Below, in pieces: positions 1 to 64,000 of a stretch of 64,000 nt of DNA. The notes below the pieces were generated by a model, which saw only the letters and a list, made by a program, of their open reading frames with translations, ran no database searches and was not told where the DNA came from. Every line of letters starts with the position of its first letter. The stretch's first letter is position 1. Position numbers and translations under genes: made by a program. Source of the DNA: Haplodiscus bocki (Eukaryota); assembly GCA_965655095.1 (NCBI GenBank), contig OZ296659.1, positions 76,074,001-76,138,000 of the forward strand, read 5' to 3'.

Positions 1-974
1 ATATGATTGAGAATAAATTCTTTTGATAATTTTTCATTAGTATTGTGTCTATAAAATGTTATTTCAAGTCTTAATAATCCAGTATCCTTTGCTAGCATAA
101 TTGCTTTTTTAAGATTGTCATTAGGATTCGAAATATAATCTCCTATGTGAGAGCCAACTAGATCTTTGACAGAAGGGCTTTCTAAGCTTTGAACGAATTT
201 ATTATAGAATTTATATCTAATATCACCATTATTAGTATGTTTAATAAAAGTCAGACAATTTTTAGAAATCTTAAAATCGTTATCTAATATAGTATGAGTT
301 GCTAAATCAAAAGATTCTTGCATACGAAAATCACGATTTTTTAGAAGCCATGTAATAACTTGCTCTTTTTTAATTATACCACTGAAATCTTGAGTGAAAT
401 CAATATCGTTTATGAAAATATTATTGTTAGATAGGAATTTTAAATTTTCTGTGTTTGATAAAATCTCAATAACTTTATCAGATTCAAATTTATCTAAATC
501 AACTTTCAACATTTGAATATAGTCACTAGTTCGATTAATATAATTTTCGTTAACGATATATTTAATTCTAGTTGGTTTAATTTGTAGTTTGTTTATTGTA
601 AGACCGATTTGATTGAAAGCAAATTTAATATTAGCTGTTGTTTTACCGAGAAGTTCTTTAGGAATGTGTTTAATATCAATTTCTCTTTCATTATTTTCAT
701 TTAATCCGTACAGATATATTTTTTCAATTGGAGTGAAAACGATAATATTATCACAGAATAATTTATTTAATGGGTTAGTAGTCTTATTTTTATCAACTCC
801 AAGAGAATAATCTATATAAGCAAGATCACTTTTGTTTATGTGCTTGTTTAATGTCGATAGCATAGTTTCTATTTTGACATTTTTATTACCAATTGAATTA
901 AATGGAATTTTCTTATCTTCTCTAGTCATAGTTAAATTAATTTCATCGTAGATATTTTCTATAAAGCAAGCCAT
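1..974 (-). CDS. Partial ORF (>=324 aa, 3' end outside the window); putative Rep_trans-like rolling-circle initiator/relaxase of a mobile element
   Basis: Hand-translated from the ATG at 974-972; no stop codon down to position 1. Sequence: MACFIENIYDEINLTMTREDKKIPFNSIGNKNVKIETMLSTLNK...NNIFINDIDFTQDFSGIIKKEQVITWLLKNRDFRMQESFDLATHTILDNDFKISKNCLTFIKHTNNGDIRYKFYNKFVQSLESPSVKDLVGSHIGDYISNPNDNLKKAIMLAKDTGLLRLEITFYRHNTNEKLSKEFILNH. An in-frame TAA lies immediately upstream of the ATG (TATATAAATG). The ORF itself is directly visible; the product call is inferred from motifs. Confidence 0.65.
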   Translation of the reverse strand, partial: MACFIENIYDEINLTMTREDKKIPFNSIGNKNVKIETMLSTLNKHINKSDLAYIDYSLGVDKNKTTNPLNKLFCDNIIVFTPIEKIYLYGLNENNEREIDIKHIPKELLGKTTANIKFAFNQIGLTINKLQIKPTRIKYIVNENYINRTSDYIQMLKVDLDKFESDKVIEILSNTENLKFLSNNNIFINDIDFTQDFSGIIKKEQVITWLLKNRDFRMQESFDLATHTILDNDFKISKNCLTFIKHTNNGDIRYKFYNKFVQSLESPSVKDLVGSHIGDYISNPNDNLKKAIMLAKDTGLLRLEITFYRHNTNEKLSKEFILNH

Positions 975-1283
975 TTATATAGTATAAAAAGTTTCAAATA
1001 AATATAAAAATCTACTTAAATTTCGAATTGTTTCTTCTAAGATTATTTAAAAGAGTTTGAGATTTTAAATGATTTTCATAATATTTTTCTATACAAAATT
1101 TATCGCAAATGTCACAATAAATTCTATACGAATCATCTTCTGGACAATATATAGCCTCCATTTATTTTGATAAGATCATTTCATTATTATACTCATATAC
1201 AAGTATGTATACTAAATATAATTACATATATAAGAGTAAAATAGAAATAATATACTAAATATAATTATTCTTCTAAATATATC

Positions 1284-1456
1284 AATATCAATGATAAAAT
1301 ATGATATGTTCACTTATAAGCCACTGATAATGTATACTATCATATTTAAATTTACATCTATATAACATTGGTTGTTTTATTTATTCTGATAAGACCATTT
1401 CAATATCAATGATAAAATATGATATATTATCTTATAAATCACTGATAATGTATACA
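1284..1456. repeat. Two diverged ~55-bp direct repeats (period ~117 bp) in the AT-rich region upstream of the edge ORF
   Basis: caatatcaatgataaaatatgatat...cactgataatgtatac at ~1284-1338 and ~1401-1456. Confidence 0.8.
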
Positions 1457-1715
1457 ATCACGATTAAATTACATTGCTCTTCGTTATCATTGATTCGTTT
1501 TGTCGTCTATTTTATTAAAGTAGATTTCTTATAGCGTAGATAATGCTCGCTTAACCCCCCTTATGTGCATAATCCATTTCATTTTGCATGTCGCCAATGG
1601 TATTCTTATAATAATCCAGGTATACTTACATGAATAAATATACAAATACTAGTATAATTATTTATATATTTGTATGAATAATACTTTGTATACTTGTATT
1701 AATAAGTATAATTTT

Positions 1716-2330
1716 AATTTCTCGAAAATGATAACAGACACAAAGCTGAAAATTTCAACGTACACTAATATTTCAACGAGCTTTCGAATGATATATCACA
1801 CTTTTTTGTATCTTAAAATTTTACAATCTCTACATGTTTAAGGATGTCGACATATACTGATTTTATCAATTTTCTCGAAGATTATAATAGATACAAAGTT
1901 GAAATTTTCAGCGTATACTTACTTTTTAACGAGCTATCCAATGACATATCATTTGTATTTGTAGCTTAAAAATTTATAATCTCTACATGTTTAAGGATGA
2001 CGTCATTTTGGGTTTTTGCCAATTTTCTCGAAGATGGTAATAGATACAAAGTTGAAAATTTCAGCGTATAAATAACTTTTAACAAGCTATCGAATGGTAT
2101 ATCATTTGTATATGTAGCTTAGAATTTTATAATCTCTACATGTTTAAGGATGTCGACATATGCTGTTTTTGTCAATTTTCTCGAAGATGGTAATAGATAC
2201 AAAGTTGAAATTTTCAGAGTATACATAACTTTTAACGGGCTATCCAACGACATATCATTTGTATTTGTAGCTTAAAATTTTATAATCTCTACATGTTTAA
2301 GCTATGTTGTCATAGTATGTGCATTTCTCA
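1716..2330. repeat. Tandem array of four ~152-bp units
   Basis: Units begin aatt(t)tctcgaa at ~1716, 1868, 2021 and 2174. Each contains a (ga)tacaaagttgaaa-like block, an agct(a/t)tc(c/g)aa..ata(t)atca block and aatctctacatgtttaag. Confidence 0.92.
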
Positions 2331-2779
2331 GAAATCCTCTTTATCGCTTTAGACAAAAATAACCACTGGCCAACTTTCGTGTCGAGCTTTTCAGCCGTCT
2401 AGCGACGGAGCATTCCTGGTGTTTATTCCCGTCGATCAATTCTACTCTTTCAAGCTTCGTGACGTGGACAGTTCCTCCATATAGTTTTTGCGCGTGATGT
2501 TACAAAGACAGTGGGACGTTGGTTAGTCGTGAACCACAAACACGACGACTATGCAAGCACAGCCTTAACTTTTGTCAATGTAACAAATACCACTAGGCTA
2601 TACGGAGGCGATGAATAAAAGGAAATGCTTGTTTTTGTATACATGTTTTTTAAACGTAAAAATACACGTGCAAGTTCATTTCACCATTGCTTTACAATTA
2701 TTTGTTTACGTAAATGTGGAATTATATGTACACACTTTCATGTATTGGAGAAAAAAAAGGCGAAGCTCGATAGAGCTGA

Positions 2780-2891
2780 GCAATAATATAAGTGACCGGA
2801 GCGCAGCGTAGGGAACGGGTATATTGTCGGATTCGCTACTAGGTGAGCGCAGCGAGGCTAGTGGCAAATCCGCAATATACTATATTATTGC
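2780..2891. repeat. Nested palindrome with GAGCGCAGCG loops (MITE-like, possibly Crypton-type)
   Basis: Perfect 11-bp outer inverted repeat gcaataatata (2780-2790) / tatattattgc (2881-2891). Inner imperfect stem gtatattgtcggattcgctactag / ctagtggcaaatccgcaatatac around the loop gtgagcgcagcgagg. gagcgcagcg occurs twice. Confidence 0.7.
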
Positions 2892-3164
2892 CGTCATCCT
2901 GGCATATTCATGATAATGTTTCGCCATTATCACGATAAAATGATGGGAAAACCCATAGCATGGCATCCATGTTGTTCGAATTTGGGTGTAGTTTGCTGTG
3001 TCTGCTTTGTAGTTAATCCAATTGCGTATCTCTTTGGAAACATTAACTGGAATGTTGAATGAAAGATTTATTGATCGTTTCGTGCTATTTTTTAACAATT
3101 TTGCGAACCCTTAATAACTTGAGGAATCAAGTATATTTTTTTGTATACAGGATGCTTTTATTAT

Positions 3165-3640
3165 TTTTCGCCCATATTTGTAATATGGAAGGAAAATAAT
3201 CCACTCAACGCGCAAACTTTTTTTCATCAAGTTGCCAATTGCTATTGTTCAACCGAAATGTCCGATGCTGACTGTGCAATTTTTTTAATCACAAGATGAT
3301 AGCAAATTCGCCGTCGAACGCCTGCAATAGAAAGATTTCCAAAAACGTACGAAATTTGGGGTTTTGGAAAAAAAACATCATTTTTTTCCAAAATCGTTAA
3401 ATGGAGCAAATTTGCAGTAGAATTAGTACAACATGATATTATTTCTCATAAATGAATGTTTGTTTTCCACGTTAATAGAGTTTTTTGCAAAAATTGAGAA
3501 CTTTTTTTTCAAATTGGAAAAATTAGAAAATTTGCTGAATAAAGAGTATGTATCAGAAAAACGCTTTAAACCTTCTAAAAAGCATCTTTATAAAAGTTGG
3601 AGGGCCGAAAAAATGCCGGTGTTAGCCGGCCGTCTTGTTA
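3165..3640 (+). mobile_element. Non-autonomous Helitron/Helentron-like interspersed repeat, copy 1
   Basis: Shares blocks with 4330-4826 and 60870-61696 (aatatggaag.aaaat.atccactcaa; aagatttc.aaaa; aatttgc.gtagaa). Ends in a GC hairpin gccggtgttagccggc followed by cgtcttgtt. Confidence 0.6.
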
Positions 3641-4164
3641 ATTATATAGCAATCGAACATCAGAAATAGCAAACAAAGTCATCGGAACTGAAGTGATCCT
3701 GTGAATTACTTTAGATCACTGATGAATGCAAGACACTCTTTCAAAAATTTAAAAACAAAAAAAGTGAGAGTGGGAAAATTCTTAGTCATGCGAGCTGTCG
3801 ACTGACTGAATCAGCAGTGGAGATTTGAGATCTTGCTGTTGTATGAAAAGTAACGTGCAAGTAATATCAACTTCCGGGACTTTTTGCTCATATAAAGACA
3901 TCTGGTCGGTGCGGCCACAAACTGGACTCATCAATTGAGGGTGAAAACTAGGGTTGGCAGAACATGCTGCATAGGTTTTTCAAAATCTTGTGTTTCAAAC
4001 ATTGTACAATGAAAAGAATGAATGTTCAAATATGAAATGAACACTTGACTCTGGCCGAAAGTCACTTCGTTGCGATAAATGTCATGAAAGTTTTTGTATT
4101 AAGCACCTTCAAATACCACTCCGAATTTCTTTCTTTGATTTTCATGCCTCAGGGGTTGTGCTTG

Positions 4165-4826
4165 CTGGTCCTAATGTTGTTCTTAATCATATTGTTCTAT
4201 GCGTAGATATATTTTATATTGTGTTTGTTGTCGTTGTTCTAGTAGCTGTTGTTGTAAATGTTGTTGTAGTTATTGCTATTCTTGTTGTTGTTGCTGTTGT
4301 TTTTCTTGTTGATCCTTTTTCATTTAATTTTTCCGCCCATTTTTACAATATGGAAGCAAAATCATCCACTCAAAGCGGTGCGTTTTTTAACGTTTATTTT
4401 CCATTGGTCCGGACAAAACGGAAGAATGCCCAGATTCTGCATTTGAATTCTTTAAACCATAATTTAGCAAATTTGACGTAGAATGCGACTGAACTAGTAA
4501 GATTTCTCAAAACCTACAAAAATTGGGGTTTTTTGAAGCAATAGATGGGTTTTTCGAAAAAGACTTGATTTTTTTTTCAAAATTGTTAGAAGTGAAAATT
4601 TTGCTGTAGAATACATATCAAGTTATGTTAATTCTTAAAAATGTTGTTTTTTCAATCTCAGTAGAGATTTTTTTTGCAGCAATCAGAAAAATTTTAAATT
4701 TGAAAAAATTATCAAAATCTGCAGAAGATGGTATTTTTTGGAAAAAAACGCTTGTATCCTTCTGAAAGGTATCTTTAGCTGAGTTAAACGACAAAAATTA
4801 AGCTGGTGGTGTCCTGGCGTCTTGTT
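4165..4826 (+). mobile_element. Helitron/Helentron-like repeat, copy 2, with a 5' (GTT)n-like microsatellite
   Basis: Degenerate (gtt)n tract at ~4225-4310, then a body similar to copy 1, ending gctggtggtgtcctggcgtcttgtt. Confidence 0.55.
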
Positions 4827-7800
4827 GCCGTTCATTCATTGAGTCCTTTATGAAACGGTGCCGAAGTTAACTACCAAGTACAAGGTCGTTAGGCCGAAAA
4901 TGGGTAATGTAAATTAGAAAACTTTACAGATTCTCAGTCGAATATTCTTCCTGGCGTCAACAACGCGCCCGTGTTGACCATATGACGTAATTGAAATGGT
5001 GGTTTTTTAGGCGACCGTAGAGAAAGCGGAGCGAAGCCTCTTTAGTGTCAAAAGAAACTTCTATATTTTTTTACGTTCCACTTTCAAGCCATTTTTTTGT
5101 TCAGAGCTCAATAACTCTTTATCTAATAAAAAGATTTTTCTGATTTTTGGGAACACTTTACGATAGTCTTTTCTTTATTTTGTTACAAACTAACTTCTAG
5201 TTGCGGTGCGACAATTTTTTTGATAGGCTTTTTTGTGAAAGAAACTTGAAAAAAGAGGCCACTTTTGCTATTTTGACGATATTTGGCACATAGGAAGTTG
5301 TTTAATTTTGCATTAAGCGCTCAAAATCCTATAAATTTTGCCCTTTCCTAATGAGGAGACTTTCGTCTATGACTCACTGAAAATTGATTGCAGTCACATA
5401 CTTTTACAATTGAATTTTCTCCAAAAAAAACTTGAAAATCAAGCTAATCTTGGGTATTATGAAAATTTTCCGGAGTTGTGAGCTTAAAATTTTGTACCGT
5501 GGCATCTTGGTCTTCAAATTACTCTATTTTGCTAAAGAACTGACAAATTTAAAAAACCTGTCAGAAACTATTGTTTATTCACGCTGTTTTTCTTGTGGTT
5601 GCTTCATCATCTAGAGCTTCACATCGCGTGAAATTTGCACAAGCTCAACCGAAAGGCTTTGCTTTACCAACTTTTGATTTTTGGTTGCTGGGTCACAAAT
5701 TCTTGAACAGTTGTTATTTCATAAAGCTTGAAAATTGTGGTTTCTGTGGTTTTCCCGAAGATATTTGTCCATTCGGGGTGTTTCATATTGGCACCAAAGT
5801 CTTCAAGTTACTTGAATTTTGTATAACGATACGATAACAAACAGACTCCAATCTATCAAATAAAAAATTTTCGTTTTGGTTTCAGTGTTTTTTTGCCGAA
5901 ATTTCTTGAAATTCGTGCTTTTTTCGAAAAGTTCCCAGATTTTGCGCGCAACATTTTACTTGCGATCTTAAATTTTTCGATAGTTTATTTTGCAAAAAAA
6001 ATGAAAATCGTTATATTTTGAATACTTTCTAAAATCTTAGGTCTGTGTCAAATCCTTGAGGCATCGAAGTGTCAGTTAAATTGTGATGGCATATTTTCCT
6101 TGCTTTTTTAAGAAGCTCTTGCCACGAGCCCAGCCTACGCCTTTGAAGTTTGTTTTTTTTTCAAAATCTAGAATACCTGTGTCACATGCATTGCTCTAAA
6201 ACTGCTCAGTTACAGGAGAGTGAAAACATGAGTGTTGCTGACGATCTTCAGTTAAGTTTCGAGGTAAATTATAAATAAATAAAATTTATTGAATATCTTG
6301 ACTGCAATTCTTTGGAGTATCACCTTCGAAAATCCAAAACTTGAAAGAGATCGGTTCTGTTTGCAACAAGTCTTGCACCGTGTATAGTCATCGGTTAACT
6401 TCTCGATATGGTATTCAAGAAGAAAACAGCAAAGGGGGGAAATATATGTCCATTTGGATGACACTGCATTGTTCAATACAATTCAATAGCTCGGCCAATC
6501 ATCCGCTCAATCCTCTGGACGCAACTTCGTGCGAACAAGACGGAAAGAAGCGACTGTAAGCTTCGAGAGGTATCGGAAACGAGCCAACTACTTTCCCACG
6601 GAAAAACAGAAAATTGTACTTTTATCACGGGTTTCTATTTTCAAAGGCATGCCTTGACCGCTGAACGCTTGAATTTCAATAGACCTCTTAAATCTGGTTC
6701 ATGCGTTGAGTCACTAATGTTCATTGGAAGGTTCCAGAATTGCCAGATTTTTCGAATTTAATATTTTAAAGCATTAACCAATTCTCCAAAAAATTCGGCA
6801 TAAACAAATTCGGTCTTTCTGTTTGGCTCAAACTGCTGAGCAAATGTGTAAGAAATCTTTCAGAACGTTGATGCGCCTCGCGTTCTTTATTCTCATCATA
6901 CCGCATTTTAGGAGGTTTTGGCGCATACGGTCAGCTAAAGCTATGAAAAACACCAATATCATTTGCAATACAAAAAATACCGCCAAAAAACGAGAAAAAA
7001 ACACGAAAACTCCAATCTTCATCGGGAGATTTTTCTTGTAAATATTGCGCAATAAGCTATGAAATTTTTGACAACTTTCATCAATAACTTTTGCTAGATG
7101 AAGTTTTTTTACTTCTGGAGATTAGAATTTTAGACATGAGATTTGTAATGACATAGACAAAATATGCAGAATAATTGATAGGAGCCTAATCAAGTAAATA
7201 TTTCATTTTTATAGTTTTTCTTTCAACCGCACCTTTCATTTATTAACTGATTTAGCGAATTCGCAAGAGACTATTGCTGATAATACCTCATTCTAGGACT
7301 TTCGAGAATTATTGCTATCACCTAATTTTATCTTTTGCAATATCTATGGTATCTAGTTGTTTGTTCACTGCGCATTTCATTGAAAACGCCTATTAGGGCT
7401 ACTTTTGAATTCGGGGTGGAATTGCTGCTGTGGGGTGAAATGTAGCAGGGTTTAATGCACTGGTGTTAAATGTACTGAAGTTAAGTTTACCGGGCTAAGT
7501 CTTCAGGCTTAATGTCTTGACACCAATGACGTGCTGACAAAAACTTCTTGAAAATTTTAAGAGCAATTGATAAACAAACGTTTTAGAATCCGATGACAAT
7601 GTGAAACGTTTTGAGACTAGTATGTTTTGAGATTTTTAAAAATGTTTCACTGTGACATAACAGAATGCCGTCATTTAATTTTAATATAATAACAAGTTAC
7701 ACCCACCATTTTATAAATTCCATTTTGCACCATAACTTTAGCATTGTACACTTCTGTAAAAATACATTACAAGTCAAAATCTGCTCACTAAAAGTCAACT

Positions 7801-8637
7801 ACGCCAATCTCCAAGCTTAAATAAAATCTTGTTAAGTTTTTGACACGAAAACATAAGGGTCAAATTCAATCTATTGGTGAAATCAACAATATTAAATATG
7901 AAATTTTTCAAGAAATGACACCTAAACTAACATGATCATATGCTTTCAAAAATAGGGTGACGTTTTTGAGCGGGTGAATGTCCTTAAATATGAGTTCTTG
8001 TTAGTTTTCATTAACTACATTGCTGTATATATATTTCAGTCGGCTCTTGTAATATAAAGGTGCCCTAGTATTCTTGCATTGACTTTTTTCGCAAACCACT
8101 GCAAAAGAGTTAAAAAGTCCCTCGTTTTTGTGAATATATATGTGTTGCAGAAACGTTGTGGGCAGAAATTTGGGTTCAGATGAGGCGCAAAGTTTCGAAC
8201 ACGATTTCTCAGAAATGCCATGATATGACAAATTCACTATTCGACCTACAAAACGTGTCAGAGCAAAGACGAGATCAAACAACACCACGAAACCTACACT
8301 TACTGTTGCAGTACAGTATCGCAATGAGGCCTACAGCCCAAAATCGTACGTAGAGATCTCTGCAAGCCCAGTGTTCTCAGAACAATCGCTCGAAGTCTGG
8401 ATGCTTCCGGGTTTTGACACTTTAACTAAAACTCTGCTATTTTGAGGTGATAATTTGTATTTAGTCTGCATGAAAATTTAACGTGTGCGATGATATAATT
8501 AAATTTACGCTTCAATCACTCCAGTTGGACGAGAACTTCCATTGCAAGACGTCTAGGTCTGGGTTTGTAGGCTTAGTATAGGACGTTCGAACATGCCATT
8601 CCACAATAACATATCCATCCATGTCTTAATGTCATGA

Positions 8638-9300
8638 TGTCGGGCGAGGTATTGGCTGCGTTAAAACTAGCACTTGTTCCTGCCCTTGGGAATGTTTGAG
8701 CGGTCAGCAGTGGGCATTCCCTGAATCACCCGAGTCAAGTCCTTCAGCTGTTTAGTCAAGGGAGCAAAATGTTTCCTTATCTGCTCGTCGATTTCTTCCT
8801 GAGTTCGGATGTGTGCTTCGGATTCATTATTAACGTTTATCTCGGGTTGGAAGATGGGCTCATGATGAGATTGGCTTCAGAATTATTGCTTTTCATGCTA
8901 ATGTCAGTTACTGTATCTTATTTCTTTCCATTTCTTAATTCTTGGACCGTTTCAAAAATTGGCATTCAAGTTTCAAGACTTGAATTAGTTAGATGAATTT
9001 AGATTGAGTTTAAGGGTGTGTAAAATGTGATCTAAATATATGGTTCGGTGTACAAGGACGAATTTATCAAAGACGGAGATCAACGAAGGTAGTAAGTGTG
9101 AGGTTTTTAAACTGTGGATGGCAGTGGGAATGACCCTGCGAGTAGTTCCAAATCTTCTGATTATGCTAAATTTGCGTCGGCTCTGGGTGAATTGGCGTGG
9201 TCACGTGACCGATAGTAAGACGCATTTCCTACCATCAGCCAATTGTCCTTGGCTTGATAGTTGCCACGCTACTTAGCTAACTATTTAGGGTGTTAACGCA
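8638..9300 (-). mobile_element. Probable solo or decayed Gypsy-type LTR containing the start of a gag-like frame
   Basis: Minus strand ends ...cctcgcccgaca. Decayed coiled-coil frame NNESEAHIRTQEEIDEQIRKHFAPLTKQLKDLTRVIQGM. ggtcacgtgacc E-box near 9200. No partner LTR in the window. Confidence 0.35.
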
Positions 9301-10829
9301 AATTCGATGCAAGCGTGATAGCAAAAATCGTGCAGCATGACGTTTATGCAATTTTAGCGCAATGAGTTCCCAGAAGACCAATATAGGGTAATGTGAAAAA
9401 ATTATAATACGGACAACTGTAAAATAATTGTTTGGTTCGATTGCCCGATGACTGTAACGTGTTTTACTGCTTTCAGGATGGTCGTGGCTTTGCATTTTGT
9501 TCGTTTCAGGTGGTTTTAATTTTTACTGGAATTCATCTTGTTGATCGATTATAATATTCTGAAGTGCTTTTTTTGTTATTCCATCGCAGGTTAAGGTCTG
9601 TTTCTTTACTTACATGACGTCCGATATAATTCAATATTGATGCTGCTTAGTTCTTTCAGTGATTTGGCAGCTGGTGCGTTTTGGCAGCTAGGCGTTTAAA
9701 ATCGTAATCGACAGTATACTTGTTGGAAATTGATAAATTATAAACTGATCTTTTCAGATTGGGTTGTGGTTTTTATCCCTTGGATGCAAACCGAAGAAAT
9801 TTCGATTAGCGTAAAATTGTTAATCAGTGTGGTTTTCGTTCTTCCGATGAATACCGGTGAGCTCGAAATTCAATTTAGCTGTCAATTTTGAAGGTTTGCA
9901 TTACGTGGTTGAAATTTGATGAATTTTCAAATCTTTGCTACATTTCTCTGGGTAGTTTACTCCGCTCAGAAATAAACCGATGAATTTTGTATTGACCAAT
10001 AATCTGTTCTACCATTGTTTGTATAATCATGGATGTTCGTTTTTCATTGAGAGCTATTTTTTTTCTTTTACACAAAAAAACAATGGGATGAAAACATAAG
10101 ACGGATGTTTCCCAATGAAAATATATTGCGTCTCATTCATGGTTTCGTCTGTCGGGCCGCTAGAGAGGTCTCTTGTAGTCGTTCAGGGTTCCGGCTGCAG
10201 CTTACCGGGGTCTTTTTTCGTGTATCAGAAAAATAAGTTTTCTTTCGTTCATCGGATTATGTTTTTTTCACGGATATGTTCCAGCACTTTGGTGTTCGAT
10301 GGATAAACATAGTTTTATAAGCCCAGCAATATTTTCTAGGTGATACATATGGTTGTTTGAATAATACAGAGTCTCATCCATACCGTAGGAGAGTAAAAGT
10401 ACATAGTTGCATTTATACATTTATGGGATTTGTGGCTACAAAACTTGCATTAAGATATTAGAAAAAATTTTGACCTGATACATATGTAACATAAAGTGTT
10501 TTTAAGGATATGTTGAGATCTCATATTTCCTTCATGATATCAAGGACGTAGGAATTTTTCCGTAGTTTAGTGCCTGATATCTCGTAGTTACTGTCCCTCA
10601 AAGTATTTTTACTGCAGTGTAACATTCGTCTTTTTATATTGGTATTTTTTTACGAAAACGAAGTTTATTTTTCAGTTGACCAAATTCGAAGCATTTTCAG
10701 AAACTTCAAACTTTGCAAAATGATTCAAAAGGCGGAAGTCCAATGTTGAATGCAAGAAGACTCTTTGACGGTCAAGTCGACTTACATCGAGAACTTACAG
10801 ACTGCATTTTGCCAACAGTTTAGAAGCAA

Positions 10830-11897
10830 GTTGTTGTTTTTGTTGTAGCTGTTGAGAAGATTAGTTGTCTGGGATGAGATTGAGGAACTGGGCCGCTTCT
10901 ATCGGGTTCTCCCACAAACTGGTCGCCTCCAGAGTGGTCAGCCTTTGTGGGTAACTGAATAGGTGAGCTGTGTCATGAGGTTGGGATTCGCAGAGGGGGC
11001 ACTCATTCTTGACACTCGGGTCCAATCGGCTCATGTACGAGGTCAAAAGAGGACAGTAGCCGCTTCGGAGCTGCGCCAGGGTTGTTCTGGTGCTTCGTGG
11101 TAGTCTCTGCTCGTCAGGGCTGATTACTGGAGGTATCCTCTGCAAAACCTTGTTATGTTCGTATCCATTGATGGTGTTGCTCACTGCGGTTGTATGAATC
11201 GACTTGATGCCACTTTTGTACCATCCTCCGGTGTTTGTCAGTAGTGGCTCGGTTGAGTCTTGGTGGCAGCTGATTAGGGTCGGCTTCATGAGTCTTTGAG
11301 GTGGGTCCGTGTGGTTCCTTTGTCGGTTAGGGTGGTTCGTCTGGTGAGTTTGGATGAAGAACTGTCTGGAGAGCATCGTATTGTGTTCTTTCACTGGTAG
11401 GAGTTTCGTCTCGCGGTGAAGCTCATCTTGGTGCATCCAGTGATGACGCGTAAAGATGAGTTCTGAGCCGCCTGCTGCTTGCTCCAGTGAGTGTCACGAA
11501 GTGCTGGTGACCAGATTGGGGCGGCATAGTTGACAACAGGCCGTGAGATGGCCTTGTAGGTCATTTTGAGGAGCTCCTTGTCTTTTCCCCAGCTCGAACC
11601 AGCAGGAGCCTTCAGCACGGAGTTCCGTTTCCTTATTTTGTTGAGAGTGTTGTTGGAGTGGGCGTTGAATGTGTGAAGGCTGTCCAGGGTGACTCCCAGT
11701 ATCTTCGGGTTCTTCGTGGTCGGTACTGTATGCTGTCCGATTTTAATCGGCAGTGACAAGCTCACTTCCTGATTGAAGGTGGTGAAGACTGTTGCCGTGG
11801 ACTTGCCAGGAGAGAGCTCCAGATCGTGCTCCTCAAGCCACTCAAGCAGGGTAGTCAGGTAGCTGTTCAACTTCTCATAAATCGGGGGAATACGACG
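10830..11897 (-). mobile_element. 5'-truncated non-LTR retrotransposon (LINE; I/Ingi-like group, clade uncertain): RT C-terminus plus C-terminal Cys/His motif, one frameshift
   Basis: ORFs 11391-11870 (ELSPGKSTATVF, PKILGVTLD, GSSWGKDKE, NYAAPIW) and 10861-11436 (TLAQLRSGY...CPLC...HDTAHLF) overlap across a frameshift. Very short 3' UTR followed by a (CAA)n-like tail at ~10830-10846. GC content is clearly higher than in the flanks. Confidence 0.9.
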
Positions 11898-13238
11898 CGT
11901 ATGACATACTTACTTCCATGATATTTAACTACTGATAGCGTTAATAAAATAAGTTTATTAACTTAAGCTATCTCACTTTCACAAAATTGCATTTCGAAAT
12001 CATTATTTTTCCCTATGGATCTTTTCTGTTTACCCCTCCCCCTCCGCACCAGTAGTAACGAGAAGTTTAATCCCCCCCACCCACACGCGCAAGCGAAGTC
12101 TTCTCTGATTGGCTAAATGGATAAAATTTAATCGAGCGTGAGCTAAACCACTACGCCCGTTTACTATTTCACTTATCCATTATGATGTGGGGGAGGGAGA
12201 GTTATCCAAAAAAATCTCGCTTTTGCAAAACAACCGTTTTTTAGTATTTAAAATGATTTTCTTCAAGAATAAATTCAGGAAAAAAATCCTTCACACAGTC
12301 ATTGGTACCCCTCCATTCTCCAAAAAGCTCTCCATTTTCTTCATTTTACAGAAGGCGGCGGCTGATCTTGGCGGTTATTAGATATTACTTGAAGCGTTTA
12401 CAAGATAGTAGGACCAGCAGGAGCCGATTCAGTTGAACTCCTCCAGTCCAAGTTGTCTTCAAGTGTGTTCAACTGAGAATTATGATTATGATAACATAGT
12501 CACAGCAACAGCCTGCTCCTAAGTGCCCCTAAGTGCAAAACAAGCAAAGCAAGATGAAAGTGGAACTAAGCGCCAACTTCAAAGATCGTTTCCCGCAGTT
12601 TTGTTGGCGGCGACAATTCTCGTAAGAACACAGATCGGTTTTGTGTTACAGTTGACCGCCGGCACCATGGTAAGAGAGTGTATGTCCAAATATGGTAAAG
12701 GATTTGTGTTCATGCTTGCAGAATACAAAAGAAGTAACAGATTTTGAATGGTTTTATGAAAGTGAATCATGTCTGTATGTTCAGGGTCATCAATGAAAAA
12801 ACTAACAAACTTTTTTCCGAGTTAGCTGAACGTCTTTCTGGGTTGATTTCAAAAATTACACGTTAATTAAGGTAAAAATGTTGTCTGAAACTGTAAATCA
12901 TTTGAGTCAGTTGGCTCGGAAATTATAAAAACTAGAAAAGCCATGATCATGGCCGGGACAGTGATTGCATTTAATTTGAACGTTATATTAATGCTCAAAA
13001 TATTTTCCTGAAAATTTCAAACAAATAATTTTCCAAAACAACAGCATCAAATTCAAACTGACTGATCAAATTGATTCTGTCAAAGTGATAGCAGTCCACC
13101 AATGATTCACAGTCCCGTTTTATTTCAATCAATGTACAAGCACAGCATACTTATGACTTCTTAAAAACGAACTTGCCCGCTTATCTACGAAAAATTTTCA
13201 CCTTTACGGCTACTCTACGATGGCAGTTCTTTTCCACC

Positions 13239-14629
13239 CCCGGGTTGAGCTCTCATAGATATTCAGTCATTTTCAGCGCTGATTCAGAGATTTTTGCGTT
13301 TTCAGCGATGTTCAGTGCTGAACCAGCAGACTTTAATTTTGACATCTCTGGTCATAACTGATTCAGTGATGAACATTTCTGAACATCTCTGATTCAGCGC
13401 TGAACATTACTGGCAAGCAGGAAACCGTCAAAGACCATGAAAAAAGTCAAAAAAGTGTTTTTTTTTTCAAAATTGATGCTGAAGAGACGAGAAATCAAAA
13501 ATTTCGGAATAACTTTTAATGGGTTATTTTGAAAAATTCGAAAAATTTGATTTTTTCCGAAAACTGTATTTTCTTTTGATTCCGTGTCAGAAGACTTCTT
13601 AACAAGAACAAAACCGAGGAAAGATACTAAAATACCTCCTCTAATCGGGAAAAAAACGTTACAGGAGTTAATTTCGATGTTTTTACAGTGTTTTTGAAGC
13701 GAACATGTAAAGTCTCTGCGCCAGCAATGTTCATGGCTGGATCAGAAGAAATCAGTAATGTTCAGAGCTGAATCAGTATTTTTCAGAGATGATGCAGAGA
13801 AAATAAGTTATTTTCAGAGCTGATTCAGTATTGTTCAGAATTCATCAGTGTCTATTCGACGGAGCAGAATTTTATTTCCTAATCACATTCTGGGGGGGGG
13901 GGGGTTCAGGAATTACGTGTAAAGAATAACGTCTAAATCAATTTCGGGAATAAAACCTAAAGCCATGCCAAGTTCTTCCAATATTTTAGTACATTGTGTT
14001 TTGGTCGTTATTGATTTAGACGTTACTCTCGAGTGACTTTAACATGTTATTCTTTTGATGTTTTAGGGGTTTTAGATCTTATTCTGTTTTGATGTTTTAG
14101 ATCTTTATCCCACTTTTTTGTGGGGGGGGGGGGATAACATCTTAAATCATTTCGGGAATAACGCCTAAAGCAATATGATGCTCGCTCTGTTCTAGTTTTT
14201 TTTTGCCTGATGTTTAGAGCAGTTCTCAGACATTTTCAGTAATGTTATGAGATTTTCATGAATGTTCAGCTATGTTCAGGCATTTTCAGAGATGACCATA
14301 GATTTTCATAGTTATTCAGCGGTTCGCAGACATTTTCAGTAATGTTCAGAGATTTTCATAGGTGTTAAGCGATGTTCAGTAATTTTCAGTAATGATCAGA
14401 GATTCTCAGTTCTGATAATAGCTGTTTCAGCTCTGAAAATCGCTGAATTCTTACTCTGTAATAACACTGATCATGGCTGTTTTAGCTCTGAAACAGTGAT
14501 TTTCATGGAAATTCATGCAATGTGCATCAATTATCAGTTCTGAATCATTCTGAAAAATCTATTTACATCGCTGAATCAATCTGGAGTTTCCATGATCATC
14601 GCTGAAAGTAGTAAAGACGTCAACCCGGG
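13239..14629. mobile_element. Non-autonomous CACTA/EnSpm(CMC)-like TIR element with subterminal TTCAG/CTGAA repeats
   Basis: TIR CCCGGGTTGA (13239-13248) / TCAACCCGGG (14620-14629), with CC on both sides (possible 2-bp TSD). Interior is full of ttcag/ctgaa motifs. Apparent nested insert at ~13860-14190 with two poly-G runs and repeated aaatca(a)tttcgggaataa. Confidence 0.7.
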
Positions 14630-16185
14630 CCGGCTTTCGACTTTTTTTCCAATAGCTGGAGCTATTTTTCCGACGAAACAAAATCGCAACTCCTTTGATT
14701 CAACGGTTGGTTATTTTTCAATGATGAGAGTTTTGTTACTGCTGTAAATACTTTTCTGTTTTGTGTCAATATTTTATTTTTGTTACATTACACGTATCAA
14801 TGTTCATTGAAATTTCTATTACACATTCAATTAAATATCTGTAAATTCATCTCTTTCAAAAAAAATTTTGGACGAAACTTTTTCATAGAACTTTCTAAAT
14901 TCCGACATTAGTTGCTCGAACTTATGACAACCATCAAACATCGATGTGTTGCGTGCTGCGACAGAAAAACACTAAGATTTGATTCGAGTTTACAATGTTC
15001 ATAAAAGAATTGACAGCACTTTCAATCAATGTGTTTCAGGAAAACTTGCTGGATTATTAGACCAACTTTTGTCATTTTAAAGACCAGCTGCACTGCAGAT
15101 TTTGATTTTTTTTGGATGATTGAAGCATCTGTGAAGCGAAGCTTTTGAGATGACTCAGGAAAATTTTGAAATCGCACGGCGTTTTTTAAGTATCATTCGT
15201 TCTAATTCCGTGACATTTCTTTGTGTGACTTTAACTGGAAGCGTTATATCTCAGACCGTATTGATCAGAGCGTTCTATTTCTTGGAAATCCGTGGAAGAG
15301 ATCCTAAATAATCATATCTCAAAATATCGACGTCCGAGAATTTTTCACTGCGAAGTTATTGGCAAAATAACTTGCAAACGCAGAAATTTTTCAGGACAAA
15401 CTGTTAAATTTGACAAAAATCAAATCACAACAAAATGCATGCGGTGGGTATGAGTATTGGTTGAATTGATTCAGAGCCAATGTGTCCTGATGCTTGCTTG
15501 GTAAATGAAAATTTGCATTTTTTCGACCGAGATGAAGTAGGAAACCTTGCAAAAAATGTTGAAAAACTCAACTGTTTTCGTTTCAGCATCACGATTAAGT
15601 GTGAATGTAGGTTGATTGGTATAAACCACGACTCGATTGCATCTCAGAAAACCCATCACACTATGGCAAATGGAACCAAGACACCGCGTTTTTTAACAGT
15701 TTTTCAGAGCGATAAACTATAAGACACTTAGAGAAACATGCATCAAAATTGATTCATGTTAAAAACTGTTCAAAGGCAACTTATTTGTCATAGAAAATGT
15801 GGTTTTTATATTGTCAGCTCAAAATTTGGATGACCAAGAATAGCTCAAATTTGAATGGAACATCATGCCAAAATAGTTTTGTTTAAAAAGAGTTGGCTAG
15901 TTTTGTTCATCATAGACATTAAAATAGGAACTATTTCTCAATTTTAATGATTGATGGCTCAGAGTATCCGAAAAGAAAGATTCTACTTCTTATTTCTCTT
16001 TTTTTTTTAAATAGAAGTTTTCCAATGTAATGATTATGAGACCGCTAGCTAAAATCAGTTTTTTTTCACCTTTCCGAAAAAGTCTTGTTTAACTTTAGAT
16101 TGAAGATCTCAACTTTTCTCCCAAATTCATTGAAACGTGTTGTTTTCCTAATTGAAAGTTTTTGTTTGAAAGCAACGTTTTAACA

Positions 16186-19100
16186 TGTTATGGGCCCAAA
16201 GTTCTTAATCACTCTTTGCAAGTTTTGATAAGTAAAGTGTTGTTTGCTAACTGTCACGGACCAGGAAAAGTGATCTCTCCTAAGATATAGGTGTAGGTCA
16301 CCATTATGATGTGTGGGTCTTTAGCCTTACGATTCTGTACTCCTAGATCCAATTTTCAGATAGGGTTAATAAAAGTAAGGGGCAGCAAATGTGGGGCTGA
16401 CTGGTGGGTTATTGATCACCTTCTGGAAGGGAACATTTTCCTAGACAGGACTTTTGTGCTTTCACACATGCCTCCGTGAAAGGAGGATCTTTACCAAATT
16501 AGGAAGTTCTTTTGCTGCCTCCAAAACAAAAAAGTTCTTTCTTTGAAAAATTGAAAACTAAAAGGAAATGGAGAAGACGGTCAATAGTCCCAATAAATGT
16601 ACTACTTTGGACCACAAAAGAATTTTTACATCGTGAGCAGTCGGTTCATTGATTTCGTTCCAAAGAGTTGCCTGCTAGAAGTGTTGAAAGGAACAAAGAC
16701 TATCGTAGCGAGACTATGAATTTTCGCAAAAAGTCAAGTCCATCGGATGAAAAGCAGAAAAGACGCAGCACAACTGGAAACACACCACGTGGCTGTCCGA
16801 GGAGCAGCCAGAAACAGAAAAACTCTGGTGCTATCTGGCAACGTTTCTGGATAACACAAGTCTGATACTGATCAAGCTTGATTATGGGGATAGAGACGGA
16901 GAAGAAGATGGTTAAAATCGTGGATGATGTTACAATGACGTTTCCAAAGTGATGAAATAGTCGCAGTGATCAGTGTAGTGAGACAACTGGCCAAGCTACA
17001 ATTGAAGAAAAAAGATGAAAGGCTGGACAATTATTTCACTCTAGCCCAAAGCTTCTGAGCTGCTCAAGTCGTACGGGAGAAGATATGTCGGAGCCGTTGT
17101 TCAATGCCATGATCTACGACCGGATTCCCGAGAAAAGAGAACACTTTGTGGCTCAAAAGAGCTTGAACCTGGCCTATTTTTTCATGAGTTGAGAACGCTA
17201 CTCTTCATTCATAAAGAGGGATGGGTCACCGTGAAAGTGTTGAGGACATCCAAGTATGTAGCCGTGGCCAGCAAAAGACTTAACATAATCAATCAATGCT
17301 ATCAGAAGGGCACACCATAGTCAGTTTTAGCAATTGTAGTACTAAATCTGCTAGGGCATTTTCAGTTATTTTTCAAGACACTGCCGGAAGAAAAGTAAAA
17401 AAGTGAAGCTTAAGGCAAACTTCAGCGCGAGGATCATTGAGCGGACGCATGGTGTTTCAAGAAATGGGATAAAAAGTCACCTCAGTTGAGCAATTTGGCT
17501 TCAAGGTTGCATTCTAACGAGTTGAACGAGGCAACAGTGAATGAGCTCGTCTTCGGCTCAGACACTACCCATTATTAATAATTGATTTACAATGGTTTTC
17601 TATTTAGGAAGAAGTAAACAAACGTCAAAAATTTTGACTGACTTTGAACTAAAGTTACAGAAGCAGGCTATATAGATCCTCGGCTGAAAACACTCTCTGC
17701 AAAATTAAGCAGTGCTGTTTGGAAAATGTGTTTCATGTCACAGATAACAAAACAAACTTAGTTGCTGTATCAAAAATTTGACCACAGGACCTCGCATTCT
17801 TCACAATGGGGGAGAAAGTTTTTCATGTTTCAAATCAATTGAACACTTCAAACTTGTATGATGAGGAGAACTTTTCGTTTTGCAGTATTCTCCTTGAGAC
17901 AACATGAAGTGCATCCTAAGTGTGGGAAAAAAGAGTGCAGGCATTTGGCGCAAACGAATGAAGAAATCGAACCAAAAAGACTTCCAAACTATTATCTTCG
18001 ATATTGTTGACGCTTTCACTTTCCGTAAATGAGAAGCATATGCTCTTGCAAAAGTGAATAAAGTTTTTGTCCCCAGATTCACGGGCACTAAAGTAGCAAA
18101 ACTTCTATAACGTGTCTTTTCACAGGTTGTAGTACCTTTAAATCCAGCCACCGCTCATGGCTAGCTTCAATGACGACAAAATTTCTTTCGCTACTGTTAA
18201 ATGCTTCCCTCATAAAAGCGGTTTGTTAGAAAGTTGAACGGATCTAAAAAGTTTGTTGCTGAGTACGGCACAGCAAAAAGTTTACGTTGTGACAATGGAA
18301 CTGAATAATTAAAAAATGAAAATCAAGAAAATCCGTGCTGAACACAAACGTGAAAAAGAATTCACTGTCTCTGAGAATCCGGAGAATTTTGGGGTGATTG
18401 AACGCTATAACCATACCGTTGCTCAAAAAGCAAGCAGTTTTTTCGCTGATTCCAAATTTTCGAAAACGTAATGGCTCAAAACCACTTTTACGGCAGGTTT
18501 TCTGAAATTTCTCATATTCAGTCAAAAAACTCGAAACAGCCTTTCCAGAGGTTTACCTGTAGAAGAACACGAACCGATCAACTGAAAGTTTATGAGTCTT
18601 GATATTCTGAAAAATACTGGCTAACAAAAGCCTACATTCATCCCCATGACCAAAAACATGTGCTATTTGGTAATGAAAGCAATAGTAGGGCTTACTTACT
18701 GCCAGGTCTTGGGAGTGTTTTTGCTACAAATATGATCATTTGTGAAATTGACTGCGCTCTTTTGAAAAAAAAAGAGGAAGACGACGTTTTTTTTGGACCT
18801 TGAAAAGCATTCTTTTCAAGAGAAATCTGGCATTGAGATAATTGAGATTGAAGTATATTGTCAAAATCAGCCTTAGCAATCATCAGTCAAAACAAAAGAA
18901 TACTCAGCGGCTTTTGATGAATGTCCGCAGCATCTAAGCGGATCAATATTGAATTTTCTACTATCGACGCATATGGGAGAAAAGCAACAACTAAAAATGA
19001 CAAAAGGCACTGTTCATCAGGAATCACAGTCGATCGAAAACATTCAGTAGAAGTTCGAGAGCAGAAAAAAAAGTCAGTAAGCTATTATACTTCATTGAAA

Positions 19101-20467
19101 CAAAGTGCGCCTCGCTGTTCTAGAGTTCCTATTGCACAGACCGAAGCCCAAAATTCAAATGATTCTGACCAAGTATCACAAACAGAAGATACTGGCGGGA
19201 TGAAAACGCGTTTTAATAGACCAGATATGACGAGGCAGGCTAACTAAAATTGGCAATAACTTGAGCACCGACAAACCTATAAAAAGGGGTCTGAGATTTG
19301 TACAATGTTTGTTACTGAGAAACAAGGCACTGAGGCGTCTGACGAGCTGAGACTAACTTACATGACAACGAACCTGCAACATCTAATTGCGAGAAGTTCT
19401 GCTTCTCGATCAATAGACTCCAACTGAGCCGAAAAAACCAAACAATTCATGATGCCATTATTTCCGAAGAAATACATTTATAGAGGAAAACAATGAAGCA
19501 AGAGTCGGCTTCACTCAAGCAGTGACACTTGGAAAGTAATCGAAGGGACTGCAACAAAAACAGTCTTTTTGGAAGTATGGGTCTACAAAGTGAGAACTGA
19601 ATCAGTTTGTCAAATAAAAAATTTTTAGAGCCTATTAGAAATGTAGCACTATTTTTTAAACAAATAGAAAGAATCTGTTACTTCAAAACGTTCTCACCGT
19701 TTTTCAACCCTGGGTCTGCTAGAACTCCCCTGCTTTGAGACAAAAGTTTACTTTGAGACAAACGTTTGTTAGTTCAGGCAATTTGCATTTACTAGTAGAT
19801 CAAATTGTTTATTTAGAACGGCAGGTGAGGTTTGAAGAAAAGTGACAAAATGAAAAAAGAAACAAATATGAATTTGTAGATAAAAAAAGTCTATCTACGT
19901 ACTTTCACAGGTAACTAACGATTGGTATAGGGAGTTAACAAAACTTCCCTTTAACCAATGCTTCAACCGAAGTAAAAGTGACTACTGTGTGTTTCCGGAA
20001 GTCGGAGAAATATGAAATGTTATTCTGATTTGGGCAGATGGTCTAATCATAGCCAGTTCGAGCACAGCCAGAAGAGAATCACTAAAGGTTCTTTGTATCA
20101 TAAAACCAGCACGAACGATTCAATTGTCATACGGATGTTTTAGGCGTTAGGTACCAGAGTTGAAACTACCGATGGCAAAGTAATTCAGAACTTGAAACTA
20201 GCATCACGAGCTCACCACAATAAGTTACCTTGCAAATTTTCAAATCAATTAAAATACTAGCAAAACTGAATCTGAATAATTAGAAAAAAAATTGACAAAG
20301 ATCTCGTTGATTGTCAATTTATCAAGTTCTAGTTGGTTCCTTCTTAGACGTGGCAAAAGACACTAAAAGAGACCCAGTTCGGTTAGTAATTTACCGAACT
20401 ATTGATTTGAATTGAAGCTGATTTCGGCACATTGGTATCGACAGTGGGCAAGGCTTTTGGAACTAAT
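16186..20467 (+). mobile_element. Heavily decayed Ty1/Copia LTR retrotransposon (gag-INT-RT order), cut off by the assembly gap
   Basis: Copia-type PBS-like gttatgggccca after ...aaca (16186-16198). gag remnant FNAMI (~17100). Integrase KKFVAEYGTAKSLRCDNGTE (18246-18305) and GVIERYNHTV. RT remnants WVYKV, FNRSKSDYCVF, LIWADGLII (decayed YVDD-type site, ~20030) and YQVLVGS. Many stops and frameshifts. Confidence 0.8.
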
Positions 20468-20667
20468 NNNNNNNNNNNNNNNNNNNNNNNNNNNNNNNNN
20501 NNNNNNNNNNNNNNNNNNNNNNNNNNNNNNNNNNNNNNNNNNNNNNNNNNNNNNNNNNNNNNNNNNNNNNNNNNNNNNNNNNNNNNNNNNNNNNNNNNNN
20601 NNNNNNNNNNNNNNNNNNNNNNNNNNNNNNNNNNNNNNNNNNNNNNNNNNNNNNNNNNNNNNNNNNN
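20468..20667. other. Assembly gap (200 N)
   Basis: Run of N. Confidence 1.
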
Positions 20668-23439
20668 ATATCATATTTTGTGAAATAAGGGGGTGTTTTA
20701 TCCAGTACTCTATTTATTGATTGTTTCTGATTTGATCTTCAAATAAGGGCAACGGATATGCCTGTACGTCCGAGTTTCGCCTGTTGAAATCAACTCTGTA
20801 GTTTAGGCCGTCACAAGTGGCAGCCTTTGACTGCCCCTGATGGTAACGTGTTTTCATCCACATCTGTGAAGGACTTAGGTCGTCTGTGCATAACAGTTTT
20901 TTGATATCCTGCACGTTCCTTGAGCCAAGGACGTCAGCGCCTATTATTTTCAACTTGTTGCTGATTGATTTTACCTTCAGTACTTTTTGAGTGTGTTCTC
21001 GTAAAAGTGACTATAATTTTCTTTATTGCAGGTGTTTTCAATTCATCTTTGTCTAGTGTACTTACATCTTCCTTTCTGTTCTCCATTCAAACTAGGAGAA
21101 TATTCCCATCTGGAGATTCAAAAATGAAATGTGAGTTTGAATCTATCGCAGTAAAAGTTTCATCCATAGGTAATATTGGGACCTTTGGAAATTTCACGTT
21201 TGGATTCCATAACAAGAAAAAAATACTCAAATGTTAATTACGTAATGATACAGGATGACATTGCATTTGGCAAAATCGGCGTCACGCGGTCAAAAAATGG
21301 AAGGTAACCAAAAGATTTCGATACATAGAAACTTTTTGTTGGTTCTGAGACCTCGAATTTTTGTCAATTTTCATGTAGTACTTGGACCCTGAGAACTGCC
21401 CCACAAAATACTTACCACGTGATACTATGTTTAAAAAAGTTTTGTATTAGCATGTGTTACCGCTGAAGTTGATATAAAACCATGATTATCCAATTTTTTC
21501 GTAATCTGATATTCAAAAGCCTATATATTAAGTTAATCTGGTGTTATCAGCCGCCATTATCGCCGCAGCAGCTAAAATGTAATTGCTCTACCTTTATGCG
21601 CAGTTTTTTTGGAAACGAAGACAAAAATTTTAAAATTGCTAACCACAATTTGCTTTTTAGAAGTATAACTTATGCTGTAGTTTCGGCGGAATTAAGTCCT
21701 TTAGTAAAGACTTAACATGCATTTTCCTCAATTGAGAACATAAATGCGTCAAGGTGTTCTGGTGTCTGTCATATTGAAACAATTAACCTATTTTTGATCA
21801 GATTGTAGAAATATTTTTATACTCTTTCAGTAAATTTGATATTGTGTAGCTCTATTTTGTATTTCCTGTGCTTTCCACTTCTATCAAAACACCACAGGTG
21901 CCACTGTCGTGTGTTTTATTTGGTTTGGCATCCATTGTGCTTGCTCTGGTGTTAAATACCCTTTTTAGTTATTTTAAAATCTAGGCCGATTTCATACATT
22001 TGCTCATTATGGAATCATATTCTACAATCATCCGGCTTGGATAAAAATGTTTGTTCTCCTTTGTTTTCTCTCCACCTACTTGTTTTCAGCCGTCACGTGT
22101 TAAGTTTGGTCCCGACCGCCGCATTCCGTAATTCAGTCACGATGTACTGGTTTGTTTTTTTTGTTACAATAGTTTGCTATGTGAGGAGGAATTATACCAA
22201 GTAGTTAGTCAAGTTCTGGGTATCACAAGAAAACAATTGGTTGAGAATTCGAACTCTGAGCTGCTCAATTCTCGAGCGTCGAGCTGTGAAGACGGATTTT
22301 GATCCTAGTTGAGACTATTATCAGCAAAAGTCCGATGTCAGAAGACAATTTACAGTTAGATACTCTCAAATTTAATTACAGCTAAAAAGTGCAGCTATCT
22401 CAAGTCAATTGAAACTTCGGACACTGCATTGGGGAAAGAATGGCGTTTGAAAGAACAAAAATACTGTCACAGCATGTCTGCAAGGCTTGCGGACAATAGC
22501 TTCCAGAGCCAAAGGACAAACCAGGTTTGTCGTCAGCAAACTAAAAACTCAAGACTGAAAAATTTATTTAAATATAAATACAGTACATTACTTTTTCATC
22601 AATTGTATGTGAAGGATAGGTAGTAGTGACGTATCAACCTTGTGCACAAATAGGTAATTTATGTAACCGATACGTAGTAGTTACGTATCGTTCCATAATT
22701 TATACTACATCTAAAGAGCACGTTTCCAATACGAGTAATTTCGGTCAACTGATCCAGATTGGGGCGGAGCAACTCCGGAACAAACCGATAGTCATCTACT
22801 TTCGCTACTGTATGTTTATAATATTAATAGGTGCTACTTATATAACTAATTTAACTAAATATTATATAAAACCACTTTCTCAAATGACTTGTTTGGTAAT
22901 TTCAAATCAAGATTGACAGTGTCAACAAATTTGCAAGAACGATCATAGCTAATATTACAGAGCGTGACTTTAAAAGTGAATCTTTGTTCTGTATGTGTTC
23001 CGTCGTAACGAATGAGGTGACGTCAATAGATTTTCAGTCAATCCGCTGTGCTACTATGCTGTGTCACTTTGGACGGACACGGAACAGTTACGTAGCCACC
23101 CGATTCATTCTCCTCAGTAGCACTGCGAAGAGCAATGCTACAAGGGGCTACGTGGTCGCTCCGGAAGGCTTCATCCAAAATGAGGAACTGGCTAATTAAA
23201 ATGAGGGACGGGCCAGGAAAGAACCTAGTTTTGTTCCCAGCAGTGGATTTAATCGGTGCAATGTCTAAACACATGTAAATATGAACTTTATCCGTCATTT
23301 ATATGTAATTTATTTTATGTAATTTATTGACATTAGGTGTATTTTTCAATAATTCCCTCTTATGCCGAATCTTTATTCATGTTTCGTTTATGTTGTTAAT
23401 TTTTGTGTTGGCACGGGAATAACCACTTTGATGTCAATT

Positions 23440-24174
23440 TTTGACGGGTGAGACCCGTATTTTTCCGTCGAAAGATGGAAAAGACGCGGTCTTAAGAGGA
23501 AAAAATGAACGTAGAGATGTTATTTCTCGCCTGAGTTGGCATTTTTCTTTCAGAGATATTAAGATTAAACTGCTTTTCCTTATTTGTACCTCGAATTGGT
23601 GTGTAAACAAATTTGTTTCCCGCCAAGAAAAAGGTAAAAAAAAGAGAAACGAAAGAACTACGGGGAATATTTAATTTTGTAGACTTTGGTTCTATATTAA
23701 CTTTCTTGAGAACGTTAACTGTTTGCTTTTGATTGAAACTATTCCCTCATAAAAGGAGGAAATGTTCGTTTTAGTTATCCAATTAAAAATTTTATTCAGT
23801 CTTCACAACTGTCGAAACTTTTGCTTCGGAATCATGGCAACTTTGAGGAATAGGCAGAAACCAGCGGATGTTTCCAGAGTTCATCTCCCAGTTTTCTGAA
23901 AAAATTGAAGGCAGGGTCATTAAGAAACTTTCCAAAGAATTTAGCGAGACAGAGTCTCGTGTTTTGGGTGCTTTGTCTGAGCTTAATGAATATTTTCTGA
24001 ACCCACAAGTTCGGACTTGTTCCGTAGCTGTTCCGTGAACATTCAGGAACAGCGGCTCAGAAAACCGGGAACCCACCGGGGATGGTTCCCTAGGCGATCC
24101 CTCTCCCGAAGCGGTGTTCTCCACCTACTGCTTTAGTGATCTAAATGATTCAGAACAGGAAGAGACTCATGACA
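23440..24174 (+). repeat. 5' LTR (start approximate)
   Basis: 3' 272 bp match 33458-33729. Ends ctcatgaca, followed by PBS-like ttgtgacaggag. Confidence 0.7.
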
Positions 24175-25340
24175 TTGTGACAGGAGTTCAAGAAGGGTTT
24201 TTCTGCCGTTCCCCTGGAACTTCGTCAGGAAAACAAAAGGAGGCGCGCTCTGTAAGTCAGCCACAATTTCGCAGCGAACCCCTGCGGCAATTGAAGCAGA
24301 CCGGATACTGTTGGCCTTCAACAATTGGCAACGAACAGTAATTCAGCCAATTTCAAAAACAACGTTGCCCAGATCCCTCAGAACAACAATGCCCACCTTT
24401 GACGGGGAATCAAGGAAATTCGAAATGTTTGAAGATCTGTTCCAAACAACTTCGAAAATCAATAATCAACTCACACAAGAAGAAAAAATAAACTACTTCC
24501 ACTCTCTCATGCAAGGTGATGCCCTACAAACATTCAAAAACGTCACCAGCCGCAACAGAGAGTATTTCGGAGAAATTTTGACTATGTTCCGTGGAAAACA
24601 CGTGACAACTCAGTCAATGGCTACAGCAAAACACAAATTCCAACGACTGGTCTTCAATCCAGCGAACTAGAAGTCAATTGATTTTCTAGATGAACTCCAC
24701 AAGCTAGCCAAATATGCAATCGGAGTTACTGCTCAGGCGATCATTGAGAAATTCCTATATGCCAAAATGCCTCCTCACCTGAAGAAATCAATCAACCAGG
24801 CGCATTTGGAGAATAGCACATATGAAGAGAGTGTGTCACATCTTGAAAAGGAGTCAGAATTGAGTGGTTTTGAAGCCGAAGATGAACTACAGATAAAAAC
24901 TGTGACGCAACAAACCACACAACGAAACCCAAAAAAACCAAAACGAGTTTGCCACAACTGCAAAAAGCAAGATCACTATCGAAAGCAGTATCGTCATCCC
25001 AAACGAGAGAAGGACCAGACCCTAAACAAAACGAATAGTGCTGACAATAACCACAATAATATTAGTGGTCAAACAAACTCTATCTCCAACAATAAATTTC
25101 CCAACAATACCAACGCAAACATTACAAATAATCGAAAAAACAAGACCTAGACCTGTCTATCAACCGTGAGAGGCCTGTGGCAAAACAAACCACTCCACAG
25201 ATAACTGCTACTTTGGAGCAAACGGAGCGAACGGATCACGTCCCCGGAATGGACGACCGGAGGGACAGAATCAACTCCAACAAAGAAATGCCCAAAGCAA
25301 CTCAGATGGGAATGTTCAAGCTGCAGCCCAAACTTTAAAC
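24175..25340 (+). pseudogene. gag: Gypsy gag (fragmented)
   Basis: MPTFDGESRKFEMFEDLF..., CHNCKKQDH knuckle, and a second decayed knuckle (CGKTNHS, ~25175); stops and frameshifts. Confidence 0.85.
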
Positions 25341-25839
25341 TAAAAACGCCACGTTTATACTCCGGAACTGCACGTGATTGACCGGAAACAGCTAAAATAA
25401 CAAAAATTCCACCAGTTCCCAAGGTTGCCTGGCAGCAAGCCCCGGAGACATTCACAGATCATTACAGTTCAGATAATACTACTAATGACTCTACAACACA
25501 ATGTACTACAAAGACTTCGAAAACAACTGTATCAAGTCAAAAAATGCCAATCAAGTGAGCTCAACCATAGAACTACGTAGTTAACACGGAGCAACCCCCA
25601 GGAAACCAAACAGGGAACGAACGGGTACCGTTCCTTAACTGCTCCAACAATTGTCCTACTGATATCCAGGAATTAGAACAACACGTAATGACTACTTTTT
25701 CTCGGAGCTACCATCATTCCACCACTCACGACAACGACCCTACTAATGAGGAAGGGTTGGTGGGAGATGAACAAAGTATTGAGGTTTTTCTCTCATTAAC
25801 CTCTACGGTAGTCCTGAAACGAAAACAGGAAAATTTTAT

Positions 25840-28800
25840 ATGCCTCTGGATTTCGATTTTAACCTAACGGTAGATGCCTTGGTAGACTCAAGAGCCTATG
25901 TCGGCGCAATTGTCCCGAATGATTTGGATGCAATAAAACAAAAAGCTCCAAATATTATTCTCGAAGTCGATAATCGTCCTAGTTTTCAAATACAAGTAGC
26001 TGGTGGTCAATTAGAGAAACCGTTGGCAACAGCCACGCCTAAATTTGAAATTGGAGATATTATAGTTGCCTAACACTTCGTCGTAATGAAGAACTTAACA
26101 GGGCCGATAATAGGGTTGCATTCAATGAGGAATAACAATGTAGTCATTGACACGACACACGGCTTCATACATTTCGCATTTCTGACGATGCAAGTTAAAC
26201 CGGCCATAAGTGAAACAACCGCAGAACCCCAGCTTGTAATCACTGACGTTGCCTTGAAGATATCATCGAGGACAACAAAATCAATCACAGCCTTCGTTGA
26301 CCATCCGTCAGAATGGAACACAACAGGGACTGTGACACCACTGGAGAAGTCTGCGGAAACAGCAAGTTTGCTGATTTCCCATTCAATGTCGACAAAAATT
26401 GACAAAAGAATAGCAGTCAGGGTAACCAATACAATGGAATCACCATATGTATTGAGAAAGATTACACAGATTGCAGAGGTCTCTTCGTAGTCACCCCGGA
26501 GCAATCCAAGCACATTAAACCAGTAGGTATGGGAATCCTCAGAAGGAGACCGCAAGGTGATCCTGACCTGACTGTCTACTTAAACGAACTTCTCCAAACA
26601 AATGAACCCGAGCAACAAAACAACACTTCCCGGTTCCCAATACTTGAAAATCCTGGAAAATCTGAGGATCATACGCCAACACAGACACGAATCCTCAAGG
26701 AATTGAATGAACTCAAGGATAAGGAAAAACGCAATCCACAAGAGAGCACACAATCCTGTAAAAAATTCCTCATATGATTTTCGTGGTCTAACACCCATCT
26801 AAAGCAAACAGAGAAGCATGCAACTGAACATATCCGGGTTGACTATTTCGGCACTTTCGCCAGACACAGAGTGGATACGGGATGAACACAGAATTCAAAT
26901 TGAAACTAACTCCGAAAGACCACAAAGCTGTATACAACCAGAATCTATCAATGCCAATCCACCCGAAAGAAGACCGAGTTGTTGAATTAACCCTGATGCA
27001 CGAAAATGGAATCGCTATGGTACTGCATTTCTCCAAGTACGCAAGTCCCATGTTTGCACAGAGGAAGCCCGACGTAAAAATACGTCTCCTTGTGGACCTC
27101 AGGAAAATCCAAAGCCTGATTGCGGATGTCTAAACTTTTAACTATCACCCAGTTAGCATCTTGTCAGACGCACCGCAGAGCTTGGCAGGGAAGTCACTAT
27201 TTTGCAAACTGGACTGCTCTCGGGCTTATCACTGTTTGCAGATGGCGGACCAACGGTCAGTGGAAATGCTTGAATTCAATTTCGCTAGCAGAACATTTGC
27301 CTACAAAAGATTTGCACAAAGACGTAGCAGATCTGTGACTGCACTTTCAAGTTTCATGCGTGAGAACTTGGACCCAGTTGTCAAAGCTGACCAATATGCT
27401 CAATACGTGGACGACGTTGGAATCTCAGCCAATAATGCTATGGACCGAACACGGAACATCTGGGCAGTCTTCAAGTGCTTTCGCCAAACAGAATTGAAAC
27501 TGAAATTTGAGAAATGCCACATCGGAGTCAGACAAGTTGAATTCCTAGGAAGAACATTTTCACCAGAAGGAATCTCACGACAAGCCCGGAAAAGTAAAGA
27601 AAACTACAAAAACTTAGATTCCCCATGCCGAAAAAAGCGTTACAGCGATAACTGGGATTTGTAAACTATTACAGTAATTATATTTCCAGGAAGGCTTAAA
27701 AGTTTAATCCATTCTACAAATTGCTTAAAACGGAAGTGCCAATCAACATTACGTCAGAATTGCAGGACACATTTGATTCAGTCAAAAAAACTCTCAGTGA
27801 CGCCTGCGAATTAGCACTGAAACAACCCATTCCAGGAAAACAGCTCGTTTTAATGACGGATGCCAGCTTCAGAAGTGCTGGATATGCCCTCATGACTGAA
27901 GACATTCCTGATCAAAAGATACAGTCAAAGCGGAAAACGTGCACCCCTGTGGCGTTTGGCTCAAAAAAATTCTGCCCCGCGCAAGTCAAAATGTGTATCT
28001 ACTCAAAAGCATTTTTGGCATTTTACATGGCTCATGTTGAGTTTTCACACTTTCTCTCGGAAGCAACAGAGCCAAAAATTGTCGTCACAGACAACAAATC
28101 CATTACACGTTTTTTTCCAAACGAAGGCAATTCCACCAACACTGTGGAATGCAAGTGATTATATGTTGCAATTTAACTTCAAAATAGCACACATTGCTGA
28201 TTCAGTCAACACTGCGGCTAATTTTTTCTCCAAACGGGAACTCAAAGTTAGGGAGAAGATGTGTCTCGAGATCCGGGAAGATATTCAAATAACACCTATC
28301 GAAGTGACCACATCTTCTTCGGATGTCGCTGTCGAAGAAAATTTATTGTTCACACAAGCAGACAACAAGGATGAGTCAGAAGAACAAACTCTTGAACGGA
28401 AAGAACAATCCCGACAAAATGCGAAGCAATAGGTAGCAAACGAGGAACCATCCTCTTTGAAAACAAGTGTGAAAGAATATACAAAGATCGACGGAAACAC
28501 TACGTCGTATTCCATGAATGGAATCAAGGCAAATGAACGAATACGGGTAGAGAAAGATGTCAATCTTATTTTGAAGAACATGAAACTGAAAAATATAGGC
28601 CAACCACATGACGAAGTGTTAATAACGACAGACTCACGTTACAAACATTACAAGGCAAATGAAGACCGCATAATTCTTAAAGATGGCCGACTGTTCAAGA
28701 ATTTTTTTGGAGAGACGGGTAGCGCCAAATACAAGCAAATTCTTATCCCGAAGCAATTATTTCAAGGAACACTCCGTTGTTTGCATGGAGAATCTGAACA

Positions 28801-30000
28801 ACACCCAGGAATTGCCAAAACAATAATTGTTTTCAGGGAATAAACATTAATTCCCAAAAATGGCGCAATTAACCAGGGAGTGGGTCATGTCACGTGAGCA
28901 ATGTATCAGAGAATCACGAATTGACCGTAGCTTCAGTCGCCATCCCCTGCAAAACCCCAATGAGCACATTACTGCGCCAGAAGACGCCATGCAAATTGTT
29001 TTGCTGCCAGAATTACCTCCATCCGGTGGCTTTAAAATTTTGTGACAGCCATGAACGCTTTTTCCTGCTATTTGTTTTGCATACCCGACATCTAATCAGG
29101 ACGCCAAAACAATTGTCCAAGTTATAATTAACATCATGACTAAGCACACCTACTTACGAACGACCCTAGTTTCAGATAAAGGCTCAGCCTGGATGTCTCA
29201 CGTAATTAAAGTGTTGGCCGGCGTCCTTGGAATTACTCTAAAGCACGCCACTGCAAAGCACGCTCAAAGAACTGGGCTGCTACAACAATCTCAGGCGTCA
29301 ATCAAACAAGCACTGAAGATTGGAACAGGCAAGCAAAAATGATTGTGGCATAATTACGTCAGTATTGCGGTACTTAACTATAACACTTCTTATCACACAA
29401 CTATTGGCTATGGGCCAAGTTTTTTTTGGCCGTATTCCTAAAAATATCATGGATTTAAAATTGGGGATTCGCCCAGAACAAGCAACCATTCCCACTTCGC
29501 AAATTGCCCAAGGTGTTCTTGATCAAACACAGATGATCTACCAAGAAGTTCGCCGAAATACTATGCAAGCTTACATCAAATACGAAGCTTATTGCGACAA
29601 AAAGGCAGAAGCTTCACAGCTCAAAGAAGCAGAGTACGTATATGTCTTACAACCGAGAGCATATCATCAAGGGATCAAGATTCTTTTCACGGAATTTCGG
29701 TGGATTGGCCCCTGCATTTATGAAAAGGTGTTACCTAATAACAATTATCTGGTACGCAAAATTGACACCAACAGGACGCAAATGCTTCAACGCATACGAA
29801 TGCGTCAGTTCACAGCCCACCAACCCCCACCTGACATACGAATCACGCCACAAAAATGGAAACCAGATCCTGAAGTGAGCCTCAAACACGACGAGTTGTA
29901 TGCCAGAGTGTGGGAGTGTGAATACGAAAAGCCAATAATTTACGCCAAAAATGATAAGGCAATGCCACCCAATTCATCCCAAAATTCCAAGAAAGCCTGA
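25840..30000 (+). pseudogene. pol: Gypsy pol (PR, dUTPase-like spacer, RT, RNase H, integrase), fragmented
   Basis: PR ALVDSRA; RT KLDCSRAYHCLQM and QYVDDVGI; RNase H LMTDASFRSAGYAL and VTDNKSI; INT zinc-binding region LHGESEQHPGI and core VSDKGSA; WIGP (GPY/F-like) module. Confidence 0.9.
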
Positions 30001-30401
30001 TTTATCAACCAACGAAACGTGAAACACACCAGGAGCCGCCGAGGAGTGTTCTCCAGAAGTTTTTTTTTAAAAGGAGGAATTATGTGACGTAACAGTGCGT
30101 TTCCCCACATGGAACCTGATGTGGAAACAAACTCGGAGAAACTGAGCAATAGTCCAACCAACCCCCGAAGTTCAAATTACAATATAATTCATAACCCGAA
30201 ACGTAATTGCAACATCAACTCTTTTGCTGCACTAGTTTGATCCACGGAACGCATACGTAGACGTTCCAGAAATTCCAGGACTGCATCACGTAACAAATAC
30301 GTAGCAGTTCAAAAACTTTGTTATATTCTGAGCTGGCTCATCCCTAACAACCAACTAACTTGCTACTCAGTTTTGACTGCTTTAAAACACGGCCACTAAT
30401 A

Positions 30402-33320
30402 TTAATTCGGCCATATTTTGTCTACAAGGGCCGGATTCATTTCATCCATTATTTCTCTTTTTCTTACTTTTTTGGACCAACATAGTGATACCAGATTCAA
30501 AAAAATGTTTCTCTGAGTGAAGTGCTGCGGACTCCTCAAGAAATCCTGCATGCAAAACAGAGCAACGCGCACTTCATCTTTGGCAATCATCACACGCTCT
30601 AGGCTGATGATGAACTTTTCACCGAAAGTTACTCGCCCGCGTACAATGAGAGCTGTTAGCTGGAAGACCTGTAAAAAACAAGACAATTCACTTACAACTC
30701 AAACGATCAAAAGGCTTCACATTATTGGTCACGGTACATTCTTTAAACAGATGCTGGCGACAACAAAAATCAACCTTCAAAGAGGAAAACGACAGGGCGT
30801 CACCTACGTCATGGCGGCTCCTCGTTGAAGACCGCTCCAGCTGTCGTTGCTCTTGGACAATGGACTGGTACTCAGCCCGACAAGCCGCAATCTCGTTGCC
30901 TTTGATCCACTTCTTTCCAAAATCCCATCCAAAAAACGACCAGATAGTTGAAGCGGCGCGTGGTTGTCCGAAATAATGATAATTGCAGGGCAAAAACAAT
31001 CCCTGTCTGATTTTGGTACAAGCGGCTACGGTGGAGAGCACAGAATTTGTGAATTCCTCCAGAAGTCTACGGGTTTCCCGTCGGAACTCTCTCTTCAAAA
31101 ACTAACTCGCAATCTTATTGAGAGCTTCCAACAACCGCGTCCCAGACAAAAATTCTTCAACGGAAATTGGAGGAAATTTAGACTGATTTGCCTGCAAATA
31201 CTGTTCACATAGCTCCACAAGATGCAACGAAGATCCTAGCCTAATCTTCTGGAGAAGGCTGTAGGTGAAGCGAGCCAACTCACCAAAGGAGTGGTATCCA
31301 TAATCGTTTGCTGTTTGAGGTTGAATAAAATTATTGGCAACTGAAACAGAACACATGTCACAGACATTGGGAAAGCCACTATCACCCACAATTTGCCATG
31401 ACGCGTGAAAGTTCAACCGAAAGTGAAATATGAAACCATTGTGGAACAATACTAGTGCGTTCCTGGAAACTTTCAAGGAACTGATCCGGAACCACTACGT
31501 ATCAACAAGTATCATACTGAGAATGTGATAATGACATTTACAGATTTCCAGAAGAAGATGAAACAGTCTGAATTTCATGCGAGCAAGCTGATTGTGGTAT
31601 AGATACCCGTCCATCCCCTTCTTCTAAACACCAAAACAGTAATGAGTACATTCAAATGACACAAAAAAAATGCCCACAATGGAAAACCTTACCCCAAGAC
31701 TAAATCCATCATCGTTGCTGCCAGTCTTTCTCTGCTATGATACCACTAATGGCCAGACCCCAACAATGCTCGCCACCGAATCGACTAGGCTTGGCATGGA
31801 GAGGTCGTTTGTAAGGATGGCCTTTCGCAACGCGGGACGAGACGCCATCCATTCCCAAGTCTCTGCGCCCTTCAAGAAGTTCGCCATAAAATCCGTCATT
31901 GAGAACGGGTCAAGGCTCCCAATCACAGACGCAGCACCCCACTGGAGGCAACGCTTCATCAATCGGAGATCAAATGCGGAGTACTCCACGATCTTGGCAC
32001 GGTACCCACTTCCGAAAGAGATTGGAGAAGCTTCTGCCAGAACATGCGGACCTCCATGAACAGACATAAAAGATGCATCTGGAACAACGGCGTCCAGAAT
32101 ATTCTGCAGAACCGTAGCCTCCAGTGTAGTATTGGTGCTGAGTCGACTCAACACCGCAACGCAAGCACCGCGAAATGTGGATCTCTCCCACGTCCGCACC
32201 ATCACTCAAACCTCTGAGCCGCGCTCTTCAATTTTGAGGCTGCACTGTCCATGCGCCTTCACTCATCCGAACAAGGAAATTACCAACCAACGCTTCATTG
32301 CGAGACCATGTCACGTCAACGTTGATAACGCTGACAGTCAAGGTGAATTGTGACCACAGTTGGTAAACCGAATCGTAGGGGCCCCCAATCGCAACACATC
32401 AATGAGCGGCCACACCTTAGCAAGGACTGGCAACGTGGCATACGGGGCTCCAGAATCGTCAACAATCAAATCTTCAGCAAAAGGATACTCTCGGTCCCGA
32501 ATGACCAAAAGACCTCGAAGAATGCGCGTTCTCTGACACCCTCAAAGTCCAGTACTCGCCAACCAGGTGTCGCTGGTCACGGGCAAAATGCTTGACATCT
32601 TGAAAGTGCCTCAGGGCTTCATGTGCGTCGTGTGTCAACACCGACTCATCTTTGCGGCAGATGCGACAAAAAAGTGGCTAGGTTAGCCAACCGCATCAGA
32701 TGCTCTAGTGACGAAGAACCAACCAACTTCATCTGCTCCACACACCTTCTTAATTTTATACGTGCGCTTTGACCGCAGACAATGAAGGGGATTATTGGCA
32801 TCTGATTCGTCTGCGCTGGTGTCACTCGTGTCCAAAACATGTGGACCAGAAGGTGCAACACCCCGTCCCAAATGTTGAAGAACAGCATCTAATTCTGTGA
32901 AAAGGAAAAATACAGTGAAGAGAGGAAAGCTACGAAAGCTATGGATAACGTAGTAAATTACTTACTACCCATGAGCGGATCCAAAACTTGTGCTCTCTCT
33001 TGAGCACAAATTGAGCGGTACAACGTCACCAACTGATGTCCGGTGGCATTGATTGGAGCAATTGCAGGTTCAACGGAAAAATAGTCGAGACAATTCAACG
33101 AAATGATTAACCCGCTTGGAACCAAACTTAAAAAATCCTGATTTGAACTCAGCATTACCATCATCAGAGGCCTGCTCCAACAATTCTCTGCTCCGCTCGT
33201 GGCTTCCCAATTCAACTGGGCCTGGCTGCTGACCCGATAGAGCAACAAAACGAAGTGTAATGACAGCGTGTTTGTGTCTTCTCTTGTGCCTCTTTTCTGC
33301 TTCTGTTGACATATCGCCAT
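30402..33320 (-). pseudogene. Decayed, intron-containing antisense accessory gene inside the Gypsy element; has a Cys2His2-type zinc finger and resembles hAT-transposase-derived proteins
   Basis: Chain of minus-strand frames: 33320-32958, 32871-32683, 32205-31735, 31476-31102, 31098-30688, 30686-30402. A GTAAGT...TTTTCACAG intron (32965-32895) joins the first two in frame. CRICRKD..SVLTH..HEALRHFQDVKH can be read across frameshifts at ~32670-32590. Confidence 0.65.
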
Positions 33321-33457
33321 TTACGGAGAAACATTGAACATCATCAGTTGAACCTGGAAAAGAGCAAAAGAAAACAAATGGTCCCTAATTTGCCAACACA
33401 AAGCGCAACGATGCTACAAACCTGACGGGATTTCCACGGGAGCACAGCCAGGACACT

Positions 33458-33729
33458 AATTGAAGGCAGGGTCACTAAAAAACTTTCCAAAGAATTCAGC
33501 CGGACGGAGTCTTGTGTTTTGAGTGCTTTGTCTGAGCTTGATGAATTTTTTCTGAACCCATAAGTTTGGACTTGTTCCGTAGCTGTTCCGTGAACATTTA
33601 GGAATAGCGGCTCAGAAAACCGGGAACCCACTGGGGATGGTTCCCTAGGCGATCCATGTCCCGAAGCGGTGTTCTCTGCCTAGCACTATATTGATCTAAA
33701 TGATTCTGAGCAGGAAGGGACTCATCACA
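33458..33729 (+). repeat. 3' LTR (5'-truncated)
   Basis: Matches 23903-24174 and ends ctcatcaca. Confidence 0.9.
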
Positions 33730-34299
33730 AATACAGCCAACTTTTTCAAAGTGGATTATCTCATCACGAGGTCTCTCTTCTACAAAGTGAGCGTAGTAGT
33801 CCGTAGTCGGCAGTATTACGTTATTTACCCAGCAGTCCGTTTTGAAACGTTAGAATTTTAGCCAATATCTCCATTTTTGGGTTTGTGCCCTCTATTTTTG
33901 CCCAGTGAGTATTTCTGTTTGTAGTATCTGCCACTGTCATTTGGATTGGTATGACTTTGATCAGTTTTTTATCACGCTTTTGAGTTATTTTTCGGAAAAA
34001 CTCTGAAAAGTTACAACTGTGAAGTCAAAGTCTTCCAAGTTTGCTTGTTTAATTTCAGAGGATACCTCAATGAATAGCCCCGTTAAAGTTATGAAAGTTA
34101 TTCAGATGTCTTCAAAAAAATGAATGATCAAAAAGTTACAATATACCGAAGCGAAATTCGAAGAACTCCAACAAAAAGCAAAATCTTACATCATCGCAGA
34201 GCACTTCCAGCTGGATCATGTAAATAAATGTTCATCGTCTTTGCTAGTTTTTTTATGGGGTGTTTTAGGGACAATCATAATGGAGATTTTTTCGGAATT

Positions 34300-34597
34300 T
34301 AACTCTTCGACTGTACAATTTTGACGTGGATTAAACGAGTCCCTAGGTAACACAATCTATTTGAGCCTAGTTTAAAACTGCCTCCGTGGTTCATGCAAAA
34401 CTCGGCATTTCACGCCCTCAAGTCAGGGTACAATTTTTCTCTGGCTGTTTCAAGCTTGGGGGGAAAAATCGCATTCACTAGACCATCTTTAACAAAACGT
34501 GGTCCGTATTGGTTGTCAGATGAGTTGGCCAGCAACGTACTTTGTCGAGAACTGGTAGCTCCATTGTTTCCTACGGCGTACAGCTTGTTTTGATCAG
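34300..34597 (-). pseudogene. Possible decayed exon encoding an F-type lectin/F5-8-like domain
   Basis: Acceptor ttctag, then ...GATSSRQSTLLANSSDNQYGPRFVKDG...ETAREKLYPDLRA*...SNRLCYLGTRLIHVKIV. This loosely follows the fucolectin pattern QSS...A.DG...T..E..PW...NR..C..RL; one in-frame stop. Confidence 0.3.
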
Positions 34598-37002
34598 CTA
34601 GAATGCACAAAATTTTTCAACCTGTCTCAGAAAGTGCAATGGGCGTAGTTGCAAGCTTGAGTTCTGCTTTTACCGACTATTGAGAAACCTCACTGGAAGT
34701 GAATTAGTTCTCTTGATGATTCATTTTTTGTTCCTGGCTGTGACTTTGTTCCATGGAACAAGTAGAAGTATCATGCGCTTGTGTGCTGCTTTCGACTCCA
34801 TTGACTTTTAATTGGAAGAAATTGTTTTGGCTATATTTTTTGAATTAGTTTATGTTCCAGTGAGGTATATTCGCAAACAGTGTAAAAGTTTGGAAATATT
34901 TGGTAGGTTGAAATTTTGCAATGTGGTTTATATCAGAGTTACGTTCTCGTTAGTAGCGAGAAACAAAAAACTCTGTTTGAATTTAGTAGCGCAAGGGTGT
35001 TGCGGCCTGATTGTCGATGCAATTTAGTCACTTGATGCCTTCAGTGCCTCTGCTTGGACCTCACTTTAACACCTATACTTACTTCATCAACTAGCACCAA
35101 ATTTTCAAGCATTTATCGTGTTTGTAACCTAATGCTTTGATGTACAATATAACTAAATGGTACAACCGCTCGGATGCTGTTTTGATGACTTGACTAATCG
35201 CATCATTTAATGGCTTTTTAATTTTAAGATGTAGCTGGCGTTAGTTGAGAACTGTTTACTTGCCTAGGGTGAGCTTATGTCCAGCTCTTTCTAATTGAAC
35301 ACTTTTCTTAAGCACCGGGTGAAGAAACACTTTGGAATAATGATGAGGTTAGGTTTAGCGTACTTCAAAGTGTTCCCGCGCTTTCACAATTGAAATAGAG
35401 TAGATTGAAGTCTGGTAGAGCTCATTTTCAAATAAATATTCTGATGCTGCTTGCACTGGTTGTTCTAGATTGAGGTGGTGAGGTGCGTTAGGGCTGAATT
35501 TAAATAAATAAATCGGTGCTGTACTGGTTAGCTGCACTAAATTGAGGTATGTTATACCTCACTTCCAAATGATCTTCAGAATGATGAATTGTGCTGCGTA
35601 TACATGACTTTCCTTGGATAAGGTGTGTGTAGCATTTTTTCCACTTTCATAGATTTTACATAATCGTGTTCATAATTGGGAAAAGAAGTAATAATACATA
35701 GTGGCGTTCATATCGCTTCGATATATTGCTTCATATGTTAGTATGTATTAAGTGATACTAAATAGATGTAAGGGCTTCATAATAGGACATAAACTAAGTG
35801 CATAGTATAATTACATAGAGTTAATGTTTTCTTCATGCGAGCATGAAAAAAAGTGTACCTAATCGAATGCAATCTTTATTTTAGTATAAGACGTGAAATG
35901 GAGAAAATTGTCGAACTGGTTAAAACTTTTCGTTCAAATACGATATCAAGTGAAGCGCTGAGTTCAAGGGGGCGGTTGCAGCTTCAATTCTCTGTCAACT
36001 GCAGTTCCTAAGAAAGGAGTTTTCTACAATTTTTTTCTTCGCTAGCTTAGAAGGAGTAGTGGCGTCACAAAAACGCCTTGATGGAGAGAAGACCAAACAA
36101 GTAACGGGCAATGCATGTTTGACCAATGCGAACTTCAGTGAATCACGGATGGCATTGTCGCACCGTTGCTGGACCACGTGGTTGCAAATACCAATGATGG
36201 GCCAAAAAGAGCGGACCAGCATTACACGTTTCTTTATACAATTATATATAACCCACATGCAAAGTGATTTCTTTTTATGGTCCACCTCGTATGTACCATC
36301 GTTTGCGCCATAGGGAAACAAGTTTCATAATGGCTGACTGTATTTTCTAGCGCAAAGCAGACCTGCTGATAAGGTGCCCTTTCTGCAGTATCAGGCGAAA
36401 ATTTCGTTTATTCACAATCTCCGTTTTAGTACATTTTCAGAGAAAGGTGGAGCTGCAGACTTCATAATAGATTGCGTCCTTCCAACTGACTGAAAACCCT
36501 AATTACTATGGCCTCAAATGAATGAATCAAAAGTTGGATTCGAGAATAGGTTAACAATGAAAATGGGGGGGGGGGACTGACAATTACCCTATACCACTGG
36601 AAAAAACGGGTCAAAAAATGTAAAATGCACTTACGATCAGGTTGAGTCAATATACAGACAATGTTAAATGAGAAATGGATTGTTTTAAATGGATTGGTTT
36701 TTCTTCCGAAATGGTCTTGGGGCATGATACGCAATCGAAAAAATGAGGAAAAAAGAAAAAAAAGGGAAAAAAGGAGGAAAAAGTCGGTTAAGTGGTTTTC
36801 TGAAGAGAAAGCAGGAAGCAATTAGTGTATTGGTCATCATAAAACCTTTTCTAATTATTGCCATGCCAAATCAAGAGGGAGGGGGGTTTGATTCCTGCAA
36901 GTGCAATATCATCACATCCTTGCTTCTCCACTTAAACAGACAATGCCAAGTGGAAATGGTTCTAATATCTATTTTCATCAACCAAAAATGATTTTTTCAA
37001 TC

Positions 37003-37005
<3 letters not shown>

Positions 37006-37065
<60 letters not shown>

Positions 37066-37078
37066 CTCCCTCTCTTTC
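37006..37078. repeat. (CT)n microsatellite
   Basis: More than 25 consecutive CT units, then degenerate. Confidence 0.98.
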
Positions 37079-39913
37079 TAATTCTTACCCCGATAGGCAG
37101 GCTAGTGGAAAGGTGGGGAAATTAATAAAGTAAAATTGACTCGAGTGGGAGGACAACAATTCGAAGAAAATTGACATAAAATTGCGAAGATAAAATATCA
37201 AAAAATACTTACTTGGTGTTTTTCATTTTCATGACTGTAGGTATAAAAAATGACGGCATTGCAGAGTAATAAACTTGAACAATTTTCAGGCAGCAGTTTT
37301 TCAGCGTGTTTTTTTCTGCAAAGATAACTAAACTTTAACCACCAAAAGTAGTCCTAGCTGACAAGGATTCTAAAAAAACAGGAAGTATCTGTGAGGGGGC
37401 AATGGAGGAGGGGCTTGGATGGTAATTTAGAAGGATAGGATAGGATGAGAAGGACATGGTAGATAGTGGGTAGATGGGTAGACAATTTCTGGGATAGAAC
37501 ATATGGATAGAACATACTACAAGTACAACACCTTGGTGGCGGTCAACGTTGGACGATTGATTGGCTGATGTACCTTAACAGTTGCCGGGAATAGTTGAAT
37601 GAAACACTCTCGCTGCGGGAGGGGGCATCCTTCAGACTATTAGCATCCGAGGAAGCCATTATGAGAAGTGCAGAGTGAAAAACAGCAATGCCATCGACTT
37701 ACATCGACTTTTCAAAGGGAATTGTTTCACGCTGGCATCAACATAGGTTAGCCATGCAATTCTGCACCATTTTTATTTCAATGTGACTGTTAGCTGCTCA
37801 ACTACTGGTGAATGCAGCACAAGCCAATGCAGTGTAAGATGTACCAGTAATTTTATCCAACTTACAATCTTTAGGGACAATTTTGGTGAGTCCTTTGAAG
37901 CGTGTTCCACTTATGCCACAGGGATCTCTTCAAGTCTGCTGTAACCGTACGTGCAACCAACGGCCTTGTCGTTTCTTGTCAGTTTTCATTTTTAAGCCAT
38001 TTTTTAACTTCTACGATGCACATGTTCTCGCTGGTAGGAGCCATCATAGAGCAGTGATGATCTGCGTAAATGAAATTAGGTGGTGATTTTTCATTGAGTC
38101 ATAAACCGAGAAAGTGTCGGGGCTGAACACTAGTCTGCCACGAAAATTGGACCATCACATTTTCTTACAGTTTTTTGATCTCACAGTACCGAAAAACTTG
38201 TACGACCTTTCGGTGTTTTTATTTAAAAAGTTGGTATTAAAAATAGTGTAAAGCAAAAGAGTTACGACGATTTTTTTCCAAAATATTTTTGTGTGACAGT
38301 GCCGAGAAACTTCGCAGGGAGATACTTTTTTCTAGAAATGTTTCACAAATTTTATAAGAGACAAGTTTTGCTCAGAGTGGAAACGATTGCTCAAGAGTAG
38401 ACATTTCGATGTAATCTGGAAAAAGTCATCACAAGAGTCAGTTTTTTCTACGAATGCCACTAATAGAAGCGTTCAGTCTCGTAATGTCGGATTAGTCTGT
38501 ATCAAACCAAAAAGCTCGTTTATTTCAGCAAAATTTGAGACTCACTACTGTCTACATCGGAAAATAATCGCTGCAGAAGCAAATGGTTTCCTTAGTCGGG
38601 AGAAGTTGAAATCTAAGTTTCTTACTAATCAAATTCTTACTAATCTTTTCCGTCAGAGGGATGCAGAAATGGTTCATAGAGAATACACTAAAAAATTGCC
38701 CACCGTCAACGGAGTAAAAAGTTGTCGATTGAAACATTGGTGGAAGAATTCAAGCAGACAACTTTAGGGAACTATGAGTTTGTATAAAAAAGCAAAACAA
38801 AAGTAATTGTTTTTTTTTTTGGCATTTTAAGCATCATAATTCTGATTCTTAAGAGAAAATCAAAAATTTTCCATGCAAAAATACTTCTATTGATGAAAAA
38901 CGGCCAATTTCTACCTTGATGAAAGAAATCAAATCGGTAGTTAAGGCGGAAATAGGAGTTTGAATATCAATACTTGTTGTCAACAATGAATGCAGTTTTA
39001 AGCATTTTCGACCAATCAAAATTCCACACACGGAACAAAATCAATGGGCTCTTAACTGGATAATCCCCTAAAAAAGCCAGCCATTGATTGAAACCTCGAA
39101 AGAAGAAATGAAGCCAGTATTGTTGAAGAAAGCTGGATTTGAATGTCGAGGTAAGTCAAAACTAGTAAAACTGCAGTTTGTGATATCTCCGAGCTATCAA
39201 AATTCTGATATAAGAAACGAAATTGATGATTTTTTTCATCGCAGCGTCTACCACAAATATATTGCTGCAGATTGACAACTTGAAGGAAGAAATCAAATTT
39301 GAACCTATGTAGAAATCGAGTTTGAAAAACGAGATATCTCATTAAGATTAGCAGTTTCTAGCCTTTTCATCCTATCAGGATTCCAACGCAACAAAAATAG
39401 CAACGAGTTTTGATTCAAACGTCAAAAAGACTTTCACAGGTGAAAGACGGTCGATAGAGACCTTGCTGGAATGAATGAAGTCTGTAATTATAGAGGAACA
39501 TGAATTTGACTTTCGAGATCTGTTAACAAAAACAACTTTTTGGCACTTTCAGCTTTTGAAAACTCCGACGCCGAATAAAATTGAAAAGCTTTATTTTGAC
39601 TGGTCTTCTACAAGTAGCAAGCTGTGGATTGAAACATCAATGGATGAATAGAAGTAGGTAGCGTTGAAGAATTACATGTTTGAGTATCGAGAGAGAGAAG
39701 GACTAATACCAATTTTTGATGTTTTCGGTTTATAAAGATTCCAAAGCAAGGAACACCAAAAACAAAGGAAAAATCCTTAGTTTTTCATTGTAGATTCTAC
39801 AATTAAAAAACTGCTGTGTCTAGTCTTGATGTTTCAAATCCAGCTTTTAGCTATGCCAAATAACGAAATTAAAATTCTTCGCAAGTCTATACTTAATTTC
39901 TTCTTTACCAACA

Positions 39914-40063
39914 ATGCAGTATAAGAAAGGCATCATAAGTAGTCCAGCTCGAAGAATTCCAATCAATATTTTTTGTGGGAACTGCAAAAATCAGGTTCTC
40001 GAAAAAGCGGGTAGCTACTATTGTGATAAATGCCTCAAAATCATATATGTTTTTAGTTTTTAA
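39914..40063 (+). pseudogene. Short Cys4 zinc-ribbon ORF remnant, possibly from a decayed Maverick/Polinton-like element
   Basis: MQYKKGIISSPARRIPINIFCGNCKNQVLEKAGSYYCDKCLKIIYVFSF* (C-x2-C-x12-C-x2-C). Confidence 0.35.
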
Positions 40064-40205
40064 GAAAAAGTTCTTAAATTTCGTTTTTGACGAAATTGGA
40101 AATTGTACAAAATACCCTGTAATTTGCAATGAAAAAATTCAGAAGTTGTTTAAGACTATCTTGAAGTACATAGAAGAAAGGCTTGCTCAAGGGCTCGAAC
40201 CCCCT

Positions 40206-40853
40206 ATCTATGAGCTATCTTAGTGCAGTGATAACGCGATCTCTTAAATGCAAAGCACTACGTATGCAGACTTGCAGTCAGTGTTGATTCTACATAGTCA
40301 ATAACTAAAGTCTGGGAGAATATGAGAAGTCTGTGTTTCATGGGTGATTTCAAGAAAAGAGAAAAACTTCCAAACCCCGTTGAATTTTTCCGTCTGATAT
40401 TTTCAATCAACACAGAAGATAATAATTCCAGATAACAACGATTTGGAACGCACATAACCACGCATTATTAATATTTGCAGACAACTCTTCGGTGACGGGA
40501 CGGCGGAAACTCGTCGCAGAGTGAACTGGGATCTATGAGCTATCTTAGTGCAGTGATAACGCGATCTCTTAAATGCAAAGCACTACGTATGCAGACTTGC
40601 AGTCAGTGTTGATTCTACATAGTCAATAACTAAAGTCTGGGAGAATATGAGAAGTCTGTGTTTCATGGGTGATTTCAAGAAAAGAGAAAAACTTCCAAAC
40701 CCCGTTGAATTTTTCCGTCTGATATTTTCAATCAACACAGAAGATAATAATTCCAGATAACAACGATTTGGAACGCACATAACCACGCATTATTAATATT
40801 TGCAGACAACTCTTCGGTGACGGGACGGCGGAAACTCGTCGCAGAGTGAACTG
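40206..40853. repeat. Apparently perfect tandem duplication, 323-bp unit plus GG spacer (period 325)
   Basis: 40206-40528 matches 40531-40853; identical ORFs at 40258 and 40583. Confidence 0.97.
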
Positions 40854-41159
40854 ATCGCAATGCAAATGCAAGCGATAACCTCGCATTTGAATTAGATAGA
40901 AATCAATCATTTCAAATTAATTGTGAGCTACTTTCTTTGCCTAACATTCTTGAGTAACATAATAAAATACCCGGGAACAAACCAAGTTGGTGCTATAAGC
41001 AGCGCTCAAAATACGTGTTTGATTTTTTGAAAAGTTTTGATTTCTCCAGGGATCTTCAGAAATAGGGTGGCAATGCATTTGGTTTTCGGAAAATTTTCTA
41101 TTTTATGCAAAGCGGGTATGTTTGTTACTCTTTTTCTGGACTTTTGTTATAGTCTATGG

Positions 41160-41208
41160 AAAAGACGTCTCTGAAAAAGACCTCTCTGAAAAAGACGTCT
41201 CTGAAAAA
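41160..41208. repeat. 15-bp tandem repeat x3 (aaaaagac(g/c)tctctg)
   Basis: Direct reading. Confidence 0.9.
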
Positions 41209-43379
41209 TAAGAAAAAGGCATGGGTGTTACAAAGTAATGAAGCATCACGAAAAATTTGGGAACTTTCTTTTCCCAAAGTTTTTTTCTCCTAATCAAAGG
41301 TGTTATTTGGTTTTTGGTCACAAATGGCATCCGCAGAAAAAAAAGCGTTTCAGAATGAACCTTCCGTTTTGAGATATAATTTCGTAGCAAAACATGCTAT
41401 TTCCTATTATCAAGAAAATTAAAGAACTCTTAAACTTTTAGTCTAACTTTGTGGAAAAATTGCTGAATTTTGATAATTAAAGTTTTGAAGCTGACGTAGA
41501 GTGACTTGTTTTTTTAAAAACCACAAGAATGATATTCTTCTAAAATCAAGAACATGGGCAGAAACTAGTAAATTATAATTTAAAAACAGACGCAGCAAAA
41601 ATGATTCCTAGATACTACAACAAACTACTTTGATACAGGAATTTTTGAAAAAGAGTTCTGGTGAAAATGATTATGAGTGTCGAGAAACATCAGTAAGAAT
41701 GCACAATTCGGCGTGTTCGACATTCGAGACTTTCAGAAAAAAAGGACGCGAACTGGAAACAGCACCAATAAAATGCCCTTCTGCGAACAAAAATTTCTCC
41801 TTCGATAACTTCGTGAATTATAACTTCGAATAACCAAATAGAAAGTTCAATTAATCGTCGAATCACTGAAGTCAAAACGCCCAGTTATAATTCATGAGTT
41901 CCAAGCTGATAAATTTTGCTCTAAATCACGCAGAATCCAAAATTTTCTTGTAATTTGGATGCGAATTCGCCTAAATTTGATCAGACTTTCTTCGGAACCA
42001 GCTCCCACTTCTTAAAAAACGGATGGTCTGTTGTTCGTTGTTGAGGCAAAGATCAGGTGATCTGATCCAATTGAACCGCATTAAATTTAATCTAAACTAC
42101 GAAAACTCGCTGCATTTGTCGCAAAAAGAGAGGTGCTAAATTAGTCAAAAACGCAGTAGTTATAGATGCGAAAATAGAAAAGTCGTGGAATAATTTTGCA
42201 CACTGAATTCGTGAATTGCTTGCTAGTTTGAAAAGCCAGTTACTTCCACTTGTTTTTTCGTCGTAATTTATCACGAAAAAAGTCTTCATTTCAGTACGTA
42301 CACAATTTTCTCGGCTAGTTTGCAGAATAAAGTCTACATTTTCTAGTAACTTGTTGTTTTTTTCAAACTTTTCATTGCTTACTTCTATATCTTAGTGGTC
42401 AGCGACAATGAGAGCCAATCACCGGCCTTTAGTCCCTACGAAAACCGCGTTCGATTCCCGCTAAAAACTCTTTTCAACGTAATTACATACTTTATCAACT
42501 TTTACTAGTAAATATCCAATTATTTCAAGTACAATGCTTTGTTTTCGCTTTCGTTTTGATTTTCCCTCGAAACATTTCACTTCCTAAAAATTTGACGCAC
42601 TAATAATTTTTGATCAGTATTTATTAAATTTCAGAAAATTTCAATTTTCGAACCTTTGCCCTTTTTGTAGCAAACAAAACAAGGTTGATCTGATAAAATA
42701 TAAGACTTTCTGGAAACGTTGCTTTCTTTTTCTAGAACGTTCTCCTATTCTTTTCGTTTGAAGATTCCGGAAAAACTACGGTTATGCGAAAATTTTCGGT
42801 GCTCCAAACACTATTGAAGTGCAAGTAGAGAACCTAAAATTTCCTTCAAAAATTAGTTTTTTGTTTGGAAAACTTTCTCAAAGCACGGTTTTTAGGCTCC
42901 AAAACAACACGAAAACCCAGCACAAAAAGTTTTCAATCGAATTTGTTGTTGCAAAAACTCTTGAATGAATAAAAATCCAAAATGCCAGAAACTGCAAATC
43001 TTTTTGTTGTTTGTCGATATTCATAATCAGTTTTTTCAAAATTGACTCGCTAGATCCCACCTGTCAAGGTCTCCATAGACCAATTTTTAGCTGAAGAAAA
43101 GATGTGATCAGAGAATTCTTGGGGTTTTGCAACGATAACCTGATAGTTCCGTTATGCCGAAGTTAGCAAATAGTAATAAAAAATTTCGTCACTTAAAGTC
43201 TTTCGACTCCAAAAATAGCGACTAAGGTTCTGCCACCAAGCTCTGAAACGAAAAAATATTACTTGAGAAACGTTTTTCAATATCCTTCCTGGAAAATATT
43301 TTAATTCATTGAACCCCTACTGAACCGAAAAAGTCGAAAAGTTCAGGAATCAAATATTTTCCTTCATACTCACAATATT

Positions 43380-46300
43380 AACCTAGGACACGTGCACATC
43401 CCATTATGTGAGGCCTCTGCGAAGATTTGAATCATAGTCGATTTCCCAAGACGTTTTTGATGGCTGACATTTCTGAATCCAACCAGGTCATGACATTACA
43501 ACCCTAGTTTTTGGTCCTAACTTTAGGGCGCGTGGGAGTCTGCTCCGTTTATCATTTTGGGGGCTGTTGCCTTTGGATCTGGTTAGTTTGGAAGCAGTTA
43601 CTTACACTTAAGACTTGCTTCAGCTGATTGTTGACCCCTGTCTCTGAAGTTTGTAGAGTTTTTACATTGGTATCTTTGATTTCTACAGCGTCTTGCAAGT
43701 TGTCCATCCGTCATTGGATTGACAGAATCTCATACTCCAAATTTCAACTGCGTTGGCAGCTTCATCAAGTTGATTTTTTACATGTGCACGCATGGCTAGA
43801 TTTTCAAGTTACTTTTTTCAAGTTAGTTTTTTTGTCTTTAGCGCATTTCCTTACAAAAAGCTTTCAACCGCTCATTTAGTTCTTTAACTAAGCGGCTCAA
43901 ACGGGCAAGGCCTTCGCTGCTCCTTATGGTTGGCTAACGCGTTAAGTAGTTGCTATGTCCACGATAGCCACAAAATTCGCCAGGAGAGCCAAGAGGTAGT
44001 CTGGAACTATTTCGAAGGCTGTTATCGTTCATCTCATTTTTTTCCTTTGACCACAACCGCGAGGGTTAGGTTTGCCTGAGAGTGGGGGAGAGGTTGCTGC
44101 GGCCAGAAAATTATGACTGGTTGTTAACTTAAACTCATCTTTTTTGGTGTAATAGACAATTTGTCAAGATGTGGCTGCAGTTCAGTGTCATGAGGGTCCG
44201 CTCCTTGATTTAATATTGAAAAATTGCTGTCCAATTGAGTTTGCCGGTCTGAATTTTAATCCTCGCACACCACATAAGCATCAGGTTCACGCAATATCAC
44301 CTTACTTGGATTTAAAGTTAATACAGGAATTTTTTCCCAGCTTCCGAAATCCGGGTGAGTTGGTGTACAATATTTGACATTTATTCGTTTTTTCTTCACT
44401 TCTCCTTCGTTCTTCGACAGCCGTTGGGACATCTTGTTTTCTGTTGCATCCTTTTTTTTGGATTTCAGCACTCTTCTGAAACTTGAAAAGTGACACTGGG
44501 GTTTGGAATGTAAAAACAGGGTCTCAAAACGCCGAACTCGTAATTTTGTTGTATTCTGTCGTAAATTTTGCGCCCATCCGATCTTCAAATCTTCTCTGCG
44601 AGCTCCGGCCACCGTTCTTTTGAGCCGAGCATCATGAAGGTTAGCAAACTTCAAGTTGGCCCAAAAATCTCCAAAGAAAGCCATGGGATTGCAAAAAAAT
44701 CTGAGACCATTTCATGGGCTGGATAGGGCTGAAGAAATTATCGAAACTTAGAAAAAGTATTGTGGTGAGGTTGTTGAGGTCCCTGGATTAGCAAATTTAA
44801 TCACCACGGGTGTCCTCAAATTTTAGAGCTTCACCCATCCCATATGGATGATTTCGTCAAAAAACGGCCAACAATTGTCAAGGATGATCCGATTGACTGG
44901 GGAAGTAGCTTACTAGAAGAAATTGTGACGCCATTACTTAATTCAAGCTCAGATTAGAGTTTCCGGCGTTGGAATTTGTTGGAGATCCGGAAAACTATCT
45001 AAACGAGGGTTCTCCTCAAATTGGTTTACGGTTTTTCAGCTAATCTTTGTGGATACTTCGTCCAACCTGAAAAAATTTTGATCAATCGTCAAAATATGCT
45101 TAGTCAATCACTGAGCGAAGCTACCTATGCTGCAGCTGAAGCTCTACTAATTGTCAATATAATACCGAACTTTCATCGAAATTGCGTCTTCGAATTGTCC
45201 GGTGTCTATTTTTCCAATTTCGTCCAAACACTGTGAAATTTATCCTCCGAACACCAAAATTGTCATTCAGAATATCCGCTCACACTTGAAAACTCTGTTC
45301 CAGCAAAACGCGCGACCGGAGATTCTGTCCAAGCTGACAGAAAGCCGCCTATTTTTGTTCACGTTTGTGTTTGATTCTTCTTGACCAAAGAGCGTTGCAG
45401 CAGTTGAAAGTGTCAGAGAAACTGGTTAGTGGTCTTTTGAAGCCGTTCCAAGGTCGCGATTGGTCATCATGTTCTACTTTATTTCTTCGGTTTACAGACT
45501 TCTGTGCGTCCAGAAAAGGCTCCCAATCAAGTTTTTTTGGCTTTTTTGTGCCCAAATCATTAATACAGATGTTTTCACTGCTCTCTTCTACATAAAACCA
45601 AGTTTTTTGGTGCCGCATTAAATTTTCTCTATCTCCGAGGCTCTAGAAATGACATTCGAGCAAAGTTGATAGATTTTTCCGTATTATGCAATTGATGGAC
45701 CGATTTTGTTTGCTGCAAATCTGTCAAAATTGTTCAAATTTTTCTCACTTGCTGGTGATGATGTGCAGTTGACGTTTTTGACGTGCCATGGTCTGGAGCT
45801 AAGGGTTAGAAATTGAGTCTCGGAATTTTGATCTGCCTAAGTTCCTCAATTTCAGCTTCTTCCATGTGAAATTTTACGCGAGCACTTTCCTCAGAAAGTT
45901 ATGCGAGAGTTGGCATTGATAGCCAAACTCGCCGCAGTTCGTACAATATTTGATTAGATAAGATTACTGAGCTCTCAGTGTGAGTTTATGTACTTGTCAT
46001 TCACGTCCAGTGGTTTCAGATTTTCACTCTTGGACTGTGGCTGTTTTTGTCGGAAAAGGGCTGAAATTTTGTTAATACTGACTTGATTGACCGGATATTT
46101 GCTACACGTTCGAATTGTGGGCAACTGATTTTAACTTACTTGTTACAGGGATGCTGGCTACGGGAACGATTTCGAGTCCGGAATACACTGTTTTTCTGGG
46201 TGATGCTCAAAAAAAGTCTTTTCAGGTCTTTCTGCTGTTCTTCAACAGTACTTGTTGGAACGGGCTGTTCTTTTTCTTATTGTCGGGCTGTAGGTAACCA

Positions 46301-47400
46301 AGTTCTAGTCAGAGTTTTTTGAAATCGTGCTGAATACGGAAGATGTCGCGCTGGGTGTCACTAAAATGCCAAACATTCTGGAAAAGGAAAATTGTGGTTG
46401 TGTAAATCTTCAGAATTGTGCTCGAAATTTTCCGAAAATGGCCTCTGCGCTCCAAAACTTATGCTGATTTTGAGTCTGGTTGTTTCGTTTCTTGAAAAAA
46501 ATTAGGTTCTTGATTGTATACAGGCTGGACTTACCCTAAGGGTTATTTTTCGCGTTTTCGGCGTTATCTTTCTGGGGATTGGTACAACAGGACTCAAACT
46601 TTTACGTAATTAAACTTAATTTTTTGAGACCTTTTTGTTTGTTGGGATGGGTTCAAAGTGTTTTCGTTCAAGTTTCGGTTTTGAAGTTTTCTCTATCTAA
46701 AAATTACTGCGTAACAATTTTTTAAAATGTTTTTGCGCCCCTGCTGGATGCAATTTAAAAAAAAGTCACAGACAGTTAACTGCTCACATGGCAAGAAGTA
46801 CCTAAGAACAAGCTAAAACAGTCGATCACGCACCGTTTTTCTGTACTTAAACGCAAAATGTCACGAAAGACGCACAGAAATCGAAAAATCAGCACTTTTG
46901 GGAGAACAGAATGGATACCCTCAAAGTGTATCATAACTCACAAGAAATTTTCAGGAGTTGACTGGACATAACGGTGTGTCACCTGGAGAAGTCTTTTATT
47001 CAGTTCGATTCTTCTGTTTAGACTGTTCTTCTGTTCTACGCTGTCTTCTTTCTGTTTTAGCTGTTTTTGCCTCTTATATTTCTTTGTCTGTTATGCTGCT
47101 ACTATCAAGAGCGCAAATCGGACCGACGCAATTTTCATTAGGACAATGAGCTCTATCAGATGGATAACAATTTTGCCTAGAGTGTTAAAAGCCAAGCTTA
47201 ACGAACACTTAGTAAAAACTAATAATTCTATTTGGCCTGCTCTGAATTCCAGCCAAAAATGGAAAAAAATTGGAATGCAGCAGTGTTTCTCAGTCGCTCT
47301 TTCTGAAGAATCCATTAAGAATTACTCCCAGTGGACTACAAGGTTCATGGACTGGAGTTTATGAGGAATGGATGCTCACCAGTAACGATTCTGAAAGAAA
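43380..47400 (-). mobile_element. Probable highly decayed retroelement (gag-like) on the minus strand
   Basis: Knuckle-like KYCTNCGEFGYQC at ~45950-45915; coding-like composition with many stops. Boundaries uncertain. Confidence 0.35.
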
Positions 47401-48099
47401 ATATTTATTGGATATTGTGCTACTAACGTGTCGTTTCCAGGTTTTTGGGTTGGAGTTTTGACCAGAACGATTGGAACTTTACAACATGCGCTAAATCCGA
47501 GCTGAGCAGCAATCCTGGAGTTGATCCTCGTTGCAAAATTTACAGAAACGGTCTAATTTAAGCCCATCCTCAAAAATCCGAAAAGCAGAAATAAACACGA
47601 TTTTTTACAAAAAAGTGTGAACCTTTCTGCAACCACAAGGAATTGAACCGTGATTTATTCAAGATGTTTTTGAGCTTTTAAAACATAAAATTCAAAAATA
47701 CTTGATGAAAACAGAATCTTCTTTACTGTATAGAAAAATCCATATTTTGTTGTTCAAAGCCTCAGGACACAGTTCTTCTTTGTGGTCGGAAACCAAATCT
47801 ACCATAAAATAGAAATCGGCATCAGGCTTTGTTGAGATACTTGCAGATGACATACGATCCCTTTGCTGACCACCTTCCTAAGTTACTGAACAGTCCGTAA
47901 CTTCTCCTAAGATTTTCTGTCAGAACTGGGAAATAGAGGGAATGGGATAGATACCTTCCCAAATGGTCACCCAACGAAGTTTTGCTGAGACGGTCTCAAC
48001 GGAAAAAGGGTTTTCGAGACCAGAATCCAATACGCCCAACAGCAATGAATTTAGGCTGAGCTAAACATGACTGGTGTTCAGGTGTTTTCGGGTATTTTG

Positions 48100-51000
48100 G
48101 CTCAATTTTTTCCGTAAACCGTTAACACATATCAGGAAGTGCTGCAGCAAAGCAGACAACAGACGCCACGCGAAACCGAAGCAAACGGCACCATCCCATC
48201 TAAAGAGAATGAAGGCAAAAAACTAGTTGATTTGACAGAAAATTCACATAAAATGTTTGCAATCAGTTTGATAGAAGAGCCATTGATGGCCTTTAGCACA
48301 GTAAAAGACCAACTGATGATCTTTTCGATGACACACCTACACCTGATTACGTTGTCGACGACCATATTAAGGCTCATGGTGTTTGCCCATTTGGCTTCAA
48401 AGACGCGAAAAACAAGCGCCCTCGTTGTTTCCGCGGAATTGGTTAGCGTCATTTCGGTCAAGATTTCAAAAATTAAAGTTAGAACTATTGACCACAATCA
48501 TGGCGGCAGCACCACTGAATTTTCTGAGTCCAGGTAGCAAACGGAAAATCGGCAATCCAAAACTTTGTCTTTGAGATTGGAATCTTCAGTTCTAGAGAAC
48601 TGCTCATTCTATTAGAAAAGAACACTTCCACAATCTTAAGGTTGTTATTTCTGTGAAACAAAGTCGCTGTCAATGGCGTGACACATGACTTAATTAACTC
48701 TCCACACCTTAGTATGTTCAAAAAGAAGATAACCAAACGAGACAAAAATTAATCTTGTTATTGCACCTCAGTCAATTGAAGAATATTGACGCCATTTGCA
48801 TACCGCAGACGGTCACTATGTTTCCTCCAACGACTCTTAGATTGGTAGCAGACAGATAATAGTCCGGTCAGACATATCCAACGTTTGGCACAGTCACACC
48901 GGTGGCACTTTTTTCTGCGAGCACCAAACTGTCCATTGTTCATTCTGGGTCTCATGTTGCTAACAACTTCGTAAGAGTCCGAGTCATGAACACGACGGAA
49001 TCGCGATAGACAAACAAATGCGAGAGCCTGCTGGCAGTGTTCCGATCGGTGCTGGCAGCTTGAATCCTAATCAGATAAAAAGCACATGAAAAGTGAAAAC
49101 AAGAATGATGGAAACAAACAGATTGAGGATGAAGACTTTTGAGCAGTCAACGAAAAAATTCTCAAAGCAAATGAAAAAAGCCAACAGACGACGTTTTTTG
49201 TTTACAAAAACAGAAACTCGAAGTAACCGAGAAAACCCTGCACTTATGCAGAAATGCTGCTAGTAACGCTCCACAACTTGCCATAAAGAAAACTGAAACG
49301 GAAAGAAATCGAAGAGTCGAAGCTAGGGTTGTTGGCCAAATTCAAATTGACAGATTCAGTATCTAACTTAACGAAAAGAAGAAATTTTGAACTCGTATTC
49401 GCTGAGTATAGTGAAATTTTTGTGGGACAGCAATAAAACATCGGCATGAACACTGAACTCAAGGATCTAATTGTCACCCAAACAGCAAAACCTAGTTTCC
49501 AGCAGGAAGCTACCAAGTCCCGTCAACTCAATGGGGGGCTTTGTTGTTGATTTTGACCTAACACAAAAAATAGCAATGTGACGGTTCTAATCTTCTGAAA
49601 GCACGCATGTTTTTTCTTCACACAACGCAAAACTAACGGGAAATTGGGACAACTAGTGGGATTGAGGAAAAAACTGATATCAAATCTGACGACTTCAAGA
49701 GTAACAGCTATTGAATCAGCATGCTATTTAATGCGGCTTGTCACCTAGTGAAAAAACTCTCGCTTTCAGTTTGACCGTTCGGAAGCAGATCCCTACTTAC
49801 ATTCGGAAGAAAAAACTGTAGAATGCCTGATGTCGTCTGTGCCAACAAGCTCTTTGAAGACCGAGGACTTGCGCAGCGACTAGTTCGATCGTTTTTGGAA
49901 TTCGGAGGCTAAATGAGAGACTACCGATACATTGTCAAAAATGTAGCCTTTGTTCCATGTTTGTGAATGACACAGAGACAGCGCCCAATGATGACAAGCG
50001 GTTGACTAAAAAGACGAATTTTGAAGTTGACAGAGAAAAGTCAGTGAGGTACATTTTGCTGACAGAGCTCTATGAACAAAAAAAGTAGCATCTCGGCAAC
50101 ACAAGATGCAAAACGTTTTTGAAAAAAAATCAAATTTGCCATATATAAAAAGACAGTTCAACGCCTTTTGGGTCTTGTGCTTTGTCAAATGTTATCGCAG
50201 TATATTCCTTAGATTTACTTAAAAACTGATTCTTTTATATGAGTTCGTTTCCTCAAAAGAGTTTTTGGCTGTTTAGTACTCAGTTCACATAGTACAGCCA
50301 TAAAATCTGGCAGGCGAAACGATCAGTTCGTTCTTCTCCTAAGAGATATCAAGTCTGTTACCCACTTCCTTCACACACTTCCTTCACACACGAAGAGAAT
50401 TTCGTTCACACTTTACCGAGGACTGTGTGCCACTAACTGCTTCAGTTCAACTTCAACAAAGCCGACAACATCAAAGCGGAGGGAGATTTTCTGTCACAAC
50501 TAGCGATCAATCTAACAGCAAAAGTGCATTTGCCTCTCAGAGGACACAAGTAAACTACGCCCTAGAAAAGCCACCCATGAGTAATATCACATTGCAAACA
50601 CAAGGCAGCTGTTCTACCCCATAGACAACTCAATTGAAACAGAAGACCAAGCCTGGGAAAAAAATAGGGAGAAATGAAGGCATAGAAAAGGCCCAAGATA
50701 CATTGCAAGCAAAACTTATGGAGCAGCGAGAGAAAAGGAATTGTCAATCAAAGTTTTTGTGGTATGTAGAGAGAAAAGTTACCTCAAACACGCAGACATT
50801 ATCATAATGAAAAACGAATCACTCAGGAGGAATTACTATGTCCAAACGGTCAATCTGTTCCACCACGAAGTTTCATTACCACAACACATCATTTGGGAAC
50901 TGTTAGTAACGTTATACGGAAAGTCATGAAAGCATCTCAGAGTTACTAAAACCATACAAGAATGTAGTGCCTAAACTATTTTCCAGGCAAGATGGGCCAG

Positions 51001-51514
51001 GGGAATCAGTACTTGTGGAGCGGTCAAAAAAGGGCTTGAGTTCTGTTTTTGGGAAAAGGACACGCGTTGACTGAACAGGCATAAACACTTAAATATCAGA
51101 GCGCACGCAAGGCACATTAAAAAGTTACAGAAGGATAGAAACACAAGAAACACGAACAGTCCTACCGAACGCCAACACTCAGACGTAAACTAGAAGTACA
51201 GCCACATCAAGCAGCCGTTTGATCCACGGAAGCATACCACAGAACCTTCTTGACTTCCAAGCAGTATCTAAAAAGATAAACAGACTAAGCAGAAGAGGTT
51301 GAATCACAAATAGTGATTTAGAAAAAAACACACGGAAGCACATTGTTCTTTCTTACATAAAATACAAGAACTACTACGACAATATGACGAAAGCAAAAAC
51401 CTCCCAATAAGTCACTACAGTTTTATCTTGACTGTCAGTAGACTGTTGGCAAACTGTCCTGCAATAGACTGTCATTCAGCGAAAGTCCATTCACGTACTT
51501 CATCTGAAAGGTAT
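48100..51514 (+). mobile_element. Second, more decayed Gypsy pol related to the 23440-33729 family
   Basis: Remnants parallel to the first element: THDLINSPHL (~48680), VRVMNTTES (~48975), IGMNTELK (~49440), TQRKTNGKL (~49620). Interrupted by the MULE; boundaries approximate. Confidence 0.6.
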
Positions 51515-51523
51515 CAACTTCAG

Positions 51524-53764
51524 GGGGGCAGGACAAAACCGCCGACTTTGAATGAGACAAAACAGCCGATTTTGAAAACGAGACAAAACAGCCGATTTTG
51601 GAAACGGGACAAAACGGCCGATTTCGAAAAAGAGACAAAACCGCCGATTTTGAAGTGGGACAAAACAGCCGATTTCGAAAAAAAGACAAAACCGCCGATT
51701 TTTCTTTTGCTTATATTTAAATTCCAATTAACAAAATTACAAGACGGAAATGAATGAAGACAAACTTCATCAATTTAATAGTTTCTAATTGGTAAATAAG
51801 CGTTGATGAAGTACATGTAATTATCAAAGAGATATAGGCAGTGAAAACTAATAACGCGAATTCCGATCAGACTTTAACACCCGTAAGTGTTAATTGATAG
51901 ATTACTCAAACCACTCTTCGCAAAAACTCAAGTCACTACACTTCATTTCGTTAGCCGATTGCACTTCGCAAAAATGAATTTCACCACTAGCCAAAAAGGT
52001 GCTGAAATTGCCATTCATGAGGGTTACATCTACCAAAGAGGCGGCAAAATTAAAAATGGAGTATCGTGGCGTTGCAATGAGGCCCATTGTAAAGGAAGAA
52101 CAAATATTCTTAAAGACGAAGTTAAAATTGACTACTGATGTTCAAATATCGTTCTGCTATTTTCATTTCTGTCAGTCCCTACTGCGACACGTACAAAACC
52201 AAAGCAAAAAATCGCGGTATGGTGAAACTGAAGATATATATCGGAAATATGTGCGTATGGCTGCTGCCCTTGCTTTCCTGCCGGCCAAAGATGTAATCAA
52301 GGGGTTTAAACTCCTCAAAGACTGTAATGGCGATTCCGATGTATCAGAGTTTTTGGAGTATTTTGAGAAGACCTGCATAGGTGTCCCCAACAAATTAGAA
52401 CCGGCAGACGCGCACTAAGATTCGCAGTTAGTGAATGGAGTGTTTATCAAGCGGTAATGGACAGAAAAAGCAAAATTAATAACAATGCGGAGGTGTGGAA
52501 CAGAATTTTCAACAACGCTGTGAATGTAAAACATCCCAATATCCACAAACTCATCTCCCATTTCAAAGATTCACAGAAAGACGCGGAGTTAAAAGTTGAA
52601 AAAACAAATGCGGGCGAAGACATTTCGCTCAAAAAACGGAAATTGGAGCACATTCATAAACGCGTCGAAGCTCTCGTGTTGAATTATGATACTGGCAAAA
52701 CTGATATCATGAACTTTTTATCAGGAATGGCTCACAATGTTGCTATTTAAATACTTTCATTTGTATAGCTAATCATTTTTAATTTTAAACTCCTGTGTTT
52801 CCTTTCTGTTTTTTTTTGTGTTCTGAAAAAAATTCAGTTTCTTTTATTTTTTTGCTGAAAAAAAAAACAAATTTTGAGCTGAAGGGATATTTGATTTTTT
52901 GTCGTGACGCCTCCTTGCAGCCTCCCGGAGTGCGTCTCAGAACATTATCATGACTGGCTGTACAGTTTAATCCAAGAGACAATGTCTCTTGTGAGATCGG
53001 AAGTACATTTGGACTACGGGCTGGCTAACCCTTTAGAAAAATGTTCAAAGCCGGTGACAAGAAATCAAAGTCCCTTAAAGTTTGCTGTCCTAGTGAGATG
53101 CAAATCGCATCTGATTCCTTTCTGGTGAAGCTCGGAAACATCGTTTTCAAGTTTGGTACGTATGGTAGTTTGTCCAATATGACCTTTGGAAATTACGTAA
53201 GAGTGTCTGGTTAATGACATTCAATTGATTCTTTAATTTTTTCACCTAATTTCGAACGTCTTGAAAAAATTGAATAACTTTGAACCTAATTAAATAGGTC
53301 AAATTTTCACAGTTGTATTTGGAAGCGGTCGAAAAGGCAAGCGGTTGAAAGTGTGAACGGTTGAAATTGCAGCGGTTGAAGTGGCGTAGGACGAAATGAC
53401 ATGTAACTGTCTCATCAGGTACCATACAGCGCAGAGTGAAATCATTTATCACGTAATGTGCGCGCTCTTTGAATTCTTTCAAGATTCAGTTCATTCGCTT
53501 TCTTTACGTTGTGCAATTGAGTTAATTGTTTATTCTTATTGAGCTTTGTTCCGCACTGACAAAATCAGCGATCTTTATTATTACCAATCGGCGATTTTGT
53601 CCCGTTCTAATAAACGGCGGTTTTGTCTCGTTCGCAAAATCGGCGGTTTTGTCTCATTCACAAACTCGTCGATTTTGTCTCGTTTTCAGAATCGGCGATT
53701 TTGTCTCACTTTCAAAATCGGCGGTTTTGTCCCACCTTAAAAACGGCGGTTTTGTCTCGCATCC
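51524..53764 (+). mobile_element. Mutator/MULE DNA transposon, internally deleted, with TIRs built from tandem repeats and a 9-bp TSD
   Basis: TSD caacttcag at 51515-51523 and 53765-53773. Ends GG...CC. Each TIR is about seven 25-26-bp units (gacaaaac.gccgattt) at 51524-51705, inverted at 53585-53764. Confidence 0.93.
51974..52750 (+). pseudogene. MULE transposase remnant (FLYWCH-type N-terminus joined to the post-catalytic MULE region)
   Basis: MNFTTSQKGAEIAIHEGYIY...WRCNEAHCKGR, then a jump to DVQISFCYFHFCQSL, ALAFLP, EFLEYFEKT, NNNAEVWN and HPNIHKLI. The central catalytic region is absent; frameshifts present. Confidence 0.88.
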
Positions 53765-56700
53765 CAACTTCAGTATTAAAGAGCCTGTCCAATCTAAACT
53801 GTCGTCATGAGAGTAAGCAAAAAACACACAGACTCTCTATAAAATCAAACCGAGGAATATGAACCCTGAAAGGAAACAACAGCGTAAGCTAAGACCCAGG
53901 AGAACAAAAAAACAAAATGACTTCTTCTACGCAATGGTTCGGGACACAAACTTTTGCTCCACGTTCCCAGATGAAAATTAAAAAATTGAGATTCCACAAC
54001 AAATTCCATTACTATTCAAAACTGTCTCCAAGATACCTACATTAAAACAACGATGAATTAGACTATTCGCCCAAAAAGATAATGTCAAGCTATTACCAGG
54101 ACGTTTCAATACGCAGAACGCCAAAAAGGTCAAGTCTAAGGCATCACATGTATAGACTGAATAATCAGATATCACTTTTATGGCATCTGCAAGAAAAAAA
54201 GGCAGTGATGCTTCGAAAAAGCACGCATCTCAACGATGAGTTACGACAACAAGGCATCAAAACATTGACAATCTTATCACACGACAAAAAGATGCGCAAC
54301 GACCCACTTTCATGTCGTCGGAAACAAGCGAGAAGGCATTGTATGACTAAAGATTTAATAGCAAAAACTTGACATCGCAGTGAAAACTACCATGTTTCTG
54401 TACGGAACTTCAGACTCAGATGGGCTACACAGAAATTAAAAACGGGCTCGCCGATTCCGAGAAAAAAATTAAATTGCAAACCAGATGTGCTCCAGAATTT
54501 ACATAGGAAATCGGGTAAATAGCACTAACGCTACCTAGAATTACACTAGCTTTGTTTTTAATTCTTATGACATCAGACCCAGCGTTTTTTGCTATTAGCT
54601 CTCTCAGGCGAAAAAAGTCCCCAGATTGAACCAAAAATGGCTACTCGAGGATGATAAAACCATCAATGTTAGAACGCATGCTGTTACAAGTCTGACAATT
54701 AGGAGACTCTTTGGGTTTGAGGATAAATTTTTGTGAAGTCATAAACAATTTTGATGCACAGTTCTGACAATTAATTTCTCACAGAGAATGGATGGCCTGA
54801 CTATAGTACAATTACAATTAGTAGTGATATAGGAGTTAACGAAGAAATAAGAGGATTAGATCAAGATGAAATTGTTGATGTTTCATGAACCAAAGTTTTT
54901 ATAACACCTGTTGAACTTGAAGTATTAGAACTCTTGACTCCTGGCGCACTAATGTACAGTGACAAATTTGATTTCTAAGTGGCAAACAGTTTAGGTCTTC
55001 AAAATCTTCCATTTGGCAGAAGCTCAAGGGATCTCGACAGGTGATAATCATTTTCACAAGCAACATGAACTCTTCCCCTGCATTCACGTTGGGCTACTTG
55101 AAAGGACTTTTCACTAAGAACAAGAGACTCGGTACAAATGTCGCCAAGTCGCCGTATTACCAAAGATTTAATCAGTCTCACAATAATTCTGCCGTTCAAA
55201 ACTGCCGTGTTTATTCTTCAAAAAAGTATAAGGATATGTAATTTGAAAACCTCCAAAGCCACAAGTCTTTCACGCGCCTAAATTCGTAATCCCTGTGAGT
55301 GGTAAAAACGTTGAAACAAAATGCTTCCCAGACAAAAATGACTACTTTGCTGATGCGCAAAATTTTAGCGATGTAGTAAAGCCAAGATTTTGTAGCAATT
55401 CTCTTGTATTTTGATGATTTGATGGCATATTGACCTCGAAAAGCCAGCAATTTTTTAATGGCCGAATGACCAGAAGCCACTTGAGACTGCAAAGCTGAGA
55501 AATGAAGGTAAAATCAGTTTTTTTGAAACAAACCAAAATATCTTGTTCAATGCATTTTGCTAAACAGTTCGCGATTTTGCAAGTTCAGTGAGTCTTAGGT
55601 TTTTATTTTGGAGTTGGTTCAAACTGTCTAGAAAGGACAAAAATCGAGTTTGTGCTAAAGTGCAAACCTTTCTAGTATCCGTCAGTTCCTTTGTTCTATT
55701 TTGTTCGAAGTATACTTTTTGGTGACCCGTGTTGCCGCGTTCTTGATAAAAAAGAGTAGCAAGGGGCGCGCGTTGCAATTTGACGGATATTTGCTCAGGT
55801 TAGACGACTTCAAGATCAAAGCTATCGAGTGCCCGGCTGACCTCTGTCGAAATTTTTTTACAACCTCAATGCGTTTCTCACAACTTTTTCAAAACAAAGT
55901 GTTACCGACACAAGGTTTCCGTTGGTCCTGCAAATTCGTGCAGTTCTTTTAAAAAAAAATCAAAAAAAGTTTTCAATGTAATCCGAAAATTTTCAGAATT
56001 GAGATGCAAAAGAATGAGCAGAAATTTAAAGGTTCAAGAAATCTTGGGAGAACTACTGGGTTCGAGTCAGGGAACTGACGATGATAATTCCATAAAGAAA
56101 AAGCTTAAACCTGAACATAAGAGAAAATCGAGGTCTCAAATACATTGTCTGAACAAACACTTTTGGCAACCTTGGCCGCAGTAAAAACAATCGTCATGAT
56201 TTTGACCATGGTCCAATCACCGCACAGATTCACGACAGCGTCAGTGAGACAAAACTTTCAATTTCGGACGGTTCTGTGATATAAATCAGAAATGAATCGA
56301 AAACCCTAATTAATACGATAGCTTCCACTTCATTCATTACAGTCGGTTTTGAGCTATCGCTTCATAACAATCAGTTTGACATCTTATTCATACACAAATA
56401 AAGTTGTTGAAAGTTAATTCAGAACGGTTTTTAGCACTTGTCTAGTTATAATAGAGCTAGAGCCATTTGCCTCGGTTTTTTCTCGTTCACTGATTGCATA
56501 AAGGTCAAAAAAGAACTTGGAGTCCGTGACCAAAACGTACCATGGTTGAGAAAAGAAAGTATTTATTTGAATCAAAAAAGATGTGGGTTATCGCGTTTCA
56601 AAGAACCCTCAAACCATAGAAAAGACGCTGTTTTATGATCCAGAGCTAACGTAAAATTTGAACTAACCTCGAGAAATTTCGACGATAAATGAAGAGCTCG

Positions 56701-59700
56701 AAAAATTATAGTTCTCAGTTAAATACCCAAAGTGATTAGTGCAGTTTGTTTATTTGCTACTTAAACTTGACTCACGAAATTAACGAGATAACGAAGGAAA
56801 TAATATTTGACTTACCCAGTTTGCTGATGGAACTTGCGACGTTCGTTGGAGTCTAGCGTACGAAGGGCCCTGGCAGGCAGGAAGCGGGGGAAAGATAAAC
56901 TATACAAAGTGACTATAAAACTGATACAGAAGTTCGAGGATAAACAACAGCCGTCACTACGGCGGCAACATGAAATTGATAGACAGCTCAGTATATTTAG
57001 TTGAATTTGCACAATTTGGAAATTATTTTTACAGAAACAAAAATTCTAAATCACCCAGCCCAGCGGGATTTTCCTAAGGGCTTCATGACGACATGCTCGG
57101 TCACGTGAGGTGGTCACTTGACCATACGGGGTATGAATACCAGCACTCAGCCGTATATTTCAGTTGCTCGCTTCCGCACACTTGCCTAATTACCTGAGGC
57201 GAAACTCTTTTACCCTTTACTTTTAATTTACTTCTCTTCCCTTTTTACCTTACCAATTCTTCTTGTTTTTGGAGCAAGCAAAATATTTCTAAGACGATTG
57301 GAAATTGTGTCTGAGCCAAATATCTATACCATCGAATCGAAACTTATCAAAGACATTTCCAACTTGTGTCTTAATTGAAATTCATTTGCATCTTACTGAA
57401 TTTATTCCAAGACAGTTCCAAATTGTGTCTTTGCCAAAATTCATCATCAGCATAAACCCCGCTGGACAACTTAACCAAGCTTCGCTTCTCCGTCAATCAA
57501 CAAGTACCTTCACCCAATTTTGGTTTTCGTCAGTTTTAACTTTGCTCCGTTCCAGTAGAGTTAATCTCACTAGCCTTTTTCTCCTGAGAAATATTTCTCG
57601 TTAAATCGCGAAGGAACTGCCGCGTTCTAGTTAAAAACGGACTAAAGGAAAACCACCAGGTGCCACTTATAGCAAAATTTAACTTAGTTGTAAATAAAAG
57701 CTAAAAGGAACATGTAATCCCTGTCGATACATTGCGAAGGAACTGCCACATTCGATTTAAAAAAGGGACTAAGAGAAAATTAAAAGGTTGGTGCTCAGAG
57801 CGAACCATACTTGAGCAATAGATAAAACCTAAAAATTTTCGACTCCTTCAATCAATCTGGAAGATCTATTCACAGTTGGAAAAAGCGGGAAATCTAAGAT
57901 CTTTTGCCCAGTTGCTATGCTAAGGCAGGTTACTCGGGTTTCAAATAAAAGGCTGAAAAAACTATTCAATCCTAAAAAGTAAAATGCATGTATATTCCTC
58001 GTCAGCGGTTCAAGCTTGACCAAATAAGCACCTAAGAAGCTTGACGTGATCGACTGCTTGTATGGCAAGTTACCAGAGTCTTAGACAAAATTGGACTGAA
58101 TAAGACAAGTAAAACTAAAACTCAAACGTAGGGCAAAACTTGAGCTAGAAAAAATGAATGTAATCATTCTTCCTAGCCAAAGAAAACCAAAAAATTACCT
58201 CAATTTATTAGTTAAGTTTGGTGAATATTTCCATTTTCTTCGGAAAGATTTGTAATTTATTGGTTCCGATTATTATCCTCAATTGTATAATTAATTGAAG
58301 TATTGGATGAATTTATTCTATACTCATTATGTGATGAAAATATTGTGAAGTATTTATTACTGTGCATTTTCCATCCTACTTTAACTCAATTCTACCACAC
58401 AAGCGGAATTTAAATGTGACGTAGGTTAATCCCGCGCCACCTACGCCAATACCCGAAGGCTTATTCTATCTCTTAAAGGCCTCCAAACACGGCGAGCCCT
58501 TCAAGTTGAGTCCGAAGATGACTTGAAATCCAAGAGTTGAACTGATTTAACCGGGCTCGCTTCATACGGGAACTCAACTTACCATAGCCAGTAACCAAAG
58601 CCTAAAGTTGCTCGACGATCATTGTTTGATAAGTCAGAACCCTTTTTTCCCAATTCGAGCCATAAATGATAATAAGGAACTGTTTGAAGTTTTCAGTAAC
58701 ATCTGGCTATTGGACCACATATCCTACACTTCCCCTCATAAACTGGGTAACAGTGGCCCAATCGTTTGAAGAATCAACATGTACGCGATGAGATAACCCG
58801 GAAAAGTTACCGTCGTTTTCATTTGGGGCAACCGGCGAATGTGTCATTTCTTGCTCCGGTAAATGCTTAGAAAAACCTAACGGAATTTCAATTACCATTC
58901 TTGGAATACTTCGTATTTTCTCTCGCAACGGTGGAGATTGAGGAGAGTTTTTTTTCTATTTCATTAATAGCTGAGGAAGGAAATTAATAATACTTTATGC
59001 GTTCGGATTTATTCTGAAGATTGCTGCTGGATATAAATAGTTTGGGTTGCTTAAATCTAGCCACTAGTATTCTCACCCTTCCGATATTTTATCTTATCTT
59101 ATGCACATTTACATTTAATAGATTGACTGCGTTTCCGTATATTCACCAAAAAATTAATCTCTTTTTCTTTACTGTTTCTTAGCTCACCAAGTCTTTGCTA
59201 GTAGAACTTACGCAACTTTGTCCCCGCTGATTAGGAAGCCAAATTTACAAAGCTAATAAGAGTGTAAGCTTTTGAGACTTTCTTACACAATAACGCAGAC
59301 GTATGGCCGCACACACCGTTTAACAATATTAGCTAAAGCGAACAATGGTAAATACAATTGATAAGTAGTTTACCTACACCCCCTGTGCGCGCGACAGGGT
59401 CGTGAAATTTTTCACGTTGCATATCAAACCTCAACAACAATGGTTTTAAATTAACCAGAAGTTGACGGACAAAAGTCCTATGTGGATGAAAAGTTCAGTT
59501 TCGATTTTCCCTGAACCATTGGAAGGAAGATTTTTCGAAAGAGTGCCTTTTTTATGGTGCTTCATGTTATCCACAGTTGTTTATCACAAAGTTTATCATC
59601 GCACTATCATGTAGGAGTTTTTGTATGACTATTTTGTGTGATACGGCAATTAGATTTTGGTCAGCCAGGGCCGAAAACCCGAGATAACAATTGCAGTTTT

Positions 59701-60869
59701 ATGATTGGAGACGTTTTTTCAACTTCAATTCTCCGCGCAAGCTGATATAAGTGCCATTTCGCCCTAATGCCAGTCCCAACAAATTCCGATGGTTTTTTTC
59801 ACAGGTGGGCAAGACCTAGTGAATCCGAGAAGAATTTAGTCGTGGTAGGAGGGTATTTTTTTGGTATGATGTGTCTTGTGGTGGGCATTATACTAGCTAA
59901 TTTTATACACTTAATCAGAAAATGAGGCTTTGTCTCAGACAACTGCCAAAACAACCATTAAAAAACTCATATTTCTATTTAGAGTGACAGGTGGTCAAGT
60001 AATGTTGAAAAGTATGATGCTTTCAATGGATTGTGTTCAATATGAAGATGAACGTGACCCAATGAATCGAGGCGTTGTTTGGGATTGTCCAGTGGGTGTT
60101 CAGGATATTTTTCAAAATATTTTGACAACGTTGTTTCGCGGGATCATAAGTTAGCAGAGTTATATGAGTTTTATTTTAATATTTACATCACATTGAAAAT
60201 GGAAGGAGTAGGTCAAGAAGAAGCGATGTTTTTGAAACATGAACTTTTACTGTTGAAGATATTCCAATAATTGATCGTATGTTTCATGTTAAACACATTC
60301 ATCATATGTGGATTAAAAAATTGATGTAGAATCATCAGTATCGACATCAATTAACGTTGCGCACAGAATTTTAATTCATATTGTTCAAAACATTGGTTGA
60401 TTTTAATGAAAAGAATCATACCAATGACAATGGCGTGAGCTATAAGGAAGATAATGAGCATCAAAGCAACTTGTTGAGAGCTTAAAAACAATATTCAATG
60501 CAAATCATCTAAAGCGACGTCAATTTTGGCTTAAAATGAAACTTTCTGTTGTACTTTCCCTGTAATTTCGGTCTCACGATGAGTGTTAAAAATTGCAAGT
60601 GGCTTTATATCGTGAGGCACAAACTTTGAATCCCAAAATGCAGGTTCACTCAACTTGCTTCACTTTCGTTTTGCTGCTGGTGAAGGATCCGGTTCGTAGA
60701 CTTTGAATTGCTTTTGTTGGGCCGGTTTCAAGAATTACTTTCATTTTCAAATGAAGTGTTTTGCTTTCCACTAAATCAACGAGTTGTCTGGAGTTTCAGA
60801 TTATTATTTAGAGCCATATTGTTTAAAATATGAAGGCAAAATCTTCCTCTCAAATGGAACGTTTTATTT

Positions 60870-61696
60870 GTTTTTCTTCCCGATATCTGCCAATTGCGTT
60901 CACGTTAAAAACGAAATTCTTCCAATTTACTGAACGGGAAAATTTCTTTCACCTGATTGTTGAAAATTTACAGTAGAATGCAAATGGAAGAGTAAGATTT
61001 CTAAATACGTTCGAACTTGGTTTCTTGGAAAAATAGATTGGTTTTTTTTTCGGAAAAAAATCTTTGAATAGTTTCAACATCGCTAAAGGTCGCAAATATG
61101 CTGTAAATGCGTACCAATTGATTGTATCTCCTCAAATTGTCTTTTCCACCCGAATTGTTCCTTTTTTTGGCTGCAAAAAACACCCGAAAAATTTCATTGA
61201 AAAATCGAAAAGAATTAAAAATTAAAAGTTTGCTCAAAATGTTTTTCTGGACATGTGGAATGCCGTTTTGACCACCCTGTCGAGACTTTTTTTGCCAAGA
61301 GTCCAAAAGTTTTCCCTCAAAGTTGAGAAAGAATTAAATTTTTTTTTGAAAAACAATACTTTTCCTTCCTCAAAGTGTTTCTCTGGGTGATAGCAAATCT
61401 GCCGTAGAAAGCAAGTGAAATAAAAAGATTTCTCAATTGCGTACGGATTTTAAAAGATTTGAATTCTTTTGAAATGAGTAATGGTGGCAAATTTGCTGAG
61501 GAAATAGTTTTTGAAATATGTGTTTCTTCCACCTATATTAAGGTTTTGCAAAAACACAGAAATTTTTTGAATTTCAAAAAGTTTAAAAACTGATGAAGTT
61601 TTTTTTTCCAAAAATGACTCTTTTCTCTTTTAGAAAAAGCATTTTCAAAAAAGTTAGAGGGCGCAAAGCATCCCTGTAGTAGCCGGGGGTCTTGGT
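60870..61696 (+). mobile_element. Helitron/Helentron-like repeat, copy 3 (longer, internally repetitive)
   Basis: agtagaatgc..agtaagatttc and aaatttgctg blocks as in copies 1 and 2; ends gtagtagccgggggtcttggt. Confidence 0.55.
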
Positions 61697-63411
61697 GATT
61701 TTCTGTCCAACTTTTTCCAGGGTTTTGAATTTCATCAGTGATCTGCACTTGGGCAGACTAGAAATTTCAGACCAAACCCAAACTTCCAAGACATTTGTCT
61801 ACTCCTGTGCTTGAGTGTGCTGCAAGGGATTAACGATTGTTTCGTTTTTGGTACAAGAAGTCATTACAATAGTGATTTATTTTGTTTTGGTTTTTATCTT
61901 TCGGCTGATGGTCGGAGTAGTTATGGATTATGTGATTATGTCTCATGACAAGCTTAAATAGAGGGCATCACACTGTTGTGGTGAATTATCTAGAGGTTCT
62001 TCTCAGATTGAACTGAGAGAATGGTAAAACTAGTAGGTTTGTTTGGATTTTTGATTGGCAATTTCGGAACATTTGCATGTCTCTTGTTTTTTTTAGTTTT
62101 CGATTTTGTATCGACTAGTTTAATCGATACAGGGTTCAGATTTCGAAATTTTTCGGAACTGAAAAAGTTTTTGCCATCAAATCAGGGTTTTGAAACGTTT
62201 TGCCAATTTTGCACTCACTTTACTTTGCATACTTAAGGAATTATTAAAAATCTGAATCAAATTTTGAAAACTCACTTTCTCATTTTTTTTTTCATTTCAT
62301 GTAAGTTTCAAAAGTGTGCAGATCAGTCTCAATTGATCAAATAAAACTGAGGAAAACAAGGGCTACAGAAGTCGGAGGAATCAATTTATGTTGTGAAGTG
62401 TTGCGTAGTGGTAGTGGATTGTTGTTGGAGATAGTAGTGGAAAGTCTCAAAAGCCACTCTATTCCAAACTAGAAAACTTACCTAAAACTTAAGTCGAGAC
62501 TCCTATTCTAATTTTGCGACTGATGGCTTCCTACACTTCAACAAAGGTCGTCTCAAGCGCGAGTTCGAAAGCAAGGACTTTTACTACCCGGTGAATCAGG
62601 TAAAGAAATCTGATGATGATGAACAGCTAAAATAGGATTCGAAAAAATATCAACTTTTGACTTACATTTGTTAATAAAATCAGAGAGACAAAATATCACA
62701 AAAACTAAAAGGACAAAAATTTGTTAACAAATAAAATCAGGCAAAGTATGATTCATTACGGTAAAATATAAAAATAAAAAAGGTTATGAAAATTATGAAC
62801 ACAAAGACGTCTAAATAAATATTATCGTCAGGAAAGTGAGTCATAAGTTAATCCTACGGTTTTTTGTTAGTCCTTACCTCTTGTTCAAACTGAATTGTCA
62901 ACTAAAGACAGTTTTGGACAAACAGCAAATTGGTAAGTTTGTTTTATGCCCGCAGTATTGCTAAGGTTGTCTGCAATAAGCAAAGACTTAAATATTATGG
63001 TAGAACCATCAGATCCGCAGAATTGCTAAAGACCAGTTCTATCCTTATTTTCAGACCCGCAAGATTGCTAAGGTTATAGAGTCCGCTTTCGGCTAGGACT
63101 ATCTCAGTTGGGAAAAATTTTCAGTTCCTCAATTGAGAGGAACGGCAAATTGCCAAAAGAAAAATCTGAACAAACGCACAAGTTAAAGGAAAAGTCTAAC
63201 TTAAAGTTAGTTACTTTACTGTTTTAATTAACTAAGAACCAGACTTGGTGACTGAAATATTTTATTTTACATTAGAAAGGAAGTTGAAGTCAAATAATAA
63301 GGAGAATATCACAAAAAAAGAAAAGTTAGAAATGAGAACAAAAGTGAATAGATTATTCGAATTACTATCACTGCTCAAAAGCACTGCACTGGGTTCGATC
63401 CGATTTTGCTG

Positions 63412-63652
63412 AAAAATGGCTGAAGTGATTTCACGTATCTTGTGGCATCTGATTTGCGCTATTGGAGAGCGCGGCCAAACCCGCGAATTTCGTCCGCTAT
63501 ATATACTAAATTTCTTTCACTCGGGAGCCAATCAGAACGAGAATAGCACTGGATTGGCTCCGAGTATGACGTCAGGTCACGTGACCAGTCACGTGACTTT
63601 GGAGTTGCCAGTATTCATAATGTTAGTATATACATGACGTCAGATGACGTAA
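63412..63652 (-). promoter_or_regulatory. Dense Pol II promoter-like motif cluster
   Basis: TGACGTCA at 63567 and 63635, TGACGTAA at 63645. GTCACGTGAC twice (63576, 63588). Inverted CCAAT pair ggagccaatc / gattggctcc (63524, 63552). TATATATA at ~63498. YY1-like aaaatggc at ~63413. Confidence 0.5.
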
Positions 63653-64000
63653 TGGTTTCGGGAGTTGATGCTATTGTTTCGGTAGGTGACGTTATTCTCC
63701 ATAAAAGGTAGGTGAGGAGGATAATAGCGGCTGTAGTTTTCAAGAGGTTGTAAACAAATATTGAACATGTTCGAGCTTCCGCAGCGGCAAGTAAAATGGC
63801 AAAGACCAAATATAAATTTTTAAAAGTTTCAAATTTTAATTTTTGAAAGCTATACTTTTTCTTTTTTCTTTGCTGTATGTCGAACACGACAATGTTTTTT
63901 GCCAAAGGTGTGAGGATTTTCAGTGAAAAATTAAGAACATACTGCAAGAATAGGAATTTACACACTTGAAATTTACATTCTGTTAGAATAAAAAATCGTG

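Follow-up and report, generated by a model that had tools for sequence, protein, structure and literature searches.

Does a eukaryotic genome encode a replication initiator of the Rep_trans type, a family otherwise called bacterial? This question is raised by one end of a 64,000-nucleotide stretch of DNA from Haplodiscus bocki (GCA_965655095.1, contig OZ296659.1, positions 76,074,001 to 76,138,000, forward strand; hereafter the window). There, a first-pass annotation noticed a long, uninterrupted open reading frame (ORF) with motifs reminiscent of Rep_trans rolling-circle initiators, and proposed that it could be the initiator of an undescribed rolling-circle transposon or virus-like element of a probable animal genome. 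The observation itself is confirmed, whereas the interpretation is only partly supported, since the predicted fold, the invariant residues and the multi-copy, mobile or virus-like nature of the element agree with it but membership of Rep_trans by sequence and a classical rolling-circle transposon do not.

The open reading frame and its protein family

Positions 1 to 974 of the window encode, on the minus strand (a detail absent from the first-pass annotation), 324 codons without a stop, from an ATG at 974-972 to the left edge, so that the window holds the 5' part of the gene. It is missing from the ORF list only because it runs off the edge. It is the longest open frame in the 64 kb, the next longest stop-free stretch having 227 codons, and it contains the motifs D190-I-D192-F-T-Q-D196, K255-F-Y257-N-K259 and R302-L-E304. 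The DNA is AT-rich, with 18-30% GC over positions 1-2300 against 33-47% in the rest of the window. A 49-codon Cys/His-rich ORF located directly upstream (1012-1161, minus strand), complete in the window and called as a gene in four of the other fetched copies, gave only sub-threshold zinc-finger hits, but led to a longer version of the locus (L066), a stretch of ENA assembly ERZ26859043 (contig ctg82626, 112 kb, 30.7x coverage) that is 100% identical to window 1-11161 and extends 9 kb beyond its left edge. In L066 the frame continues to 702 codons (L066 10188-12296), for which the term 'uninterrupted' holds. However, a second copy on the same contig has 776 codons (97% identity), and 14 clusters of the assembly (96 member sequences) have 782-783 residues, which is the full length. 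Against the partner copy, the copy of the window has one frameshifting indel and one stop in the reference frame, both outside the window, and six other fetched copies carry one to four frameshifting indels and none to two stops.

The frame is not a chance one. Indeed, the protein has about 100 close relatives (66-98% identity), of which every one whose contig was looked up lies in assembly ERZ26859043, and two paralogues in the parabasalid Tritrichomonas musculus, the only named relatives: a 549-aa protein followed by a 244-aa ORF, and an 853-aa protein. A profile search of 1.84 billion representatives found at least 863 clusters at E<=1e-3 and 143 at E<=1e-30, most full-length ones being 800-950 aa long, whereas no relatives were found among IMG/VR viral contigs. 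The second ORF of T. musculus aligns with the C-terminus of the long relatives, and the 702-codon frame runs through into that domain, so the ancestral protein is a single chain. In 46 members sharing 20-44% identity, D75, D192, T194, D196, R253, K255, Y257, K259, G299, R302, E304, N374 and T377 are invariant, and the window copy has all those falling within its 324 residues, the three motifs being the invariant core of the family. Ka/Ks is 0.17 and 0.22 between the window copy and two copies that are 85-86% identical, and 0.11 between those two, so that the protein was under selection while the lineages diverged.

At the sequence level, no link to a known family was detected. The window protein has no match in Pfam (E<=10), PHROGs or PDB sequences, and no Rep_trans (PF02486) or Rep-Arvir (DUF7845, PF25227) hit was obtained with 18 relatives, among them nine long ones, or with 46 divergent members at E<=10. 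A profile of 72 members searched against PDB sequences returned only coiled-coil noise and no Rep protein. No HUH-family, Helitron-helicase or TATA-binding protein (TBP) Pfam hit was found either. The family is therefore a fold-level relative of Rep_trans, not a member by sequence.

Predicted fold

AlphaFold2 models were made of two natural relatives, P0002 (559 aa, 88% identical to the window protein; pLDDT 92, pTM 0.88) and P0104 (849 aa, about 40% identical; pLDDT 91, pTM 0.79). Among 350,542 PDB chains, the best Foldseek matches of both models are 4cwe_A and 4cwc_A (RepDN/RepDE of Staphylococcus aureus) and the 4cij chains (RepSTK1; for pSTK1, accession D29979, see PMC3792671), with E-values of 1e-4 to 3e-3 and probabilities of 0.82-1.0. 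These were the only Rep_trans structures among the hits. TBPs rank lower (E 6e-3 to 5e-2 for the first model), and an HMG-CoA reductase sits among the 4cij chains for the first model, but only at probability 0.18-0.30. This pattern fits a Rep_trans relative, as Carr et al. found TBP to be the only structural neighbour of RepDE/RepSTK1 (PMC4797284). However, TM-scores are low (0.28-0.39 on the target) and rmsd is high (9-15 A), so that the match is local or topological rather than a tight global superposition. Against viral models, the best matches are unnamed or Inoviridae proteins, including a 'Replication-associated protein G2P' and A0A345MNV4, identified as a PF02486 protein in PMC13107129. 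No HUH Rep was present among the fold matches listed.

The 324 residues of the window cover the whole predicted catalytic domain (D75, D190/D192/D196, R253/K255/Y257/K259, R302/E304), in which the invariant residues lie on alternate positions of the modelled beta-strands 73-83, 187-198, 250-258 and 300-308. Their order, acid (D75), acid (D192/D196), Tyr (Y257), acid (E304), matches D46, D142, Y191 and E214 of RepDE as given in PMC13107129, an equivalence that rests on order along the chain and not on superposed residues. Furthermore, the Tyr context is R-x-K-x-Y-N-K, with Lys at +2 and not +3, in place of the YxxK/YxxKY of Rep_trans motif III (PMC13107129). After the Rep_trans structures, the next matches of the longer model are tandem OB-fold DNA binders, namely Teb1, HIN domains, POT1, RPA70, baculovirus LEF-3, PrgE and SsbA, which are weak (E 0.007-0.09) but fit its all-beta C-terminal domain (residues 625-836), linked to the first half by a 70-residue helix. 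A triphosphate-tunnel or capping-enzyme fold, considered because of the alternating charged strands, was rejected as the vaccinia capping enzyme appears only at probability 0.02-0.03. A DDE transposase was rejected because the acidic residues are clustered and no DDE domain was found, and an RNA-virus polymerase, considered because relatives sit on 3-5 kb contigs, was rejected because the family is in DNA assemblies and these contigs are short because of inverted repeats.

Anatomy of the element and its host

All fetched copies are islands of 17-26% GC, most of them in DNA of 34-45% GC (35-40% around the element of the window). The copy of the window is the right arm of a palindromic unit of about 22.2 kb, in which two inverted arms of 6.1 kb (98.7% identical and ending at the same base), each carrying the nuclease-like gene pointing inward, surround about 10 kb of 31-bp and 42-bp tandem repeats. 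From the end inward, the following features were identified: (i) GCCGTC (2890-2895), one copy of a 6-bp direct repeat flanking both ends of the element, the other copy lying next to the partner arm in L069 and the pair being read as a target-site duplication or a preferred target, (ii) a terminal 108-nt imperfect palindrome or foldback (2782-2889; dG -20.4, z -3.6), whose first bases pair with its last, which ends exactly at the outer end of the inverted arm and is conserved in four copies with five pairs kept through changes on both sides, (iii) a GC-richer subterminal spacer (2302-2751; 33-45% GC), shared at 70-87% identity with five other copies and thus part of the element and not host DNA, (iv) 3.8 units of a 153-bp tandem repeat (1718-2301; 85% matches), similar repeats occurring in copies L001, L010 and L012, (v) a 50-nt block (1516-1565) that is 100% identical in a copy (L011) whose coding sequence is only 85% identical, and that is present in all six other fetched copies at varying distance from the gene, without significant hairpin, and could be a cis-acting site, and (vi) two iteron-like direct copies of a 74-nt unit, 118 nt apart and 86% identical (1279-1470), followed by the Cys/His-rich ORF and the nuclease-like gene. 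Beyond the window, the arm also encodes a small wHTH protein (HTH_24, E 1.3e-5) and three to four ORFs without matches. No polymerase, helicase, capsid, integrase or DDE transposase was recognised in the element.

Palindromic pairs recur in L001/L010, L067 and several contigs carrying two copies. In the L001/L010 palindrome the inverted repeat runs 1.2 kb beyond what other copies share, and no flanking repeat was found. The T. musculus element (L002 9112-18465) has the same plan as that of the window, with arms 99.9% identical, central tandem repeats, a hairpin at bases 10-52 of its ends (z -4.3) and the 5-bp repeat AATGA on both flanks. Among 53 metagenome loci from marine, soil, peat and gut samples, several contigs end in inverted repeats. 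A soil relative (L033) sits beside a gene with D5_N and DUF5906 hits, read as a primase-helicase-like protein, and others carry RING or ubiquitin-like genes, which points to eukaryotic hosts.

An animal host, considered probable in the first-pass annotation, is likely on present evidence but not shown. Indeed, the window holds remnants of an LTR retroelement with DUF1759, RVT_1 and RT_RNaseH_2 domains, and DUF1759 marks BEL/Pao gag proteins of animals, but 20 window ORFs gave only retroelement domains and no host gene was identified. The RT fragment has more than 1,400 relatives, all those listed coming from ENA assemblies. Contig coverages fall into two groups, about 21-31x and about 64-75x, which would fit a diploid eukaryote, although this is an inference.

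Interpretation and alternative explanations

The reading favoured here, with moderate confidence, is that of a eukaryotic TBP-fold, Rep_trans-like tyrosine nuclease, combining a TBP-like/Rep_trans-like nuclease domain, a second alpha/beta domain, a long coiled coil and a C-terminal tandem OB-fold module, and constituting the main gene of the element. By analogy with Rep_trans initiators (RepC/RepD, MOB_T relaxases), the protein, probably a dimer through its coiled coil, would bind a site in or near the terminal foldback or repeats and cut one strand with Tyr257, helped by a metal held by D75, D192/D196 and E304. It would stay linked to the 5' end and leave a 3'-OH from which host polymerases would copy the element by strand displacement, of the rolling-hairpin type given the hairpin ends, while the OB module would hold the displaced single strand. 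The inverted-arm layout resembles a replicative dimer of a rolling-hairpin replicon, but this step is speculation. The likeness of the predicted fold, the invariant residues, purifying selection, the anatomy of the element and its copy number are established by the present analysis, while catalysis, including nicking with a covalent tyrosine link, the cut site, the mode of copying and the way integration happens are inferred. The long inverted arms and flanking direct repeats are not what classical rolling-circle elements leave behind, and point to a hairpin-ended TIR element, although only two flanking repeats, of different lengths, were seen.

Compared with the Rep_trans initiators (pT181-family RepC/RepD, RepSTK1) and MOB_T relaxases, the protein shares a TBP-like extended beta-sheet, an invariant Tyr with three acidic positions in the same order and an association with a repeat- and hairpin-bearing DNA element, and MOB_T systems also work with OB-fold partners (PMC12614216). 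It differs by the absence of detectable sequence similarity, the Tyr context, a length two to three times greater with a fused coiled coil and tandem OB module, and its location in a chromosomally integrated eukaryotic element of about 22 kb with inverted arms, not a small circular plasmid or phage. Rep-Arvir of archaeal viruses and plasmids (PMC13107129) is also a TBP-fold relative of Rep_trans recognisable only by structure, with a conserved Tyr plus acidic residues followed by extra domains, and is a precedent for a domain-specific branch of this fold, but it is archaeal and has a central wHTH domain, whereas the extra domains here are a coiled coil and OB folds and the wHTH protein is a separate small ORF. 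Parvovirus-type rolling-hairpin replicons (NS1/Rep) resemble the element in their working only, by a self-complementary foldback at the very end of a linear unit and an element-encoded tyrosine nickase (inferred here), and differ by an HUH/RRM nuclease fold, the absence of homology and the much larger size of the present element, in which no capsid gene was recognised. Helitrons and Replitrons are eukaryotic mobile elements whose key enzyme is a tyrosine nuclease of replication-initiator type, but they use HUH enzymes, and Helitrons have no terminal inverted repeats and make no target duplication; the present element is not Helitron-like, with its long inverted arms, terminal foldbacks and short flanking direct repeats.

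Among the alternatives, the likeliest, although still unlikely, is that the protein is mainly the integration enzyme of the element, a dimeric tyrosine nuclease that would make staggered cuts in the target and join the element's ends to it, moving it as double-stranded DNA. The flanking direct repeats, which suggest insertion at staggered cuts, the long terminal inverted repeats of both this element and that of T. musculus, the lack of any other recognised integrase or transposase gene and the long coiled coil are in its favour. However, the flanking repeats seen are only these two, the known relatives by fold are replication or transfer nickases acting on one strand, and the fused ssDNA-binding-like OB module and the helicase-like neighbour in L033 fit replication better, the two roles not excluding each other. 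A non-catalytic TBP-like DNA-binding factor, for example a transcription or partition factor like the TBP-like domains of giant-virus early transcription factors, is very unlikely: Foldseek also returns TBPs and giant-virus 'early transcription factor large subunit-like' proteins (E 1e-3 to 5e-2), and the enzymatic activity is only inferred, but Rep_trans structures outrank every TBP in both PDB searches, and an invariant Tyr plus three to four acidic and three to four basic side chains on alternate strand positions is a catalytic-site pattern, not a DNA-saddle pattern. Finally, a contaminant (for example from a protist symbiont) or an assembly mis-join, which the sharp GC jump at the element's edge, the parabasalid relatives and the origin of all close copies from one assembly could suggest, is least likely, since the junction lies inside the single 112-kb long-read contig, the AT-rich unit sits at seven other fetched places, at five of which it is flanked by different DNA of 34-45% GC, host-type repeats of the window recur beside another copy and the ends are precise with a flanking direct repeat.

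Rolling-circle-type initiators come in two unrelated folds, of which the HUH fold is known in all three domains of life, whereas Rep_trans enzymes are called restricted to bacteria and Rep-Arvir is called their archaeal relative in two 2026 papers (PMC13107129, April; PMC13595969, August). In the literature examined, nothing was found on a eukaryotic Rep_trans-type enzyme, nor on its combination with a multi-copy, AT-rich, hairpin-ended palindromic element. A large eukaryotic family with this fold would mean that both nuclease folds occur in all three domains, and would add an enzyme type to the short list used by eukaryotic mobile DNA (DDE, tyrosine recombinase, HUH, reverse transcriptase, protein-primed polymerase plus integrase). 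It is about as likely as not that the family is the first eukaryotic branch of the TBP-fold (Rep_trans/Rep-Arvir) tyrosine endonucleases and defines a new class of mobile or virus-like elements, that is, hairpin-ended, inverted-arm, AT-rich units copying themselves by nick-primed strand displacement and inserting with short target duplications, present in at least one probable animal and in parabasalids, and widespread in marine, soil and gut metagenomes. The analysis also assigns a predicted fold and a likely role to hundreds of 'hypothetical protein' clusters from metagenomes and from T. musculus, and the many apparently full-length copies, precise ends and conserved terminal foldback make the questions of what the protein cuts and how the element is copied and inserted approachable by comparing sequences and structures.

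Rfam and tRNA scans of the window, as well as a search for telomere-like repeats, gave no result. The window contains a run of N at 20468-20667, and ORFs with a Monjiviricetes fusion-glycoprotein domain are present in the far flank (L069), outside the window.

Central satellite and a conserved block

The centre of the palindrome is filled by about 10 kb of a 42-bp tandem repeat, which lies to the left of the window and was identified in L066, the window's own locus (L066 14720-20150), and in L069, the stretch that carries the partner arm (L069 14193-22331). In L066, this array comprises 129 or more units (96% matches, 17% GC). Two other copies of the element (L011 and L012) also run into long stretches of low GC content (17-25%) after the gene, a resemblance in base composition. 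This satellite could belong to the element or could have grown there.

Furthermore, a 50-nt block (window 1516-1565) is 100% identical between copies whose genes are 85% identical, and lies at a different distance from the gene in each copy. No hairpin was predicted in this block and no match was found in Rfam. Its conservation remains unexplained, and it is a candidate protein-binding or cutting site.

A palindromic copy with a longer inverted repeat and a small relative from soil

In one palindromic copy, represented by L001 and L010, the inverted repeat runs 1.2 kb further out (L001 7534-8741; L010 7549-8756) than the sequence shared with other copies, at a host-like GC content (35%). No flanking direct repeat is present in this copy, and a 14-nt perfect palindrome sits at one boundary. 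This suggests that some palindromes formed, or were extended, by inverted duplication that included flanking DNA.

A contig of 5694 nt from a soil metagenome (L033) is possibly a complete small relative. Indeed, it encodes a 504-aa homologue of the predicted nuclease and a 673-aa D5_N/DUF5906 helicase-like protein, and these two genes lie between ends that are exact 127-nt inverted copies of each other, although this exact length of 127 nt may reflect the k-mer of the assembler.

Sequences flanking the element

Dispersed repeat pairs about 1165 nt apart and sharing 80% identity (window 3164-3365 and 4329-4532), as well as a TTG-rich microsatellite-like stretch with a period of 12 nt (window 4213-4320), are found just outside the element and seem to be ordinary host repeats. 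A run of 200 N (window 20468-20667) corresponds to an assembly gap or a mask, and is probably a scaffold join, since the contig-level record of the same locus would end near window position 19,000. Further along the window, a string of broken ORFs from an LTR retroelement is present on the + strand (window 24173-29997), with DUF1759 (gag-like), RVT_1 and RT_RNaseH_2 domains. The reverse transcriptase fragment has more than 1,400 relatives, and all those listed come from ENA assemblies, so this is a very abundant, degraded family. In the far flank of the element, outside the window, two adjacent ORFs of 219 and 306 aa (L069 184-1908) share the Pfam domain Monjiviricetes_fusion, a viral fusion-glycoprotein-like domain; they are probably an endogenous viral or retroelement env remnant, and provide a hint of an animal host.
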